IMG/VR virus record: IMGVR_UViG_3300014914_000004
Coordinates: 1 to 64,000 of that record
DNA length: 64,000 bases
DNA from: a virus
Reading direction: 5' to 3' (one strand)
Part shown: piece after piece, positions 1 through 64,000 of the stretch
Layout: every line of letters starts with the position of its first letter
How positions within the stretch are numbered: position 1 is the first letter of the stretch
Position numbers and translations under genes: made by a program
The notes under the pieces: model-generated
Seen by the model: only the letters and a program-made list of their open reading frames with translations
Databases searched by the model: none
What the model was told of the DNA's origin: nothing

Positions 1-1
1 A

Positions 2-283
2 ATTTGCGATATTTGCGGTACGTTAGCACGTTGTTATCGCCCTCAAAGTCGCCATGTTTGTGGGGAATGTCTTGATAAGTGTTTCGACACTATAAAAGCA
101 CTTCGAAAAGAAAATAAACGACTCCAGAAAGATCTTCCTGCCACTTGTCCAAGATGCGGATTGAGTGGTCTTGTCAGGGATAGTAAAAACCCGAAAGAAT
201 GGTGGTGTTGCGACATTATGTGCGGGTATGGGTATATTGAGGGTGTAGGAGAATGTTCCATCCCGGAAAATGGGTACGGTTGA
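2..283 (+). CDS. Cys-rich (zinc-finger-like) hypothetical protein, 5'-truncated
   Basis: Frame 2 is open from the window edge to TGA at 281-283: ICDICG...CGEC...CPRCG...CCDIMCG. Not in the ORF track because it lacks a start codon. Confidence 0.7.
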   Translation: MCDICGTLARCYRPQSRHVCGECLDKCFDTIKALRKENKRLQKDLPATCPRCGLSGLVRDSKNPKEWWCCDIMCGYGYIEGVGECSIPENGYG

Positions 284-300
284 GGAGTATATGGAGGTGA

Positions 301-540
301 GTGGTGATTAAAAGTAAAGAGGCCGAGATTAGAGAGCTTCAAGTCGAAAACGCTGAGTTGAAAGAGCGGTTGAAAGCTCTCCATCGGATAGCCAGCCTCC
401 CGTGCACGATGGACGCGGAGTTTGCGTCTGAAAATTATCCTTGCACCGAAATCGGTAAGGTTGAGTGTGAGAGGGCGCAGCAGTTAAAGTTGCAGAGGGA
501 AGCTGACAATAGTCAGCGCCTTTTAGAGGTGATGGGATGA
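301..540 (+). CDS. hypothetical protein (coiled coil)
   Basis: GGAGGTG RBS; ATGA overlap with next ORF. Confidence 0.7.
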   Translation: MVIKSKEAEIRELQVENAELKERLKALHRIASLPCTMDAEFASENYPCTEIGKVECERAQQLKLQREADNSQRLLEVMG

Positions 541-734
541 CTAAAGAAGCCTACATACATCCGGCAGCTACTCGTGGGATAGAAGACGGCAAACCGTGCA
601 TTTACCTATCCCAACAAAATAAACTGATTTCTGTTTTACGCGGTGATGCGGTAGATGCGTTTGCAAGGGCATGGGATCATGCATATGACGTGTATAGGCA
701 ATCGTTAGGTCGCGCGAAAGAACGTAATGACTGA
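537..734 (+). CDS. hypothetical protein
   Basis: ATGA-coupled in a dense + strand gene run. Confidence 0.7.
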   Translation: MTKEAYIHPAATRGIEDGKPCIYLSQQNKLISVLRGDAVDAFARAWDHAYDVYRQSLGRAKERND

Positions 735-885
735 AATCACTAACGAGGAATTCTGTCCCAAAACTGAAGACCACATTCATTGTGAGCACTGGTGGGACGG
801 TGAATGCTGTTGCGCCTGTAGGGCATCGGCCATGACTAACGAACAGAAGTTAGATCAGGGAATGGAGGTTGAAAGTGGCGAATGA
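727..885 (+). CDS. small Cys/His-rich hypothetical protein (52 aa)
   Basis: Hand translation MTEITNEEFCPKTEDHIHCEHWWDGECCCACRA...; fills the gap between neighbours; below the ORF-track cutoff. Confidence 0.6.
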   Translation: MTEITNEEFCPKTEDHIHCEHWWDGECCCACRASAMTNEQKLDQGMEVESGE

Positions 886-1069
886 CACCCCTCCGCAAGG
901 TACGCTGATTGACGCCTGCGATGAGAGAGGTAACGAGTGCCGCGCTCTATCCCTGGGGTGGCGCGGTGCTGGAGAGCGTCTCATTATTAAGGACATGCAC
1001 ACTCAAGAGAAGCGGCTCGCGTTTGAGTGGAAATACCCATATGAAGGAACAGGAGCGTGGAGGCAATGA
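875..1069 (+). CDS. hypothetical protein
   Basis: GGAGG RBS then GTG at 875; overlaps next start. Confidence 0.6.
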   Translation: MANDTPPQGTLIDACDERGNECRALSLGWRGAGERLIIKDMHTQEKRLAFEWKYPYEGTGAWRQ

Positions 1070-1269
1070 TGACACCAACGCGTGTAGTTATTGACGAGAA
1101 GGGATACGCAGTCTCCCCAGAGGCTGCTAAAAAACTGGGAATCACCTGGGATGTGATCTACGTGCGCGAAGACGGATGGAGCCTGGGAGCTCCTGATTGC
1201 TTGTCCTCAGTCGCACATAGTTTGTGGTCAGACCTGTGGGTAGATACTGTGAGGGTGAAGGATGATTAA
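1066..1269 (+). CDS. hypothetical protein
   Basis: GGAGG RBS; ATGA coupling. Confidence 0.65.
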   Translation: MMTPTRVVIDEKGYAVSPEAAKKLGITWDVIYVREDGWSLGAPDCLSSVAHSLWSDLWVDTVRVKDD

Positions 1270-1468
1270 CGTCTTGGAAGATGATACCCTGACTGAAACA
1301 CAATTTGGTTTTAACTGGGGACCTGCAATAGTTGAGCGCTGCGTAAGTGACAAAGGGAGCGTGACACTAAGAGTCATGACGAAGAAACAATGCCTGGAAG
1401 TGAGGGTCACTCCGAAGGGACTTATCAGGGTGGGCACTCCAACACGCATAGAAAATAAGAGAGGTTAG
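1262..1468 (+). CDS. hypothetical protein
   Basis: Tightly packed ORF with purine-rich RBS. Confidence 0.65.
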   Translation: MINVLEDDTLTETQFGFNWGPAIVERCVSDKGSVTLRVMTKKQCLEVRVTPKGLIRVGTPTRIENKRG

Positions 1469-1469
1469 T

Positions 1470-1892
1470 ATGGACAGCGAAAAGAAAAGCGAGTTTGCAG
1501 AGGCCGCAGAGCCTTTGATGAAGTGGCTGGAAGAGAATTGCCACCCACACACAGAGGCAATGGTAGGCTGCACCCATGCCCGCCTGGTTGAAGACGTACT
1601 TATGTTCAAAACAGAAAAGTACATTGAGTGCTGCAGCGGCACAAAAGCTGATGTGAAGGTGTGGGGCTTCCCCTGTAAAGAGGAGGAAGAAATTGTGGAG
1701 TTTTCAACAGCCCAGGAAACTCATAGGCTCGGCCAGAAGTACAAATGTGGCGGAGAGATTGGAACCCTCGATGAGATTTATGAGGATGAGATCCATCTCT
1801 ATCTAGACGTTACGGACGATGATAGCCAGGGGGTTGCGATGTCTCGCGATGACTTCGAGAGAGATTGGGAGAGGTGTGACAGGGAAGAATAA
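1470..1892 (+). CDS. acidic hypothetical protein
   Basis: GAGG RBS; 140 aa ORF. Confidence 0.7.
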   Translation: MDSEKKSEFAEAAEPLMKWLEENCHPHTEAMVGCTHARLVEDVLMFKTEKYIECCSGTKADVKVWGFPCKEEEEIVEFSTAQETHRLGQKYKCGGEIGTLDEIYEDEIHLYLDVTDDDSQGVAMSRDDFERDWERCDREE

Positions 1893-1915
1893 CTTGAAAA
1901 AGTAAAGGAGAGACC

Positions 1916-2333
1916 ATGAAGTGTGCCAACAAGTACTGCGAGCGTGCTGCGCTACCGCAGATGGTCGTCTGTGCCGAGCATGCTACTCCGGATGCCATCC
2001 GGATGGCGCTGCAGCGACTTGTCGACATAGAAACGGATCTGAAAGAGTGTGCCCGACTGGAACGCGTACGTGCAGGTAAAGCAGAGGCCAAACTTGCTGA
2101 GTATCTGAAGGGTCCCTGGGCTCCCCACAAGACTCCCGAGGAATGTGCCACATGGCATGACGGATGTAACTGTACCCCTGATGTGTGCGTCAGCTTGTGG
2201 GAGACGTGTAATAGCATGGAAGAGCAGATCAAAAAAAATACAAACATGGTTTGAAGAACAACATCATGTAGATGGTATGCCAGTTTACCTAATGGATCAG
2301 CTCGCAGCCATTCTCGCTGGAGTTGAACAGTGA
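1916..2333 (+). CDS. Cys-rich hypothetical protein, apparently split by a frameshift at an A8 run (2231-2238)
   Basis: AAGGAG RBS. Frame 0 stops at 2254; removing one A gives ...MEEQIKKIQTWFEEQHH...AGVEQ* ending at 2333. Confidence 0.55.
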
Positions 2334-2389
2334 TCAACTGCAGTGAAGCTCAGACATATAACTGATGCACTGCACGGAGAGGACGACAA

Positions 2390-2614
2390 ATGAAACACAA
2401 GCAAAGTACCAGACGCGTCATGGCCCTCCAACGTCGTAAAGCCGACGTGGAGACCCATGAAAAGCGTCTAAAGAGTGCCACCAAGGAAGCCCAGACTTTA
2501 GAGGGTAAGACTTATCGGGAGGACGAGTACAAGAAGCTTGTAGCCCGTAAGCTCGCTACAGCTCAGGCGGAGGTGGAGATTCTTACGGAGCGGACCAAGG
2601 CCCTCAGCACATGA
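2390..2614 (+). CDS. basic coiled-coil hypothetical protein
   Basis: GAGG RBS; ATGA overlap downstream. Confidence 0.7.
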   Translation: MKHKQSTRRVMALQRRKADVETHEKRLKSATKEAQTLEGKTYREDEYKKLVARKLATAQAEVEILTERTKALST

Positions 2615-2847
2615 ACCTCCACAAACAGAAATTGCTAGAAGAGACTGAGGAGGAGATCACAAAAGCCGAAGATGTCCTGGCCTGCGCAAGCAGGTTCAGG
2701 GAATGGGTGGAGGATATGCCAGAAGCCTGTAGATGTGACCCGCGTGACTGGGGTGGTCCTGTAGGTAAGATCTGTGACGAGTACCGCCCAGGGGTTGATT
2801 CGCTATGTAAGAAATGTGAGCACGACAAGGAGTGTCATACATGCTAG
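2611..2847 (+). CDS. Cys-rich hypothetical protein
   Basis: CRC, C, CKKCEHDKECH; coupled start. Confidence 0.7.
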   Translation: MNLHKQKLLEETEEEITKAEDVLACASRFREWVEDMPEACRCDPRDWGGPVGKICDEYRPGVDSLCKKCEHDKECHTC

Positions 2848-3104
2848 TAATAGATAATCCCCAGCATCACGAGAAGATGTTGGAGAAAGCAAAAGAGACA
2901 GATAGTCTCGAGTCTCTCGAAGCCCAGTTTGAATACCTCAAGAATTATGGCCATGACCCTGAGAAGAACAAAGTATCTCTCGGGTACGACTTCGCAGGTT
3001 ACGGCGTAACGTGGAGCAGGCTGCGCGATGGTGTATGGGAGCCCTGGATGTGGGGCGGCCTGATACACCACAGCTACGACAACGAATGGAGCGTACACAC
3101 ATGA
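2841..3104 (+). CDS. DUF4120-like protein
   Basis: AAGGAG RBS; LGYDF...GGLIHH...WSVHT C-terminus resembles DUF4120 (recalled, not searched). Confidence 0.6.
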   Translation: MLVIDNPQHHEKMLEKAKETDSLESLEAQFEYLKNYGHDPEKNKVSLGYDFAGYGVTWSRLRDGVWEPWMWGGLIHHSYDNEWSVHT

Positions 3105-3304
3105 AATTTGTGACAGAGATTACCACCACCAACGATGCGTTCGTAGGCGATCCGGAAGAAGTAGTGCGAGTACTGAAACAAGCTGCAAAGAAAGCAGTAC
3201 GGCTGTACGCTGCACCCGTGGGAAACATTCCCAGGGAGACCACCTTGCCTCTACATGACAGCAACGGGAATACCGTAGGTAGTGTGTTGTTGCTGGAGGG
3301 ATAG
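3101..3304 (+). CDS. phage hypothetical protein
   Basis: ATGA overlap at 3101; MKFVTEITTTNDAF...DSNGNTVG. Confidence 0.7.
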   Translation: MKFVTEITTTNDAFVGDPEEVVRVLKQAAKKAVRLYAAPVGNIPRETTLPLHDSNGNTVGSVLLLEG

Positions 3305-3562
3305 ATGGAAAAGTACACGTATCGAGGATACTACATCCGCCCTCAGATGCTGGCAGCGCTTCTCCGCTACACTGAGGAGCATTGTAAGGTAGGTGACTTT
3401 CTTACTGCAGTCCTGGAGAACAATCTCTCTGAAGCAGTGGGGAGGGCCGACGACGAGAATCTTGCGAACCTCCCTGCGTTCGTGGGCTACCTGTACAATG
3501 AAGCACCTGCTCCATGCTGGGGGTCTAAAGAAAAAGTTAAAGCGTGGTTGGGGGAGAAGTAG
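3305..3562 (+). CDS. conserved phage hypothetical protein
   Basis: GGAGG RBS; FLTAVLENNL..AVGRAD..N...LYNEAP..CWGS motif typical of a phage orphan family. Confidence 0.75.
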   Translation: MEKYTYRGYYIRPQMLAALLRYTEEHCKVGDFLTAVLENNLSEAVGRADDENLANLPAFVGYLYNEAPAPCWGSKEKVKAWLGEK

Positions 3563-3566
3563 AAAG

Positions 3567-3594
3567 GAAAGGGGGGCGTAGCGCCCTCTTTTTT
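3567..3594 (+). terminator. intrinsic terminator
   Basis: GAAAGGGGGGCG-TAG-CGCCCTCTTTTTT hairpin plus U-tract right after the stop. Confidence 0.8.
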
Positions 3595-3642
3595 GCTGTT
3601 AGCTGCAGGCGGCTTTGTCTCCTAAAAAATCTCCCCTTCCAG

Positions 3643-3651
3643 TGGTAAAAG
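3643..3651 (+). promoter_or_regulatory. candidate phage promoter motif TGGTWWAAG
   Basis: TGGTAAAAG after a terminator and 31 nt before ATG 3683; same motif at 18862(+) and 27285-27293(-). Confidence 0.45.
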
Positions 3652-3682
3652 AGCGTAATCCTTAAACATCATTGGAGGCCCT

Positions 3683-3835
3683 ATGGATACAAAGACAATA
3701 GTAATTCCTGAGGTAGACATTCCTTTACTCCGTAAACAGCGAGATCATTTGCTGTCATTACCGAGAGAAGAGAATGTAGAAGGTGTTATTCATCTTTTGG
3801 ATGCGATGCTAGACATCGCAGAAAGGGGAGATTGA
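3683..3835 (+). CDS. small hypothetical protein (50 aa)
   Basis: GGAGG RBS; MDTKTIVIPEVDIPLLRKQRDHLL...ERGD*. Confidence 0.7.
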   Translation: MDTKTIVIPEVDIPLLRKQRDHLLSLPREENVEGVIHLLDAMLDIAERGD

Positions 3836-3838
3836 TAA

Positions 3839-4093
3839 ATGACCTCCAAGTTATTCGGCGGATACCTAATTGTATCCTTCGTCACTTACGGCATTTTGTG
3901 TCATATGATACATAACCTTCAGCCGACTATAATCAACTCTCCCATCGCCCAAGAGGAGTGCCTTTCGGCCCTAAAAATAGGCCGCACAACAAGCAATGAA
4001 CATTGGGAGATGTTCGTAGACTGCACTGAGGACTTGGACAGATATGCCAAACACTCAAAGTCTCTAGTATGTCTCGATGAGATTACACACTAG
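3839..4093 (+). CDS. hypothetical protein with N-terminal hydrophobic segment
   Basis: GGAG RBS; LFGGYLIVSFVTYGILC. Confidence 0.6.
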   Translation: MTSKLFGGYLIVSFVTYGILCHMIHNLQPTIINSPIAQEECLSALKIGRTTSNEHWEMFVDCTEDLDRYAKHSKSLVCLDEITH

Positions 4094-4175
4094 GTATTAC
4101 ATACTTAGAAAGTATTCCGCACGATAAGTACATCTCCAGAGCAGACGACTACAAGAAGTGGAAGGAAGAAAACTA

Positions 4176-4379
4176 ATGTCCATAGCTAACCCAAGACTCC
4201 ACATCATCTGCGGGATATGTGGATGCAACAATGAGTTAATCTACGAGATAGTAGGAAGAGAGGTTCCTGGAAAACACTTGAATGTCCACATTCGTTGTCG
4301 CAATTGCGACTCTTTAACCGAGTTGCGTGAGGTGATGGAGGCGAAGATACAGTACAGCAAGAAGGAGAATGTCAAATGA
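4176..4379 (+). CDS. zinc-ribbon protein
   Basis: CGICGC...CRNC; ATG at 4176. Confidence 0.65.
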   Translation: MSIANPRLHIICGICGCNNELIYEIVGREVPGKHLNVHIRCRNCDSLTELREVMEAKIQYSKKENVK

Positions 4380-4798
4380 GTATCAGTTCAGATGGAGTTA
4401 TCTTCTTTGGTTTCTCTCTAGGCAATGAAGAAGACCGAGAAGAGGCATTACCCTGGGAGATCCTAGGGGATGATTGGGACTGGGATGACTACTTGGCCCA
4501 AAAGATGGGTATTGTGCGAGAGAATTACGCAGAGTTTGGGCTATACTATGACGCGAGGAACAAGGCTATTGCCGAATTGGGATGTGAAGTGTACATCCAC
4601 GGTGGGGACTACTGTGTAGCACACGATATCGCATTGGTTTCCACGTATAAGTCCGCTTCTCGCGGTTGTCCTGTTACGCTATCGCAAGACCATTTCAATG
4701 TGACAGAGGAAGACATTGCCAAACTAAAGAAGTTCTGTGAGTTTCTGGGAGCAGAGTGGCAGGAGCCCTCCTGGATTCTGACTAGTTGGATGGGCTAA
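4376..4798 (+). CDS. acidic hypothetical protein
   Basis: AAGGAG RBS; ATGA coupling. Confidence 0.75.
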   Translation: MSISSDGVIFFGFSLGNEEDREEALPWEILGDDWDWDDYLAQKMGIVRENYAEFGLYYDARNKAIAELGCEVYIHGGDYCVAHDIALVSTYKSASRGCPVTLSQDHFNVTEEDIAKLKKFCEFLGAEWQEPSWILTSWMG

Positions 4799-5013
4799 TG
4801 GCATTCAACGACGAAAATTGGCTAACCTCCACCTTAGATTGTGGAGATAATTCGTGTTATTACCGGGACAGAACGAAGCCCTCAGGCATGCGTACCAATG
4901 GTGGCTGCAGGTGCTTCTCGGTCCTAACATCCAAGAAGCAGCTCTTTGTTAATAAGATGCTGTGGACAATCAAGAAGCAGGAAGAGGAACTAGAAGACCT
5001 GCGAGGAAAATAA
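4798..5013 (+). CDS. Cys-rich hypothetical protein
   Basis: TAATG coupling; CGDNSC...GMRTNGGCRC. Confidence 0.7.
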   Translation: MAFNDENWLTSTLDCGDNSCYYRDRTKPSGMRTNGGCRCFSVLTSKKQLFVNKMLWTIKKQEEELEDLRGK

Positions 5014-5030
5014 GCAAAAGGAGGCGTACA

Positions 5031-5576
5031 ATGCTGAATGAGTTGTTCCAGATAGTTAACAGGAGTCTCGACAGGGACCAGATGCTACAAATTTTCGAGA
5101 CAGAGGACGACGCAGACGTGAGGCGCGGAGACAACTGTGCAAAGTTGCTATGCAAGAAGATAGGGAAAACACACGACGTTGATGCGTCGGATGGCGCGCA
5201 GATAACTCAGGCGCAGGTTATTGTTGCGGATGTTAAATTCCAGTTGGACCGCTTACTGCATCACCTGTATCGCCACATGCAAAGCCTGTTAGGAGAAAGT
5301 CAGATGAAAATAGAGGAGCTGATTGCAGTTGTTGACGCGGCGTACGATGACGGCCTGATTCTCAAGTACTTTGAGTCCCCGGACGAAGAGCATGGAGATG
5401 GGCTCGCTCGGTTTATCTGCCGGGAGATTCACGAAACATTTAGTACAGAGGCGTCGGATATTGAGCAGGTAGGAGAAGCTCAGAGAGTTATTGCAGTGGC
5501 ACAGAAACAAGTGGCACTTGTAAATTTCTCCCTACAGAAGTTTCAGGAAAGGTTGGAGAGGGAGGCAGAAGAATGA
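5031..5576 (+). CDS. tandem two-domain hypothetical protein with internal start at 5304
   Basis: AAGGAGG RBS at 5031; second AGGAG RBS plus in-frame ATG at 5304; the two halves are homologous. Confidence 0.7.
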   Translation: MLNELFQIVNRSLDRDQMLQIFETEDDADVRRGDNCAKLLCKKIGKTHDVDASDGAQITQAQVIVADVKFQLDRLLHHLYRHMQSLLGESQMKIEELIAVVDAAYDDGLILKYFESPDEEHGDGLARFICREIHETFSTEASDIEQVGEAQRVIAVAQKQVALVNFSLQKFQERLEREAEE

Positions 5577-5935
5577 AGGTCACGTTCTACTTGGTAGCAA
5601 TGACCCGCCAGGAATGTACGATAACTCGAGAGGTTCCTGACGACACTACAGACGCCATGTTGGATGCTATGGCGCTTGATATCCGTGAATCTGCGGATGG
5701 CTCTGAATACACAGAGGACATGGAGTATTGGGAGGAGGAGCCGGCGCGTTGGGAAAAGGTGAAATGTAACTGTGTAGTGCGGCACGCCAATACCCCTGAA
5801 GAGCGTAAGGAGATTGAAGACCGGATTGAATATCGCAAAAGAAATAACGACCTCCACGGGATTGAAATAATGGAGCTTCAATTGGAGAACTCGAGATGTC
5901 CCGCACGCCCGGCTAGTAGTTCCGATGAGGGGTAG
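5573..5935 (+). CDS. hypothetical protein
   Basis: GGAGG RBS; ATGA coupling. Confidence 0.7.
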   Translation: MKVTFYLVAMTRQECTITREVPDDTTDAMLDAMALDIRESADGSEYTEDMEYWEEEPARWEKVKCNCVVRHANTPEERKEIEDRIEYRKRNNDLHGIEIMELQLENSRCPARPASSSDEG

Positions 5936-6134
5936 TCCCGCAGCGCAAAGTCTGTACCTACTGGGTTTCGTAGATGGTGTACAGCGTAAAGTTCCTGATG
6001 TGCTTATTGTAGATCAGGACCTGGAAGCCCAGTATGGTGCAGGGTATCAAGAAGGTGAAAAAGCAATACAAAATATAAAGGACAAGGTGGAGAATGGAAA
6101 TTACACCAGTGGATATCCCGGAGGGGATTTGTAA
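5925..6134 (+). CDS. hypothetical protein
   Basis: Fills the gap; GF.DG...Y.AGYQEG motif. Confidence 0.55.
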   Translation: MRGSPAAQSLYLLGFVDGVQRKVPDVLIVDQDLEAQYGAGYQEGEKAIQNIKDKVENGNYTSGYPGGDL

Positions 6135-6678
6135 CCGCCACGAGGTGTCCAAGTTTGAGATCAGCGCATTGGATGCACTCAGGTATAACGCAACAGGACG
6201 CAGACCTGTGGTTCCCGGTAAATACACACGCCTGGTACGCCTGTCAAAAATACCAGCGGTTGTTATGTCTGATACCCTAGTAGAGCGTGAAGATCATCAG
6301 AAATTCATCGACACTGCTTACGGGACAGTCCTTGTTAACGGCTTAGGGCTAGGCTTGTGCATTGCACCTTTAATGTCTAATCCTGACGTCCTCAATGTGG
6401 TAGTAGTGGAGAAGTCGAAAGATGTAATATCTTTGGTATCCCCTACGTATCGGAAGCGTTATCCGGAACGTCTGGAGATCGTACACGCAGACGCCTATAC
6501 GTACGAGCCGGAGACCCCTCCAGATGTAGTCTGGAATGACATATGGGATACTATCTGTGCTGATAATCTAGCAGGGATGGATGAGCTGGAAGCCAAGTAT
6601 TGTGACGCTGACTGGTGTGAGTCATGGTGCAGGGAGAGGTGTGAGTCTTTAGCGGCCAGGTGGGCAGTAGGAGATTGA
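6094..6678 (+). CDS. class I SAM-dependent methyltransferase-fold protein (spermidine synthase-like)
   Basis: Motif I VLVNGLGLG, acidic end of beta2 (VVEKS), HADAY, DVVWNDIWD. Confidence 0.75.
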   Translation: MEITPVDIPEGICNRHEVSKFEISALDALRYNATGRRPVVPGKYTRLVRLSKIPAVVMSDTLVEREDHQKFIDTAYGTVLVNGLGLGLCIAPLMSNPDVLNVVVVEKSKDVISLVSPTYRKRYPERLEIVHADAYTYEPETPPDVVWNDIWDTICADNLAGMDELEAKYCDADWCESWCRERCESLAARWAVGD

Positions 6679-6682
6679 GAGC

Positions 6683-7144
6683 ATGGGAATTACATTAGAA
6701 CAGGCTAAAGCGGAGATGCACGAGAAGATGCACGACGGGGTGGTGTGCCCCTGTTGTGGAGGGAAGGTGAAGGTCTATAAGCGCAAGCTGAGCAAGGATA
6801 TGGCTAAGTTTCTTTTGATGGTCGTCTCCAAGTACCGAGAGGCAGTAAGATTCTACGCGACGAATGAGGTTATTCAGGGTGGAAACAAGAATGCCACAGA
6901 TGGAGTATACCTGGTACACTGGGGCCTCCTAGAGAAATCAGACGATACGAACAGGGGAGTGCAGGGTGTAGGGCTGTACAGGCCTACTTCAGAAGGGATG
7001 CACTTTGCGTACAATGAAACATATGTACCGACACATGCCCATCTGCTTAATAAGAAGAAAATAGGGGAAAGTTTTGACCGTACGAACATCAAAGGGGTTT
7101 TGGGCGCCGACTACGAAGCGCTCAAGCTTTACTACTTATCTTGA
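6683..7144 (+). CDS. putative Zn-ribbon/winged-helix DNA-binding protein
   Basis: CPCC then helical region, LVHWGLLE...GLYRPT..G wing-like segment. Confidence 0.55.
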   Translation: MGITLEQAKAEMHEKMHDGVVCPCCGGKVKVYKRKLSKDMAKFLLMVVSKYREAVRFYATNEVIQGGNKNATDGVYLVHWGLLEKSDDTNRGVQGVGLYRPTSEGMHFAYNETYVPTHAHLLNKKKIGESFDRTNIKGVLGADYEALKLYYLS

Positions 7145-7355
7145 GAAGACAGTTCCAGCCGAGAAGACGTGTCTGCACTGTGGCGCTGAGTGGGAAGTAG
7201 AAGGCAAGCTTCCACGGTTTACTACCAGGGCGATACAGGTGACGGATCCGACGCACAAGAATGCGGTCTGGTGGGTCTGTCCTGACTGCGGCGCGTCCTG
7301 GGACGCACGCACGGGACAGAAAACTAAAGAGGGGGTTGGTAGTCCAGTGAAGTAG
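7074..7355 (+). CDS. zinc-ribbon protein (start uncertain)
   Basis: CLHC...WVCPDC; ends just before the terminator. Confidence 0.5.
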   Translation: MTVRTSKGFWAPTTKRSSFTTYLEKTVPAEKTCLHCGAEWEVEGKLPRFTTRAIQVTDPTHKNAVWWVCPDCGASWDARTGQKTKEGVGSPVK

Positions 7356-7374
7356 CGTTGCGAGTACTACAAGA

Positions 7375-7416
7375 GGAGGTAGCAGTCTTAATTGACTGCT
7401 GCCGTCCTTTTTTTTT
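7375..7416 (+). terminator. intrinsic terminator closing the accessory cluster
   Basis: GGTAGCAGTC-TTAATT-GACTGCTGCC stem followed by T9. Confidence 0.85.
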
Positions 7417-7476
7417 GATCTTTAGCCTATACTTTCAAACGTAGGCTTTACGGAGTAATCTAGTAAGAGGAGTCGC

Positions 7477-8112
7477 ATGTATACTGTGCAAATAACTAAC
7501 ATCAGTACAGGGGTCGTAGTGATCCAGGATCCTTACCCCTCAGAAGGCCGGCTGACTATCCCCCTAGATCCCGGAGAAGTAGAGACCCGTGAGCTCATAG
7601 ACTCCCAGTATGATCGGGTAAAAGCACAGCTTGACTGGCACGCAGGGGACGGCAGGATCACCTACACTGCGTACAACGGTCCTGCCAGTAAAATTATGAA
7701 TGATTCAGGTGTGCCGGGCTTAACCGTAAAAGAGGCGCTGGATAACCTGGCCGGAGGCATAACAGGTACTTCTGATATGTTTTTGTCTGGAGGACGAGAA
7801 GGGGCAGCTATATCCAACGTGTATCTCCGGGGTCCCGGGGGAACTCCTACGAATCAGTCAGGGTTCGTTATCCCGTACGACGCTACTATCGTAGCCCTCA
7901 GTCTTGCAACTACGGGCGCACACACCTGGACGCTAGAGGTGCGCAAGAACAATAATCCTGCAGTTATCGCGTCACTTACAGTTGCTGCTTTAGAGCGGAC
8001 GTATGACAGTACAATTAATGTAGATATTGATGCTGGAGATGAGCTTCAACTGTATTGTAACGGTACAAACATCAATGCACCTTCAGGGTCCCTTGTACTG
8101 AGGAGGAGATAA
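7477..8112 (+). CDS. putative virion fibre/decoration protein
   Basis: GAGGAG RBS; TVKEALDNL trimer-type motif; beta-sandwich C-terminus (IDAGDELQLY). Confidence 0.6.
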   Translation: MYTVQITNISTGVVVIQDPYPSEGRLTIPLDPGEVETRELIDSQYDRVKAQLDWHAGDGRITYTAYNGPASKIMNDSGVPGLTVKEALDNLAGGITGTSDMFLSGGREGAAISNVYLRGPGGTPTNQSGFVIPYDATIVALSLATTGAHTWTLEVRKNNNPAVIASLTVAALERTYDSTINVDIDAGDELQLYCNGTNINAPSGSLVLRRR

Positions 8113-9017
8113 TGGTTGGCGTATACCTAACTACCACAGGAACGTTGGATCCTATAGTAATTGACGATATGGGAGCGCTAACGTTCCCGCATCCGACAGT
8201 AGCATACAACTTGCTGTTAGACGTGACTGAGGATGAGATACAAAGCTCTGAGGACCTCCAGACATTAGTTACTGCGGGACATGTAACACTGGCGGATGAT
8301 GCTGGAGACCCGATTACGGATGTGCATGCCGCGGGACCACACCACCATCCTATTGGAGACGTAGATAATCTGCAGACTGAGTTGGCTGCCAAGGCAGATA
8401 CCCCCCACGGAACTGCCGACCATACGGGGATTATCGGGACACATGCGCAAATATCGGTGGTGGGGGTCGATGACCATCATGCTGAAGACCACGCGGCACG
8501 CCATGCTGATGGCGGAGCTGACGCCGTAAAGTTGGATGATCTCGCTACTCCGGACGACAATACTGATTTAGACTCCAGCACATCACGTCATGGCCTTCTC
8601 CCCAAGTTAGGAGGAGGTACCTCTGATTTTTTGAGGGCAGACGGCACCTGGGTAGTTCCTGCAGGCTCCGGACCTAACGTGGACACCGTGTCCACCGTTG
8701 GGGCTATTGTGACTACAATAAGCACGATACCTATCCCGGATGACACAGTACTATTATTTAAGGTTAGCGTAGTAGGCCGTCGAACAGATGCTCCAGATAG
8801 AGCTATGTATGTTCGGTGTTTCGGCGTGTACCGTGAGAGTGCGGGGGTGGCTACATTAGAAGGGGCATTGCAGACACTTCTTACTCGTGAATCAGCGCCA
8901 GGCTGGGACTGCACAGTATCTGTTTCAGGCAACAATGTATTAGTACAAGTATTAGGGGGTGTAGGGCACAGTGTGGATTGGAAGTGTGAATATTTTGACG
9001 GAGTGGAGGTCAGCTAA
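8112..9017 (+). CDS. His-rich fibre protein
   Basis: HHH/HH..H...H motifs, FLRADGTW fibre motif, C-terminal domain shared with 33458 and 35070. Confidence 0.65.
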   Translation: MVGVYLTTTGTLDPIVIDDMGALTFPHPTVAYNLLLDVTEDEIQSSEDLQTLVTAGHVTLADDAGDPITDVHAAGPHHHPIGDVDNLQTELAAKADTPHGTADHTGIIGTHAQISVVGVDDHHAEDHAARHADGGADAVKLDDLATPDDNTDLDSSTSRHGLLPKLGGGTSDFLRADGTWVVPAGSGPNVDTVSTVGAIVTTISTIPIPDDTVLLFKVSVVGRRTDAPDRAMYVRCFGVYRESAGVATLEGALQTLLTRESAPGWDCTVSVSGNNVLVQVLGGVGHSVDWKCEYFDGVEVS

Positions 9018-12000
9018 TGTCCATCACGGGGACCACAGATCTAGGTAACGGGGTGTTGGCGGTCACGGTAGATCATGATCCAACCTCGGTTGCTACGGAC
9101 GCACCTGAAGGCTCAATAATACTGCAAGAAGGTACCTCGGACTGGTACAAAAAAGAAGACGACGGTGTTTCTACGAATGTAAGTATCTTAGGTGCTAAGT
9201 ACGGCAATACGCTCCTCGTGGCTAAGACAGGCGGGGATTACGACACTATTCAAGCTGCGATTAATGCGTCCGGTGCCAATGATACGATCATTATCCACCC
9301 CGGTACGTACATAGAAGCCGTGACGACTAAAGCTGGAGGCTCCACGACGTTGGTTGGTGAGGGTGCGATGGGTAGTGTAGTCATCCAGCAGGATGCTGCA
9401 ACGGTGATGACCGTACCGGCGACTCCAATGACAATGGCGTTTATCAAGAATATCAAATTGAAGTCCAATGCGGTAGGTGCGGATCCTTCAAAGCTATTGG
9501 TGGGTGCCGGGCTGATGATGCTGTTCAGTGAAGTGGCTTTTGACTACGATATGAACAACGGCTACTGCTCCAGCATCGTAACGCTGAACGCTGGGAACAC
9601 TATTTTCACTAACTGTAAATTCGACTTTGACGGAGTTGGAACAGCTGGTGCCGAAAGTAATTTCGTCACTACTGCAGGGGCGGCAATGTTCGCCATCATG
9701 CAGGGGTTCGGCACGATGAGCGTTACTGCGGTTACAGCTTCTGAGAACCTGCATTTTATTAAAGACCTTTCTTCCGGAGCAAATAACATAAGGGATTTTG
9801 ATTGTAGATTAGATGCTTCGGGTGCGTCGTTTGCTGGTAGTTTAGATTTTTATTACGGTGAAAACTCCGGTTCGGTAGAGCTTCAGTCGAATAAGCTTCT
9901 TATCTCGACGCCCAGCGGTGCGGTAGGCTCATATGGTAGAGCTTACCGTCTTGCAGGTACGGGAGGAGGAGCGGTCCACTCGTCGGGCAATAGGGTCGAG
10001 GTAGCAGGGTTTGCGGATAACTACTTTGCCGATATTAGTGCAACCGAGACGCTGTATTCACACTTTGATGATGTGGTTGCGGCGCAGGGAACAATTGATG
10101 CGGGAACTTATCGCTACGTGAACTCGCCTTCAAATGGTGACCTGCAGCTTTCAGGTGTTGTCATTCCGAATACAATTGATGTAACGTCAGATTACGGTGC
10201 AACTGAGAGTTGGGTATTTAACGAGGCGTACTGCGATAGTTCCAGCGCATTGACTATGACGTTCCCAGTACCAGCAAGTATGGTCTATTTTCCAAATGGC
10301 TCGCGGAGAATGATGTTCAACAACGGAACCGGGACGGTCTATATCGACCCGAACGGTAACGACATTGATGGGTCTCCTGTTGAGCGCATGATTCAGCCAA
10401 ACGGCTGGTTGCATATTGGAAAAATAGACGACGAGATTCGTGTGTTGGATAGCTCGCTGTTTTCAGTCGCTATAGTTCCGACAGACATATCGAATTTGGA
10501 ATTGTGGGTGGATTTCAGTGATGCTTCGACGCTTACGATGAGCGGGTCAAGCATTACGGGAGTTGTCTCAAAAGACCCCAGCAGCCACGCCAGTGTTAGC
10601 GTAACTAGCGTACTCGCAGAACTTTCAGCATTGAACGGTAAGCAGGTTGCTGATTTTGGTGTTGGCACGAATAACTCGAATGTTGATTTTGGTGATTTGG
10701 AAGTACACGATAACACCCGCGGACTGCACGTTATCGTTGTGGCTCAAGCCAACTCTACGAATGATATGTTGGTCGCCAAGTATGGGTCGTCCAGCTTGCG
10801 TGAGTGGTATATGGGGACAAGTGTTTTTAGGAACTACGAGCTTGCTACGGGCGGCACACAAGGCTCTGCTAATTTGAATATCAGTGATATGGAGTGGTCT
10901 GTCTATGAGGCCAAGTGGGCACCGGGCGCGATAGTCAAGACCTGGATGAACGGTATCGCTTACGGAACAGACTATAGCGTGCCTAACTCGATGGCAGACA
11001 CTGCTGCTAATCTGTATTTGGGGGCCTACAATACAGGGACAAGCAGTGAGCTTTCCGGCAAAATTGCCGAAGTCATTATTTACAGTGATAATCTTACAGA
11101 GAATGAACGTGCAGGGCTGGTTAGTTATTTGTCGGGAAAATACGGACTAGCTCTCAATCCCCCGGGTCAGTCAGCAGAACTCAATGACTTGAAAGATGTT
11201 GATGCTCCAAACCCGAATCCAGGTGCTAAGCTGTTTTACAACGAAGGCACGCATACGTGGGAACAAGAGCCTCTGCCGATTTTAGTGTACAAAGAGGTTA
11301 TCTGTGCTGATTGGGCACCGACTTTGGATGATATTTACGACTTCGGTTCTACTTTGATAATTAATGCTCGGGTGAGTTTCACCAGCTTTGTTGGGAACGC
11401 AACTGTCGCAGTGCTCAACGGGCTGACTCCCACAGCAGGAGATGCTTATCTAGTTACAGACGCAGGAACACTGACAACGGGTTCCCTGGCGGTAGTTGCG
11501 GGAGACGTTGTAGTGTACAGCGGCACTGCCTGGGTAATGGGTAAGGGAGTAGGTAGCAGTGGGTACGCACAACAGGGGGTGCGTTTCCAGCTGTCAAGTG
11601 TCACGACCCTTATCGCACCGTACACGGGTTATTCAGGTGGCGAGTATCTGTATTTTGATGGCACGAGTAACACCGGAGTGGACACGGCACTGGACGTAGT
11701 TCTTACGCTGCCAGCGCCCACAGGACTCCCAGCACATGACGGGATGCTGCGAAGGTTGTATCTGGGAATCATGAGCGACACTGAATACGGTAAAGTAGAT
11801 ATAGAGATAGCGAGCAGCGGTGTTTTTTCGGATGGACTAGAGAAGGCAGAGCTCCGCAAAGATGGATCTACTGTTATGCTCGCGGCGTTTAACGCTGCGT
11901 TGCAATCTACCTGGCAACGTATTTCCAGTATGAAAGATGTAATGCAAATTCGGCGTGCCGCTACCTGGGCGGCTGCGAATTTCAGTACAGCTACTGCTCT

Positions 12001-12358
12001 TCCGTTCGACACGGCCGACACTGAGAACAACGACGCGGTATCGGAGTGGGCGATCACGCCGAATCCAAGTTATGTTTCGATAAATTACACGAGTCGGTAC
12101 ACCGTTTCCGGCTTTGCTTCATTAGATTCTACGGGCGGTAGTACGTGGACATGTGATGCGTACCTGGCAGTAAACGGGACCGAAGTAAGCGGCACCCGAA
12201 TACGTACTGGCAACTATGGAGGGGAAGATCAAGCCCTCACACTTTCTCCGATGGTACTAGACCTTGAGGATGGGGACTATCTTGAGTGGGTGTTCGATCA
12301 GGCAAGTTTGACTGGGAATCTGCGCGCAGCCACCTTATCTGTGGTATGTGATTATTAG
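9017..12358 (+). CDS. multidomain tail spike/receptor-binding protein (pectin-lyase-like beta helix + LamG/ConA lectin + C1q-like tip)
   Basis: VAKTGGDYDTIQAAINA..IIIHPGTY; LELWVDFSDASTL...SGKIAEVIIYS..L...V.YL..KYG; C-terminal LDLEDGDYLE. Confidence 0.7.
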   Translation: MSITGTTDLGNGVLAVTVDHDPTSVATDAPEGSIILQEGTSDWYKKEDDGVSTNVSILGAKYGNTLLVAKTGGDYDTIQAAINASGANDTIIIHPGTYIEAVTTKAGGSTTLVGEGAMGSVVIQQDAATVMTVPATPMTMAFIKNIKLKSNAVGADPSKLLVGAGLMMLFSEVAFDYDMNNGYCSSIVTLNAGNTIFTNCKFDFDGVGTAGAESNFVTTAGAAMFAIMQGFGTMSVTAVTASENLHFIKDLSSGANNIRDFDCRLDASGASFAGSLDFYYGENSGSVELQSNKLLISTPSGAVGSYGRAYRLAGTGGGAVHSSGNRVEVAGFADNYFADISATETLYSHFDDVVAAQGTIDAGTYRYVNSPSNGDLQLSGVVIPNTIDVTSDYGATESWVFNEAYCDSSSALTMTFPVPASMVYFPNGSRRMMFNNGTGTVYIDPNGNDIDGSPVERMIQPNGWLHIGKIDDEIRVLDSSLFSVAIVPTDISNLELWVDFSDASTLTMSGSSITGVVSKDPSSHASVSVTSVLAELSALNGKQVADFGVGTNNSNVDFGDLEVHDNTRGLHVIVVAQANSTNDMLVAKYGSSSLREWYMGTSVFRNYELATGGTQGSANLNISDMEWSVYEAKWAPGAIVKTWMNGIAYGTDYSVPNSMADTAANLYLGAYNTGTSSELSGKIAEVIIYSDNLTENERAGLVSYLSGKYGLALNPPGQSAELNDLKDVDAPNPNPGAKLFYNEGTHTWEQEPLPILVYKEVICADWAPTLDDIYDFGSTLIINARVSFTSFVGNATVAVLNGLTPTAGDAYLVTDAGTLTTGSLAVVAGDVVVYSGTAWVMGKGVGSSGYAQQGVRFQLSSVTTLIAPYTGYSGGEYLYFDGTSNTGVDTALDVVLTLPAPTGLPAHDGMLRRLYLGIMSDTEYGKVDIEIASSGVFSDGLEKAELRKDGSTVMLAAFNAALQSTWQRISSMKDVMQIRRAATWAAANFSTATALPFDTADTENNDAVSEWAITPNPSYVSINYTSRYTVSGFASLDSTGGSTWTCDAYLAVNGTEVSGTRIRTGNYGGEDQALTLSPMVLDLEDGDYLEWVFDQASLTGNLRAATLSVVCDY

Positions 12359-12367
12359 GAGGCGGAA

Positions 12368-12838
12368 ATGGCACGGACAGAGTATACGTATTCAAACTTA
12401 GTGGAGCTTCCGTGCTTTGCGTACATAGATGAGTACTTAGGACTTTCCAGTATGGCAAACAAGGACATGGTTGATATCTCAGTTAACCCTGAGCAACGAT
12501 GGCTTAAAGTCTGGTTTGATCCTGAGTTAAGTGTTGCAGATAAAGCGTTGTTCGATACAATAGTAGCGGACAGTCTTGGGAAGATAAGTGTTAAGAAGAG
12601 TAGAGAGGCTATCATGGCTGAGATACTTACGGCAGCATCTTCGGACCAGGAGCAAATGGGACGTTTACTGGACGCGCTGGACGACTACACGTCCATGTCT
12701 ATCGCCTTAGACGGCAGGAATTACGCCTTAGCTCGTTCGCGCGTGCAGAAGGTATATCTTGACGGTAAAATTACGGAGGCAGACAGGGACCTGGTACTAG
12801 CATGTATCCCTGCTGACTCGTATGTATTGGAGAATTGA
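12368..12838 (+). CDS. putative fibre assembly chaperone / hypothetical
   Basis: AGGAGG RBS; helical protein directly after a fibre gene. Confidence 0.5.
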   Translation: MARTEYTYSNLVELPCFAYIDEYLGLSSMANKDMVDISVNPEQRWLKVWFDPELSVADKALFDTIVADSLGKISVKKSREAIMAEILTAASSDQEQMGRLLDALDDYTSMSIALDGRNYALARSRVQKVYLDGKITEADRDLVLACIPADSYVLEN

Positions 12839-14232
12839 TGGCTGTTTTAGGTACTACAGATATGGGAAGAGGGGCGCGTACGCTTTTAGTCGACCACGAC
12901 CCTTTTGTAGTGGCGACAGATGCCCCCACAGGGGCCCTTATCGTTAGAGAGGGGTCGTCGACATGGTATCGAAAGCTCGACGATGGGCTCACCACTAACG
13001 TTGCGATAGATGAAGTTCCTAGTGCTGCTGCTAAATTAGAATACGGCTCTTTTTGTGTTGCCAGGGCGAATCAGGATTCTTGGAACCAAACGACATTGCG
13101 GGAGTGGATTTATTACCACGCAGCAGACATAAAACGTAATGTAAGTTCTTATTTTGGGAGTTGTTTTTTTGATGTTGTAGAGTTGGATGATTCTTCAGTC
13201 TACAGCACGTGGGAGAAGTTGCAGTTTGCAGATGTTGCAGCAATGTACACTTTTATACGCGACAATTTTGCAGAGAGCATTTCTAATCCTGGGACGCCTG
13301 CACGCCATGCGTATGTTCGAGTCTACGACATGGTGGGTCCGCAGGTTCCTAATATAGATAAAATATACGGAATTAATAAGTTTTACTCCGTATTGCGGGG
13401 CAGCAAAAACTACAGAAGTAACCCTTACTGCCTTACGTCTACTCCTAGTTGGGACTTCTTTGCTCCATGGTTCAACGATTTGTGTAACCAAAATTTCGGG
13501 TTTGGCAGCGGGCACACATATAGTGCGGGAGACGAAAGTGCACTGTGGCTAAGTCGAAATGAGCGAAAAAGATATGGGCTGCCTCATCCCGGATTCAGTT
13601 CTTACTTACAGTCTAATGTAGATAGAGCAATCTGGAACTGGGGAGATTCTAGTTTTTCCAGTCTCCCTACCCCGACAAGGTACGATAATGACCCGGCGCC
13701 TAATGGCTCAAGACATACATATTGCGGGCTACATACACAAGCGATTTCATCCTGGGAATGGGTAGATAGCGGGCCGTCATTAGGATTAGGTATTGGCAGT
13801 ATGGATAGAAGCTGGTTAGCATTGTACCACTTACAGAGCGGGATTGATTCTAACCACAGGGCAATTATGCTTAAGCCAGTAGGGATAGATCAGGCAGGAC
13901 TGAACTGGTTTGATAGTAGCAGTTACGACATATGTGCTCTGTACACCAGAAAGAACTCTACTCCTATTATGCGACAGCTCTCGTTGGCAGGGTCAAGGGT
14001 AAGTACTGTACGTGACCTTGTGTGGTTGGACATTACACAGTGGCGTCCTCCGAATCACGGACAATCACCTTCGGATTTGAGTATGAATATGGTAGGGGAG
14101 CAGCCGTACATTACCCAGTTTATGTTGCGGGACAAAGTTACACGGGAAGTATCTCCGGCTTCAAAACCTAGGATAGTGTTGTCGCAGAGACATAGAGACG
14201 CACCTTATAAGTATGAGGTAAAGCGTCCATAG
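12838..14232 (+). CDS. second receptor-binding/fibre-like protein sharing the N-terminal anchor with 9017
   Basis: TGATG coupling; first 55 aa are 32/55 identical (hand count) to 9017; aromatic-rich unrelated C-terminal body. Confidence 0.65.
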   Translation: MAVLGTTDMGRGARTLLVDHDPFVVATDAPTGALIVREGSSTWYRKLDDGLTTNVAIDEVPSAAAKLEYGSFCVARANQDSWNQTTLREWIYYHAADIKRNVSSYFGSCFFDVVELDDSSVYSTWEKLQFADVAAMYTFIRDNFAESISNPGTPARHAYVRVYDMVGPQVPNIDKIYGINKFYSVLRGSKNYRSNPYCLTSTPSWDFFAPWFNDLCNQNFGFGSGHTYSAGDESALWLSRNERKRYGLPHPGFSSYLQSNVDRAIWNWGDSSFSSLPTPTRYDNDPAPNGSRHTYCGLHTQAISSWEWVDSGPSLGLGIGSMDRSWLALYHLQSGIDSNHRAIMLKPVGIDQAGLNWFDSSSYDICALYTRKNSTPIMRQLSLAGSRVSTVRDLVWLDITQWRPPNHGQSPSDLSMNMVGEQPYITQFMLRDKVTREVSPASKPRIVLSQRHRDAPYKYEVKRP

Positions 14233-14240
14233 TTTAAGTG

Positions 14241-14330
14241 GTGGTCTGTCTGGTTAAAGTCAGGCTACATATGGCGTGTATGGTTAAAATCGCGCCGCAT
14301 TTGGTCTGTTTGGTTAAAGTCAGGCCATCT
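14241..14330 (+). repeat. three tandem 30-nt hairpin units with compensatory stems and conserved loop TNTGGTTAAART (candidate structured RNA)
   Basis: Units gtggtctgtctggttaaagtcaggctacat / atggcgtgtatggttaaaatcgcgccgcat / ttggtctgtttggttaaagtcaggccatct; every stem difference keeps pairing. Confidence 0.8.
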
Positions 14331-14382
14331 AACATTATGCTCAGTATTTCTGGGCTTAAGATACAGGGAAAGGGTACATTAC

Positions 14383-14937
14383 ATGTCTGGTTCTAAACAT
14401 ATGCTAGTGTGCCTCACGGCTTCTGACGGTTTTATCGGTAGCGCTATCCGAGGCGTAACTGAGAGCAATGTGAACCATGCGTTCATTGCGTTTTACAGCA
14501 AAGAACATAAGAGCTGGCAGGCGCTACAGACAGATCATCGTGGGCTAGTGCAGGTTCCGGCAAAGACTTTAGATTATAGGTCTATTGAGTGTTACATGTT
14601 CCCTGACCTGGACCTGACGACAGCACTCCCTGAGTGTGGAGACCTTATCGGAGACTCTTATGATTTTATCGGGATCGCCGGCTTCCTAATTAAGATATGT
14701 GTATGGCGACTTACAGGGCGTCGTATAGTGAATCCATTACATAAAAAAGGCGAGTTATTCTGCTCGGAATTCGCCGTCGAATACTTACAGAAAGTTGCTG
14801 GGATGTATTCCTGGATGAAGATGGTTAAGCCTTCCGGCGTAGCTCCTGGAGGACTAAGCTCTAGTCTGGGCGTCCCCTCTCTTAAAGAAATGCTGCAAAC
14901 ACACGATGAGGTGTCTAGGGTAGATTGCCCTTGGTAG
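14383..14937 (+). CDS. permuted papain-like NlpC/P60 (YiiX/YaeF-type) peptidase
   Basis: His before Cys: VNHAFI...IGDSYDF...ELFCSEF. Confidence 0.75.
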   Translation: MSGSKHMLVCLTASDGFIGSAIRGVTESNVNHAFIAFYSKEHKSWQALQTDHRGLVQVPAKTLDYRSIECYMFPDLDLTTALPECGDLIGDSYDFIGIAGFLIKICVWRLTGRRIVNPLHKKGELFCSEFAVEYLQKVAGMYSWMKMVKPSGVAPGGLSSSLGVPSLKEMLQTHDEVSRVDCPW

Positions 14938-14946
14938 GAGGACAGT

Positions 14947-15489
14947 ATGGTACAGGGGAGCTCGTCAGTCCCTCCCGGCGCTAAGAGGTCCAGTACTTCT
15001 TTGTACCGGGACTCGTTAAAGGACAAAGCGAATAAAGAATGGGTGGAGGTAATAGTGGAAGCGTTAAAAGAGGATATTGTCGAGACTAAAAAGATCGCAA
15101 TAAGCGGGAAGCGTAAGGCTGACCAGCCACATAGCTGCCTGCATGAGGATGATATCAAGGGTCTCGCCAAAGCGGTTAATGGCTGGAAGACTCTGAAGTT
15201 TGGCGCTGCAATTGGGTTTGTGGTTATCCTGGCAGGAGCCATAGCGCAATATTACGCTCTGACAGATAAGACGGAAGACACTGCGCAGGACGTTAAGCAG
15301 GTAACGGAGTCTGTAGAGATAATCAAAGGTGAGGTGCAGGCTGTAGCGGGAGCCATGGACGAGCATCTCGAGCAGTATGAAGAACAGAAGCGCACAGCCG
15401 ACATTGAGAAGGCAGTTGAGCTCCAGGCTATATCAGACATTGTACGTGCTGCCATAGAAGAAACCTCCTCCCGAAGACGCCCTAAGTAG
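14947..15489 (+). CDS. single-TM coiled-coil protein
   Basis: AGGAGG RBS; TM FGAAIGFVVILAGAIA followed by heptads. Confidence 0.65.
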   Translation: MVQGSSSVPPGAKRSSTSLYRDSLKDKANKEWVEVIVEALKEDIVETKKIAISGKRKADQPHSCLHEDDIKGLAKAVNGWKTLKFGAAIGFVVILAGAIAQYYALTDKTEDTAQDVKQVTESVEIIKGEVQAVAGAMDEHLEQYEEQKRTADIEKAVELQAISDIVRAAIEETSSRRRPK

Positions 15490-15491
15490 CG

Positions 15492-15848
15492 ATGTACCAG
15501 TATAGAGCAGAGGTAGTGTACGTTGTTGATGGAGACACTATTGACGTTGCAGTAGACCTGGGGTTCAAACACACCCAGGAAATGCGGTTACGCCTCGCAG
15601 GAATAGATACCTGGGAGCTACGAGGAGAAGAGCGTGCGAAGGGGCTAGTGGCGAAGGAGTACGTACTGGAGACCTTCGCGAATATGGACCCTGAAGATTA
15701 CGTGGTAATCCGCACGAAAAAAGATAAGCAGGGGAAGTATGGAAGATATATCGCTACTGTCCTTATTATGGGTAGGGATGATACTGAACTACTTAACCTC
15801 AACGATGCTCTAGTAGAGGAGGGCCATGCCAGGAGAGTGCCCTGGTGA
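15492..15848 (+). CDS. thermonuclease (staphylococcal nuclease) family protein
   Basis: VVDGDTIDV.VDLGF...RLRLAGIDTWE...GKYGRYIA...LNDALVEEGHA. Confidence 0.9.
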   Translation: MYQYRAEVVYVVDGDTIDVAVDLGFKHTQEMRLRLAGIDTWELRGEERAKGLVAKEYVLETFANMDPEDYVVIRTKKDKQGKYGRYIATVLIMGRDDTELLNLNDALVEEGHARRVPW

Positions 15849-15973
15849 CCCTTTGGGATAAAGTACTTCGAGTGGTAACTGTCTTCACATTCACAGTGGT
15901 GATCGTTTTTTTGTTTTTCTGGGTCTCATTTCTGCTAGACTGTTTCTACGTATAATTGGGAGGAGGAGCGGCC

Positions 15974-16951
15974 ATGCCTTTCGAGTCCAAAGCACAGCAA
16001 CGCTGGATGTTCGCTAAGCATCCTGCGATGGCAAAAGAGTGGGCGGCCCATACTCCTGGTATAAAGAAGCTACCGGAGAAGAAGATGAAGAAAAAGAACT
16101 CAGGGACCCGGAAAGTAGGAATGCTTGCAGCGCAGGAGCCTAACCTAGGTACTCCAGATCCTACAGGCGGGACTCAGATGTCCACCACTGCAGCACAGAT
16201 GAGTAATGCACAGAACCTTACTCCCAAGCTGACAGTACCTAAGCCTCCGGAGCAGGCCAGCGGCGGCACACTAGGAAAGCAGAGTATGGCGGCATCTCCT
16301 GCACGCAACACTTCTACGATCCCATTTAGAGAAGACGGCAGCGCCCCTGCTATACCTGATGGTACAAATAACGAGATGAATGTGTTGGAAGGGGAGACGT
16401 CTGCGTTTGATTCTGACGACAGACTGGAGAACGATTATAGTCTGGAGACTATGGGGTATTCTACTCCAGCACTTCCAAATGCGGAGGGAGAACACGCGAT
16501 GCGTACCACTACAAAAGTAAGTAATGAGCTGGAAGGCTTGCTCAATCATCTGGGAGCCACAGAAGAGAAGACTGCAGGGATCAGCCCTAAGATGGTTAAG
16601 TCTCTGATCTCTTCAGGATCATCTCTAAGTACTTTCCACGATCACGAAAAGGAAAGAAAGTCTCGCCGTAAGAAGGGAATGCTCACAAAAGTTTCCGAAG
16701 GGTCTGGCCCGATGGATGAGATGAAAGCGCAGCATATGACAGAAGCGCACGAGCAGAAGATGCGCCATAACGAAGAGATACATCAGCTTAAAATACAGAA
16801 TATGGGGCAGTCACAACAGGCCGGAGCCGAAGAAGGCGTGGAGGAACTTCCTCCTCCCCCAGCACCCCTCGAGCCTGAGCATGAGCAATCAGTGCTGCAA
16901 ACTGCCCTTCAGAACCTGAAGGACAAGCAAGTACAGATGGGTCCTTTGTAA
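15974..16951 (+). CDS. low-complexity phage protein, possibly virion-internal
   Basis: TATAAT at 15951, GGAGGAGG RBS, MPFESKAQQRWMF N-terminal phage motif; mostly disordered-looking. Confidence 0.65.
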   Translation: MPFESKAQQRWMFAKHPAMAKEWAAHTPGIKKLPEKKMKKKNSGTRKVGMLAAQEPNLGTPDPTGGTQMSTTAAQMSNAQNLTPKLTVPKPPEQASGGTLGKQSMAASPARNTSTIPFREDGSAPAIPDGTNNEMNVLEGETSAFDSDDRLENDYSLETMGYSTPALPNAEGEHAMRTTTKVSNELEGLLNHLGATEEKTAGISPKMVKSLISSGSSLSTFHDHEKERKSRRKKGMLTKVSEGSGPMDEMKAQHMTEAHEQKMRHNEEIHQLKIQNMGQSQQAGAEEGVEELPPPPAPLEPEHEQSVLQTALQNLKDKQVQMGPL

Positions 16952-16962
16952 CGTTTTTTTCC

Positions 16963-16990
16963 TAGACATTTTCTCTTTACCCCGTAAACT
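16963..16990 (+). promoter_or_regulatory. sigma70-like promoter
   Basis: TAGACA-N16-TAAACT upstream of a long hairpin. Confidence 0.45.
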
Positions 16991-17009
16991 TACGTACAAG
17001 TCACACCCT

Positions 17010-17084
17010 CGACCGTCGCTAATTGGCACTAAGTTGTTCAGATGCAGAAAAGAAAAAACTTAGCTGGCGCGGTCGTTTGTCTTT
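17010..17084 (+). ncRNA. candidate small structured RNA (extended hairpin + U-rich tail)
   Basis: CGACCG/CGGTCG, CGCTA/TGGCG and CTAAGTT/AACTTAG nested helices, followed by TTTGTCTTTT. Confidence 0.4.
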
Positions 17085-17099
17085 TGTTATGGTACGACA

Positions 17100-17384
17100 A
17101 TGGATATCAAACTTGAGTTTGAACACATCCCTGCGTATGTCTTGGATTACGTGAAGAATCAGGCCGAGGCGTACATAGACGCAGAACCTGAGGCCTCAGA
17201 TAAGCTGGGGCTCCCTCTTCTCATAGACGATATACTGTTTGCCATTGAAGAGCACGCAGGCTACCCGGAAGAGCAGATTGCCCACTTGTTTGTGCTCTGG
17301 ACTAACCTAACCTCTGCTATCGCTCGACTGGATATTCTGGTTGCCGCACGTAAACAACGCGGAAACGCGGGTATAAGTGGATAA
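17100..17384 (+). CDS. hypothetical protein, probably leaderless
   Basis: TGtTATGGT extended -10 six nt before ATG; no SD. Confidence 0.65.
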   Translation: MDIKLEFEHIPAYVLDYVKNQAEAYIDAEPEASDKLGLPLLIDDILFAIEEHAGYPEEQIAHLFVLWTNLTSAIARLDILVAARKQRGNAGISG

Positions 17385-17721
17385 CGTAAGGAGGAATATT
17401 GTGTCGCAGAAAAAAATTAAGAAGGACATAAAAGAGCTGGTGGAGAAGCTAGAAGTAAGCGCTCCTCAGCTGCTGGAGATGATTCAACAACAGACTGTTA
17501 CCAACATGCATTTGAAAATCCTGAATGACGCGTTGATACGTGAAGTCATGAAGGGGTTTGATAGCATAACGGAACGGTTGTGTGCTCTCGAAGACAAGGC
17601 CTTTGGAGAGAACAAAGGGGCCTTCAAGCTCGAGGATACATATCAGAAAGAGATGCAGGTCAGTCCGGAAGAGGCTGCAGACCTGCGAGCAAAACTCAAG
17701 AAGTACAAGGAGACATCTTAA
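17377..17721 (+). CDS. coiled-coil hypothetical protein (start may be GTG 17401)
   Basis: AAGGAGG before GTG 17401; TAATG coupling downstream. Confidence 0.7.
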   Translation: MDNVRRNIVSQKKIKKDIKELVEKLEVSAPQLLEMIQQQTVTNMHLKILNDALIREVMKGFDSITERLCALEDKAFGENKGAFKLEDTYQKEMQVSPEEAADLRAKLKKYKETS

Positions 17722-17957
17722 TGTACCGATGTAACTACTGTAAGAAAAGTGCACCACTTAGGCAGTCGAGACTGCTCGTGACGGAGTACCGTCAGGTCGG
17801 AAACGCAGATAACCCACGCAAGGAGATCGCAAAAGAGACTCCTGCGTGCGAGGAATGTCATGCTCGAGAGTCTGCGCTTCCATCTCCCAGCCAGTTGACC
17901 TATAATCTGGAGAGTGTCTTAGGACACGTAGCTGTTACGCTACAGGCCGCAGATTAG
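17721..17957 (+). CDS. zinc-finger protein
   Basis: MYRCNYC...CEEC; TAATG coupling. Confidence 0.7.
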   Translation: MYRCNYCKKSAPLRQSRLLVTEYRQVGNADNPRKEIAKETPACEECHARESALPSPSQLTYNLESVLGHVAVTLQAAD

Positions 17958-17968
17958 AAGGAGAAGCT

Positions 17969-18298
17969 ATGGATCTCAACCGTATATTAGAGGCAGGTAT
18001 TGCTGATTTAGAGAAGCGCGCAGAGGCATTGGCTCCTGAGTCTCCCGATGAGCATCCCTTGGTAACACAGTACCGAGATGTGGTTCGAGGCGGAGAGATC
18101 GGAGGAACGGGACTGGGTGCATTAGGCGGTATAGGTCTTGGTCTGTTGGGACGTAAGGCGTTTGGGCAAGGCGTGATGCTACCATTCCTGGGAGGGTCTC
18201 TAGGAGGCTTGGCAGGTAAGCAGCTGGGACGCTCAGGCGGTGAGCAGGTAGGTGCGAAGATCCTCAGCGAGCAGACGGGGGTTCCTTGGGAAGTGTAG
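17969..18298 (+). CDS. glycine-zipper protein
   Basis: AAGGAG RBS; GxxxG repeats (GGTGLGALGGIGLGLLG, LGGSLGGLAG). Confidence 0.7.
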   Translation: MDLNRILEAGIADLEKRAEALAPESPDEHPLVTQYRDVVRGGEIGGTGLGALGGIGLGLLGRKAFGQGVMLPFLGGSLGGLAGKQLGRSGGEQVGAKILSEQTGVPWEV

Positions 18299-18833
18299 AG
18301 AGCTTACGGTAGAACCATTTCTTGATCTGTTTCTTTAGTACCCATGTCCACAAGTAGCGTGGCCCACTCAGACTGTCGACGTAGTAGTCTATGTTTAGAG
18401 GTAGTCCTATGTACCTCCGTGCCTTACAGGTCTCAAGGTAGGCACTACGTTCAAGACGGTATCTGAACCATGCGAAGCAGATAGGGATAGGGACCAGACA
18501 GTAAAGGAGCAAGAAGACCGCTACCCCCAAGGGAACACACCCCAATCCCAGTTTTCGGTACTGGACTACATGTACGAGCTCGTGCCGCAGTATAGTGTAG
18601 CTCAGCGCAGCGTCGGTTTTGAAGTCCCAGTCTAGCGGGAAGTAGATGCTGGTACCGAAAGTAATTGTGTAGTTCTTCAGGAAGTCACCTGCTTTCCCAA
18701 AGGTGACAATTTTAAACAGGACGGCCAGGAATTTCCAGAATCTATAATACCTCTTTTTAGTGTAGATATTGATGTTGTATTTTTGGCGCGCATCTTTTAT
18801 CAGTGAGTCTAGTAGTTCTGAAGCGTTCTTCAT
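18264..18833 (-). CDS. HExxH zinc metallopeptidase-like membrane protein
   Basis: GGAGGA RBS before ATG 18833; LRHELVHVVQY...LERSAY; hydrophobic segment. Confidence 0.7.
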   Translation of the reverse strand: MKNASELLDSLIKDARQKYNINIYTKKRYYRFWKFLAVLFKIVTFGKAGDFLKNYTITFGTSIYFPLDWDFKTDAALSYTILRHELVHVVQYRKLGLGCVPLGVAVFLLLYCLVPIPICFAWFRYRLERSAYLETCKARRYIGLPLNIDYYVDSLSGPRYLWTWVLKKQIKKWFYRKLSTLPKEPPSAR

Positions 18834-18861
18834 ATGCTGTCCTCCGGTAACCAATTATAGT

Positions 18862-18870
18862 TGGTTTAAG
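18862..18870 (+). promoter_or_regulatory. candidate phage promoter motif TGGTWWAAG
   Basis: TGGTTTAAG 25 nt before the DHH start in a divergent intergenic region. Confidence 0.45.
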
Positions 18871-18895
18871 GGCAGGAATATAGAGAGGAAAAAAC

Positions 18896-19876
18896 ATGTA
18901 TCGAATTTTAATGCACAAGGACAGTGATGGGTACTGTTCTGCAGGTATCGTGTACAGGTACCTGAAGGAAAAAGAAGTGCCGGACACTCAAATTTACTTC
19001 CACGGCATCAACTATGGAATGCCTGTCCCGGAAGAAATCAACTACGAGAAAGACACAGTGTATATGGTGGACTTCTCGCTCCAACCTGCTGATGTGATGT
19101 TGGAGTTTGCGGAGAAACTCGGAGACAGGTTCATACACATTGACCACCATCAATCCTCTGTGGACATGGAGGAGGAAGTCCCTGCATTGCAGCGTGTACC
19201 TGGAATACGCCAAGTACATTATCACGGAGACAAGGAGTCTTCGTTGATCTCCGGGGCAGAGCTGACATGGTTCTACCTCTACCAAAAGCATTCGCACCCT
19301 CCTGCAGTACAGCTTGTTGGTGAGTGGGATACCTGGAGATACACAGGCAAATCTGAAGAGCGCCAAGAGGATGTAACTGCGTTTCAGTACTACCTCCAAA
19401 GCGTGAATTCAAATCCTGCACACAGAGATGGGCGGCGCTTCTGGTACAATATTCTGGGAGGAGCAGGAGATGCTGATCTGAGTATTCCCAGAGAGGGGCT
19501 CACGTCAGGTAGAGCCCTCATGGCCTATCAGCACAAGCAGTGGAAGAGTGTGTTGGGAAACAAAGGCTTTACTGCTGATTTTCAGGGACTCACGGCTGTC
19601 ATGGTGAACCAGCAGGGTAACTCTACGATGTTCAAGGGGTTCTTCGACCCTGAGGAGCACGACATCATGGTAACGTACCAGGAGGTGCATGGAGAGTACC
19701 TCACGGTTAGCATGTACACACCGAAGACGGACATCTTGAATTTGGGGGTTCTCGCCAAGAAGATAGGCGAGGCAGGTGACCGTCCCTCAGGTGGAGGGCA
19801 TGCCGGCGCAGCTGGATTCCAATGCGGCTGGGAGTACTTCAAGACGCTGTACGACGTAATAGGTAATTTCGGGTAG
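18896..19876 (+). CDS. DHH/DHHA1 phosphoesterase (NrnB-like oligoribonuclease family)
   Basis: HKDSDG, MVDFS, IDHH, C-terminal GGGHAGAAGF. Confidence 0.9.
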   Translation: MYRILMHKDSDGYCSAGIVYRYLKEKEVPDTQIYFHGINYGMPVPEEINYEKDTVYMVDFSLQPADVMLEFAEKLGDRFIHIDHHQSSVDMEEEVPALQRVPGIRQVHYHGDKESSLISGAELTWFYLYQKHSHPPAVQLVGEWDTWRYTGKSEERQEDVTAFQYYLQSVNSNPAHRDGRRFWYNILGGAGDADLSIPREGLTSGRALMAYQHKQWKSVLGNKGFTADFQGLTAVMVNQQGNSTMFKGFFDPEEHDIMVTYQEVHGEYLTVSMYTPKTDILNLGVLAKKIGEAGDRPSGGGHAGAAGFQCGWEYFKTLYDVIGNFG

Positions 19877-19888
19877 AAAAAATAAGTA

Positions 19889-19970
19889 AGTAATACCCTC
19901 CCCCTAAGACTGAGGCGCTATCCATAAAAATGGCTGCCGGTGAAGTTTAGAAAAGGGGGAGGGGGTTACT
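19889..19970. other. ~80-nt rod-like inverted repeat between convergent genes
   Basis: AGTAAT-CCCTCCCCC...GGGGGAGGG-GTTACT outer stem; inner CCAT-AAAA-ATGG hairpin. Confidence 0.55.
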
Positions 19971-20298
19971 CGTCTTCTTTGTCCTGTGGGAGCAGGTCTT
20001 TTATTTTGGTTGGAGCAGTAGCTACGTTACCTACTAGCGCAAAGCCTCTTACTGCAATATCTGCTGCAGCCTGTTTCCCCATGAACCACATCGTAGATAC
20101 TCCCATCATAAAGACGATGCCCACCATGAACGCAGAGAGTTGCCAGCCCATTTCAGGCTGCTTGATGAGGGCAGTGACGGCCATCCCTGTCATTAGCAGT
20201 TGCTGTATGAGCCATGCCATAAATTTCTTACTTACGAGAGGGTGCTTCTCCACCTGGCTGAGAAGTGTCTTCTTGTGTTCAAACTCTTTGTCAGTCAT
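19966..20298 (-). CDS. two-TM membrane protein, holin-like
   Basis: SKKF followed by two hydrophobic helices, G.QAAAD and a charged C-terminus. Confidence 0.55.
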   Translation of the reverse strand: MTDKEFEHKKTLLSQVEKHPLVSKKFMAWLIQQLLMTGMAVTALIKQPEMGWQLSAFMVGIVFMMGVSTMWFMGKQAAADIAVRGFALVGNVATAPTKIKDLLPQDKEDE

Positions 20299-20977
20299 CA
20301 GAAACTTCTTTCCGGCGCATTAATTTCTCAGCGATCTCCTGCCGAGTTTTGCGCACGATAGTACGCCCCTTGCACTCGTTACATTTCAAGTCCACCTGCT
20401 CGACCTTACCTTCTTCTTCATCTATTTGATAAGAGCGTCCTTCGGTATTCAACCCGAACTTCTCTACAGCGATGCCCCACCGTTTGGCAGTAAGCTCGTG
20501 GAGCTGCCTGATCTTGTCTCCGAGTTGAGTGTTAAGCTCTTCAATCTCAGTTTGTACCTTGTGCAGGTTGTTGTGTGCTTTGCTCAGGTCCTCATCTTCC
20601 GCAAAGATTGCTGCGGTGCGAGTACTCAAGTGCTGAATGCACGTCTTTTCTGCTCGGAAGCTTCGGGCTATCGCCAATGCCAAAGCCTCAATGAGATCGT
20701 CTTCCCCCTCTTCTACGAGAGGCATCTCCATGACCTTAGTCATCAGCTCTTCTAAGCGTTTAGCATCGTTGGCCAGCTCACACCCTACCAGACCACGGAG
20801 GATCTTGTTCCCCTGAGGGCCAGGGGGGAGAGGGTTGAATCTGGAGCGATCCTGAGGCTTCTCCGCACCTGGAGGCCCTTGCTGTTGCGCCGCATGTTGC
20901 ATTTGCTGCATTGCATGCGGAGGGATTGCTCCGGGGGGTGGCATCATTGGTAGTCCTTCACGGTTAGATTTTCTCAT
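20291..20977 (-). CDS. coiled-coil protein with Pro/Gln-rich N-terminus
   Basis: Composition; GGAGG RBS; overlap-coupled. Confidence 0.7.
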   Translation of the reverse strand: MRKSNREGLPMMPPPGAIPPHAMQQMQHAAQQQGPPGAEKPQDRSRFNPLPPGPQGNKILRGLVGCELANDAKRLEELMTKVMEMPLVEEGEDDLIEALALAIARSFRAEKTCIQHLSTRTAAIFAEDEDLSKAHNNLHKVQTEIEELNTQLGDKIRQLHELTAKRWGIAVEKFGLNTEGRSYQIDEEEGKVEQVDLKCNECKGRTIVRKTRQEIAEKLMRRKEVSDD

Positions 20978-21383
20978 CTGCGTCCTCCACTGCGGTCAGT
21001 AAGACCTTTTCATAGATAGTATGGTCCTCACTACTAAATAAGGGAGTAGTGTGTTCTATTATAAAAGAAGTGTCTGTAACTATTATGTCTTTCGCGTAAG
21101 AGTAAGGGGACCATCCGTAGTACTCGTTGAATACAAGAGCAGTGATGTGCTTCTGGATTCCTCGAACTCTAATACGCATCTTAGGAAACAAGGGGATAAC
21201 CGTAGTAGTTCTACCGAGTGACCATTTACGGCTGACATTCTCTACTTTAGATGTACCTTCAGTCAGACCTACGATAGTGCCTTGAGGTCCTATAACCTGG
21301 ATGATTATGGACTCACCTAAGGGCGTGTCGTCAGGTGCCTCGAAGATCTCTCCTGGGAGTGGGTCTATGGGGGGGGTTAACAT
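20964..21383 (-). CDS. hypothetical protein
   Basis: GGAGG RBS; coupled. Confidence 0.7.
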   Translation of the reverse strand: MLTPPIDPLPGEIFEAPDDTPLGESIIIQVIGPQGTIVGLTEGTSKVENVSRKWSLGRTTTVIPLFPKMRIRVRGIQKHITALVFNEYYGWSPYSYAKDIIVTDTSFIIEHTTPLFSSEDHTIYEKVLLTAVEDADEKI

Positions 21384-21976
21384 CGGTCATCCTCCAGCTG
21401 TACGAGAATGTCGTCGACCTTTGCATACAAGTCGTCTAGTGACCCGTCATTCTTAATTGTAGTGTGTAGAAGCGTAAGTGGGATCTCGTTGACAGCCAGC
21501 TCACTAGGGTGGTTGGCTGCGTCTTTGTCGAAGGTATGCGCGTAGTTGTCTGGGCGCTCTACTTTAATCGTACATCCGAGCAGGTCATCCCGGATTGCGA
21601 TAGCCTCATTTTGAAAGCGCACGTCAGTCACTACTATAGAAGCGTCTTTACAGGTACAGGGCAGTAGTCCGAGAGGGTCGATGCCTGTCTCACGAAAAAT
21701 AAGGATTCGCTGCAGGAGGTGGTGAACCCACACATCAGGGTCATGCTTTCGGGCCACGTTAGTTCCAAGCTCTTGTAGTAGTTTGCGCGCAACGGGAGAA
21801 CGTTCTTCGCTAGGACCCCACAACTCATCTTTGGTCATTGTACCTGGGAACATCTGGAGGATGAAGTATTTCAGTTGATCCGCGAAGGCCATTGTGATGC
21901 CTTCCCACCTATCGCAAATAATGTCTCCTACGGTATTCTTCCCTGAGTTGATCTGGCCTGCGATACCTATGATCAT
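21377..21976 (-). CDS. deoxynucleoside monophosphate kinase (T4 gp1-like)
   Basis: IIGIAGQINSGKNT, AFADQLK, RKLLQELGT, VTDVRFQNE, HPSE, IKNDGSLDDL. Confidence 0.9.
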   Translation of the reverse strand: MIIGIAGQINSGKNTVGDIICDRWEGITMAFADQLKYFILQMFPGTMTKDELWGPSEERSPVARKLLQELGTNVARKHDPDVWVHHLLQRILIFRETGIDPLGLLPCTCKDASIVVTDVRFQNEAIAIRDDLLGCTIKVERPDNYAHTFDKDAANHPSELAVNEIPLTLLHTTIKNDGSLDDLYAKVDDILVQLEDDRC

Positions 21977-22276
21977 TGCTTCTCTTCTTTCTCTTCAGGG
22001 AGATCGATAGGGTCTGAAATGTCTACTTGCTCCTGTGACGTATGCAGGATGATGTCATCAATATTGATCAGGAGGCTCCGCTTACCTGCGTGGTTTACGG
22101 CGTATACGGGTATCTTGCCGGCATCAACTTCAAGGTCAATGCTGATACGGCTATCTGTAGTGGGAGGCAGACTCTCTTCCCAGGCTCCATCTGCCATCAG
22201 GATGCCTCCTGAGTTAGTCTCGATGTACCCAACAAGGGTAGGCTTCTCAGTGAATATGTCAGTGCTATTCTGCATC
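21973..22276 (-). CDS. hypothetical protein
   Basis: AGGAG RBS before MQNSTD. Confidence 0.65.
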
Positions 22277-22337
22277 TTAATGCTCCTGTGCGTGGTTGAA
22301 TATGACGGTAACAGAGATTGCATTAATTAGAAAGAGC

Positions 22338-22369
22338 AAAAAAAAGAGCCCCTACAAATGTAGAGGCTC
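22338..22369 (-). terminator. intrinsic terminator
   Basis: GAGCCTCTAC-ATTT-GTAGGGGCTC-T8 on the - strand. Confidence 0.85.
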
Positions 22370-22374
22370 CTCCC

Positions 22375-22497
22375 ATCACTGACTGATTTTAGCACTGTTG
22401 CTCGCGGGCCCAGAGCTGGCAGTGGCGCCCCCCGCGGAGCGGGGAGAAACCTGTGGTGCGTAGTTACTACGCGGCTTCCAGGGAAGTACTCAGTGAT
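22375..22497. ncRNA. candidate GC-rich multi-stem ncRNA (strand unresolved)
   Basis: Closing helix ATCACTGA/TCAGTGAT enclosing three hairpins; no credible ORF. Confidence 0.55.
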
Positions 22498-23339
22498 TAT
22501 TTGTATCTTAGATGTCTGACTTCGGGAAAGGCGCTCATAATTCCGCGCATTATTTTGCGGTAATACCATTGATGTTGTTTAGATCCGGGCCAATGGTAGG
22601 ACGGTCTGCGTGTGTTATACATTTTTCCACGGTAAGTCATGGCTTCAAATACCTTAGTGATGCCAGGGGTGAGTGTGAGATACGCACGGATTTCATCCCA
22701 TGACATGTCCCCAAGGTACACAACTATCTGCCCAGGTCCCAGGTCGGCTTTCCTGCGCTTGAACCCTTTGTGCTGAATCGCTTTCTGTATCTCAGGTAAG
22801 CTATGGCTCAGGGTGTTAGGTTTGCGGACTAAGATGCCTTTCTTGTAAGCGTATATGCGAGGGTAGGGACCTACGGCACAGCGGTCGAGCCGAGATTCGT
22901 TCTGCATGATTCCGAGAGCTTCTCGAATGTCATGCTTCACAAGCTTCTTGTTGCGTAGCTGGTACTCAGGGATAGCGTCATGAGCGTCATTTATTGCGAC
23001 GGCCCAATCGAGTGCGGCACCCTCCAGCTCATCTTGTTTGTATTTCACCCCACACTCGAACCAGATGCCATGGCTCTTTAGCTTAAGGATCCTTCTGGCC
23101 AGTTCAACGTCATCTGCGTTAAATTCCGGGAGAGGGGCAGCTTCGACCAGAACAGTTGGTTCCAAGTCTGGGGTAGGTGTTGGGGTTGGTTCAGATTCTT
23201 CTGGAACAGTTTCAGTTGCAGGTACCTCTGTCTCTGCTGTAATGTTTTCAGGCTGCACGTCGACTGCAGGGTTTAAGGCAGCCACGTGGATGAAACCTCC
23301 CAGCAGTAGGCCTACGGACAAAAGAATTACAGTACGCAT
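22497..23339 (-). CDS. exported lysozyme-fold/transglycosylase-like protein
   Basis: Hydrophobic signal peptide, P/T/E linker, MQNESRL catalytic ES-like motif, DLGPGQI. Confidence 0.55.
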   Translation of the reverse strand: MRTVILLSVGLLLGGFIHVAALNPAVDVQPENITAETEVPATETVPEESEPTPTPTPDLEPTVLVEAAPLPEFNADDVELARRILKLKSHGIWFECGVKYKQDELEGAALDWAVAINDAHDAIPEYQLRNKKLVKHDIREALGIMQNESRLDRCAVGPYPRIYAYKKGILVRKPNTLSHSLPEIQKAIQHKGFKRRKADLGPGQIVVYLGDMSWDEIRAYLTLTPGITKVFEAMTYRGKMYNTRRPSYHWPGSKQHQWYYRKIMRGIMSAFPEVRHLRYK

Positions 23340-23407
23340 GCATTAAACCTCCAAGGTTTGATAAGGGTCTGTACTTATCGAGTAAGTAATTATAGGAGAT
23401 AAGGGCT

Positions 23408-23764
23408 TCAGACGTTCTTCTTGAAGTGATCCCAGACCTCTGCGGTGATCTGGTCGAAGGCCTTTTTGCCTCCCTGCTCTTCTGGAAAGAAGTGTCTGTT
23501 GTTGCAGTTTTCCAGATAAACAGCTGCGATTACCTCTTCCGGGCTAAGCCCGTGGTCCCTGCTGTAGATTTTGAGGTAGGTATTCAGCGCTTCAGTGCAG
23601 CGCCCTACGCTCTTAAAGAAGTCTGTTCTGCGAGCCTTTTCCATGGCGGCGTCCACTTTTTCGGGATCCTGCTTGGACCCTTCGTGCTTCACAGCCTCAG
23701 TTTTTACCCAGCCTCCCTCACCGTCAGGAAGGTCGATTGTTGTTGTAGCTGGTTTCTTTTCCAT
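23408..23764 (-). CDS. hypothetical protein
   Basis: TAATG-coupled in the - strand operon. Confidence 0.7.
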   Translation of the reverse strand: MEKKPATTTIDLPDGEGGWVKTEAVKHEGSKQDPEKVDAAMEKARRTDFFKSVGRCTEALNTYLKIYSRDHGLSPEEVIAAVYLENCNNRHFFPEEQGGKKAFDQITAEVWDHFKKNV

Positions 23765-24009
23765 TACTGATCCTTCCGATGTGCACAGTTAGGGACGATC
23801 TGGTCTGTGCGCACTATCTTCGCCTGTATCATTGCGTTGGGAGTATCTTTTATCTTTGCTCCGGGAGGGTACACGTGCTTCCCTACCCTGTTAGAAGGGA
23901 AGACAGTTAGCGCTAAACAGTACGCCTGTTTCAGCTGCTTCACTTTGCCTCCTCGCAGCCCTTTAACCAGGGGCCAGAAGTGTCCACATGTCTCACATGT
24001 CTTAACCAT
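23764..24009 (-). CDS. small Cys-rich basic protein
   Basis: CETCGHF...YC...NC. Confidence 0.7.
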   Translation of the reverse strand: MVKTCETCGHFWPLVKGLRGGKVKQLKQAYCLALTVFPSNRVGKHVYPPGAKIKDTPNAMIQAKIVRTDQIVPNCAHRKDQ

Positions 24010-24479
24010 TACTCTCTCCTGTAAATATGTACCTTGTGCTTTGTCAGTATCTCGGCAACAGGCAGTATAGACAAGACGTGCCCGATGCGCCGAAAGACTG
24101 CAGTTTCAGTTTTATCATCTTTTCCGGTGTAGACACAAATGCTTCCGTTAGACCTCGCAAGGATCATCTCATCCTCTGCGGCGGAGATTTGGGAGTGTGC
24201 CTCTACAATTCGAATGCCGTTACGCTTAAGTGCCTGCTCGTGCTCACGGTTAACGGCGTAAAGCAACGAGACCAGACGGTCGGCTGCTTCACTGATCATG
24301 GTTACTCCTGTGAGTACGAGGACGTAGGTATCTCCGTCCAGCGTAGCCTTTGGCTCTATCACGACACCTGACTCGGTATCCGCGGAGTCAAAGGCTGACT
24401 GGAAATCAGGCTTCTTCTTTTTCTTTTTCTTCTTCTTAGATATGAAGGGGTTGAATACGCCTGTGGGGTCGCCCATCAT
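24009..24479 (-). CDS. hypothetical protein with poly-Lys tract
   Basis: SKKKKKKKKKPDF; coupled. Confidence 0.7.
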   Translation of the reverse strand: MMGDPTGVFNPFISKKKKKKKKKPDFQSAFDSADTESGVVIEPKATLDGDTYVLVLTGVTMISEAADRLVSLLYAVNREHEQALKRNGIRIVEAHSQISAAEDEMILARSNGSICVYTGKDDKTETAVFRRIGHVLSILPVAEILTKHKVHIYRRE

Positions 24480-24724
24480 TCTACTCCGGTCTTCACGTCT
24501 CTAAGGTAAGGGTCGGTACACTCAATGTGTGCCACCTCGAACTCATCACGCATCATGTACGCCCCTACTGCCTGCAGGTTAGTAGGATGTCTCCCTACCC
24601 GCTCCACTATGTACACGAATTGCGTTCGGTGCCCAGGTTTTAGTTTCTTACGACAACGGACACAAGTGTCGGAGTACGTGCGTGCACTCATCTCGTCTTT
24701 GGTTGCTGCGGTGTTATCTGCCAT
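24476..24724 (-). CDS. zinc-finger protein
   Basis: CVRC...HIEC. Confidence 0.7.
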   Translation of the reverse strand: MADNTAATKDEMSARTYSDTCVRCRKKLKPGHRTQFVYIVERVGRHPTNLQAVGAYMMRDEFEVAHIECTDPYLRDVKTGVE

Positions 24725-25100
24725 GAGGAGCCATCCATTCTGTTAAGGCGCGCTTGGCGGCAGTAAGGAGCCAGTGAGTCCGGACAGCCTCATGAGGGTA
24801 TTTGAATGTGTATCCGGGATACTTAAGAGGTGTTAGCAGTTGTAGGGGAGCGTCTCCGTTCACGGGATTGAGTATCTTTTCCTTCATAAAGAGTTTCTCG
24901 GTTACCCGCATGAGTGCCGCATCTACTGCGGCTTCTATGTGGGTATTTTGCGTGAGAACCAGGGCAGGCAACTTGTCGCGCATGAAACTGCGGGACATAG
25001 CGTGGGTACTAAAGTGGGGCTTAACGTCGGTAGGCCAGCATACTGCTGAGACGATTACCGGGGAGTCTTCGTGTATTGCCAGCCCCACAGTGTACCGCAT
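24714..25100 (-). CDS. hypothetical protein
   Basis: AAGGAG upstream of MRYTVG. Confidence 0.6.
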   Translation of the reverse strand: MRYTVGLAIHEDSPVIVSAVCWPTDVKPHFSTHAMSRSFMRDKLPALVLTQNTHIEAAVDAALMRVTEKLFMKEKILNPVNGDAPLQLLTPLKYPGYTFKYPHEAVRTHWLLTAAKRALTEWMAPHGR

Positions 25101-25119
25101 AACGCCAGAGTCTCCTTGT

Positions 25120-27249
25120 TTATGTCTGTAATCGTCTCTTAGCAAATTTCTGCACTTGTGTAAAGTTATCGCGAATACGGTTGAGGCCTAGGGCCTTTGT
25201 AATCTTAGCCCCGTAATTCTGACTTTTCGTTGCGTTTGCTAGGATGACTTTTGCGTCATTACCAGTAGCACTGCCTGTCCAGATACGAGGGTCCAGGATT
25301 GCTGCTATCCCGTAATCCTTTTGAGTTCGGATAAGACGTCCCACCCCCTGTTTAAGTGTAAATACCATCCTAGGGAATGATACATGGTAGAATCCCGCTA
25401 TATCACCAGGTGTAAGTTTAGTCAGGGTTTTTATGATAGGGTCATTTGCGTGAGGGAAAGGCAGCTTGGGTATGATTACGAGCTGCAGCTTAGGGCCCTT
25501 TACGTCTACCCCCTCCCAGAAAGTTTTGAGTCCATACAGTATGCAGTTGTCTGTTTCCCTGTACTTCTGGAGAAGTGGAGTGGCATCTTCTTGATGAATG
25601 AGTGTAGTCAGCCCTGGTTGAGGGAAGTATCTTTCGCGATAGGCTGCTACTTCATCCATATCACTCCGCGCACTGAACAATACAAAGGCGTTTCCTTTGG
25701 TGAGGTTTGTTAGACGCACAATTTCTTTTGTGATGGCTGCAATCCATTCCGTGCGTTTTTTTGGCGGGCTACCAAAGTTTGCGGGGGGAGGGATGTGCCG
25801 GGGGAGATATAGGAGCGCTTGTTCGTCGAGGTTGAAAGGGCTTTCATACGTTGCGGTAATTACATCACATTTGGATTTTTCACCCAAACCCACTTCGTTT
25901 CTTATGTGTGTAAAGTCGGAGTTTATTTGTAAGGTAGCGGAAGTGAACACCTTATTCGTGATACAGTTTAGCTGCGGGCCTACAATAGGACCCATTTTTA
26001 CCGGAAGAATACTAAGAGCATCTCTCTCCGTATCTATCGTTAGTATCCAGTTATTGATGTATTCCTTTTTGAACTTAGCACAAAAACGTAAGAGGCTGTC
26101 GCATTTGCGCGAAGCTGCTGCTATAGCGCCCATATGTACCATGGCGTTATCCGCACTTACTGCGTAGTGCTCATTTACTACACACCTTGTGTTTAGTTCT
26201 TTCGACACAAATACGAGCTTTTCTTGTAAGAACTGCGCGGAGCGTGCGATGTCTTGCGTATGTGTCTGATGCCTTGTAATGTCAGATGCGATACGTGTGA
26301 CTTTATCGTAGGAGCCTTGAATACTATTGTACAGATCACGCACTTCACCTTCCAATTTTTCTATCGCAGGTATGATGAAACGTAGCATGGTGCGCCCCAA
26401 AGAGGCCTCAAAGACGTCAGACTTCAGGTTTGGATTCGAAAATAAAATAGCATTAAGTTTAGCTGCAAAACTTTTCGATATTGTGTGTTCGTACGCTGAA
26501 CGGAAAGCGTCAGAAGCTTTGTGCGCCTCATCTACTATGAGTGTGTCGTACTCCCCGAACAAATTTCCCGCCCCCAGCATTAAATCGATCCCCAGAAGGT
26601 GGTGATTCACTATCAGAATATCCGCAGACTGAGGGTCTAGGCGGCAACCTTGTGTGTAGTGTGGACACTTAATTCCTATGCAGTTTTCCGCTGAGATCGA
26701 AGTCCACCAGGAGGGGACAGGGCCTTCCCAATCATCTCGGTCAGCAGGTGCGTTGGACCCGCGTGCGTTTCCGATCAGTTCGGAGTATTGCTCACGTTCT
26801 TCACTGGTAGCTTTCCTCGGAGTTAATTGCCAGCATGCATAGTTGCCGCGTCCTTTATACAGCATAGCTTTCTTGTCAAAGAGCCCGAGTTGTTGAAGTA
26901 GAAAAGCCAGATCTTTATCGTAGAGTTGGGATTGGAGTCCTTTGGTAGTAGTCGCAATTACAACCCTGCGGTTTGCAAGTAAGGGTGGAACTAAGTAGGC
27001 AAAACTTTTTCCAATCCCGGTTCCGCCTTCTGCGAAGAATGCTTGGCTAGTGAGCCCTGCACTTAGAAAGTCTTCTATCTCTTCAGCGAGAGCCAGTTGG
27101 GAAGGTCGCGATTCCTGAGCTATATCAAACGCCCCATCCTTGAAGATGTCAAGACAGGTTATCTCGAAAGGGAGGCCGCACACGGTACAATTTTCTATCG
27201 GAGGATCAATATTGTAGGGAAACATAATCTTACATTTAGGGCAGTACAT
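25120..27249 (-). CDS. dinG: DinG/YoaA-family Fe-S SF2 DNA helicase with N-terminal Zn ribbon
   Basis: Q motif (RPSQ), Walker A GGTGIGKS, KGRGNYAC, CIGIKC..C, DEAH, TSATL, FWEGVD, QGVGRLIR. Confidence 0.9.
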   Translation of the reverse strand: MYCPKCKIMFPYNIDPPIENCTVCGLPFEITCLDIFKDGAFDIAQESRPSQLALAEEIEDFLSAGLTSQAFFAEGGTGIGKSFAYLVPPLLANRRVVIATTTKGLQSQLYDKDLAFLLQQLGLFDKKAMLYKGRGNYACWQLTPRKATSEEREQYSELIGNARGSNAPADRDDWEGPVPSWWTSISAENCIGIKCPHYTQGCRLDPQSADILIVNHHLLGIDLMLGAGNLFGEYDTLIVDEAHKASDAFRSAYEHTISKSFAAKLNAILFSNPNLKSDVFEASLGRTMLRFIIPAIEKLEGEVRDLYNSIQGSYDKVTRIASDITRHQTHTQDIARSAQFLQEKLVFVSKELNTRCVVNEHYAVSADNAMVHMGAIAAASRKCDSLLRFCAKFKKEYINNWILTIDTERDALSILPVKMGPIVGPQLNCITNKVFTSATLQINSDFTHIRNEVGLGEKSKCDVITATYESPFNLDEQALLYLPRHIPPPANFGSPPKKRTEWIAAITKEIVRLTNLTKGNAFVLFSARSDMDEVAAYRERYFPQPGLTTLIHQEDATPLLQKYRETDNCILYGLKTFWEGVDVKGPKLQLVIIPKLPFPHANDPIIKTLTKLTPGDIAGFYHVSFPRMVFTLKQGVGRLIRTQKDYGIAAILDPRIWTGSATGNDAKVILANATKSQNYGAKITKALGLNRIRDNFTQVQKFAKRRLQT

Positions 27250-27284
27250 GTTACGAGCCTCTTTCTTCTTTAGGGGTAGACTTC

Positions 27285-27293
27285 CTTATACCA
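27285..27293 (-). promoter_or_regulatory. candidate phage promoter motif TGGTATAAG
   Basis: 35 nt upstream of the dinG start in a divergent intergenic region. Confidence 0.45.
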
Positions 27294-27342
27294 ATCTTTT
27301 CCGTTATAGTGGAGCGCATAACACACAGAAAAGGAGCGCACC

Positions 27343-27990
27343 ATGCCAGGGATTGACGAGAAAACGGGACAGCCGATGATTGGGGATGACACTGACTTCG
27401 AAGGGCCGAAGGATAATAGTCCGAGAGGAAGCACTGTACCTCGTAAAGCTGCGAAGATTGAGCAGACATTGAACGAGATGGATGAGTCCATACCTGACGT
27501 AGAGGCAGCCCTGCGTGAGTCCACCCCGGAGGAACAGGCGCGGGAATACCGCGATAACCTTAAAGAGGTAGGTGTGACGCGCGAAGAAGCACTTAGTATC
27601 CAGGAGTCCGTAATGGTGGATGGGTACTACGAGGAGTCTTTTCTGGTAGGCAAGACTACAGTGGTACTGCGGAGCCGACTCTACTTGGACACCCAACGAG
27701 TGTATCAGGCTTTGGAAGCCAGAGACCTCGCTCTTGCTGCAACCATACAGGACTTTGTCAGCAGGTATAACCTGGCAGCTTCTATTGTTAGTATCGGATC
27801 ACGCAAATACCCCCATGTAGGAGATCCTCTCAACGCGCCTGAGTCGGAGTTTGACGAAGCTTTCGAGAAAAGATTACACATGATATCGCGTCTTCCAGAG
27901 TTTATGGCGTCTCGTCTAATGGAGTCGGTCTTCAAGTTTGACCGTAAGATGCGTGCGATCTTTGCGGAAGGTGCGCCCCAGGATTTTTAA
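27343..27990 (+). CDS. tail assembly chaperone (gpG-like)
   Basis: AAGGAG RBS; acidic; ends at slippery G GAT TTT TAA two genes upstream of the tape measure. Confidence 0.75.
   Translation: MPGIDEKTGQPMIGDDTDFEGPKDNSPRGSTVPRKAAKIEQTLNEMDESIPDVEAALRESTPEEQAREYRDNLKEVGVTREEALSIQESVMVDGYYEESFLVGKTTVVLRSRLYLDTQRVYQALEARDLALAATIQDFVSRYNLAASIVSIGSRKYPHVGDPLNAPESEFDEAFEKRLHMISRLPEFMASRLMESVFKFDRKMRAIFAEGAPQDF
27981..27987 (+). other. programmed -1 ribosomal frameshift site GGATTTT
   Basis: The -1 frame reads GGA TTT TTA AAT TCG GCA ATG into ORF 27999, which has no SD. Confidence 0.75.
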
Positions 27991-27998
27991 ATTCGGCA

Positions 27999-28358
27999 AT
28001 GGGACACACGCGAGCGTATGCATATGTTCGCGGCTCACCGTTGCCGAAAGGCGGCTCATTTCAAGAACAGATGCTTTCGGAGACAATCCTTCGAGAGCGT
28101 AACGAGAAGTACACTCTTGTGTCCCTTTTTATTCGTCTGCTAGGACGCATGGCGGAGGTCAGACCTGATGACATAGATCATTTGTTAGAAACATATAGGG
28201 AAGAGCTGTACCAGTTCAGGTATAATTCAGAGTATGTTACGTCACAACAAAAACGTAAACGTACAGATGCAGCCAATGAACGGGTACTAGCGCGACAGTT
28301 TAAACGGCTTGATGATATGACTGTCACTGATGAGGACATACCGAATGAGGATGACTAA
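27999..28358 (+). CDS. tail assembly chaperone T part (G-T fusion)
   Basis: In the -1 frame relative to 27343; TAATG-coupled to the tape measure. Confidence 0.7.
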   Translation: MGHTRAYAYVRGSPLPKGGSFQEQMLSETILRERNEKYTLVSLFIRLLGRMAEVRPDDIDHLLETYREELYQFRYNSEYVTSQQKRKRTDAANERVLARQFKRLDDMTVTDEDIPNEDD

Positions 28359-31300
28359 TGTCTAATGGTTACAACCCTATGCAGGCCAACCTGGGATTGA
28401 TGTCAGGGCAGGGTAGCCGCGTAATGACTCCTTCTGATATAGCCACGTCGTTGTCGCAGCAGGCAAGTGCCCAACTTTCACAGGCAGAGTCTATGTCTCC
28501 TGTAGCACGTGGAGGAGGCTCCTCGTTTAATTTTGGACAACAGTTTCAGGCCCAGCTTGGGCAGATACAGCAGCAGCAGTCTCTGGGAGTATACCAGGCT
28601 GCGATGATGGCCGGAGCTATGCCGGGAGCCCAGGGGTACTCGGGAGGGATGGTGCCTTCCCCGCTTACAATGACGCCTCCGTCCACGGGAGCGTTTCGAC
28701 CTCCTGCTCCTCCTCCTATGATGGCACCTATCTCGCCTACACCAATTATGCCTGTAGCCAGTACACCACTTACTCCTCGAGCTCCAAGCCCTATATTCCA
28801 GACTGCGTGGGATCAGGAAGTGCGGCAAAGAGAGGCGCGTGCAGACCAGTTGTTTGCATATCAGGCCCAGGCTCCCAGGGCTATTGGCCAAGGTGCGGGG
28901 TACGGTATTGGGGCGTTAGCGGGTGGAATGCTCGGGGCCAGGTTCGGAGGACTGGGAAAAATTGCAGGTGCAGCTATCGGAGCTGGAGCAGCTCATTTTA
29001 GTGGAGCAGCTCAGGGGTTGGGAGATGTGTCGATGCTTCCGATGCAGTCTACTATTCAGGCGCATTCGATGGGTGCCGCTCTCCAACGCTCTTCTCAGGA
29101 TTGGGTGGTAAGTGGCCCACAACTTCATCCGTTAGGAAGAGGGCTTAATCGAGGAGCGTCACAGCAGTTAGCGTCGGGAATACAGAGCATGGCTGAAGAC
29201 TCTTCGTTCCAACAGTCTACTGGGGGAATGTTCAACCAGAAAGACCTGATGAAGATTACACAGCTTTCAGGGCAGGCTGGATTGATGGATATGGAGCAGA
29301 GTATCCCGGGAATACAGCAGAACCTGCGTAGAGTGAGTCAGGCGATAAGCAGTTTCATGGAGCTTACTAACCAGCCTGATGTTGTCACTGTAGTTAAACA
29401 GATGGGACAGCTACGGCAGTTAGGTTTTGGTGTGGATCAGATGGATGAAGCTGCACAGGGGATGCGTAGCTTCTCCAGAGCGGCAGGGACATCTATACAG
29501 GGTGCGATGCAGCAGTATGGAATGCCTGGAGCCATGACGTACCAGCAGGCAGGACTAATGGCCGGTCCAGGTATGCAGTATGGAATGTATTCAGGAGCTA
29601 CAGCACGGCAAGGAGTGGCTGGAGGAGTATATAATACGCAACAGCTATCTATGCTTGGTGGCGTAGGTGGAATTGCTCAGCGTAATATGCAGGCACAGGC
29701 AGCGATGTTGTCCATGCCTCTTTTTGGGGCTGCAGCAGGACAGTATGGTGCCGGTGGCTGGGGAATGAATGCGAATAGTCTGGCTCAGATGGGAAGTTCC
29801 GGAAGTGGCGGAGCCCAGGGGATGGTGTTGAACGCTGTTCAGAATATGGGTAACGCTGTCCAGAGTGGTGGGGTAGGTGCAATGGCCATGTTTGGGCTGC
29901 AACAGCGCCAGGTTCAATCTCAGGCAGCTAACGCTATGACCCCGTACGAGCAGACAGTAATGCGTTTCAGGATGGCACGGGAGACAGGACAAGGTTTAGG
30001 CCTGAAAGGTGCCGGCGCATTTGCAGTAGGAGCACAGTCTCTATTTGGGAAAGAAGTTGCTGAGCAGATGATGATAGAAGCTAGTGATCCCGATCACTGG
30101 AGACAACAGCGGGATATGATTTCCCGACGACAAGAGGATATTTCTCGCCAACAGCGTGATGAGATACGGGAAGCTGCTCCTGGAATGTTTGGGCAGATTG
30201 CGGGTGCTGTAACACCTAAAGACACTACTATGCGCAATGTTAAGGACGCTTGGTTACGTCCCTTCGGAAAGCTATCGCGCATAATAGGTGAAGGGATGGA
30301 TGACTCTAGTGATTTTAAACGTAGGAATTCGGCGTGGGAGGAAGGGCGCCTCTATTCTCGTACGCCTACAGAGTTTATTGCATCATCTAAGAGTGCGCGT
30401 AGGGCGCAGGAGCAGTGGGAAGCAGGCGCTACTGGGGAAATGTTGGGAGGAACAAAAGGTGTTGGGGGACTAGCACAGGCTGATCCGATACAGGCATACC
30501 ACGATGTTATGTCTTACCAGGATCGTCGTGGGCCTGAGGGAAGTGCGCACGTAGCTGGAGGGATGAGTGCGAAAGACATAGATCAAGGGATAGAATTTGT
30601 GGGGACAGTGTTGGATTACGCTACTCCTGCAGGCTTGGCGTCAGCTGTCGGAGGATTTGATATGTCAGACATCTTGCGCCATACGTACGGTACAGGTTTG
30701 TCAGCGGCACACGGTAATCAGTATGTAAAAAAAGCGGGAGCCTTTGCGTCTGGGAGGACTTCCAAGACACGCCAGATGTTTAAAGGTATGGGAGGAGCTT
30801 CTCGTACAGGAGAAGCTTCCGCTGGAATGTATTCCAATTTGGAGAAGGCCTTTGGGCTTGAAGCAGGTACCGGCTTCCAAACGGTATCGGGTGTGGGTGC
30901 GCGGATTGGAGTAGCAGCTCGAGAGGGAGATAGTGTTTTTGGGGATGCATTTTCGGATCGCATCGACCAGGGCACCGCTCGAAATGCTGCTATTCAGGAG
31001 ATGGCCGGCAGGTCTGGGAAGTCGATAGAAGAAGCGACAAGGATATATGACTCGTTATCGGAGCAGGATAGAGCGGGGTTTGAGAGTTTAGGCGTAAAAA
31101 ATGCGTTAGAGACCGGAAGTGCAGAGACTAAAGAAGCTATTTCTCGTGCGCAAGAGCTGTCTCTAGGGTCAGAAGCGCGGCGTCAATCAGGGTATACTCA
31201 GGCCGACATGAAGATGACTCAAATGAGGATGCGTAAGTTTGAGAGTGCACTTGGAATTCCTGAGGGAGAGCAGACCGAAAAATACCGAGAGTTTACGAAG

Positions 31301-32107
31301 CAGGGAACGGGCAGTGAACTGATGATGGCAGCGCTTGAGTCCGGAGCAAATCTGACCGGAGAACAGCGTGAAGTGTTTGAGAGGATGGCCAGACAGAAGT
31401 TCATGAAAGAGCGTGGATTTGAGTCTACAACATCCAAAGAGTTCCAGGTAGCATTCAACAAGGCACAGTCGGACGTGGGCAAAGGCTACATGGGAGGCAA
31501 AGAGGTTTTTGATTCTGATGCCAGAACACGACTGCGGACTATACTGGAATCAAAAGGTATGCAGGAAAATGCACAACATGGTGCAGCGGCGTTAGCGGGA
31601 CATCAGGTGCTGCAGCGTGGTCAGATATCTCAGGCGCAGCAGGCGGCGGCAGTGAGTAAGGTAATTAACCCGTTGATAGGGGGTACGGTTACAGGGGTGG
31701 ATGATTTCGAGAGACTAGGCAAAGAAGACCTCTCTTCTCTTATCCGAGGAGGACATCGCGGGATAGTTGAGCAGGTAGCTGTCTTACAGGGACAAGGTAG
31801 TGCGGAGGAAAAAAGTGAAGCAAGGGCGAATATACAACGGATGCTCAGCTCTGCAGGTCAAGGGCTGGTAGAAGAGACAGAAGAAACGACGATTAGGAAG
31901 GGCATGGGACGTGAGTACTCAGATCTGCAGCGCTCACATAAAGCAGTCGGCGGTATAGGCGCAGAACTTGGCGAAGATTTCCGTCCTGCAGGGAAAGGCG
32001 TAGGAGCGTACTTTAACGAGGAAAGCACTAAGAACTTTAAGGAAGGTGCTGAAGCGCTAAACGAGGCTGCAAATGCGATGCAGGCCGCAGCATTGAGGGT
32101 ACCATAA
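28358..32107 (+). CDS. tape measure protein
   Basis: 1249 aa, Ala/Gly/Gln/Met-rich and helical; follows the G/GT frameshift pair. Confidence 0.8.
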   Translation: MSNGYNPMQANLGLMSGQGSRVMTPSDIATSLSQQASAQLSQAESMSPVARGGGSSFNFGQQFQAQLGQIQQQQSLGVYQAAMMAGAMPGAQGYSGGMVPSPLTMTPPSTGAFRPPAPPPMMAPISPTPIMPVASTPLTPRAPSPIFQTAWDQEVRQREARADQLFAYQAQAPRAIGQGAGYGIGALAGGMLGARFGGLGKIAGAAIGAGAAHFSGAAQGLGDVSMLPMQSTIQAHSMGAALQRSSQDWVVSGPQLHPLGRGLNRGASQQLASGIQSMAEDSSFQQSTGGMFNQKDLMKITQLSGQAGLMDMEQSIPGIQQNLRRVSQAISSFMELTNQPDVVTVVKQMGQLRQLGFGVDQMDEAAQGMRSFSRAAGTSIQGAMQQYGMPGAMTYQQAGLMAGPGMQYGMYSGATARQGVAGGVYNTQQLSMLGGVGGIAQRNMQAQAAMLSMPLFGAAAGQYGAGGWGMNANSLAQMGSSGSGGAQGMVLNAVQNMGNAVQSGGVGAMAMFGLQQRQVQSQAANAMTPYEQTVMRFRMARETGQGLGLKGAGAFAVGAQSLFGKEVAEQMMIEASDPDHWRQQRDMISRRQEDISRQQRDEIREAAPGMFGQIAGAVTPKDTTMRNVKDAWLRPFGKLSRIIGEGMDDSSDFKRRNSAWEEGRLYSRTPTEFIASSKSARRAQEQWEAGATGEMLGGTKGVGGLAQADPIQAYHDVMSYQDRRGPEGSAHVAGGMSAKDIDQGIEFVGTVLDYATPAGLASAVGGFDMSDILRHTYGTGLSAAHGNQYVKKAGAFASGRTSKTRQMFKGMGGASRTGEASAGMYSNLEKAFGLEAGTGFQTVSGVGARIGVAAREGDSVFGDAFSDRIDQGTARNAAIQEMAGRSGKSIEEATRIYDSLSEQDRAGFESLGVKNALETGSAETKEAISRAQELSLGSEARRQSGYTQADMKMTQMRMRKFESALGIPEGEQTEKYREFTKQGTGSELMMAALESGANLTGEQREVFERMARQKFMKERGFESTTSKEFQVAFNKAQSDVGKGYMGGKEVFDSDARTRLRTILESKGMQENAQHGAAALAGHQVLQRGQISQAQQAAAVSKVINPLIGGTVTGVDDFERLGKEDLSSLIRGGHRGIVEQVAVLQGQGSAEEKSEARANIQRMLSSAGQGLVEETEETTIRKGMGREYSDLQRSHKAVGGIGAELGEDFRPAGKGVGAYFNEESTKNFKEGAEALNEAANAMQAAALRVP

Positions 32108-32340
32108 TGACAGTTACAACATTGACACGTACACCCCGCAAACACCAGATCCCACCTCGGGCTGAGGCATGGATTCGGTATATAAACGACTCTTTACTCC
32201 GTAATGTTTCTTTGGGAGAAGACGCCACTTCTGTTATTCTTCCTCCACTGGTAGAGAGAGCGTATATGCTTCTTAACGAGACCACACCCCTGGACACTGA
32301 GCTGTACCCCGAAGGTACACCGTTCAGAAGGAGACAGTAG
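32107..32340 (+). CDS. hypothetical protein
   Basis: TAATG coupling. Confidence 0.6.
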   Translation: MTVTTLTRTPRKHQIPPRAEAWIRYINDSLLRNVSLGEDATSVILPPLVERAYMLLNETTPLDTELYPEGTPFRRRQ

Positions 32341-33375
32341 ATGCCTAAAGCTTCACCTCCAATAGTACCGTTGGATTCGGGCATAATAGACAGGCTTCGA
32401 GCCATTAACAGTGGCGCTTCTGAGGAAGAGGCCAACGACATTTTAGCAGATGAACGCATAACGTGGGATGCAGCTAAGTTGTATTTGGACGGGTCTAACA
32501 AAAATTCAGGACGAGATCCGTATGCGCAGGGAGTGTTCGCTGGTTGGCCTGCGATGACCCCCAAGTATATGCGGCACGTCCAGGGACGTAGTGCTGGGGC
32601 ACAGACGACGATGGCGCGTATGTATGTGAAGGCGCGACTAGGTAAAGGGTCGAGTGCTGCGGCGAAAAAGTACAAACGTTTCTCGGCTTTGCTTGATTCT
32701 TTTCCAGAGCCGGGCACCCAAGAGATCGCCTCTATTCTTATGGGTGACGGGTCAGAGGTTGGAGGGTTAGGTTATTTTGATTTTTTCTTACAACGTGTAG
32801 ACCATCCTATTCATGAGAAATTTCAGGTAGTGGAGACTCTTTCGGATAACTATGTAGCGTTCTTCTTTGGGCAGCAGGCACCAGTGTTTAGCTATTCTGG
32901 TGTGGTGATGAATACCTACCAGGATGATTGGGCTATGCGCCTTTTACGAATGTTCAGGGACATTACCCGGGGATCACAGTTAGCCCGGAGAGGACTGCTT
33001 TTCTATATTAAGTATGATTCTATGATTGTTTCCGGCGCTATGATGAATCTCCATTTTACGATAAACGCATCTACGGAGACAGCAGTACCTTTCTCATTCC
33101 AGCTGTTAGTCAAGAAAGTACATATTGTACAGGGAGGAATAGCACCTCCTACTATGGCACCGGAAGGCGACACTTTTATTCCTGAGAACTATCAGCTTGT
33201 AGAGACTAAGTATACAAAGTTGACACCTAAGGTATCTAAGCCTTCAGGAGAGAATGTGACAGGAGGGACAGTCCAAACGCCTGCTGCAGGGGGTGATTCA
33301 GGCGAAATTGAAGCTTACGTTTACGATGACAGTCCGACTTTCATGGATGGTGCGTACGCACCCTTTAGCGATTAA
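32341..33375 (+). CDS. tail-tube-fold baseplate/tube initiator-like protein
   Basis: Position after the TMP; FFLQ...EKFQVVETL..YVAFFFG..PVFSYSG beta pattern. Confidence 0.5.
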   Translation: MPKASPPIVPLDSGIIDRLRAINSGASEEEANDILADERITWDAAKLYLDGSNKNSGRDPYAQGVFAGWPAMTPKYMRHVQGRSAGAQTTMARMYVKARLGKGSSAAAKKYKRFSALLDSFPEPGTQEIASILMGDGSEVGGLGYFDFFLQRVDHPIHEKFQVVETLSDNYVAFFFGQQAPVFSYSGVVMNTYQDDWAMRLLRMFRDITRGSQLARRGLLFYIKYDSMIVSGAMMNLHFTINASTETAVPFSFQLLVKKVHIVQGGIAPPTMAPEGDTFIPENYQLVETKYTKLTPKVSKPSGENVTGGTVQTPAAGGDSGEIEAYVYDDSPTFMDGAYAPFSD

Positions 33376-33423
33376 AGATACATATGGAAGGATTTATAAG
33401 TACGGACAACAAAAAAACATGCA

Positions 33424-33437
33424 CTTTCTCGTATCAT
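33424..33437 (+). promoter_or_regulatory. candidate -10-only promoter CTTTCTCGTATCAT
   Basis: 13/14 identical to CTTTCTCGTATTAT at 61988-62001(-); both precede transcription-unit starts. Confidence 0.45.
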
Positions 33438-33457
33438 TGTGTGAGGAGTATACGTAG

Positions 33458-34981
33458 ATGGCTAATGCGGCTAATTTTAGAATAAACCAACTCTCTGCAG
33501 GTACGTACGGCTTAGCTCGGCGGGACATACTGCCTACAACGTTGGCCGGAGTTCCAGCCCAGTTTGAAGCCCTCAATCCAGGGCTCACGTACTTGTGGGA
33601 AATAATTCAGCCTCCCGGATCAACGGCTACAATAGCGACACCTAATGCCCAGACAACCACCTGCAACGTTGAAAGCCGTGGCGGTTACGTCGTAAAGCTG
33701 ACTGTAAATTTCGGCCTCCCGACCGAAGATGTATGTCTTATCTACATAGGGCTTGCGTACAGCACGAGCGGGTTATGTGGCCCAGCGCTCAACGAGACTA
33801 TCGAAGATAATAGCCTGGGTACTCCCGAGTATGGTTGGGGTGAAAAGTTTCTTGTGTGGATGGCATGGGTAGAAGCCAATATTGGAGGAGGCTCTGGAGG
33901 GTTAAACTGGGGAGTCAGCGAGAAGGCCAGCAGTTACTCCGTACAGTCAACAGATAAGTACAGTATTTTCATTTCAAATCCTGCGGTAGCCACCGATGTT
34001 ACGTTTACGCTCCCTTCTCTGGCGTCCGTTCCCAACTTAGGTGACCCGTATTTCTTCTATCGAGGAGGCGACAGCACTGTAGGGAATGTCATAATTACTA
34101 CGCCTGACGGTGTTTTAGCGGAATCAGGAGCATTAGAAGCTTTCCAGTCGTCTAAGCTGCAATGTACCAACCCGGGAGGAGGGATTCGAGTAGAGCTGCT
34201 TTCCATTGCGGGAGGGATACCTCTATGGGGATGCTTCCCTCTTAGCGGTGAGTGGTACGATCCTGATATTTATGGTGCGATACATGACGCATCTTGGGAT
34301 ATTCTTCCTGTTCGAGTGGATGATGATAAGTATTTTTCTAAGAGTGGGGAGAGCCCCTTTGGGTACGGCACAGGCGGACCTACTGCAGTTCGGTTAGGCC
34401 ATCAGTATGCGCTCGCCCAGGGCATGTTCTCATTCGCACACGGTGACCAGTGTGACGCGCAGGATGCGTTCAGTTCTGCTACCGGACGCGGTGGGTGGGC
34501 ACACTGGGATGCAGCCAAAGCACATGCGGCAGGATTTAAGTTAGACATTACAGGCCTTCCTATGCGGGGAAGCATGCAAATGGTGGACGTACCGATTTAC
34601 GGTTACGCCGTAAGCACTGACTCTGCTGCTGTGTACGTAACAAATAAGGGGCGTGAGACGGTAGCTGCGTCTATCGATCTGGAGCTTGGAAGTCAGCGGG
34701 CGTACGTAGGGCAGGTGTATTTGGTGGGAAAAGAGCAGAGCGCCGTTATTCCGGCAGTAGCTGCGTATATTATGGACTTTGTGATCGATGATAATAGGCT
34801 TGTAGGCAAGAACATCCTGCAGGTAGGGCGAGACACTAACGCTCATATCGATGACTGGGATGTAGACCTGGATATTGTTGGAACGGATAAGCTAGGTATT
34901 TCCGTAGAAGTGGATGATGGCACGGTGTGGTGGAGTGGCCGCATTATGCTTTCTGAGATGTACGCTGAAGATCGACCGTAG
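33458..34981 (+). CDS. fibre/adhesin protein with N-terminal PKD/Ig-like domain
   Basis: YLWEIIQPPGS...GGYVVKLTV; YadA-like SFAHG repeats; shared C-terminal domain. Confidence 0.65.
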   Translation: MANAANFRINQLSAGTYGLARRDILPTTLAGVPAQFEALNPGLTYLWEIIQPPGSTATIATPNAQTTTCNVESRGGYVVKLTVNFGLPTEDVCLIYIGLAYSTSGLCGPALNETIEDNSLGTPEYGWGEKFLVWMAWVEANIGGGSGGLNWGVSEKASSYSVQSTDKYSIFISNPAVATDVTFTLPSLASVPNLGDPYFFYRGGDSTVGNVIITTPDGVLAESGALEAFQSSKLQCTNPGGGIRVELLSIAGGIPLWGCFPLSGEWYDPDIYGAIHDASWDILPVRVDDDKYFSKSGESPFGYGTGGPTAVRLGHQYALAQGMFSFAHGDQCDAQDAFSSATGRGGWAHWDAAKAHAAGFKLDITGLPMRGSMQMVDVPIYGYAVSTDSAAVYVTNKGRETVAASIDLELGSQRAYVGQVYLVGKEQSAVIPAVAAYIMDFVIDDNRLVGKNILQVGRDTNAHIDDWDVDLDIVGTDKLGISVEVDDGTVWWSGRIMLSEMYAEDRP

Positions 34982-34984
34982 TAC

Positions 34985-35013
34985 TTGCCGTTCTGTTCGG
35001 CTCTCCCTATATT
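34985..35013 (+). promoter_or_regulatory. sigma70-type promoter
   Basis: TTGCCG-N17-TATATT upstream of 35070. Confidence 0.55.
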
Positions 35014-35069
35014 TTTGAATAAGAATACCTCGTAACTGTGTGCCATGAGCCGCAAGGAGAAGATACGCT

Positions 35070-38000
35070 ATGTCATTACATTGGAAAACAAACGGAGATA
35101 TCTCCTTTAACGATGCCAACTTTGCAGGAGGATACACTCAGTTAGGTGACGCTTTCGCGATGTCTAACGGTACATCCGGAGGCAGTTTTGGCAGGCTGGA
35201 CACTGCACTAGGCGCACAGTCTTTCTTCGATAATGCGTATTACGATATCGGAGACATCCTGTCTGAGCTCGTCAACGAGGTAGACACGATTGCTTCTGCT
35301 TCAGGCGAAGCGAATACTGCCAGCAATGCAGGCACAGGTGTATCTCTGTATTACCAGAAAGCAGGGGTAGACTTAGAGTTCAACGGTATCAAGTCCGAGA
35401 ACAATATGCTGAGCTGCACTCTGGATGCGGGGACACACGACATTGAGCTTACAGTTAATGTGGGAAATATCGACCATGGAAGTTTGAACGCCACTTCACT
35501 GACTCACGATGACCACACAATTTACTCTCTGGCTGATGGCTCCAGAGACTACAGTGCGGCTGTTGAGTACGATGCGGACTACAGCGGTACGTACACTGAT
35601 CGCAGTTTGGTTGACAAAGGATACGTCGATGCTGTTGCAGCGGGACTCCATCCGAAAGCAGCTGTTCGAGTAGCGACAACTGCCGACTTAGCGGCGTACA
35701 CCAAGACAGGTACCGGCGTAGGCGCATACCTTGAGGCTGATGCGAATGGTTCGATTAATACCCCTGGTATTGACGGAATTACTGATCTTGCAGCAGGCGA
35801 CCGCATTTTATTTAAGAATGCAGCTGCCGGAGCTGAAACTGCAGACGCAGACAACGGACTCTACGAGGTCACCGTAGTAGGTACTGCAGGTACTCCTTGG
35901 AGAATTACACGTACTACAGACTTTGACGGATCGCCAGCCAGTGAGGTTCAGGGCGGTGATTTCATGTTCGTACAGGAAGGTACCGCTAATGCAGATTCCG
36001 GTTGGGTACTGGTCACTGACGGTACGATCACGGTAGACACGACAGCACTGCAGTTCACACAGTTTTCCGGTGCTGGTCAGATTTCTGCAGGTACAGGCCT
36101 GACTAAAGACGGCAATACGATTCACATAGGTGATGGTTCCACCGGAGACATTGGCGGTATCAACCGTACAGCCAGTGACATCTCAGTAGCAGTAGACGGC
36201 AGTACGATGCAGGTCACAGGAAATCAGATCGCAATTGACACCTGGACACTTGACGACGCGTATACGAGCGGTTCCGATGCAAACGTGGGAGTAGACTCCT
36301 ACAGCGTGGATTGGCAGCTTGCAGGCACATCCTATGCGTTCCAAATTACATCCACAAATGACACCGTAAGCTTTACTGGTGATGGTGGTGGCGATATTGA
36401 TGCCGTAATGAATGTTCAAAGTTTGGACGTAGACACTACGGGTGTAATTTCTCTGGACACGGTATATGATGACGCTTCCGCCGTTAGTATCACCACTAAT
36501 GGAGGCACTAAAGAGCGCGTCACTGTTACAAATACCCAAGGGGATAATAATCTGGCTATCGGACTTATTGCTCCGGCAGGAGGTATTACGCTAGACGCAA
36601 ACAAGGTATATCTTACGTCAGACACGGATACTACCTGGGAGCTTTCAGCGGATGAGGCTACGTCTCATACGATGGTAATCACTTCGACTAATGTCGGAGC
36701 AGGGACCGCAGTGCTCGATGTTAATGTAGATGATGCGATTACGATTGATTCCACTAATGCCGGTATATCGTTGGATGCAGCGGGAGCTTCAAACTTCACA
36801 ACTTCCTCAGGGAACCTTGCTCTTAGTGCTTCCTCCATATTGGATCTTGACGGTGGGTCGGACGTTACAATTAACGCGGGAGGCTCTGTATACGCCGTAG
36901 CAACTTCTGGTGTTCAGCTAACAGGTCCTGCAGGTATTAATCTTGCTACCACTAATCAGGAGCTTGATATCAGTACTGGAACGGGCGCAGTAGACATTAA
37001 TAGTGGTGCGTTTACAGTAGATGCTGGTGGAGCTTCGCACATCAACACTGCTAGTGCAAATCTTACGCTAAGCACTACTACAGCAGGCAATTTGGTCCTC
37101 AACAGTGCGGCGGGCATCACATTCACAGACGGGAACTGGGACGGCACTACTGATCCTATCCCCTTCACGGATGGAAGTTCCACTAACTTCAGTGCATTCT
37201 CTACTCCGCCTCTTTCGTTGGTGCACGCCATCAACCTGGCGTACGCTGCTGGTGGCGCAGCTAACAGTTTGCAGGAGGTGTATACGGCTGACGACAACAC
37301 CGTGACTATGACAGCAGCTATCGGAACGGTAGCGTGGACGGGTGCAGCAAACCAAAACAGTGAGATAATGACGTTTTCACAGCTCGACACCACGAATGAT
37401 CCTGACGTCATCCTGATCACCAATGCAGGTACAGGAGCTTCGATTGAGTTGGCGGGTGCAGGTACTCGATCCATCAACTCCGCAAGTGCTAACCTGGCAC
37501 TTACTACGACTACCTCAGGCGCAATCACAGCTGATTCAGCGGGCGCAATCTCGTTGGATGCAGCAGCAGCCTCGAACTTCACTACCTCTGCAGGAGCACT
37601 CACTCTGGACGGTGCTGGCGGCATCTCTCTTGTAGGTAATGCTGCAGAGATAGATCTCACTACTACAGGCGCTATTGACCTCAACAGTGCCGCGGGTAGC
37701 TGGACAGCGACTGCTGGATTGGCATTCGCAGCCACAGACGATATTGATTTTGATGCTGACGTATATAACTTCGGCACAACAGCTGCTGGAGTATGGGAAG
37801 ACTCCGTTACTGTATCCGCAGGCAACGTAGACAGTCAGCTTGCTCAGGCCAGCATGACACATGCTGGGGTACAGACTTCTGGCGCCGCGTTTACGCGCTT
37901 AACTGCAGGTACTTCAGAGCTCATTATGGGTGCACAACACAAGACCATGGCAGGGCGCGTAGTGGTTATCGGGATGAAGGAAGGCGACACGGAAGTAATC

Positions 38001-38237
38001 GGATACATCATTGACTTCGTAGCTGAAGCAGCTTCTATCGCTACTGGAGCCGCTGTAATCCACGGGTACAATGTGACGGAGATCGCAAACGCCGGCACAA
38101 CTTCTGCTTGGGACGCTCAGGTTGTCGGTGCTGCTGATGGCAGTAACTGGGGACGTGTAGAGATTCAGGTTAAGGGTGAAGCTGATGTAAGCTGGTCTGC
38201 TAACATGCAGACTTCGGAAGTAGTAGTATCGTCTTAG
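35070..38237 (+). CDS. long fibre/decoration protein
   Basis: KGYVDAVA.GL..K.AVRVATT...GDRIL..NGLY...VQEG...FTQFSGAGQISAGTGLTK phage fibre module; ISLDAAxASNFTT beta repeats. Confidence 0.75.
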   Translation: MSLHWKTNGDISFNDANFAGGYTQLGDAFAMSNGTSGGSFGRLDTALGAQSFFDNAYYDIGDILSELVNEVDTIASASGEANTASNAGTGVSLYYQKAGVDLEFNGIKSENNMLSCTLDAGTHDIELTVNVGNIDHGSLNATSLTHDDHTIYSLADGSRDYSAAVEYDADYSGTYTDRSLVDKGYVDAVAAGLHPKAAVRVATTADLAAYTKTGTGVGAYLEADANGSINTPGIDGITDLAAGDRILFKNAAAGAETADADNGLYEVTVVGTAGTPWRITRTTDFDGSPASEVQGGDFMFVQEGTANADSGWVLVTDGTITVDTTALQFTQFSGAGQISAGTGLTKDGNTIHIGDGSTGDIGGINRTASDISVAVDGSTMQVTGNQIAIDTWTLDDAYTSGSDANVGVDSYSVDWQLAGTSYAFQITSTNDTVSFTGDGGGDIDAVMNVQSLDVDTTGVISLDTVYDDASAVSITTNGGTKERVTVTNTQGDNNLAIGLIAPAGGITLDANKVYLTSDTDTTWELSADEATSHTMVITSTNVGAGTAVLDVNVDDAITIDSTNAGISLDAAGASNFTTSSGNLALSASSILDLDGGSDVTINAGGSVYAVATSGVQLTGPAGINLATTNQELDISTGTGAVDINSGAFTVDAGGASHINTASANLTLSTTTAGNLVLNSAAGITFTDGNWDGTTDPIPFTDGSSTNFSAFSTPPLSLVHAINLAYAAGGAANSLQEVYTADDNTVTMTAAIGTVAWTGAANQNSEIMTFSQLDTTNDPDVILITNAGTGASIELAGAGTRSINSASANLALTTTTSGAITADSAGAISLDAAAASNFTTSAGALTLDGAGGISLVGNAAEIDLTTTGAIDLNSAAGSWTATAGLAFAATDDIDFDADVYNFGTTAAGVWEDSVTVSAGNVDSQLAQASMTHAGVQTSGAAFTRLTAGTSELIMGAQHKTMAGRVVVIGMKEGDTEVIGYIIDFVAEAASIATGAAVIHGYNVTEIANAGTTSAWDAQVVGAADGSNWGRVEIQVKGEADVSWSANMQTSEVVVSS

Positions 38238-38261
38238 AAGTGATATTTCTTAGTTAGGATT

Positions 38262-38299
38262 AAAAGGTCTTACACTTTACGGTGTAAGGCCTTTTTTTT
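38262..38299 (+). terminator. intrinsic terminator
   Basis: AAAAGGTCTTACACT-TTAC-GGTGTAAGGCCT8. Confidence 0.85.
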
Positions 38300-38334
38300 C
38301 GTAGAATTATGTAGTAACTAAACGGAGTCACCAG

Positions 38335-41300
38335 ATGAGCTTCATGGAAAAAACTGACGGCCAATTTGCTTGGGAAGACGGATATAAGCTACATCCTACC
38401 TGTACATACAGTGACGTGTTTATGTTGGCGGGCTCCATAGGTGAATGGAACGATTACGGAGATATGTTCGGAGCGAGCGGCGTACATACGATTATTGGAG
38501 CGCTGAACCATCTTCAAACACAGGTAAGTGCAGATTCACTTTGGGACCGATCAGGGACTGTACTTATACCGGACACTGCAACCGACACCCTTCGAGTTGG
38601 AGAGGGGAGTAAGACTGCTCCCAGCTATGCCTTTGGAGGTAACGTAGACTCAGGTATGTACTCTGATGTAGCAGGAGGTAAGTACCTCGCTTTTTCTGCT
38701 AACGACAATGAAGTACTGTCGGTGTCAGGCACCAAGGGATGGATCATATCTGCAGCAGGCTTTGACCTGGCAGCGACAGGGGAAGTTGATATAGACGCGA
38801 GTGCTTTTGCTCTGGATGCTACGAGCACGTCTAATCTGACGGTTACAGGAACCTCATCGGTGGACCTGACCCTTTCTGCAACAACTTCCTCAGGGGATTC
38901 CAGAGTGCTGATTTCTTCTGGGAGTGAGATTGATCTTAGTACTGGTAACGTAGATATAAATGCCACAGGAGCCTTCACTATCGATGGTGTTGCTACGTCC
39001 AATGTCACGGTCAGTGGTACTGGAACAGTAGCGCTCAATCTTGAGGCTACCTCAGGAACTTCAGCGGCGGATGTGAACATAGTTGCTGACAGGGAGATTG
39101 ACCTTACGTCGAGCGCCGTGGATATCAACGCAGTTGCTGCTGTTGATATAAACGCAGGAGCCACATCGGTCTTCGTAGTGGACGGCGCACATCTTACTGT
39201 AGGTACCAGCACTTCAGGTAACGCTACTTTAAGCGGAGCTACGAATGCTTCTATTCGTGCAGGCTCGGGGGTATTCGATGTTCGCACCAATGCTACACCC
39301 GTACAGCGACTAGAAATTAATGCAGATGGCGATTGGGACGTGGACGCTAAAGGGTATGTGCATGTATCTACGAGTGCTACTACGATAGATGCCAGCGCCC
39401 TTTCACTAGACGCCACGAGCACGTCTAATCTGACAGTGACTGGAACTGCTGCAGTAGATTTAGCTATCGGAGCAACTACCAGCTCAGGAGATGCAAGAGT
39501 CCTCATTACTGCTGGCTCAGAGATAGACCTTACGGCTAGTAACGTAGATATAAATGCGACAGCCGCTTTCTCCGTAGATGGTGTTACCGATTCCAATGTT
39601 TCGGTGGCAGGAACAGGGACGGTAGCGCTCAGCATAGCTGCTACTTCAAGCACCTCCGCAGCAGACGTAAATATTTCTGCTGATAGGGAGATTGATCTTA
39701 CGGCTAGTACCGTAGATATCAATGCTGCTGCAGCTGTCAGTATGAATGCGGGAGCCACTTCCATATTTACGGTAGCGGGTGCCGACCTAACGTTGACTAC
39801 GACTACGTCCGGTACCATCACACTTGGAGGAGCGACCAACACATCGGTTCGTTCAGGCTCTGGAGTGTTTGATATCCGCACAAATGCCTCTCCAGTACAG
39901 AGGTTACAGATTAATGCGTCCGGAGACTGGGATGCTGATGCGAACGATTACGCGCTCGATGCTGTAGAAGGTATTTCACTTGATGCGGCATCGGCCTCTA
40001 ATTTTACAGTTGCGGGAGACACCCTTTCACTGGCTACTACGACCAGTGGCAGCATGATCATTAACTCCGCGGAGAACGTAACATTTACTTACAACGAGGC
40101 CGCAGCAGGCAGTGCTCTTTACCTAGTGAACGACGACACTACGGTTGCCACGTTTTCTTCGAGTATTGCATTCCAGGCATTGACTGACGGCAACATTACG
40201 CTAACTGTCACGGATTCCCTGGTTACTGGACCTGCTATCACCCTTGATGCAAATGGGGCAGCTGCAGCGATCAATCTGGATTCGGATTTTGACATTACAA
40301 ACGTATATAACAACGCGGCAGGCGCAGGCAGCTATTCTATCTACGAAGATACAACACAGATTTTAGATATAGACGCTTCTGGGGCAGTGAAGTGGACACC
40401 CGGAGGCGCGTTCGAGATAGACACGGACGCAAACACTACGAGTGGGTATTCGCTGATAGATGGTATTTATTTTGTAAATGGGAAGAACACTACTGCTTTT
40501 GCAACATTACTGCAGGGGCTTTCAACAGGTGCGCACATCGTCTTAGGTCCTGGAACTCACGACATTAGTTGGACTACGGCACAGACCTTCAGTCGAGATA
40601 TGAAGATAAGTGGCTCAGGTGCGAGTACTACCGCTATTCGCTTTACAAGTAACGACGCTGATTGCTGTTTGAACTTCACAGGTACGCTTGAACTGTACGG
40701 AGTAACCGTAACACGGTCAGTCTCGATGACTAACCAGGCGTATGCAATTCAGTTGGCGGCACCTGGTTCTATCATTTCGGATTGCATATTTGAAACGGAT
40801 GCTCAAGCTGCTCCGACTTGGACTAGTATTAGTGTTTTGGCTGCTGCCGAAGACACTGTACTGCGGAATATTCGTTTTGAGACAAACTACTCTTCCTACT
40901 GGCACATCAATGCAAATGCTCCGAGGATCCAAATAGACAACTGTACTGCTACGGGCGAAGACGATAGTACAGGCTCAGTAAAGCTCACAGCGACCGCAGA
41001 GTATTCTAAAGTAGTGAACTGTTATTTCCAAAGTAGCAATGGAGCGACTGCGACACCTAATTTGGAGATCGCAGCGGACTATGTGAAAGTGACAGACAGC
41101 ACGTTTATCGCAGGGACATCTGCTGCGACAGGACATGGAGTCAGATGCTTTACGTTTAGTGGAGGACACACGACTGTCTCAGGCTGCACGGTACACGCAT
41201 TGTGGCCTGCTTCAAATAATTGCACTGATCGTATTGTATCGGTAGCAGGCTCTAGTAATCGTTTTGTCAACTCTGAGTTTAAGCAGCTTGGATACAACTA

Positions 41301-41796
41301 CACTTCATCCGCGGCTATCGCAGGCGGGGCCATTAACGTAACGTCAAGCCATTTCCGCATGGAAAACTGTCATGTGGAAGCAGAGGACTGCAAAGCGGCC
41401 TTGTACTTCAGTGGAGGGGCTGACTATCCTTATATTGCCAACACCTACATAGCAAAAGTCCATTCGTTTGATGGTGCGACTCGAGAGTCTGCGTGTATTT
41501 ACACCCAATCAGGTTGCCACTACGGCTCCATCAGTCACAACTATTTGTATCCTGATGGGAGTACTCTTGCTTATGCGGTGGGAGGAAGTGCCTCTAATGG
41601 GAGCGATTACTGGAGTATAATAGGGAACGTAGTACGTTTGGGTGCAGGCCCATGCAGGGGTATTCGTGTTTCGCAATACCAGAACTGTACTGTTATAGGG
41701 AACACGGCTAATCCGGCAGGGAGTGCAGTCTATGGGACGAATACTAATAACGAGTATGGGTCAGGAAGCAGTACTGCACCAGGCACAAATAACTAA
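38335..41796 (+). CDS. long tail spike with 198-aa internal duplication and C-terminal pectate-lyase-like beta helix (putative depolymerase)
   Basis: Two ~190-aa repeats 594 nt apart; LGPGTH...ISGSGASTT, ISDCIF, IDNCTA, IIGNVV, VIGNT. Confidence 0.75.
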   Translation: MSFMEKTDGQFAWEDGYKLHPTCTYSDVFMLAGSIGEWNDYGDMFGASGVHTIIGALNHLQTQVSADSLWDRSGTVLIPDTATDTLRVGEGSKTAPSYAFGGNVDSGMYSDVAGGKYLAFSANDNEVLSVSGTKGWIISAAGFDLAATGEVDIDASAFALDATSTSNLTVTGTSSVDLTLSATTSSGDSRVLISSGSEIDLSTGNVDINATGAFTIDGVATSNVTVSGTGTVALNLEATSGTSAADVNIVADREIDLTSSAVDINAVAAVDINAGATSVFVVDGAHLTVGTSTSGNATLSGATNASIRAGSGVFDVRTNATPVQRLEINADGDWDVDAKGYVHVSTSATTIDASALSLDATSTSNLTVTGTAAVDLAIGATTSSGDARVLITAGSEIDLTASNVDINATAAFSVDGVTDSNVSVAGTGTVALSIAATSSTSAADVNISADREIDLTASTVDINAAAAVSMNAGATSIFTVAGADLTLTTTTSGTITLGGATNTSVRSGSGVFDIRTNASPVQRLQINASGDWDADANDYALDAVEGISLDAASASNFTVAGDTLSLATTTSGSMIINSAENVTFTYNEAAAGSALYLVNDDTTVATFSSSIAFQALTDGNITLTVTDSLVTGPAITLDANGAAAAINLDSDFDITNVYNNAAGAGSYSIYEDTTQILDIDASGAVKWTPGGAFEIDTDANTTSGYSLIDGIYFVNGKNTTAFATLLQGLSTGAHIVLGPGTHDISWTTAQTFSRDMKISGSGASTTAIRFTSNDADCCLNFTGTLELYGVTVTRSVSMTNQAYAIQLAAPGSIISDCIFETDAQAAPTWTSISVLAAAEDTVLRNIRFETNYSSYWHINANAPRIQIDNCTATGEDDSTGSVKLTATAEYSKVVNCYFQSSNGATATPNLEIAADYVKVTDSTFIAGTSAATGHGVRCFTFSGGHTTVSGCTVHALWPASNNCTDRIVSVAGSSNRFVNSEFKQLGYNYTSSAAIAGGAINVTSSHFRMENCHVEAEDCKAALYFSGGADYPYIANTYIAKVHSFDGATRESACIYTQSGCHYGSISHNYLYPDGSTLAYAVGGSASNGSDYWSIIGNVVRLGAGPCRGIRVSQYQNCTVIGNTANPAGSAVYGTNTNNEYGSGSSTAPGTNN

Positions 41797-41809
41797 AGGA
41801 TAAACTGAG

Positions 41810-42058
41810 ATGGCAACGGCTAGTGAGTTAAGAACACAGATCGCGTCTAAAGAGGCGGACATCAAAGATTATGAAGATTTGATTGCACCTCTTCACGTGG
41901 ATATTAAAGATTTGAACGTAACCCTCGAATCTCAACAGGCTGCGTGTGAGCATCTAAGTATTGCTACCGGTGAGGTAGTAGATGGCAGGATAATACTTAC
42001 CTGCGAGAATTCTGATTGTGGCATGCAATGGGTTGCCACTGTTTCTCCTTCCGGCTAA
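41810..42058 (+). CDS. coiled-coil + Zn-ribbon small protein
   Basis: AAGGA RBS; CEH...CENSDC. Confidence 0.65.
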   Translation: MATASELRTQIASKEADIKDYEDLIAPLHVDIKDLNVTLESQQAACEHLSIATGEVVDGRIILTCENSDCGMQWVATVSPSG

Positions 42059-42139
42059 GGCTCTCCTACTGGACAAGACACATGTTATGTGTTTTAACAG
42101 GTACTAACGCAGCAAAAAAAATAAAGGAGAGTGTCTGCC

Positions 42140-42760
42140 ATGTCATTCAAAGCCCCTGTCACCACAACTAACCGTGACCTGCTCAGATTAAACCGAGTAC
42201 TCGATACTTACGGGAGTATCCGGGATGGACGATTAGCGTTTGCCCTGGCACGTAACCGTCTGAGTATAAAGTCGTACACAGATACGTTGGATGAGATTCG
42301 CACTCCGGCTCCTGATGACCCAGAACTCCTGGAGAAGTACAAGGTGTATGAGGGTAAGCGGCTGGAGTTGAACAAGAAGCATGCGCGAAAAGACGCTGAC
42401 GGGAACCCTATGCAGAACCAGGGAGGGTTCATGATCGAAGATCAGGTAGCGTTTGATGCTGCGTACAAAGCTCTGGGGAAAAAGCACCCGGAGGCAGTGG
42501 CAGAGCGTGACCGGATAAGTAAGGCCTTCGATGATGCTATGGGTATGGAAGTGGACTATCAACCCTACGCTATCCCTTACCGCAAAGTACCTGAGAATGC
42601 CATTGCAGCTCAGGACTTAGCTATCTTCCTTGAGTTTGAGATTATTACAGGGGAGCCAGACTGGGGAGACGACGATGATGAGGCAGAGGATCTTCCAGCA
42701 CCCACTCCAATAAAAAAGAGCAGACCTAAGGGCGCCGCTAAGAAACGTAAGAAAAAATAA
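42140..42760 (+). CDS. putative fibre chaperone-like helical protein with basic tail
   Basis: AAGGAG RBS; LAFALARN...KKHARKDADGNP motif; KKRKKK C-terminus. Confidence 0.6.
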   Translation: MSFKAPVTTTNRDLLRLNRVLDTYGSIRDGRLAFALARNRLSIKSYTDTLDEIRTPAPDDPELLEKYKVYEGKRLELNKKHARKDADGNPMQNQGGFMIEDQVAFDAAYKALGKKHPEAVAERDRISKAFDDAMGMEVDYQPYAIPYRKVPENAIAAQDLAIFLEFEIITGEPDWGDDDDEAEDLPAPTPIKKSRPKGAAKKRKKK

Positions 42761-42794
42761 GCAGTTCCTCCTATACTTTCCTAGAGGTGGTTGC

Positions 42795-43241
42795 ATGGCA
42801 GTTAAGGTTGGAGGATTTGGAATTATACCTTTTGGGAGGTCCCAGTTCGGGCACGGATTCCCTGATATAGAGCCACGTTTTTTATCGTCCAGACCTTTGG
42901 ACAAGAGTATTAACGTGTCGCAAGACGCTACTTTGAAGTTTACGACGTATTGTTTTTCCAGTTGGATTGACGTAGACGAGCCTCTTCCTGGGGTCCAGGT
43001 TGAGATCAGTGAAGATGCCGGCAACACATTCGTACCTGCGTATGCTTCAGGTGCGTTTGTAGCTCCTTATGATGGGGTGAACAGCAAAGTGCGCAGGACG
43101 GAAGGTCACGAATTGACTTTCTATATCCAAAAGACCGCAGACTGGCCTCTCAGTACCGCCGTGATGATCCGGTACACTGGGGTAGATAACTATGGGCAGG
43201 TGGCTAGTAAAGAGGCACCTGTAGTCTGGGGCTATGTCTGA
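42795..43241 (+). CDS. Ig-like structural protein
   Basis: GFG.IPFG..QFG N-terminus; SRPLDKSINV..DATLKF Big-like motif. Confidence 0.55.
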   Translation: MAVKVGGFGIIPFGRSQFGHGFPDIEPRFLSSRPLDKSINVSQDATLKFTTYCFSSWIDVDEPLPGVQVEISEDAGNTFVPAYASGAFVAPYDGVNSKVRRTEGHELTFYIQKTADWPLSTAVMIRYTGVDNYGQVASKEAPVVWGYV

Positions 43242-43738
43242 TGCCTTACACCTGGGAATTCAATACCGGAGGACTTCCTCCGGGCCCACTAGGGAAGAAG
43301 TGCCACCGGGGACCTATGATCGACATCGAGATTGTGATGTCGAAACCGTTCACGATTGTTCCAGGGGCAGAAGCACTGCGCGGTAGACTTCTAGCACATA
43401 TAGTAGACACGTCCTTTATTGCAGTTCGGACTCGAGAAGTGGTTCTCAGGGTACTGAATAGTAACCTGGGGCCTATGTATGTGACTCTTAATAACGATAG
43501 AAATGTTCTTCTGGTAGACATTTGTGAGAAGCGAAACAGCGTACCTATTGATCATGAGTTGCGTGCCTGGGACAAAGACTATGTAGATGTTGCCCGAAGG
43601 TTTAAAGACTTTGAGATTACTCCTCAGAGTATTGATTTGCTCTTGTCTGCTTTGAACTCAGTCAATCCGGTGTTTCGATTAGCAGCGCGATGTGCAATAA
43701 TCCTCATGGCTGCATACATCGAACAGCGGAGTGGCTGA
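43241..43738 (+). CDS. hypothetical (tail-associated) protein
   Basis: TGATG coupling on both sides. Confidence 0.7.
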   Translation: MPYTWEFNTGGLPPGPLGKKCHRGPMIDIEIVMSKPFTIVPGAEALRGRLLAHIVDTSFIAVRTREVVLRVLNSNLGPMYVTLNNDRNVLLVDICEKRNSVPIDHELRAWDKDYVDVARRFKDFEITPQSIDLLLSALNSVNPVFRLAARCAIILMAAYIEQRSG

Positions 43739-46700
43739 TGGCGAAAGACTTCACGAATTACACTGTAAACATGCCCCACCAGGCTGCGTGGCTCGTCTAC
43801 ATCAACGGGATTGAGATTCCTGTAGTATCGGTAGACGTAGACTTTGGTGTGTGGATGATTCCCGAAGTACGTATAACGATGGTCCCCCATGTCATTCTTC
43901 AGCGTATAGGGTATGAAGACAGGTTGCAGGTTAGTGTGTGGTACCTGGATGAGTGGTTTGCCCCGGACAACCCAGAGTTTAAGATAATGGGTGAGTTTGA
44001 ATGTACAGGGTGGAGCTACACTAATTCTGGCCAGTCCCGATTCATACAGCTTAATTGTCGGGCGCAGACGCAGATAATGGAGCAGCTCCACTTCTACTAC
44101 ATGTCTGCCGTGGACGATATGGTGACTAGCCTGTCTCCTGCTACGGGGCAGAACCCTAACATGTATTCACAGTCTATGGTGTACTACCCTGCATCATTGT
44201 TCTTGCATGGGATGGTAAAGAAAACTGTGGAGAGTGTTGCGGCACCTGCACCTGCACCTGCGCCGGCAGCAGCAGCTAGTACTGGGGGTGCATCTATTGG
44301 AGGGTCGGGGGCAGCTGCGACGGGTACCCCAAAAGACAGCGCGACTACGTCGACAAGTACAGTGGCAGAAGCAACTACTACTACTTCTGCAACGGACGCG
44401 CTTGCGGCCATTCCGGCTAACGTAGTGGCTCCCGAAGACTTCGTTAGAAGTCCTTTTGAGTTTATCTCCAATATTTTTAAAGCATTGCTCTCAGAGATTG
44501 ACACTGATAATTCGTCCCCAAGTAAAGCTGCTCCAGGAAAGATACCGGCAGATGCAGCATCTGTTCCTGGGCGTAATTTCTTTGCACGGTGGATGAACTT
44601 TACTGATTTTAGGCGTAGGTGGGCAGGTCTCCCGTTCTTCGACAGTCCTGACGCACAGACGATGGATGGGTGCTTCCCTCTGATTAAAGCGGTACAGGCC
44701 ACAGAAGTACTTTCTGCGTTACAGCAGCAGCTGGGGCAAAGTATTGGTCAAGCCGGCAGCATGTGGGAGCTTTTGAAGTCCATCTATACTACTATGTACA
44801 TGGAGATTGTGACAATCCCTGCGCCTCCTGCGGTTTCTATCCAAAAAGGAACAGGCCTGTTGAAGGGTCCTATACGGCGTAAAAAGGGTGGCACAGTTAT
44901 TCGGAATGGCACCTCAGAATTCGGAGGTATCCTTCACCACATAGTTAAGCCTCAGTGTATATTTGGATTACCGCCGACATGTAACATCATATTTCCTTCC
45001 ATGATTAAGAGCTATACCTTTCAGGAAGACTACATGTCGCAGCCTACTCGAATGTATTTAGGTGAGAAGTACATGTCGAATATTCTAAATGCCGGAGCTA
45101 CGGGGAGTCCTCAGGCGCTGGTAGGAGAGCTACTAACTACAGGATACCCTCCGGTAGTACGTGAGCGCATGCAGCAGTATATTGCAGACCCTAAGCAGAA
45201 CACTAAGAATTTTTTAGTGTACCCGGAAGAACTCTACAAAGGGCCGGTTACTGCACAAAAAAATGCCCCGCCGTGGTTGTGGATGCTCGAGCAGAAGCAT
45301 AAAGCGCAAGTTACTGCCGGTGCGACATACACTACTGGAGAATGGTTCAGTATGAGTCGCCGTAAGGTTAAGGAGGCGATCAAACCTTTAGTGGCTTCGC
45401 TGGCAGGGAAGGTAGGGATACCTGTAGCACACGTATTTACAGTTATATCTATTGAGTCAGGTTTCGTAGTGAACGATACGTCTAAAACAGGGGCCCAAGG
45501 TCTTATGCAACTGCAGCCGTTTGTGGCTGAGGTAAAAAACGCTGCCGGGAAGGTAATAGTGACGGGGCGAGTATCTACGATAGATTCCACGTACAATTTG
45601 GCACGAAAGTACTTCGGATGGCAGGGACAGCCTCGTAGCGCCATAAACGCGTACGACCCCCCTACTGCATTGAAATTAGGAATAGCGTATATCAAATTTG
45701 CAGTGGATTGTGAGACAAAAGCTAACGGAAAAAAGCCGAACTTAAACAATCCAAATGACCCTGGAACACGCAGAGTTATTGGGTCATACCTGATAGGTGC
45801 CACGAAACGCAGTCCTATTTGGAAGTTAAAGTTTAAGCCTAACGGGAAGGCGTATTTTGATCCGGCAGATAAAGTAAAGTCGACGAATAACTATATGATC
45901 GAGAACACTGATACGCGTATGGCCAATTACACGAAGCGGTGGGAGAAGTACAAGGATGCGGATCTGGCACCTAAAGCGACCACGGCATCGACAGCGTCTA
46001 ACCCCGCACAAGTTGAGCCTGAGGGGGAAGATGCTGAACCCCAAACTACTGAAGCGACTCCGGCAGAGGCAGCACTTAAAGCGGCTTATGTTCCTGCAGA
46101 TCGGGGCAGTGCTCTAGGTCGACTATTCTCTTTGTATGCACGCTACGAGTATTATCGTGCAAGGTTTGAGAGTCGGTCCGGTGGAGTCGTGATGCCGTTA
46201 AACCCTTATATTGTACCGGGCTTTTCGGCTGTAATTTTCGATGAGAAGACCTCAGGTTTTGACACCTTCGGATATGTAACTAAGGTCAGCCACAGTATGT
46301 CCGTCATGGGGGGAAGTCCTTCGATGATGACGACCGTTAATTTTGCATTTGCAAGGTCCTTCTCTGAATTTATTAAGCAGGTACACTCCGGGGTGGAAGA
46401 GGCGGATGCAGGTACCGATATGCTTAACTTTGACTGTGCGCCGTCCGAGCCTATCCCAAGTGTAGGAGAAGTATTCCAGACGCTAACGAAAGCTTCCTCT
46501 CTGTACCGCGATTTGTTTTATCCTGGCACAACTAAAGAGACAGTGTTTGATTGGGAAAACTCAGTAGATGTTTGCGACCTTGATGGGAAGGCTTTGAATC
46601 TAGTGGGGGATGGGTACGTATTTGAGGAGGGCTTGGTTATTAAGCCTAACTACAGGTATCTTGATGAGTTCAGAGCAGCGGATGCAGCAATGTTCTATAT

Positions 46701-47097
46701 TGCGCGACCCGTGTGTACCTTACGCGACTATATAGAGTTGCGGCATGGGCGAAGTATTAAGGCGCTCACTAAAGAAGGTAATGTTGTTAAAGGGATGGAT
46801 AAATCTTATTACCACGAACTTAAGTCTGGAAGAAAAGGTCCACTCAAGGGAGGGGCGACATTTTGGGGACGCATAGACGCGTACGTACAGGGACCAGGTC
46901 GCCCTGACAGCGAGACGATACAAAGAGTTACCAATATGGGAACGAGTCCAGACTATACTCCAAATCCTGATGGGAGTTGGGATATAATTACTGCAATTAA
47001 AGGGATACCCCAGACGCGCAAGAATTGGGACAGGGCGCTGAGACGGTACCGGGCGATAGTGCGCGGTGAAGGTAGGCATGCTGCACCGCAGCTGTAG
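43738..47097 (+). CDS. baseplate hub-like protein with inserted SLT lytic transglycosylase domain
   Basis: TGATG start; LVYINGIEIPV N-terminus; ISIESGF...SKTGAQGLMQL...LGIAYI; MPLNPYIVPG...GYVTKVSHS hub C-terminus. Confidence 0.7.
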   Translation: MAKDFTNYTVNMPHQAAWLVYINGIEIPVVSVDVDFGVWMIPEVRITMVPHVILQRIGYEDRLQVSVWYLDEWFAPDNPEFKIMGEFECTGWSYTNSGQSRFIQLNCRAQTQIMEQLHFYYMSAVDDMVTSLSPATGQNPNMYSQSMVYYPASLFLHGMVKKTVESVAAPAPAPAPAAAASTGGASIGGSGAAATGTPKDSATTSTSTVAEATTTTSATDALAAIPANVVAPEDFVRSPFEFISNIFKALLSEIDTDNSSPSKAAPGKIPADAASVPGRNFFARWMNFTDFRRRWAGLPFFDSPDAQTMDGCFPLIKAVQATEVLSALQQQLGQSIGQAGSMWELLKSIYTTMYMEIVTIPAPPAVSIQKGTGLLKGPIRRKKGGTVIRNGTSEFGGILHHIVKPQCIFGLPPTCNIIFPSMIKSYTFQEDYMSQPTRMYLGEKYMSNILNAGATGSPQALVGELLTTGYPPVVRERMQQYIADPKQNTKNFLVYPEELYKGPVTAQKNAPPWLWMLEQKHKAQVTAGATYTTGEWFSMSRRKVKEAIKPLVASLAGKVGIPVAHVFTVISIESGFVVNDTSKTGAQGLMQLQPFVAEVKNAAGKVIVTGRVSTIDSTYNLARKYFGWQGQPRSAINAYDPPTALKLGIAYIKFAVDCETKANGKKPNLNNPNDPGTRRVIGSYLIGATKRSPIWKLKFKPNGKAYFDPADKVKSTNNYMIENTDTRMANYTKRWEKYKDADLAPKATTASTASNPAQVEPEGEDAEPQTTEATPAEAALKAAYVPADRGSALGRLFSLYARYEYYRARFESRSGGVVMPLNPYIVPGFSAVIFDEKTSGFDTFGYVTKVSHSMSVMGGSPSMMTTVNFAFARSFSEFIKQVHSGVEEADAGTDMLNFDCAPSEPIPSVGEVFQTLTKASSLYRDLFYPGTTKETVFDWENSVDVCDLDGKALNLVGDGYVFEEGLVIKPNYRYLDEFRAADAAMFYIARPVCTLRDYIELRHGRSIKALTKEGNVVKGMDKSYYHELKSGRKGPLKGGATFWGRIDAYVQGPGRPDSETIQRVTNMGTSPDYTPNPDGSWDIITAIKGIPQTRKNWDRALRRYRAIVRGEGRHAAPQL

Positions 47098-47104
47098 GTG
47101 ATAT

Positions 47105-47803
47105 ATGTATGAGCGACAACAACAGGACCTGGATCTTTGGAGACAGTGGCGCAAAAACAATAGGCAGAAAGATCTTAGCGCACTTTTAACCCAGTTGAAT
47201 CCTGTAATCCAAAAGGAAGTGGGAAAGTGGGGATCCACTGTTCCTAAGGCAGGGTTAGAGGCCAGAGCTACGATATTGGCGGTAGACGCGCTCAAGCAGT
47301 ATGACCCTAATAAAGGAGCAGCGGTAGCTACACACGTTACTAGTAGGATTCGAAAGCTCTCTCGGCACGTATATCCCTATCAGAATGTTGCACGTCTTCC
47401 GGAGAACAAACAGCTGGAGTACAACACTTTTCAGGTAGCGAACAACCGCCTCTTAGATAACCTGGGACGGGACCCTACCGTAGACGAGCTGACGGATGAG
47501 CTTGGATGGTCTAAGAAGAAAGTAACCGCTTCGCAACAATCATTTGACCGCAAGGAAATTGTGGAGTCCGTAGGTGCGTATATGGATGATGGACAGGCGC
47601 AGGAGCCTACAGTGGATTTCTACTACCATGGCCTGGCACCCACAGATCGTAAATTATTTGAGGACATTACGGGGTACAATAACCAGAAGTCCATGTCGAA
47701 CAAAGGTATTATGCGTAAGTACGATCTTACTCAGGGGCAGGTTAGCTACCGTAAGCGTAAGTTCGTAGATGATTTACGGAATATACAGCAAGGACGGTTT
47801 TAG
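47105..47803 (+). CDS. phage-encoded sigma70-family (group 3, FliA/SigB-like) sigma factor
   Basis: Region 2 ALKQYDPNKGAAVATHVTSRIR; region 3 LGRDPTVDELTDELGWS; degenerate region 4 HTH. Confidence 0.85.
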   Translation: MYERQQQDLDLWRQWRKNNRQKDLSALLTQLNPVIQKEVGKWGSTVPKAGLEARATILAVDALKQYDPNKGAAVATHVTSRIRKLSRHVYPYQNVARLPENKQLEYNTFQVANNRLLDNLGRDPTVDELTDELGWSKKKVTASQQSFDRKEIVESVGAYMDDGQAQEPTVDFYYHGLAPTDRKLFEDITGYNNQKSMSNKGIMRKYDLTQGQVSYRKRKFVDDLRNIQQGRF

Positions 47804-49212
47804 TGCCTTTAAATCCTAACCAGCTTCAGGCTCTGTTAGACGCCGAGAATGAAAATCTCACTTCGGGACGGTACCTGGCAGACCATACTATCTTTGACGC
47901 CAATGATGGTGCAGGAGAACCTGATGATCCTAGCTGGCTTCAGATTTTAGGTGATTTCGCAGGGTACCTACAGCAGAACGTAATGGCGTTTATGAATGCC
48001 GGGACGTTAGAGACTGCAGAGATGGCGTGGCGAAAGCGCATGTTGAATTCTCAGGGATTCCCTCCGGATGTAAAAGTGCGCTATACGTACGCCGCACCTG
48101 GAGCATATGTTCCGTGGACAGGGGAAGATAATCGGGAGATTAAGCAGGTAGTACTGCACTCTTTTGGGCAGCAGTGGCATGCTTTTAAGTCAGGCGGTAA
48201 ATGGTTAGGGAAGCTAAATAATACGGCGACCCGCAGAGTGTACCGTCCATACACTGAAGGAGAAGCAGAGATCTCTGAGAGTGTGTGGATTCCTAAGGGG
48301 ACAGATCCCGCTAAAGGGTACGCTCAATGGGAACGCTTCTCGTCTGCTCTTAGAGCTGTGGTATCCGCACCTCAGCCTGTAACCGCAGTACACTATATGA
48401 TAGATCGTGCAGGTAATTTGTATGTGATGGCAGACTGTAACGATATTCTCAATTCGTCAGGAGCCCTGAGCGACACCTGTGTGTCTATTGGCCTGGAAGA
48501 AGCCTTGTACCTTCCCACTACTGAGGAAGAGGCTACGTGGCTCCCAGGAGGCACGCCTCCAGGAACCGAGGGGACGGTTCGGCATTGGGACTACTCAGCG
48601 TATCAGTACCGGACACTCGCTATTCTGATTAAGAAGCTGCAAAATGGACTCCCAACACTGCAGACCACTACACATACTACAGGGAAAACTGCAGATGCTT
48701 CCTTTACGGGATACACTATGCACGGGCATATCGCAGATTCTGCCAGCGACATTGTAGATGTTTCACCTCATTTTCAAGAAGAGAGTGACTGGGATAACTT
48801 TTTTGCCTTAGTGGAGCAGCAAGGACATGTTGATGAGTTTCTTACATGGACAAAGAAGCGTCCTGGAGTAGAGGGGCGGTTACAGTGGGTAGAGGAGATT
48901 GTCAGCTCTTTGGGCCCTGATGTGCGAGGACTAACTCAAGGTATCATGGTCAATCCCTCCGTAAATATTTTGACGGGAATACTTCGAACCCATCAGGAGA
49001 TAAATAAATCCAGAGGTGATTACCGGACAGAAGCTGCGACACGGACAGCTAACGAGAGTATAATACAGAAACAACGGCAGAGTATCGGAGTACAATTGGA
49101 TGTTGCGCAGGAGAGTCCGACCGTTGTTCCTTCTAGCTTGGAAGGGGACATAGAAGATATTACGCTGGAAGACAGCAGGAGTACTGGCGTAGACTCAGAG
49201 GGACTGTACTAA
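47803..49212 (+). CDS. N-acetylmuramoyl-L-alanine amidase (Amidase_2)-domain virion protein
   Basis: VVLHS, AVHYMIDRAG, SIGLE, HGH...D. Confidence 0.7.
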   Translation: MPLNPNQLQALLDAENENLTSGRYLADHTIFDANDGAGEPDDPSWLQILGDFAGYLQQNVMAFMNAGTLETAEMAWRKRMLNSQGFPPDVKVRYTYAAPGAYVPWTGEDNREIKQVVLHSFGQQWHAFKSGGKWLGKLNNTATRRVYRPYTEGEAEISESVWIPKGTDPAKGYAQWERFSSALRAVVSAPQPVTAVHYMIDRAGNLYVMADCNDILNSSGALSDTCVSIGLEEALYLPTTEEEATWLPGGTPPGTEGTVRHWDYSAYQYRTLAILIKKLQNGLPTLQTTTHTTGKTADASFTGYTMHGHIADSASDIVDVSPHFQEESDWDNFFALVEQQGHVDEFLTWTKKRPGVEGRLQWVEEIVSSLGPDVRGLTQGIMVNPSVNILTGILRTHQEINKSRGDYRTEAATRTANESIIQKQRQSIGVQLDVAQESPTVVPSSLEGDIEDITLEDSRSTGVDSEGLY

Positions 49213-49658
49213 TGACGTACGACATACACTTCCAACCAGTTCCAGCAGACGAGGCCAAGAGCCTTAAGGTATATACTTTCGGATTCGAAGCTGCACTAAA
49301 GGTTCGTGGTCCTCAGGCTTTGGTTAATCGTTGGGCAAAAACGTTTTTGACTCCTTTAAGTAGTGACCCTAGAGACCCTGGAGCAGGGACGGAGTTTGCA
49401 CGCATAATAGGTGGTAACTTCAGCTTGCACTCTCCTGAGATGCAGGACGTGATAGTCATTGCAATAGAAGAAGCTAACGACCAGGTACGCCAACAGGACC
49501 TGGATGGACACTATGATGCTGACGAAATGTTGGAGACGGCAACACTTAAGACGTTACAAGTGAGTTCACAAGGGGACGGCATAGATGTTTGGATTGAGAT
49601 ATACAATCGAGAGGATCAGAGGCTCACTGTCTATCTTGCGAATATGGGCACGAGGTAA
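49212..49658 (+). CDS. baseplate gp25/GpW-like protein
   Basis: LVNRWAKTFLTPLSSD..P..GT pattern; size; immediately before the J-like gene. Confidence 0.65.
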   Translation: MTYDIHFQPVPADEAKSLKVYTFGFEAALKVRGPQALVNRWAKTFLTPLSSDPRDPGAGTEFARIIGGNFSLHSPEMQDVIVIAIEEANDQVRQQDLDGHYDADEMLETATLKTLQVSSQGDGIDVWIEIYNREDQRLTVYLANMGTR

Positions 49659-49661
49659 GCT

Positions 49662-51812
49662 ATGATAGAGATTTCAGAGATTGAAGTAATAGAATCAGAT
49701 CTTGATGATGCCGAGTTGTTCCTAACTGAGTACCTTACGGAGAAAGTTCCTGACGGAAACTTTAGCCAGGGAGGGGCTATCCGGGATCTGGCTATTAAAG
49801 CTTTTGCGTATATCTATGCGTATCTGCGCGGAGAAGCAGATAGAATTGCGCTCTTACAATCTGTAATGCGCATAACCGAGGAGCTACAAGAGACCTCTGA
49901 GACTGTAACTGTGGGTGATGAGACTTACGACGTGGCTCAGGCAGTTGATGAGGTTATGTCTAACTGGTTTGTCACTCGAAGAGGAGGGACGTACTCGTAT
50001 GTTACGGGGCTCCTTCACTTCAGTGAGCGGACTACTGTTCGCATTATGAAAGACACCAAGTTCTGGAAGACAGCTGCTCTGGCGTTTTACATAGACTCAG
50101 AAGATGATCCTTATGTTGTGGCGGAGTCTTCGATGCTCCCGCGATTCGACTCAAAGGGTACGTTAATTGACTACGTGGTAGGCGTACCTTTGCGCTCTGC
50201 ACTTACAGATACTTCTTATGATGTGAATGCGGGTAAGTTTTATAAAGTTGATGCTCCAGGAGGGCTCCCTTATTTTTCTTACGCTGAAAATACTGAGAAG
50301 GCGTCAGGTGGAGAGAGCATAGAGTCCAGTGCGGATATGTTGGACCGAGCGACTACTGCGATCTCTGTTCGAAACCTGATTAATAATCGGTCCTGCGACG
50401 CCACGTTAATGGAGCTGTTCCCCGATATTACGTCTACCCTGACTATCGGGATGGCTGAGCCGGAGATGATTCGGGACAGAAAAACTGAGATTGCGCGACA
50501 CATAAGGCTCCATACTGGCGGCTGTTACGATACGTATCTGGAGATGCCCACCATCCAGGTGGAAGAGAGCGGTCCTGTCGCGGGTTTCTACCCTAGACCG
50601 GATAATATTGTAAGTGTGTTCAGGGATCCAGAGCTGACGTACGACACGGCTACTTTCGTGGCACTGGGAGTTAAGGCAGGACACATACTCTTTATCCGGG
50701 ATGGGATTGCCGGAGTTCCTCGTGGGTTTCAGATTGTTCTGGTGACTGACCACGAGCTTTACATCAGTGAGGCGGCGGCATTCCCGGAAGCGTCAGACGA
50801 GCTTTTACTGAATGAAGTGTATTATTCCATTGGATGGTTTTATCCTGATTTTAACCAGTTGGATTTCGACCCCGGACCCGGAACTCTGTACGAACGTACT
50901 GCAGCGCCGAGTGCTAATCCTTTATACGCCCACATCTCTGCAGGCACCTCTAGGCACATTAGTCGGCAGGGTGTTTTCGTTCTATCTGGGAGACCTGTAC
51001 TGGACATCATAAGTGTAGAGATTACAGACCCTGATAGCGCTGATGCGGCTATCATAGATCCATCGTCAGGTACTATTCGGTTCACCAATAGAGTAAACGC
51101 GCCGCCCATTGCAGCGTCTCTGGTAGGAACTTCACAGTATCAGCTGGAATGTATCAATCATCCAAAAGCCCAATCAGGCCAAGCAGTGTACTGTCTTAGA
51201 GTAGGGTACCTAACAAATCCCTCTAAGTTTGACGGTAAGAACCTGAAAGTAACGTACCAGTCTCTCCGGGATTTTAATGGGCCTGCTAATTGGGTAGAGA
51301 GAGTTGACGTACGTGTGTCCGCAGCGAACCATTTAGCTAAATCCAGGCACCCCATTTGGATCTCTATGACTATTCCATACAGACACAAAGCTACTGCAGG
51401 GTCTTTCCTGGATGAAGCCGATGCGGCTGAAACCGTTTCATCTTTTATAAACGATTTCGACGCAAATGACACCTTGGACATGTCGGATATAATGACAGAG
51501 CTACGTAATACGTACGACGTACTGGATGCAGTGTTTCCTTTTGACATCTACTACACATTGTATTCTGCGGATGGGCAGATTCTGACGTACAGGACAACAG
51601 ATATCGTCTCTATATTTTCTATGGTGTCTAATGGTGTAGCATTAATTAATAGTGCAGACATTGTTGTACCTGCCGAGATGCAGGAAGCGGGGATTACTGT
51701 TATTAGTACCGACGATGATTTGAGCTATTACTATTTGCTGATGGGAATATCTGATAGGACAGTAAATTACCGGACTAAAGTGTCACTCATAACATTTGCG
51801 ATGCAGGGGTAG
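49662..51812 (+). CDS. baseplate J-like wedge protein
   Basis: GGAIRDL, SNWFVTRR.G, N...ASGGESIESS..M.DR motifs. Confidence 0.7.
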   Translation: MIEISEIEVIESDLDDAELFLTEYLTEKVPDGNFSQGGAIRDLAIKAFAYIYAYLRGEADRIALLQSVMRITEELQETSETVTVGDETYDVAQAVDEVMSNWFVTRRGGTYSYVTGLLHFSERTTVRIMKDTKFWKTAALAFYIDSEDDPYVVAESSMLPRFDSKGTLIDYVVGVPLRSALTDTSYDVNAGKFYKVDAPGGLPYFSYAENTEKASGGESIESSADMLDRATTAISVRNLINNRSCDATLMELFPDITSTLTIGMAEPEMIRDRKTEIARHIRLHTGGCYDTYLEMPTIQVEESGPVAGFYPRPDNIVSVFRDPELTYDTATFVALGVKAGHILFIRDGIAGVPRGFQIVLVTDHELYISEAAAFPEASDELLLNEVYYSIGWFYPDFNQLDFDPGPGTLYERTAAPSANPLYAHISAGTSRHISRQGVFVLSGRPVLDIISVEITDPDSADAAIIDPSSGTIRFTNRVNAPPIAASLVGTSQYQLECINHPKAQSGQAVYCLRVGYLTNPSKFDGKNLKVTYQSLRDFNGPANWVERVDVRVSAANHLAKSRHPIWISMTIPYRHKATAGSFLDEADAAETVSSFINDFDANDTLDMSDIMTELRNTYDVLDAVFPFDIYYTLYSADGQILTYRTTDIVSIFSMVSNGVALINSADIVVPAEMQEAGITVISTDDDLSYYYLLMGISDRTVNYRTKVSLITFAMQG

Positions 51813-51815
51813 GTA

Positions 51816-54776
51816 ATGCCACACCCATTCGACATAGGGGACTACGGCTCTTCGTTAATGCGCGGGCTCTCAGGTTTTTGGTTAAGGTTTTTCCGGGACA
51901 CCGAGGATCTGGAGGCGTATTACCAAGCCTCAGAACAGTACCTCGGTCAGGTGTACCTGGATCTCCTCAGTAATGTATTGAGTGTGAGTGTCGTAGACAC
52001 TCCAATCTTTAATAAGGAATATTGGAAGCTATTCCTCGTGGGTGAGAACGAGATATCCTTTTCACAAGGACTGTCTGTAGCGGAGAACAGGTATCGCTAT
52101 GATATGCCTGGCCCAATTGTAGATGCTAATGTGCTGCAGAATACTATCTTCGAACCAGATATTACATTTGAGCGTGGCGTGGATTTCGACACCCAGGACG
52201 ATGATGGGTATGTACGTTTTATGGCAGATCCGTTCAGGGAGTATTTTGACATCACGGCACAGGAATGGCTCCCTCGTCCAGGGCTTGGATGGAGGTGGCA
52301 GACTATAGAGGTAGGGAACAACTTTGTAGACCTACGCAGGACAGCAGGAGAGGATTGGCGAGAGGATACTGATGTTAAGCGCGGAGATACACTCAGGCTT
52401 TTGGCTTATGCAGGAGCCCAGCAGCAGACAGGGACTACGGGACAAGTACTCTTTTTGGGAGGTACTTCGATTTTCAGAGACCTTGCTACCCCTGCAGCGT
52501 TTAACGAGACTCATGTGGGAGATATTATCCAAGTGTACGAGGACCCCTCGAGTCCTGATTACATAGGATATTACGTCGTAAAGGAGGTTAATCCTCTTTC
52601 TCCTACACAAGCTGTTCTCGAGGAAGTGTACGGTGCGCCGCAGATAACGAGTGCTGCAACGCTGTACTGGAGGCACTACAAAGGACTGTACTTTGATGCC
52701 TTCGACGAAGATTATGAGATCGATTACATTAGGAATGAGTTCCTAGTGGGAAACAGTGACGCCCCGTACACTCTACAGTACGACGCGCCCATAGTGTACG
52801 CCGTAGTCCGAGACCCCGCAGACAACGACGAGGTTGGAGTCACTCTCAGCCCATACCCTACTGCAACATTTGTGGGACATAAACATTTGGTACCTGGAAG
52901 CGTGAAGGTTTTTGCCTCCAGGAATGACGGGTTTGCTGTAGAAGAAGGGGTAGATTACACGATTGACTATTTACGGGGTACAGTACATCCCGTGCAATAC
53001 CTGTTGCCGGCACCTCCTGGAGATCTTACACAGCCTGATTGGAGCCCAACTTCTCCTATAAACAAGTGCAGCTATCAGTACAAAGAAGAGGTGTTGTTAG
53101 GGGCCGGAGGTAATGTTTCCGAGCAGACAGAAGGTCAGGTTCGCCAGATCTCACTGTGGGTTCCTGAAGTGTCCGTAGACCGTTTTCTTCTGTATGAGAA
53201 TTTCGGGTATCTCCTCAATCGCTTTGCAGCTTCGTCAGAGGCGTACAAGGCTTTCTTGAGGGGGATCATGTACCTGTACGTATCTGGTCCGATTATCTAC
53301 CGTATAAATGCAGCTTTGAATGTCGCTGCAGGCTTCCCGGTAATAAGTTCAGATGGAGAGATCCTGCTAGGGTACGATAATGGGATGTACGGGGAAGGCG
53401 CTGACGGGCAGATCTTTGCAGGTACAGACCAGTTCACGACGCCTTCGTACACGTTCACTGAGCTTGATGTTGGAGGTCACGTAGTTTTCCCTGATCCAGC
53501 TAACGACGCTAACCGGGGGAGCTTCCGCATTCTGGAGTGTATAGATGCTAATACGGTTTCTCTGGAGTCCGAGTTTGGTCTGGCCAATGAGGGTCCCCCA
53601 CTTAATTGGGAAGTTACGCGGACAAACACAAAGGTAGTGTCTACGAAGACAGCTGCGGGACGCACCAAAGACTACGTTTACCCTTACGACGTTACAATGT
53701 TGGACCTTGTATTGGACGAGGACAACTATGACGTACTGGTTTTGAATGCGTTTGACTATCTGACAGAAGCGTTCAACGTTGTTGATTATATTGAAGACCC
53801 ACAGTGGTGGGTTAACAAGTATGTTCCGGACATCCTTTGGCGCAATCAGTCGGCGGCCAGGCGTCTCGCTTCCGATGAATTGTTTCCCAACATTATCGGG
53901 GCTCCCGATGACGCACAGATAGGAGACCCTGGGCTATTTATCGGGGCCGATGACGAGGGGAATACGTACACTCCAATAGACCCGTACACGACTTTACCTA
54001 CGGATATTTATCGACACACCGCAGCATTCATGTTGTTTGATAGGTACCTTAAGTTCCATATGTTCTACATTGGGATAGACAACAGTGTGGATCTGGATAC
54101 CCAGTTCCTCGAAGATTTAGAAGAGCTCATCTTAGTAGTGAAGCCTTCATATACCTATCCCTACGTGGAACCAGGGGATGCCTTTTTTGACACAGGAACA
54201 TTGTGGGATACGTTTGTGCACCATATCACCATGGATTGGACAGGAGTCAACGGTGACAACGTTCAAGTTGCAGACGACGCCACCTGGGTAATCGGAGGTC
54301 CTTTTAGTATTGGGGACTACTTCAGATACGTAACGTATACAGGGCAGCCTACAGGGCAGCCCAGTCCTCCTGCAGCAGTCTTTACTCTTCCTGTGGGGGC
54401 AAACGAACGCGTACTGGTACTTAGGTTTAATGCTACAGTGGACGGAGGGACTCGAGAGCCCTTAGAAGGAGTGGACTACACCTTCGACTACGACCCGATG
54501 TCTCCCACTAAGTGGCAGGTCACACTGATCGGAACGTCAGTTTGGGACGGAGCTTCTATCTTGTCTTTCGAAGCATTAGTGATTGATATGACAAATATAT
54601 CATTAGGCCTTCCGAATACTGTCATAGGGTACACACCTTTGTCCGTAGGGATAACGTCTCCAGGTTACGTACGTGAAACGTTGGCACCTATCCCAAACAT
54701 CACAGAATTTGTTGATAGGGCGCTGAGCCTGCGTATTGATGCGAACTATCCGATGGGTGTATCCTATACTTATTAA
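51816..54776 (+). CDS. large baseplate wedge protein (GpI/gp7-like)
   Basis: LYENFGYL...YKAFLRG...GP; ILVVKPSYT; EGVDYT repeats; position after J. Confidence 0.6.
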   Translation: MPHPFDIGDYGSSLMRGLSGFWLRFFRDTEDLEAYYQASEQYLGQVYLDLLSNVLSVSVVDTPIFNKEYWKLFLVGENEISFSQGLSVAENRYRYDMPGPIVDANVLQNTIFEPDITFERGVDFDTQDDDGYVRFMADPFREYFDITAQEWLPRPGLGWRWQTIEVGNNFVDLRRTAGEDWREDTDVKRGDTLRLLAYAGAQQQTGTTGQVLFLGGTSIFRDLATPAAFNETHVGDIIQVYEDPSSPDYIGYYVVKEVNPLSPTQAVLEEVYGAPQITSAATLYWRHYKGLYFDAFDEDYEIDYIRNEFLVGNSDAPYTLQYDAPIVYAVVRDPADNDEVGVTLSPYPTATFVGHKHLVPGSVKVFASRNDGFAVEEGVDYTIDYLRGTVHPVQYLLPAPPGDLTQPDWSPTSPINKCSYQYKEEVLLGAGGNVSEQTEGQVRQISLWVPEVSVDRFLLYENFGYLLNRFAASSEAYKAFLRGIMYLYVSGPIIYRINAALNVAAGFPVISSDGEILLGYDNGMYGEGADGQIFAGTDQFTTPSYTFTELDVGGHVVFPDPANDANRGSFRILECIDANTVSLESEFGLANEGPPLNWEVTRTNTKVVSTKTAAGRTKDYVYPYDVTMLDLVLDEDNYDVLVLNAFDYLTEAFNVVDYIEDPQWWVNKYVPDILWRNQSAARRLASDELFPNIIGAPDDAQIGDPGLFIGADDEGNTYTPIDPYTTLPTDIYRHTAAFMLFDRYLKFHMFYIGIDNSVDLDTQFLEDLEELILVVKPSYTYPYVEPGDAFFDTGTLWDTFVHHITMDWTGVNGDNVQVADDATWVIGGPFSIGDYFRYVTYTGQPTGQPSPPAAVFTLPVGANERVLVLRFNATVDGGTREPLEGVDYTFDYDPMSPTKWQVTLIGTSVWDGASILSFEALVIDMTNISLGLPNTVIGYTPLSVGITSPGYVRETLAPIPNITEFVDRALSLRIDANYPMGVSYTY

Positions 54777-54816
54777 AGCGTGTGTGGTATTGTAGTCGAA
54801 ACATAAAGAGGGTTAA

Positions 54817-55383
54817 ATGCAGTTACCTAAAGATTACCTACAGTTATACGGACGACTACAGGTCCGGATATACGACGTAAAGAGCGGTAGGAAAGACCTC
54901 AAACTACGCTTCACTAAAATGAATCAGATTGTTAATGGAGGGCGTGACATGGTTCTGGAGATGCTGGCACAGATTGCTGGCGACCCAGGCCCCCAAGGAA
55001 ACCCTTTCTGGAACAATGTCTGGTCCCTAAGTGCGGGGGAAGATCCTACTCCTGCTATGGTAACTCAGACCCAGCTCGGTTCTCCTGTGTGGACAGGGCA
55101 GCTAACCCCTGCAACAGAGCGGGCGTACAATCCTGCACTGTATGAGCTGAATGTTTTGAAGGAGTTTCCTGCAGGTACCGGGACAGGCGCAGTGCTTACT
55201 GAAGCTGGTATTTTTGTGCGAGGACAGTTTGATGACCCTACTGCAGCAGGTGTTGCTACCTGGGAAGCGATTCCCGGGAGAAGAATGTACGCAAGACAGA
55301 CGCACCCCGCAGTTACTAAGGGTGCAACAATGGCAATAGTATACGACTGGCATCTTGGGATGACAGTTCAATCTTCCCCATAA
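54817..55383 (+). CDS. baseplate/tail-fibre attachment protein (DUF3751-like)
   Basis: NQIVNGGR...LTEAGIF...MYAR...K...VYDW. Confidence 0.6.
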   Translation: MQLPKDYLQLYGRLQVRIYDVKSGRKDLKLRFTKMNQIVNGGRDMVLEMLAQIAGDPGPQGNPFWNNVWSLSAGEDPTPAMVTQTQLGSPVWTGQLTPATERAYNPALYELNVLKEFPAGTGTGAVLTEAGIFVRGQFDDPTAAGVATWEAIPGRRMYARQTHPAVTKGATMAIVYDWHLGMTVQSSP

Positions 55384-55395
55384 AGGAGATGGTCG

Positions 55396-58074
55396 ATGTC
55401 TGACCAGAATATTTATTTTGAGCATGCTGGTGATACCGGTGAGCGCGCTGATGCTGAATCGATTGAGCCTTACAATGATGGGGAGCCTGCTGGCCAGACG
55501 GTGTTCCGTAGGCCTCCAGAGAACCTGAGGTACCGAACAGAAGTGTTACGTACTGCAGGAGAAGACGGCAAGTACTTACAAGACTCCGATATGCGTTGGC
55601 TCATTTCCGGAGGCAACGATGTGGGTGCGGCTGCTGGGAGTCTGATGCCTACGGTTACGTGGGATAAAACTGCGGGATCTTTTATAATTTCAAATAACAT
55701 TGTAGTGCAGCCAATGAGTACTCCTGCAGCAGACGCGAAAGCGTCTAAGGCGTACACGTTTGGAGTAGCTCCTACTGATGTGGTCTTCACGTTTACGTCG
55801 CTTCTGTTTGCATATGAAGGAGCCAATCAGCGGAGAATTGTGTGGGAGGCTAAGCCATCGGCAGAGATCCCTGGAGGGGTGTGTAGCGCCGTGGTGTCTG
55901 GTGATCCAGAGCATATCCTGACAATCACAGTAAAGGACACCTGGGATACTCAGGCGCAAGACGTAGATAACGCACTGACAGCTATCGCGGTTGATCTGGT
56001 TACCATGGGGATCTCCTACACCATGGTAGGTATCGTGAGTGTAAACATCTCTGCTCTCCCTACAGACGCGGATTTCGTTCTCAATTCTACGTGGGAACGT
56101 GAACTACATTACATCACTCCAGCACAGATTGTAGACTTCTTTACGGCACCAGCGAATGCGTTAGCTGATGGGGACACTCTCAGTATCTGGTACGACTGGC
56201 TCTACGATGACATCAGTGGAAACAATGGAGGAAGGAGACAGTCCTCCACCTCCACAGTAGACATAGGTACAGGCTTCCCGCCAAATACCCATGTCACATC
56301 AGGCCAGATGTTTAAGACTACCGCGGAGGCGGAGAAGATTCCTCTTTCGATCCCGCTTTGTAAGCGTATAGGCGATGACCTTATATTCATAGACGGTACC
56401 GTAGTTAAAGGGGATGCAGTACACCCTGAAGGGTATACAAATCTGCCTTTCTCCACTAACGGGTACATCACAGATGCCGCCCTAACATGGTGGGTACTGA
56501 GTGGGTACTTAACTCCTCATACCCACGACGGGCAGTCCGTATCGGATTGGCCTATCATCGCAGATACTCTTCAGGTTAACCTGGAAGCACTGCAGGTTTA
56601 TCTCAATGACAAAGGTTCTCTTATTGCGAATGAGACCGCCACAGGGGACTGGGCAATAGATGGAGACTGGGTATTCCGTGCTCTGGCCGAGTTCCGAGGA
56701 CGTATTGACCTTGAGCACTCAGCGTATATTCGAGGAGAAGCAGTTGCACAAAATGTTGCAGCGCTCCTATTCCGCTCTAACGGGATCACCTCAGATGCAG
56801 CAGTAGAGGCCACAACAGTTTCCACGTACGCTTTTGATTGGCGACCTACTGTTGCCGATCCTGCTGTAGGTACATATGTTACGCTGACTGGAGCGTGGCT
56901 TGAAATAGACCTGACGGTACCGGCAACTCCGGTAATCATCCTGCACGTAGCTCCAGGGACAACTCCCGGAACACGTACACAGGTACTACTGCATATTGAA
57001 GCCGGAAGCCACCATGAGAGCCTTGCATGGGATACTACTGCTGGAACTACGGTGACACTGGGAGTAACTTCTCCTGATTACAATTTTAAGCTAGCTCCTG
57101 CAACAGGGTCGAATTCAGGTACGGCTGAATACAAAGGTGCTTCGTTTGAGTTTTTACGTTCGGATGTACACGTAGAACAAGAGGCGTTGATCCATAACAT
57201 ATTGCGACTGTGTAATAGCGGCTACAGTCCTACGACTACTGACGGCAAGATACTGTTATCCAGTTCACAAGATGACTCTAATGAGTGGAAGCTCTACAAA
57301 GAAACACCATACAGTGCTACGTTGCCGGGAGTGCAGTGGTATTACAAAGATGCGGCTGGAGTATCTGGAACGTATGCGGAGCCGGGTTTGTGGTACCGCA
57401 TGGCAATTAACTGTAGGTGGACAGCTGGAACACCTGCCACGTGGACACAAGTAGACTCCCACGTACCTAGTAGGATGGTTGAATACACCCCTATGGGAGT
57501 ACGTACATACCAAAAAGACGCTTTTGGCGGGTCGCCTATTGTACCTTGGGACGATACGCCTAACGCTGGAGACTGGGATGATTTCTGGGAGAGCGAGCCA
57601 AGAGTAAGAGCTGGAGTGCGATACCCGGACGGGTCTAATATTGCTACAGACTACTCTACCGCATTTCCTGTCTCAAAGGTATTTGCACAGTCTTTCCCCA
57701 CTGCTGGTTATGAAGAAGTGCTAGATAATATTATGGACTGGAGAGGTAGGCGGGCCTTTATTCGTGCTGTGGTATGTGAAGATCTCACAATTCTAGGCGA
57801 CGATGGAGCGGCAGAAGATGCGTTAGAGGCTCGTTTTGCACTTGAAAAGATAGCGGTACTTACGTCGGCACCTACGACTAAAACTTATAAGTTTGAACAA
57901 GCATGGCCTGGTAGGGCGGACTTCGGTGCGACAAGTGTGTATATTATCGAGCGAGACATCAATCACTATATCGAGGTATACGTTAAGCCTGATGGGAATT
58001 TGGCTGCTAAGTCGAACGTTTCCGGTATGAGCGCTATTGTCTGGATTACGCCTACCACTAAGGGCGTCTATTGA
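55396..58074 (+). CDS. tail fibre protein
   Basis: AAGGAG RBS; DGEPA...RPPENLRYRT N-terminal fibre motif; HTH metal-binding motif; aromatic-rich distal part. Confidence 0.65.
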   Translation: MSDQNIYFEHAGDTGERADAESIEPYNDGEPAGQTVFRRPPENLRYRTEVLRTAGEDGKYLQDSDMRWLISGGNDVGAAAGSLMPTVTWDKTAGSFIISNNIVVQPMSTPAADAKASKAYTFGVAPTDVVFTFTSLLFAYEGANQRRIVWEAKPSAEIPGGVCSAVVSGDPEHILTITVKDTWDTQAQDVDNALTAIAVDLVTMGISYTMVGIVSVNISALPTDADFVLNSTWERELHYITPAQIVDFFTAPANALADGDTLSIWYDWLYDDISGNNGGRRQSSTSTVDIGTGFPPNTHVTSGQMFKTTAEAEKIPLSIPLCKRIGDDLIFIDGTVVKGDAVHPEGYTNLPFSTNGYITDAALTWWVLSGYLTPHTHDGQSVSDWPIIADTLQVNLEALQVYLNDKGSLIANETATGDWAIDGDWVFRALAEFRGRIDLEHSAYIRGEAVAQNVAALLFRSNGITSDAAVEATTVSTYAFDWRPTVADPAVGTYVTLTGAWLEIDLTVPATPVIILHVAPGTTPGTRTQVLLHIEAGSHHESLAWDTTAGTTVTLGVTSPDYNFKLAPATGSNSGTAEYKGASFEFLRSDVHVEQEALIHNILRLCNSGYSPTTTDGKILLSSSQDDSNEWKLYKETPYSATLPGVQWYYKDAAGVSGTYAEPGLWYRMAINCRWTAGTPATWTQVDSHVPSRMVEYTPMGVRTYQKDAFGGSPIVPWDDTPNAGDWDDFWESEPRVRAGVRYPDGSNIATDYSTAFPVSKVFAQSFPTAGYEEVLDNIMDWRGRRAFIRAVVCEDLTILGDDGAAEDALEARFALEKIAVLTSAPTTKTYKFEQAWPGRADFGATSVYIIERDINHYIEVYVKPDGNLAAKSNVSGMSAIVWITPTTKGVY

Positions 58075-58553
58075 AAAAAAGCCGTCCCCGGAGAAACGCT
58101 TATCGTAGCCTGCGCTCCACTCTGCAACCACACCATTATTCCATTAGCCAGATCTGTCTTAGGTGTAGCTGCCCCTGGGGAAGCAATAGATGCCAGGTTG
58201 GACATCAGGTTCACGGGAGCCGGCTTACCTATCACAGCGCTCGCAATAGCCCACATGCCAGCAATGTTGGTGTTGAGATACGCAAGAAACGCAGCTTCCA
58301 TAAGCGCGCCACTTGAAGCGGGATCTAACGGTGCAGTGAACGCCTGAGTGAGAGGGCCTATCATGGCTTGTTTGGCGGCGGGAGAAAGATTGGTGCCCAT
58401 CGTGATGGGTGTCCCATTGAGGGACGCATAGCCAAAAAAAGTCGCAAAGATATCTGTGAAGGCCGCAGCTGCATCTACCGGCTGAGCCAATGGTTTTTGA
58501 TCATATGCTTTTAGATCAAGAATGAATTGGCTCAGACCGGCAGGCAACGGCAT
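58068..58553 (-). CDS. Ala/Pro-rich hypothetical protein, possibly structural
   Basis: GAGGT RBS before MPLPAG at 58553. Confidence 0.6.
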   Translation of the reverse strand: MPLPAGLSQFILDLKAYDQKPLAQPVDAAAAFTDIFATFFGYASLNGTPITMGTNLSPAAKQAMIGPLTQAFTAPLDPASSGALMEAAFLAYLNTNIAGMWAIASAVIGKPAPVNLMSNLASIASPGAATPKTDLANGIMVWLQSGAQATISVSPGTAFFQ

Positions 58554-58557
58554 GACT

Positions 58558-58767
58558 TTACCTCGTAAAGGACGTACTTGAGAGGGGGAGCATTTCCTCC
58601 AGCTCAAAGTATTCAGTTGGACGTGAGAATTGAAGTCTTAGTTTATCTGTACCCCGTAAACATTTAAGGCACAGGGCACACACGACTTTGTTGTTCTGAG
58701 TTACAACCAGAGCGTCATTGTCAAAGACATTGTCGCATCCTTCGAACTCACAGATTATGTTATCCAT
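58558..58767 (-). CDS. small zinc-finger protein
   Basis: AGGAG RBS; CEFEGC...CLKC. Confidence 0.7.
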   Translation of the reverse strand: MDNIICEFEGCDNVFDNDALVVTQNNKVVCALCLKCLRGTDKLRLQFSRPTEYFELEEMLPLSSTSFTR

Positions 58768-58776
58768 ATCAGTCTC

Positions 58777-61407
58777 CTATCCGCACACTCCACTATTATA
58801 GGAGCAGTTGCGGCATGTTGTACAGGTACCAGTTCGGACTAGCGGGTGTCCACACGTCGGACAGGTATCCTCACTTAGGTCTGGGATATCCGAAAGACTC
58901 GGTGCAGGCACTTCCGAGTCTGTGTCGAGGAACTTCAGACGTAGCCATCGAGCAGTGTAGTCCATTATAGACTGTGCCATTTGGATATCGGGGTTCTTCG
59001 TTATGCCGGAGGGCGGGAACTTGGAGCCTTCCATGTGGGAGATGAGCTCCTCGAGGGGTATCCCATACTGGAGTGCTTTGGAGAAGAGCGTAGCGTAACT
59101 GTCGAGCAGCCCTCCTACTGTAGACCCGAATCGTGCTACACGAATGAACAGCTCCATAGGCTCTTTGGTTTCAGGATTCAATCCTATGTGGAAGTACCCG
59201 TGGTGTGTGCCTATCTGGAACCCATGTCTGTGTGTAGGAAGATCCTCGGGAGGCTTTATCCGTTGAGGTATCTGTCGGACATCTGTCTTTTGCTTGAGCT
59301 CTGTAATCCTAAGAGGCTCACTCATCTTTGAGCCACGTCGATATAGAGCAACACACTTCAGCTTCATTTCCCAGGCACGAAGGAGAGCTCTTTCCACATC
59401 TTTCACAGATGCTTCGTGTGGCATGTTGAACGTCTTAGACACCGCTCCTGACAGGAAAGGTTGCACTGCAGCCACCATTCCAATATGTCCCTCTACCGAA
59501 ATGTGCCGTGTTTGTCCCGGCACCGTCAGCGCACAGTCGAATATCGGTAAGTGCTCAGAGGCCAACAGCGTATCTTCCAAGTGGCCTTTCTCTTGTATCT
59601 GGACATACAGTGTAGCTATCTCTTCTTCTGTATATTCCAGTGCCTGAAGAGCCTCAGTTACGTTGGGATTAACGTAAGTCATCAGCCCTCCACCTACCAT
59701 GGACTTCGTTTTCTGGAGGCTTATGTCAGGTTCGATTCCTGTAGTAGCTACTCCCATCATGAATCCAGTGGTCCCTGTAGGAGCCAGGAGCGTCACCTGT
59801 GCGTTTCGGAACCCGGTAGCCTGTTCTACAGATTTCCTGCGTCCCAGGCCTATCCCCGTAACGTCCTGCCACGCTTTCACGGCAACTCCCTGGAGCGTGA
59901 GAACGTCTTTGTTCAGCTTCTTTGTATCGGAGTAGTGGAGGTCAATAACGTCTGACATGGAAGATTGGTTTGCTTCATAGTGGCTGAAGGGTTCCAGACG
60001 TGCGGCAATATATGAACTCATGAGGTATGCCTGAGCGGTCATCAGACTTGTAATAGATGCGGCTACGTTCCTGCCTTCGTCACTGTCGTATGGGAGCGCC
60101 ATGTGCATCAGCAGGCCGCCCAGGTTAGCGTACCCCAGGCCCAATGGGCGATAAGAAATGCTGTTTTTCCTGATAGCTTTTGTAGGATAGGCTCCTAACT
60201 CTACCAGAATATCCTGCGCGAGAATCATAACGTTAACTACGTGCTTGAAGCGCGTGGTATCAAAAGTAGTTGCGTCAACCAGGAAGCGGTCCAGATTGAT
60301 ACTGGCCAGGTTACACGCAGAGTCTTTCAGCCATAGAAACTCACTGCAGGGATTGGAGCCAGTTATCTCCCCGTCTCCGGAGCAGGTATTGTAGTTGTTT
60401 ATCGTGTCGTGGAACTGCACTCCCGGGTCACCACAAGCGTGCGCAGCTTTTGCTATTTGTGTGAATAGTGCTTTGGAAGAAACTGTTTTTGCTGTGTCCC
60501 CTCCTACTCTATTGACGAGCTTCCAATCTACGTCTGGGCGATAGCCACGTACGATCTCCTGGATATTCTGCATGAACTCGTCTGTTAGGCGTACGGAGTT
60601 GTTACCGCTCTGGTGCTTAGCGTGAATGTATGCGCTGTTAGGGTCGTTCCATTCAGGAGTGATTCCGCCCTCAGCCAGAACCTCAACTATCCGTTCCTCC
60701 TTTACCTTACATTCAATAAATTCTTCAATGTCCGGATGGTCTGCGTCAAGCATCACCATACGGGCGGCTCTACGCATCCTTCCTCCAGACAGGATCACAT
60801 TAGCGAAGGCATCGTACCCTTGCATAAAGGACACGGGCCCTGACGCAGTGCCTCCTCCTTTGAGCTTCTCAGTGGATGCGCGCAAGGGTGACAGGTTGAC
60901 GCCACTCCCCGAACCATCTTTAAAGATCATACCTTCTACTTTGGCGAGGTCTAAGATGGAGGACATATCGTCAACTATGGAATTGATGAAGCACGCAGAT
61001 ACCTGCGGGTTCTTCACGCCTGCAACTCCCACGTTAAACCAGACCGGGGAGTTGAAGGTGGCTAACTGGTGGACTAGAATGTACGTCAGTTCTTTACTGA
61101 ACACAGCGGCTTCTGCGTCATCCGCAAAGTATTGCTGTTCGACGCCACTAGACGTAATGGCCTTCACTACGCGGTGAATCATTGAGCGAATGCTGGTTTC
61201 GGGAGTTCCATCAGTTCTGGATTCTTTGAAGTACTTGCTGGCTACTACTTGCCGAGATTCATCGCTCCAGTCAGCGGGGAACTCTGCATCGAGACACTCG
61301 TAGATAGTATTGCCATCTTTGTCCTTGGTTGTGATGTCGGTTTTTTCCCATTGAATTTGGGCGAACGGATCTTCTTCTTCTGTGAACAATTGCTTGAGTT
61401 GAAACAT
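58777..61407 (-). CDS. nrdJ: class II (adenosylcobalamin-dependent) ribonucleotide reductase with C-terminal TSCPD and Zn ribbon
   Basis: FNSPVWFN, QVSACFI, GGRMRRAA, NPCSE, LGLGYANLG, APTGT, SGAVSKT, CPTC..CRNC..VCG. Confidence 0.93.
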   Translation of the reverse strand: MFQLKQLFTEEEDPFAQIQWEKTDITTKDKDGNTIYECLDAEFPADWSDESRQVVASKYFKESRTDGTPETSIRSMIHRVVKAITSSGVEQQYFADDAEAAVFSKELTYILVHQLATFNSPVWFNVGVAGVKNPQVSACFINSIVDDMSSILDLAKVEGMIFKDGSGSGVNLSPLRASTEKLKGGGTASGPVSFMQGYDAFANVILSGGRMRRAARMVMLDADHPDIEEFIECKVKEERIVEVLAEGGITPEWNDPNSAYIHAKHQSGNNSVRLTDEFMQNIQEIVRGYRPDVDWKLVNRVGGDTAKTVSSKALFTQIAKAAHACGDPGVQFHDTINNYNTCSGDGEITGSNPCSEFLWLKDSACNLASINLDRFLVDATTFDTTRFKHVVNVMILAQDILVELGAYPTKAIRKNSISYRPLGLGYANLGGLLMHMALPYDSDEGRNVAASITSLMTAQAYLMSSYIAARLEPFSHYEANQSSMSDVIDLHYSDTKKLNKDVLTLQGVAVKAWQDVTGIGLGRRKSVEQATGFRNAQVTLLAPTGTTGFMMGVATTGIEPDISLQKTKSMVGGGLMTYVNPNVTEALQALEYTEEEIATLYVQIQEKGHLEDTLLASEHLPIFDCALTVPGQTRHISVEGHIGMVAAVQPFLSGAVSKTFNMPHEASVKDVERALLRAWEMKLKCVALYRRGSKMSEPLRITELKQKTDVRQIPQRIKPPEDLPTHRHGFQIGTHHGYFHIGLNPETKEPMELFIRVARFGSTVGGLLDSYATLFSKALQYGIPLEELISHMEGSKFPPSGITKNPDIQMAQSIMDYTARWLRLKFLDTDSEVPAPSLSDIPDLSEDTCPTCGHPLVRTGTCTTCRNCSYNSGVCG

Positions 61408-61410
61408 TTT

Positions 61411-61968
61411 TTACATGCCTTTGGTGTAAGTAAAGTGGGCACGGTCTTTGTGCACGGTCTCCCTTATACCGTGAATTACCTCTAATTGATGACGCTTCAC
61501 AGGAGGGGTATCGAAGAACCCCTGCGCTAGGTGTGCGAGCCATGCAGCGTCCGCTTCATCATCGGGCAGCAGGATACCCCACTCTTTTTTCGCTGCTGCA
61601 ATCATTTTGTTCTTGGTAGCTGCGCCGTGGGCAGCACCGTATTTCTTTAGCTGTGCAGGAGGAATAACCAGGAACGGAAGCTTGAATTGGAGCAACGCCA
61701 GGAGGAGGACCCCCCGTACTTGTCCCATGTCGTCTGCTCGAGTATTCGCGTTGTACGCTGCCCCTTCGATACAGGCCCCGCTTAGCTCTGCGCCTTTTTC
61801 AGTTAGGAGCGTATGTACTCGGTCATGGATCTCAAATAGGCGGTCTGCCCCTTTGCACTGGGTTTTTATTGTCTCAGTGTACAGGCTACCCTGGATGAGA
61901 ATTGCGAGGCCCGTGCTGCGAGGAGAAGGATCAATCCCTAGGTAACTTCTTGACGGTAGTGTTGACAT
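61411..61968 (-). CDS. RuvC-like Holliday junction resolvase
   Basis: YLGIDPS..TG, IEG, LKK...G.A.K..M, DDEADA. Confidence 0.85.
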   Translation of the reverse strand: MSTLPSRSYLGIDPSPRSTGLAILIQGSLYTETIKTQCKGADRLFEIHDRVHTLLTEKGAELSGACIEGAAYNANTRADDMGQVRGVLLLALLQFKLPFLVIPPAQLKKYGAAHGAATKNKMIAAAKKEWGILLPDDEADAAWLAHLAQGFFDTPPVKRHQLEVIHGIRETVHKDRAHFTYTKGM

Positions 61969-62013
61969 GGCTTACTATTTTTGGCAGATAATACGAGAAA
62001 GGTCAAACGGTAA

Positions 62014-62691
62014 ATGGCCCAGCTAACCATTGAATACGATAAAGATATTTTGGGCTCAGGGTACTACATGAAAACTGAAGTGCTGCCGTTTCCTGCGACG
62101 GAACCTGCCGGCACTTTGGAGGAGTCCATCATAATCCAGGAAGCAAGTACCTCGCAGGACGAACGTATCCTGCGTATTGCGAATCCTACAGAACTCGTGG
62201 ATCTGGCAGTGGCCACTCCTTTGGTGTTCTACAATGCTACAGAGTTTTCTGGCGTGACCGTCAATCCAGGAGACACCTTACGTCTACCTATGCGGGATGA
62301 GTGGGTGAAGCTCGGACACGTAGGTACGTTCCTGGACTTCATGGTTCTCGCACAGTTCGGTGCGATAATTGAAATTGATGTTGCGGGTGCGGTGTATCCT
62401 TTCCCCTCTTTCTGTCGCGGGTCATTCCAGGTTTATTCCGGGTACCCAGGGCCCTCAGGACCTCTTCCCTGGCCGATACCGTACAGCACAGGAACCAACG
62501 GATACACTGTTCGAAACAGTATCGGCAACTCAGATGCAGTGCGTATTTCAGAGCACGTAGATATGTTCGCGGATATCACTGTAGGGGCGAATAAGCAGGC
62601 AGCTCTTAGCTCTGAAGCACAGGCGCTCGTGGATGCCACGAATATAGACGAGACGGAATTCTCCGGAATAGACATTGAGGTATACGAATGA
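62014..62691 (+). CDS. putative structural protein, paralog 1 of 3
   Basis: RIANP.EL...EFSG....Y shared motif, with central insertion. Confidence 0.65.
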   Translation: MAQLTIEYDKDILGSGYYMKTEVLPFPATEPAGTLEESIIIQEASTSQDERILRIANPTELVDLAVATPLVFYNATEFSGVTVNPGDTLRLPMRDEWVKLGHVGTFLDFMVLAQFGAIIEIDVAGAVYPFPSFCRGSFQVYSGYPGPSGPLPWPIPYSTGTNGYTVRNSIGNSDAVRISEHVDMFADITVGANKQAALSSEAQALVDATNIDETEFSGIDIEVYE

Positions 62692-63059
62692 GTGTCACTA
62701 TTGACCTTAGGGTTGTGCAGTCGCTTATTGAGGGCGGAGGTTACCGCGTAAAGATGGACGTGCTATACGCTACAGGGATTGCTCCTGAAATTTTCGTGTA
62801 CACTGCCGACTGCAATGAGTTCTCACACGTAGCTACCCCATTTGACATAGAAAATATCCCGTACGTTACTTCGGAAGAGGCAGAACTCCACGGCTACAAT
62901 TACTACCGAAAAGCAGGGGTAATAGAAGACCGTAATACGGTAGAGAGTGCCGAAGCTTATTCGAACTACACAAAAGAACGAGTAGCATTTTTAGCAAGAG
63001 AGTTCCCGAAAGCTATTGACGGCTTCGAAGGAACTAACGACTACACGTACACAGGATAG
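62688..63059 (+). CDS. putative structural protein, paralog 2 of 3
   Basis: IFVY...FSHVATPFDIEN...ERV...FEG....Y. Confidence 0.7.
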   Translation: MSVTIDLRVVQSLIEGGGYRVKMDVLYATGIAPEIFVYTADCNEFSHVATPFDIENIPYVTSEEAELHGYNYYRKAGVIEDRNTVESAEAYSNYTKERVAFLAREFPKAIDGFEGTNDYTYTG

Positions 63060-63061
63060 CA

Positions 63062-64000
63062 ATGTTAACTACAACAGTAGACCAGGAATGTCTCCAGGAA
63101 ATGTTAGCGGACGGTACGCTGAAGTACACGATCATCACTACTGTGGTGGACAAAGGGGAACTACCTTACCTGCAGTTCTTTGTGTACAGCGTAGTCGACC
63201 CTGCTGATCCTAAAGATGACACCTTCGAGCGTGTAGGTAATCCTTACGACTTGGAGAACGTTAACAATAACCGCACCGCTGCAATTATTGCAGGAGAGAC
63301 TACGTACCTATCGTCAGAACTTCGGAGAGAGTATTTAACGCTGGATGTCGCAGTACAGGCAAAAGACGCCGTAAAGTCTCGCGTTAATGACGGAGTAAAG
63401 GCCTGGTACACATACGTCACTGAGTTTGAAGGGTCTTCTTCTGATGTATACCCCACAGTAGATCCTTCCTACGAACAGGCGCTTATCAACGCGTACACTG
63501 CAGCCAAGGTGGCTCGCGTTGCTGCGGAAGGTACCGTAACTGACGCAGACACTGATGTAACTGTCGCTGAAGCGGAGGCGTCTGCTGCCGCACAGATTGT
63601 TGCTATCTATCAGAGTGAAAAATCTTTCTGTGACTCAGCCCGACTGGTGGCATGGACAAATTACTACGGTGCGGTAGGCTCATTCTCTTCCAGCATTGTA
63701 ACGCAGAACAACAGATACAGCGGGTTCATTACGAGTATCACTGCGGCTTATGATGCTCACTCTGGGTCTACTTACCCGGTAGCACCTACAGATCCCGACT
63801 GGAGCACGGTATTCACTGCACTGAATTCTTACAGTAGTGACCCTGCAAATTTCCAAACAGGACCTCTCGCACTATTCCAGTCCTCGGAAAACTACGGAGC
63901 TACATTGGATGCTGAGTTTGCAGCATTCTGTGCCGCTGCAGCGGCGAACTACACAGCCGCTCTTGGACAGAAACAAGCTAAAGACCAGGCCGTTGCAACT
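63062..64000 (+). CDS. putative structural protein, paralog 3 of 3 with helical extension, 3'-truncated
   Basis: Hand translation open to the window end: MLTTTVDQ...FFVY...FERVGNPYDLEN...SRV...EFEG....Y, then Ala-rich helices. Confidence 0.75.
   Translation, partial: MLTTTVDQECLQEMLADGTLKYTIITTVVDKGELPYLQFFVYSVVDPADPKDDTFERVGNPYDLENVNNNRTAAIIAGETTYLSSELRREYLTLDVAVQAKDAVKSRVNDGVKAWYTYVTEFEGSSSDVYPTVDPSYEQALINAYTAAKVARVAAEGTVTDADTDVTVAEAEASAAAQIVAIYQSEKSFCDSARLVAWTNYYGAVGSFSSSIVTQNNRYSGFITSITAAYDAHSGSTYPVAPTDPDWSTVFTALNSYSSDPANFQTGPLALFQSSENYGATLDAEFAAFCAAAAANYTAALGQKQAKDQAVAT

Follow-up and report, generated by a model that had tools for sequence, protein, structure and literature searches.

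REP/BIME-type elements and phage intercistronic 3' stem-loops, such as the lambda sib/tI retroregulator, stabilise the mRNA that lies upstream of them. The repeats of type III antitoxins (ToxI/CptI/TenpI) are located upstream of a ToxN-type endoribonuclease gene, with which they co-vary. The integron attC site, a single long hairpin with imperfect pairing and conserved core boxes, follows unrelated ORFs and is read by the integrase as bottom-strand ssDNA, and 6S RNA is a promoter mimic of ~180 nt that forms a long duplex with a central bubble. Downstream of mtd in Bordetella phage BPP-1, the DGR target hairpin is a single hairpin with a 7–10 bp GC-rich stem and a 4-nt GRNA loop (PMC3240598). 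It acts as DNA and depends on the reverse transcriptase, and the structure of its stem counts over the stem sequence, with the loop being constrained (PMC3240598).

The array reported here is located in the window, which is the whole stretch of 64,000 nucleotides analysed and the first 64 kb of a phage-like contig that encodes a tail fibre, a virion structural protein, a helicase, a ribonucleotide reductase and a sigma-like protein. It lies within the 150-nt gap between the TAG of a 464-aa ORF and the ATG of the gene for a 184-aa protein. Three hairpins are present 3' of the stop codon in 16 of the 16 genes of the 464-aa family with a readable 3' flank, on 10 phage contigs. It is highly probable, in our view, that the window array represents a structured element that is conserved and linked to this gene family. 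The features of the locus are as follows:

12838..14232, + strand: gene for the 464-aa tail-fibre-like (receptor-binding-like) protein, stop TAG at 14230–14232
14241..14268, + strand: hairpin 1, 8-bp stem with 5' arm 14241–14248 and 3' arm 14261–14268, loop UCUGGUUAAAGU at 14249–14260
14272..14297, + strand: hairpin 2, 7-bp stem with arms 14272–14278 and 14291–14297, loop UAUGGUUAAAAU at 14279–14290
14302..14327, + strand: hairpin 3, 7-bp stem with arms 14302–14308 and 14321–14327, loop UUUGGUUAAAGU at 14309–14320
14339..14355, + strand: fourth, different hairpin, GCUCAG-UAUUU-CUGGGC, 3' of the array
14383..14937, + strand: gene for the 184-aa Cys/His-conserved protein, start ATG at 14383, not part of the element

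The array resembles the REP/BIME elements and lambda sib/tI in that sense-strand hairpins stand past the coding region, before or at the terminator, where they would act on the upstream message. However, REP/BIME-type elements are dispersed or single, are untied to one protein family, and have neither a fixed number of three copies nor constrained 12-nt loops. REP/BIME-like dispersed palindromes were rejected as an identity because model R1 finds the three units only, with none elsewhere in the 78.7-kb contig or the 1.87-Mb assembly. With ToxI/CptI/TenpI the array shares tandem, direct, structured repeats of ~30–45 nt near a terminator-like hairpin and a gene for a protein of ~180 aa; unlike these antitoxins, it follows an upstream fibre-like gene, and its downstream gene is exchangeable. 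A type III toxin–antitoxin (ToxIN-like) identity was rejected since homologues of the 184-aa protein occur in 20 loci without an array, and arrays follow the upstream gene in 10 contigs. As with attC, tandem cassettes pair each ORF with a folded site of its own, and conservation lies in the structure and not in the sequence of that site; the three short, equal hairpins and their restriction to one gene family are unlike attC. The analogy to 6S RNA was drawn in the preliminary description of this locus; here there are three short hairpins, and no promoter motif is conserved in the loops of homologous arrays, and on these grounds, together with the lack of an Rfam match, 6S RNA or a promoter mimic was rejected. 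The DGR target hairpin and this array both lie a few to a few tens of nt past the stop codon of a phage receptor-binding gene and both keep the stem structure with a variable stem sequence and a constrained loop, and Mtd_N is present in some members of the 464-aa family. Unlike the DGR hairpin, the array has three hairpins, loops of 11–13 nt and sense-strand wobbles; the loop length, the three copies and the lack of RVT_1 in the complete array-bearing phages G006 and G407 led us to reject this identity.

On inspection of the sequence, 14241–14330 (+) comprises three head-to-tail units with a period of exactly 30 nt, each with a 7–8 bp stem and a 12-nt loop, and TRF reports 14242–14327 with a period of 30 and 2.9 copies. 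This agrees with the preliminary description, which gave all three stems as 7 bp, the stem of unit 1 being 8 bp. Hairpin 1 starts 8 nt past the stop codon of 12838–14232. The three loops follow the pattern U-N-U-GGUUAAA-R-U, and they contain TGGTTAAAG, TGGTTAAAA and TGGTTAAAG in units 1, 2 and 3, as had been stated. The differences among the stems consist of one C-G to G-C swap and G-U wobbles, with hairpin 2 carrying compensatory changes relative to units 1 and 3; all of them keep pairing, as previously claimed, with 96% of cells paired vs 33–44% when the partner column is slid. The RNA fold of the + strand reaches −36.4 kcal/mol (z −4.72, with 0/200 shuffles as good) and that of the − strand −14.4 kcal/mol (z −0.90). 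Since units 1 and 3 share their stem, the left arm of unit 1 can pair with the right arm of unit 3, and it does so in the minimum-energy fold, which is nested. This form and the three separate hairpins are thus two competing folds, a detail on which the preliminary description is corrected.

The terminator scan of 14241–14355 gave no intrinsic-terminator-like site, with loops too long and no U-run in the window, and no sigma-70-like promoter was scored at the array. Rfam 15 gave no match at E up to 10 over 13500–15000 of the window. The sequencing runs with phage sequence are DNA metagenomes only, from sediment and hydrothermal vents; independent vent-sample DNA contigs show 7 SNPs in 1301 nt and 0 in the array, numbers too small to be informative. 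Contigs assembled from one vent metagenome (run X5) end on either side of the array (window 14211–14341), probably because the repeat disturbs assembly.

The window array belongs to the upstream gene 12838–14232 and not to the downstream gene. The true start of the upstream gene is ATG 12838, which overlaps the stop of a 156-aa gene (ATGA). Its 464-aa product founds an unannotated phage receptor-binding-like family, with 251 clusters at 50% identity in a profile search; the closest homologues are P0023–P0026 (53–58% identity), and Pfam recognises nothing in the family except the Mtd_N anchor domain, which 7 of 78 members carry. The 464-aa protein and the 1113-aa virion protein (9017–12358) match at 58% identity over an N-terminal module of 57 aa, after which they diverge completely. 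This shared module suggests that 9017–12358 and 12838–14232 may encode alternative receptor-binding proteins on one attachment site. The AF2 model of the 464-aa protein has a pLDDT of 89, and fold searches with it gave no clear relative, only a generic Ig/FN3-like beta-sandwich (best Z 6.8) and weak tail-protein matches, and the ESM Atlas yielded none of use. The family is basic, with a median pI of 8.5 and a median net charge of +6 over the last 40 residues. No family members were found in the scan of genome contigs or in 400 genomes of the assembly's phylum. Single flanking proteins used as IMG/VR queries gave no relatives, and the relatives came from alignment-based searches. Beyond the window end, the same phage contig carries a reverse transcriptase gene (RVT_1, E 5e-18; contig C1 65369–66508, − strand), near which blastn found no template/variable repeat (TR/VR) on the window's contig.

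The sample of arrays consists of the family loci returned by IMG/VR scans, and the family genes with an array are that of the window, four in G005, two in G006, one in L103, two in L105, and one each in L106, L107, L108, L109 and L115. The array-bearing proteins reach down to about 21–24% identity and include one 757-aa fusion. Across the family, the stems have 6–8 bp, the loops 11–13 nt, the spacing is 30–33 nt and TRF counts 2.6–3.0 copies, with the first stem 5–19 nt past the stop in the script-parsed arrays. One divergent unit each in L107 and L115 had to be assigned by eye, and the G005_d array has an irregular unit that fell outside the script criteria. Sequence is far less constant than geometry. 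In L097 (47% identity), a TAA TAG double stop is followed at 9 nt by three 30-nt hairpins, with loops UUUGGUUGUAAU and UUUGGUUAGAAU and with stems that differ from those of the window yet are complementary. L098 (45% identity) has the same geometry with the unrelated loop CGAAGYGUCAGU, and in the AT-rich L109 three hairpins of unrelated sequence keep the 6-bp stem, 12-nt loop and 30-nt spacing. In G005 there are four paralogues in tandem, and every one of them has a separate array with a loop of its own.

Two loci show additional arrangements. In L099 (IMGVR_UViG_3300017971_000328), on the reverse strand at ~4025–10170, four tandem fibre-like paralogues are each followed by their own triple-hairpin array with different loops, and further ORFs with the N-terminal anchor only come after the four paralogues. 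In L106 (3778–4160 and 4304–4381), the family gene is separated from its array by a small Cys-rich, zinc-ribbon-like ORF, and a second repeat of 30-nt period lies past the array.

The array usually precedes a fourth, terminator-like hairpin. A U-run stands directly 3' of the third hairpin in L105_1 and L108 and of the fourth hairpin in L109, and other arrays are closed by GNRA or UUCG tetraloop hairpins. The hairpin at 14339–14355 corresponds to the tetraloop or U-tract hairpin at the end of the arrays of relatives. The proposal that the array stands at the 3' end of a late structural message is supported by relatives in which U-tract terminators follow directly. The genes downstream of the other arrays are unrelated to the 184-aa gene. 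No array was found behind the non-family fibre genes inspected, namely the G006 beta-helix spike and the 1113-aa gene of the window, both of which have the N-terminal anchor.

We define the triple-hairpin motif by a 6–8 bp stem, an 11–13 nt loop, a closing Y-R pair and a bulged U, all present in the window array, together with a spacing of 30–33 nt and a start within about 20 nt of the stop of a 464-aa-family gene. Rfam gave no match at the homologous arrays in 8 loci (E up to 1), which extends to the relatives the earlier statement that no known RNA family is present, and nothing on such an element was found in the literature searched. It is a previously undescribed structure-conserved element. 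An IMG/VR search with a DNA pattern of two loops returned 67 loci, all of them chance matches or simple repeats and none hairpin-embedded in a comparable context. A loose triple-hairpin scanner was unspecific, with ~1 match per 13–47 kb of background sequence.

Conservation of the structure was evident in an ungapped alignment of 27 units, in which 98.8% of cells are paired vs 69% after shuffling (0/500) and 22–45% when slid, and all 7 pairs covary, with double changes; the units were picked with six of the stem pairs, whose pairing is thus partly built in, and not with the seventh (closing) pair. The closing pair joins loop base 1 to base 11 and leaves base 12 (U) bulged, and it reads C-G 14 times, U-A 4 times, U-G 3 times and A-U once. 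G-U pairs occur in several arrays, and there are 0 A-C mismatches among the inner six stem pairs of the parsed units. The covariance model scores 85–90 bits on the sense strand vs 18–25 bits on the antisense strand. The G-U pairs without A-C mismatches and the sense-strand scores point to a single-stranded form of the sense strand, most simply mRNA. The preliminary description had suggested selection on single-stranded sense-strand structure, and the covariation, the G-U pairs and the strand asymmetry of the window fold (z −4.72 vs −0.90) support it. Periods of 31, 32 and 33 nt are present in the family, and the array is therefore non-coding, with no translated repeat.

Covariance model R2 was built from six arrays, and the window array, at 84.4 bits, is one of these training rows. 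In the held-out test, R2 located four unseen arrays at their exact coordinates, with 39.1, 38.6, 23.5 and 15.5 bits. With default filters it returns the training arrays only; with the filters off it returns four more, and not the arrays with 11-nt loops or the AT-rich arrays. A covariance-model search for structure-conserving homologues had been proposed at the outset, and by the recovery of these four held-out arrays such homologues exist.

Within arrays, the units differ at 6.9% of loop positions vs 14.6% of stem positions. The loops are thus about twice as conserved as the stems, so their sequence is constrained. From one array to another the loop varies freely in its 5' half but leans towards K-A-R-A-G-U in its 3' half, and the bulged U is common to the arrays. 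Loops of the window's type, G-N-UUAAA-R-U, are also present in G005_b, G006_f (23% protein identity) and the AT-rich L107 and L115. Sites complementary to any loop were found at no more than chance level within 5–16 kb of its array, and a protein that reads the loops would be the simplest inference. The motif TGGTWWAAG stands 25–35 nt upstream of the first gene of three operons, at 3643 (+), 18862 (+) and 27285 (−), where it reads TGGTAAAAG, TGGTTTAAG and TGGTATAAG, and these may be extended −10 promoters. The position upstream of three operons had been described correctly; the number of matches outside the array (4 vs 1.9 +/- 1.4 expected) is not significant by count alone. At 23961 (−), the nonamer TGGTTAAAG occurs flanked by a short inverted repeat inside a small CxxC ORF (23764–24009, −), a match probably due to chance because it lies within coding sequence.

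Homologues of the 184-aa protein encoded downstream of the window array have 46–76% identity (closest P0002, 76%), and C10, H32, C70, H120, C127, S128 and E129 are invariant across 20 sequences, a pattern that suggests a putative cysteine peptidase or amidase. The family it founds is well conserved; Pfam gave nothing for the 184-aa protein up to E 0.1, and neither protein flanking the array matches Pfam or PADLOC at the thresholds used. In relatives, the 184-aa homologue is translationally coupled to the 156-aa gene and to the tail genes with no array in front, and the array is absent from 20 of the 20 loci with a homologue of the gene. In the nearest available relative, L077, the 156-aa homologue abuts the 184-aa homologue with an ATGA overlap, without a family gene and without an array. 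Since gene and array are both absent there, 12838–14382 is a cassette of ~1.5 kb. The unit had no match in four whole related phage records, and blastn of window 13000–16000 against 50,697 phage records gave no match.

Considering these results, we propose that the array is a cis-acting module at the 3' end of the fibre mRNA, which would form a barrier or insulator just upstream of the terminator and whose loops would dock a protein, and we put the probability of this reading at roughly 0.45. The position after the stop codon, the sense-strand bias, the closing U-runs or tetraloop hairpins and the co-inheritance with a mobile gene all point to such a module. We infer that RNA rather than ssDNA is the acting form and that the element stabilises or insulates the message. 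The element consists of three evenly spaced hairpins, usually followed by the fourth, terminator-like one; in each of the three, a stem of 6–8 bp is topped by a closing Y-R pair and a bulged U and carries an apical loop of ~9 nt ending in ARAGU. It is inherited with genes of the one receptor-binding family, and in their mRNAs it would stand within the 3' untranslated tail. It would mark the 3' end of the fibre transcript and protect it from 3'-to-5' exonucleases just upstream of the terminator, so that a gene cassette moving between phages would be a self-contained expression unit, and the sequence-constrained loops would serve as docking sites for a putative protein. The lack of a terminator-like site at the array in the window and the nested minimum-energy fold weigh against a 3'-end module. 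A generic stabiliser or terminator, moreover, does not explain the constant count of three hairpins, nor the greater conservation of loops than of stems, nor the restriction to one gene family.

Because simple stabilisation explains neither the count of three nor the constrained loops, a reading in which the array binds the fibre or a chaperone is kept alive. Here the loops would dock the encoded fibre protein or a dedicated chaperone, and three copies would be tethered for homotrimer assembly in cis or would feed back on their own expression. We regard this as possible though unlikely. The hairpin count is always three, the loops are sequence-constrained within an array and different between arrays, and adjoining paralogues with a near-identical N-terminal anchor each have their own loop type. 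The gene product is also the only co-transferred protein, the cassette having entered a phage whose relatives lack gene and array, and the basic character of the family would suit RNA docking. However, the AF2 model has no known RNA-binding fold, and the loop class does not track protein similarity, as the window shares the GNUUAAARU loop with the distant proteins of G006_f, L107 and L115, whereas G005_b and G006_c, which are 45% identical and have the same C-terminal tail, differ in their loops. The more specific idea that the three hairpins tether three fibre (or chaperone) copies to their own mRNA, with the result that paralogues with a common anchor would assemble as pure homotrimers, seems to us quite unlikely; if true, the tethering would be an mRNA-templated, cis-acting assembly device or a stable fibre–RNA particle, carried with the mobile receptor-binding cassette. 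An action of the element as DNA, with extruded hairpins or cruciforms as recombination or mobility sites of the fibre cassette in the manner of attC or the DGR hairpin, is very unlikely in our judgement. The gene and array do behave as a cassette, and in the tandem cassettes each ORF is followed by its own structured site; stem structure prevails over stem sequence and the loop is constrained, as in the DGR target hairpin behind mtd (PMC3240598), and some family members have the Mtd_N domain. The wobbles, however, which as G-T are confined to the sense strand, are A-C mismatches in the other cruciform arm, and the 11–13 nt loops are not GRNA tetraloops and come in three copies rather than one. 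The two complete array-bearing jumbo phages, G006 and G407, have no reverse transcriptase, and the loops differ between cassettes, so there is no common recombination core; no recombinase was noticed beside the cassettes.

The remaining readings were assigned little weight. Cutting of the repeats into small RNAs of ~30 nt, which would act in trans as a type III antitoxin-like inhibitor or an anti-defence decoy, is highly improbable. The tandem units of 30–33 nt, the terminator-like hairpin and the ~180-aa gene in the window resemble the toxI–terminator–toxN layout, and three units could fit a 3:3 complex, but the 184-aa gene lacks an array in all 20 related loci, other arrays have unrelated genes downstream, the flanking proteins lack Pfam or PADLOC matches at the thresholds used, and the units are simple hairpins and not pseudoknots. 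The type III antitoxin mimic named in the preliminary description thus fails on the same facts, as the array follows the upstream gene. That description had favoured a decoy titrating sigma/RNAP and had named tandem promoters as an alternative. We regard a promoter decoy of RNA or ssDNA, or three hairpin-embedded promoters that show a −10-like motif to the phage sigma/RNAP, as a remote prospect. The loop sequence TGGTTAAAG does resemble the three motifs upstream of operon starts, the 3' half of the loop across the family, KARAGU, is loosely like TAnAnT, and a sigma-like gene is present at 47105–47803. Against this, homologous arrays have quite different loops, and the four unrelated loops within one phage, G005, cannot all mimic one promoter class. 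The loop class of the window recurs in AT-rich phages with very distant family proteins, the motif is at chance level outside the array, no promoter-like site was scored at the array, and Rfam gave no 6S-like match. The array is separated from the next gene by a terminator-like hairpin and tracks the upstream gene whatever is downstream, which speaks equally against tandem promoters. Translation of the array, whether through read-through past the TAG into the frame downstream or from a small ORF (GTG 14238–14396) with a 10-residue repeat, is hardly credible. Beyond its TAG, the frame of 12838–14232 meets no further stop across the array and runs on into ATG 14383, another frame is likewise open, and a 30-nt period equals 10 codons; yet a double stop, TAA TAG, precedes the homologous array of G005_b, a repeated peptide could not survive the periods of 31, 32 and 33 nt of other arrays, the distance from stop to first stem varies from 5 to 19 nt, and the differences between units are compensatory for pairing.

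Receptor-binding proteins determine the host range of phages and are exchanged as cassettes. The results link one large family of them, unannotated so far and comprising 251 clusters at 50% identity, to an obligatory structured nucleic-acid element. The array is a simple genomic marker for this fibre-gene family in metagenomes. If the array binds its own gene product, it would represent a new kind of phage ribonucleoprotein. If it controls fibre expression or assembly, it would add a new regulatory layer on host-range genes, and the array would have to be kept when such fibres are moved between phages.
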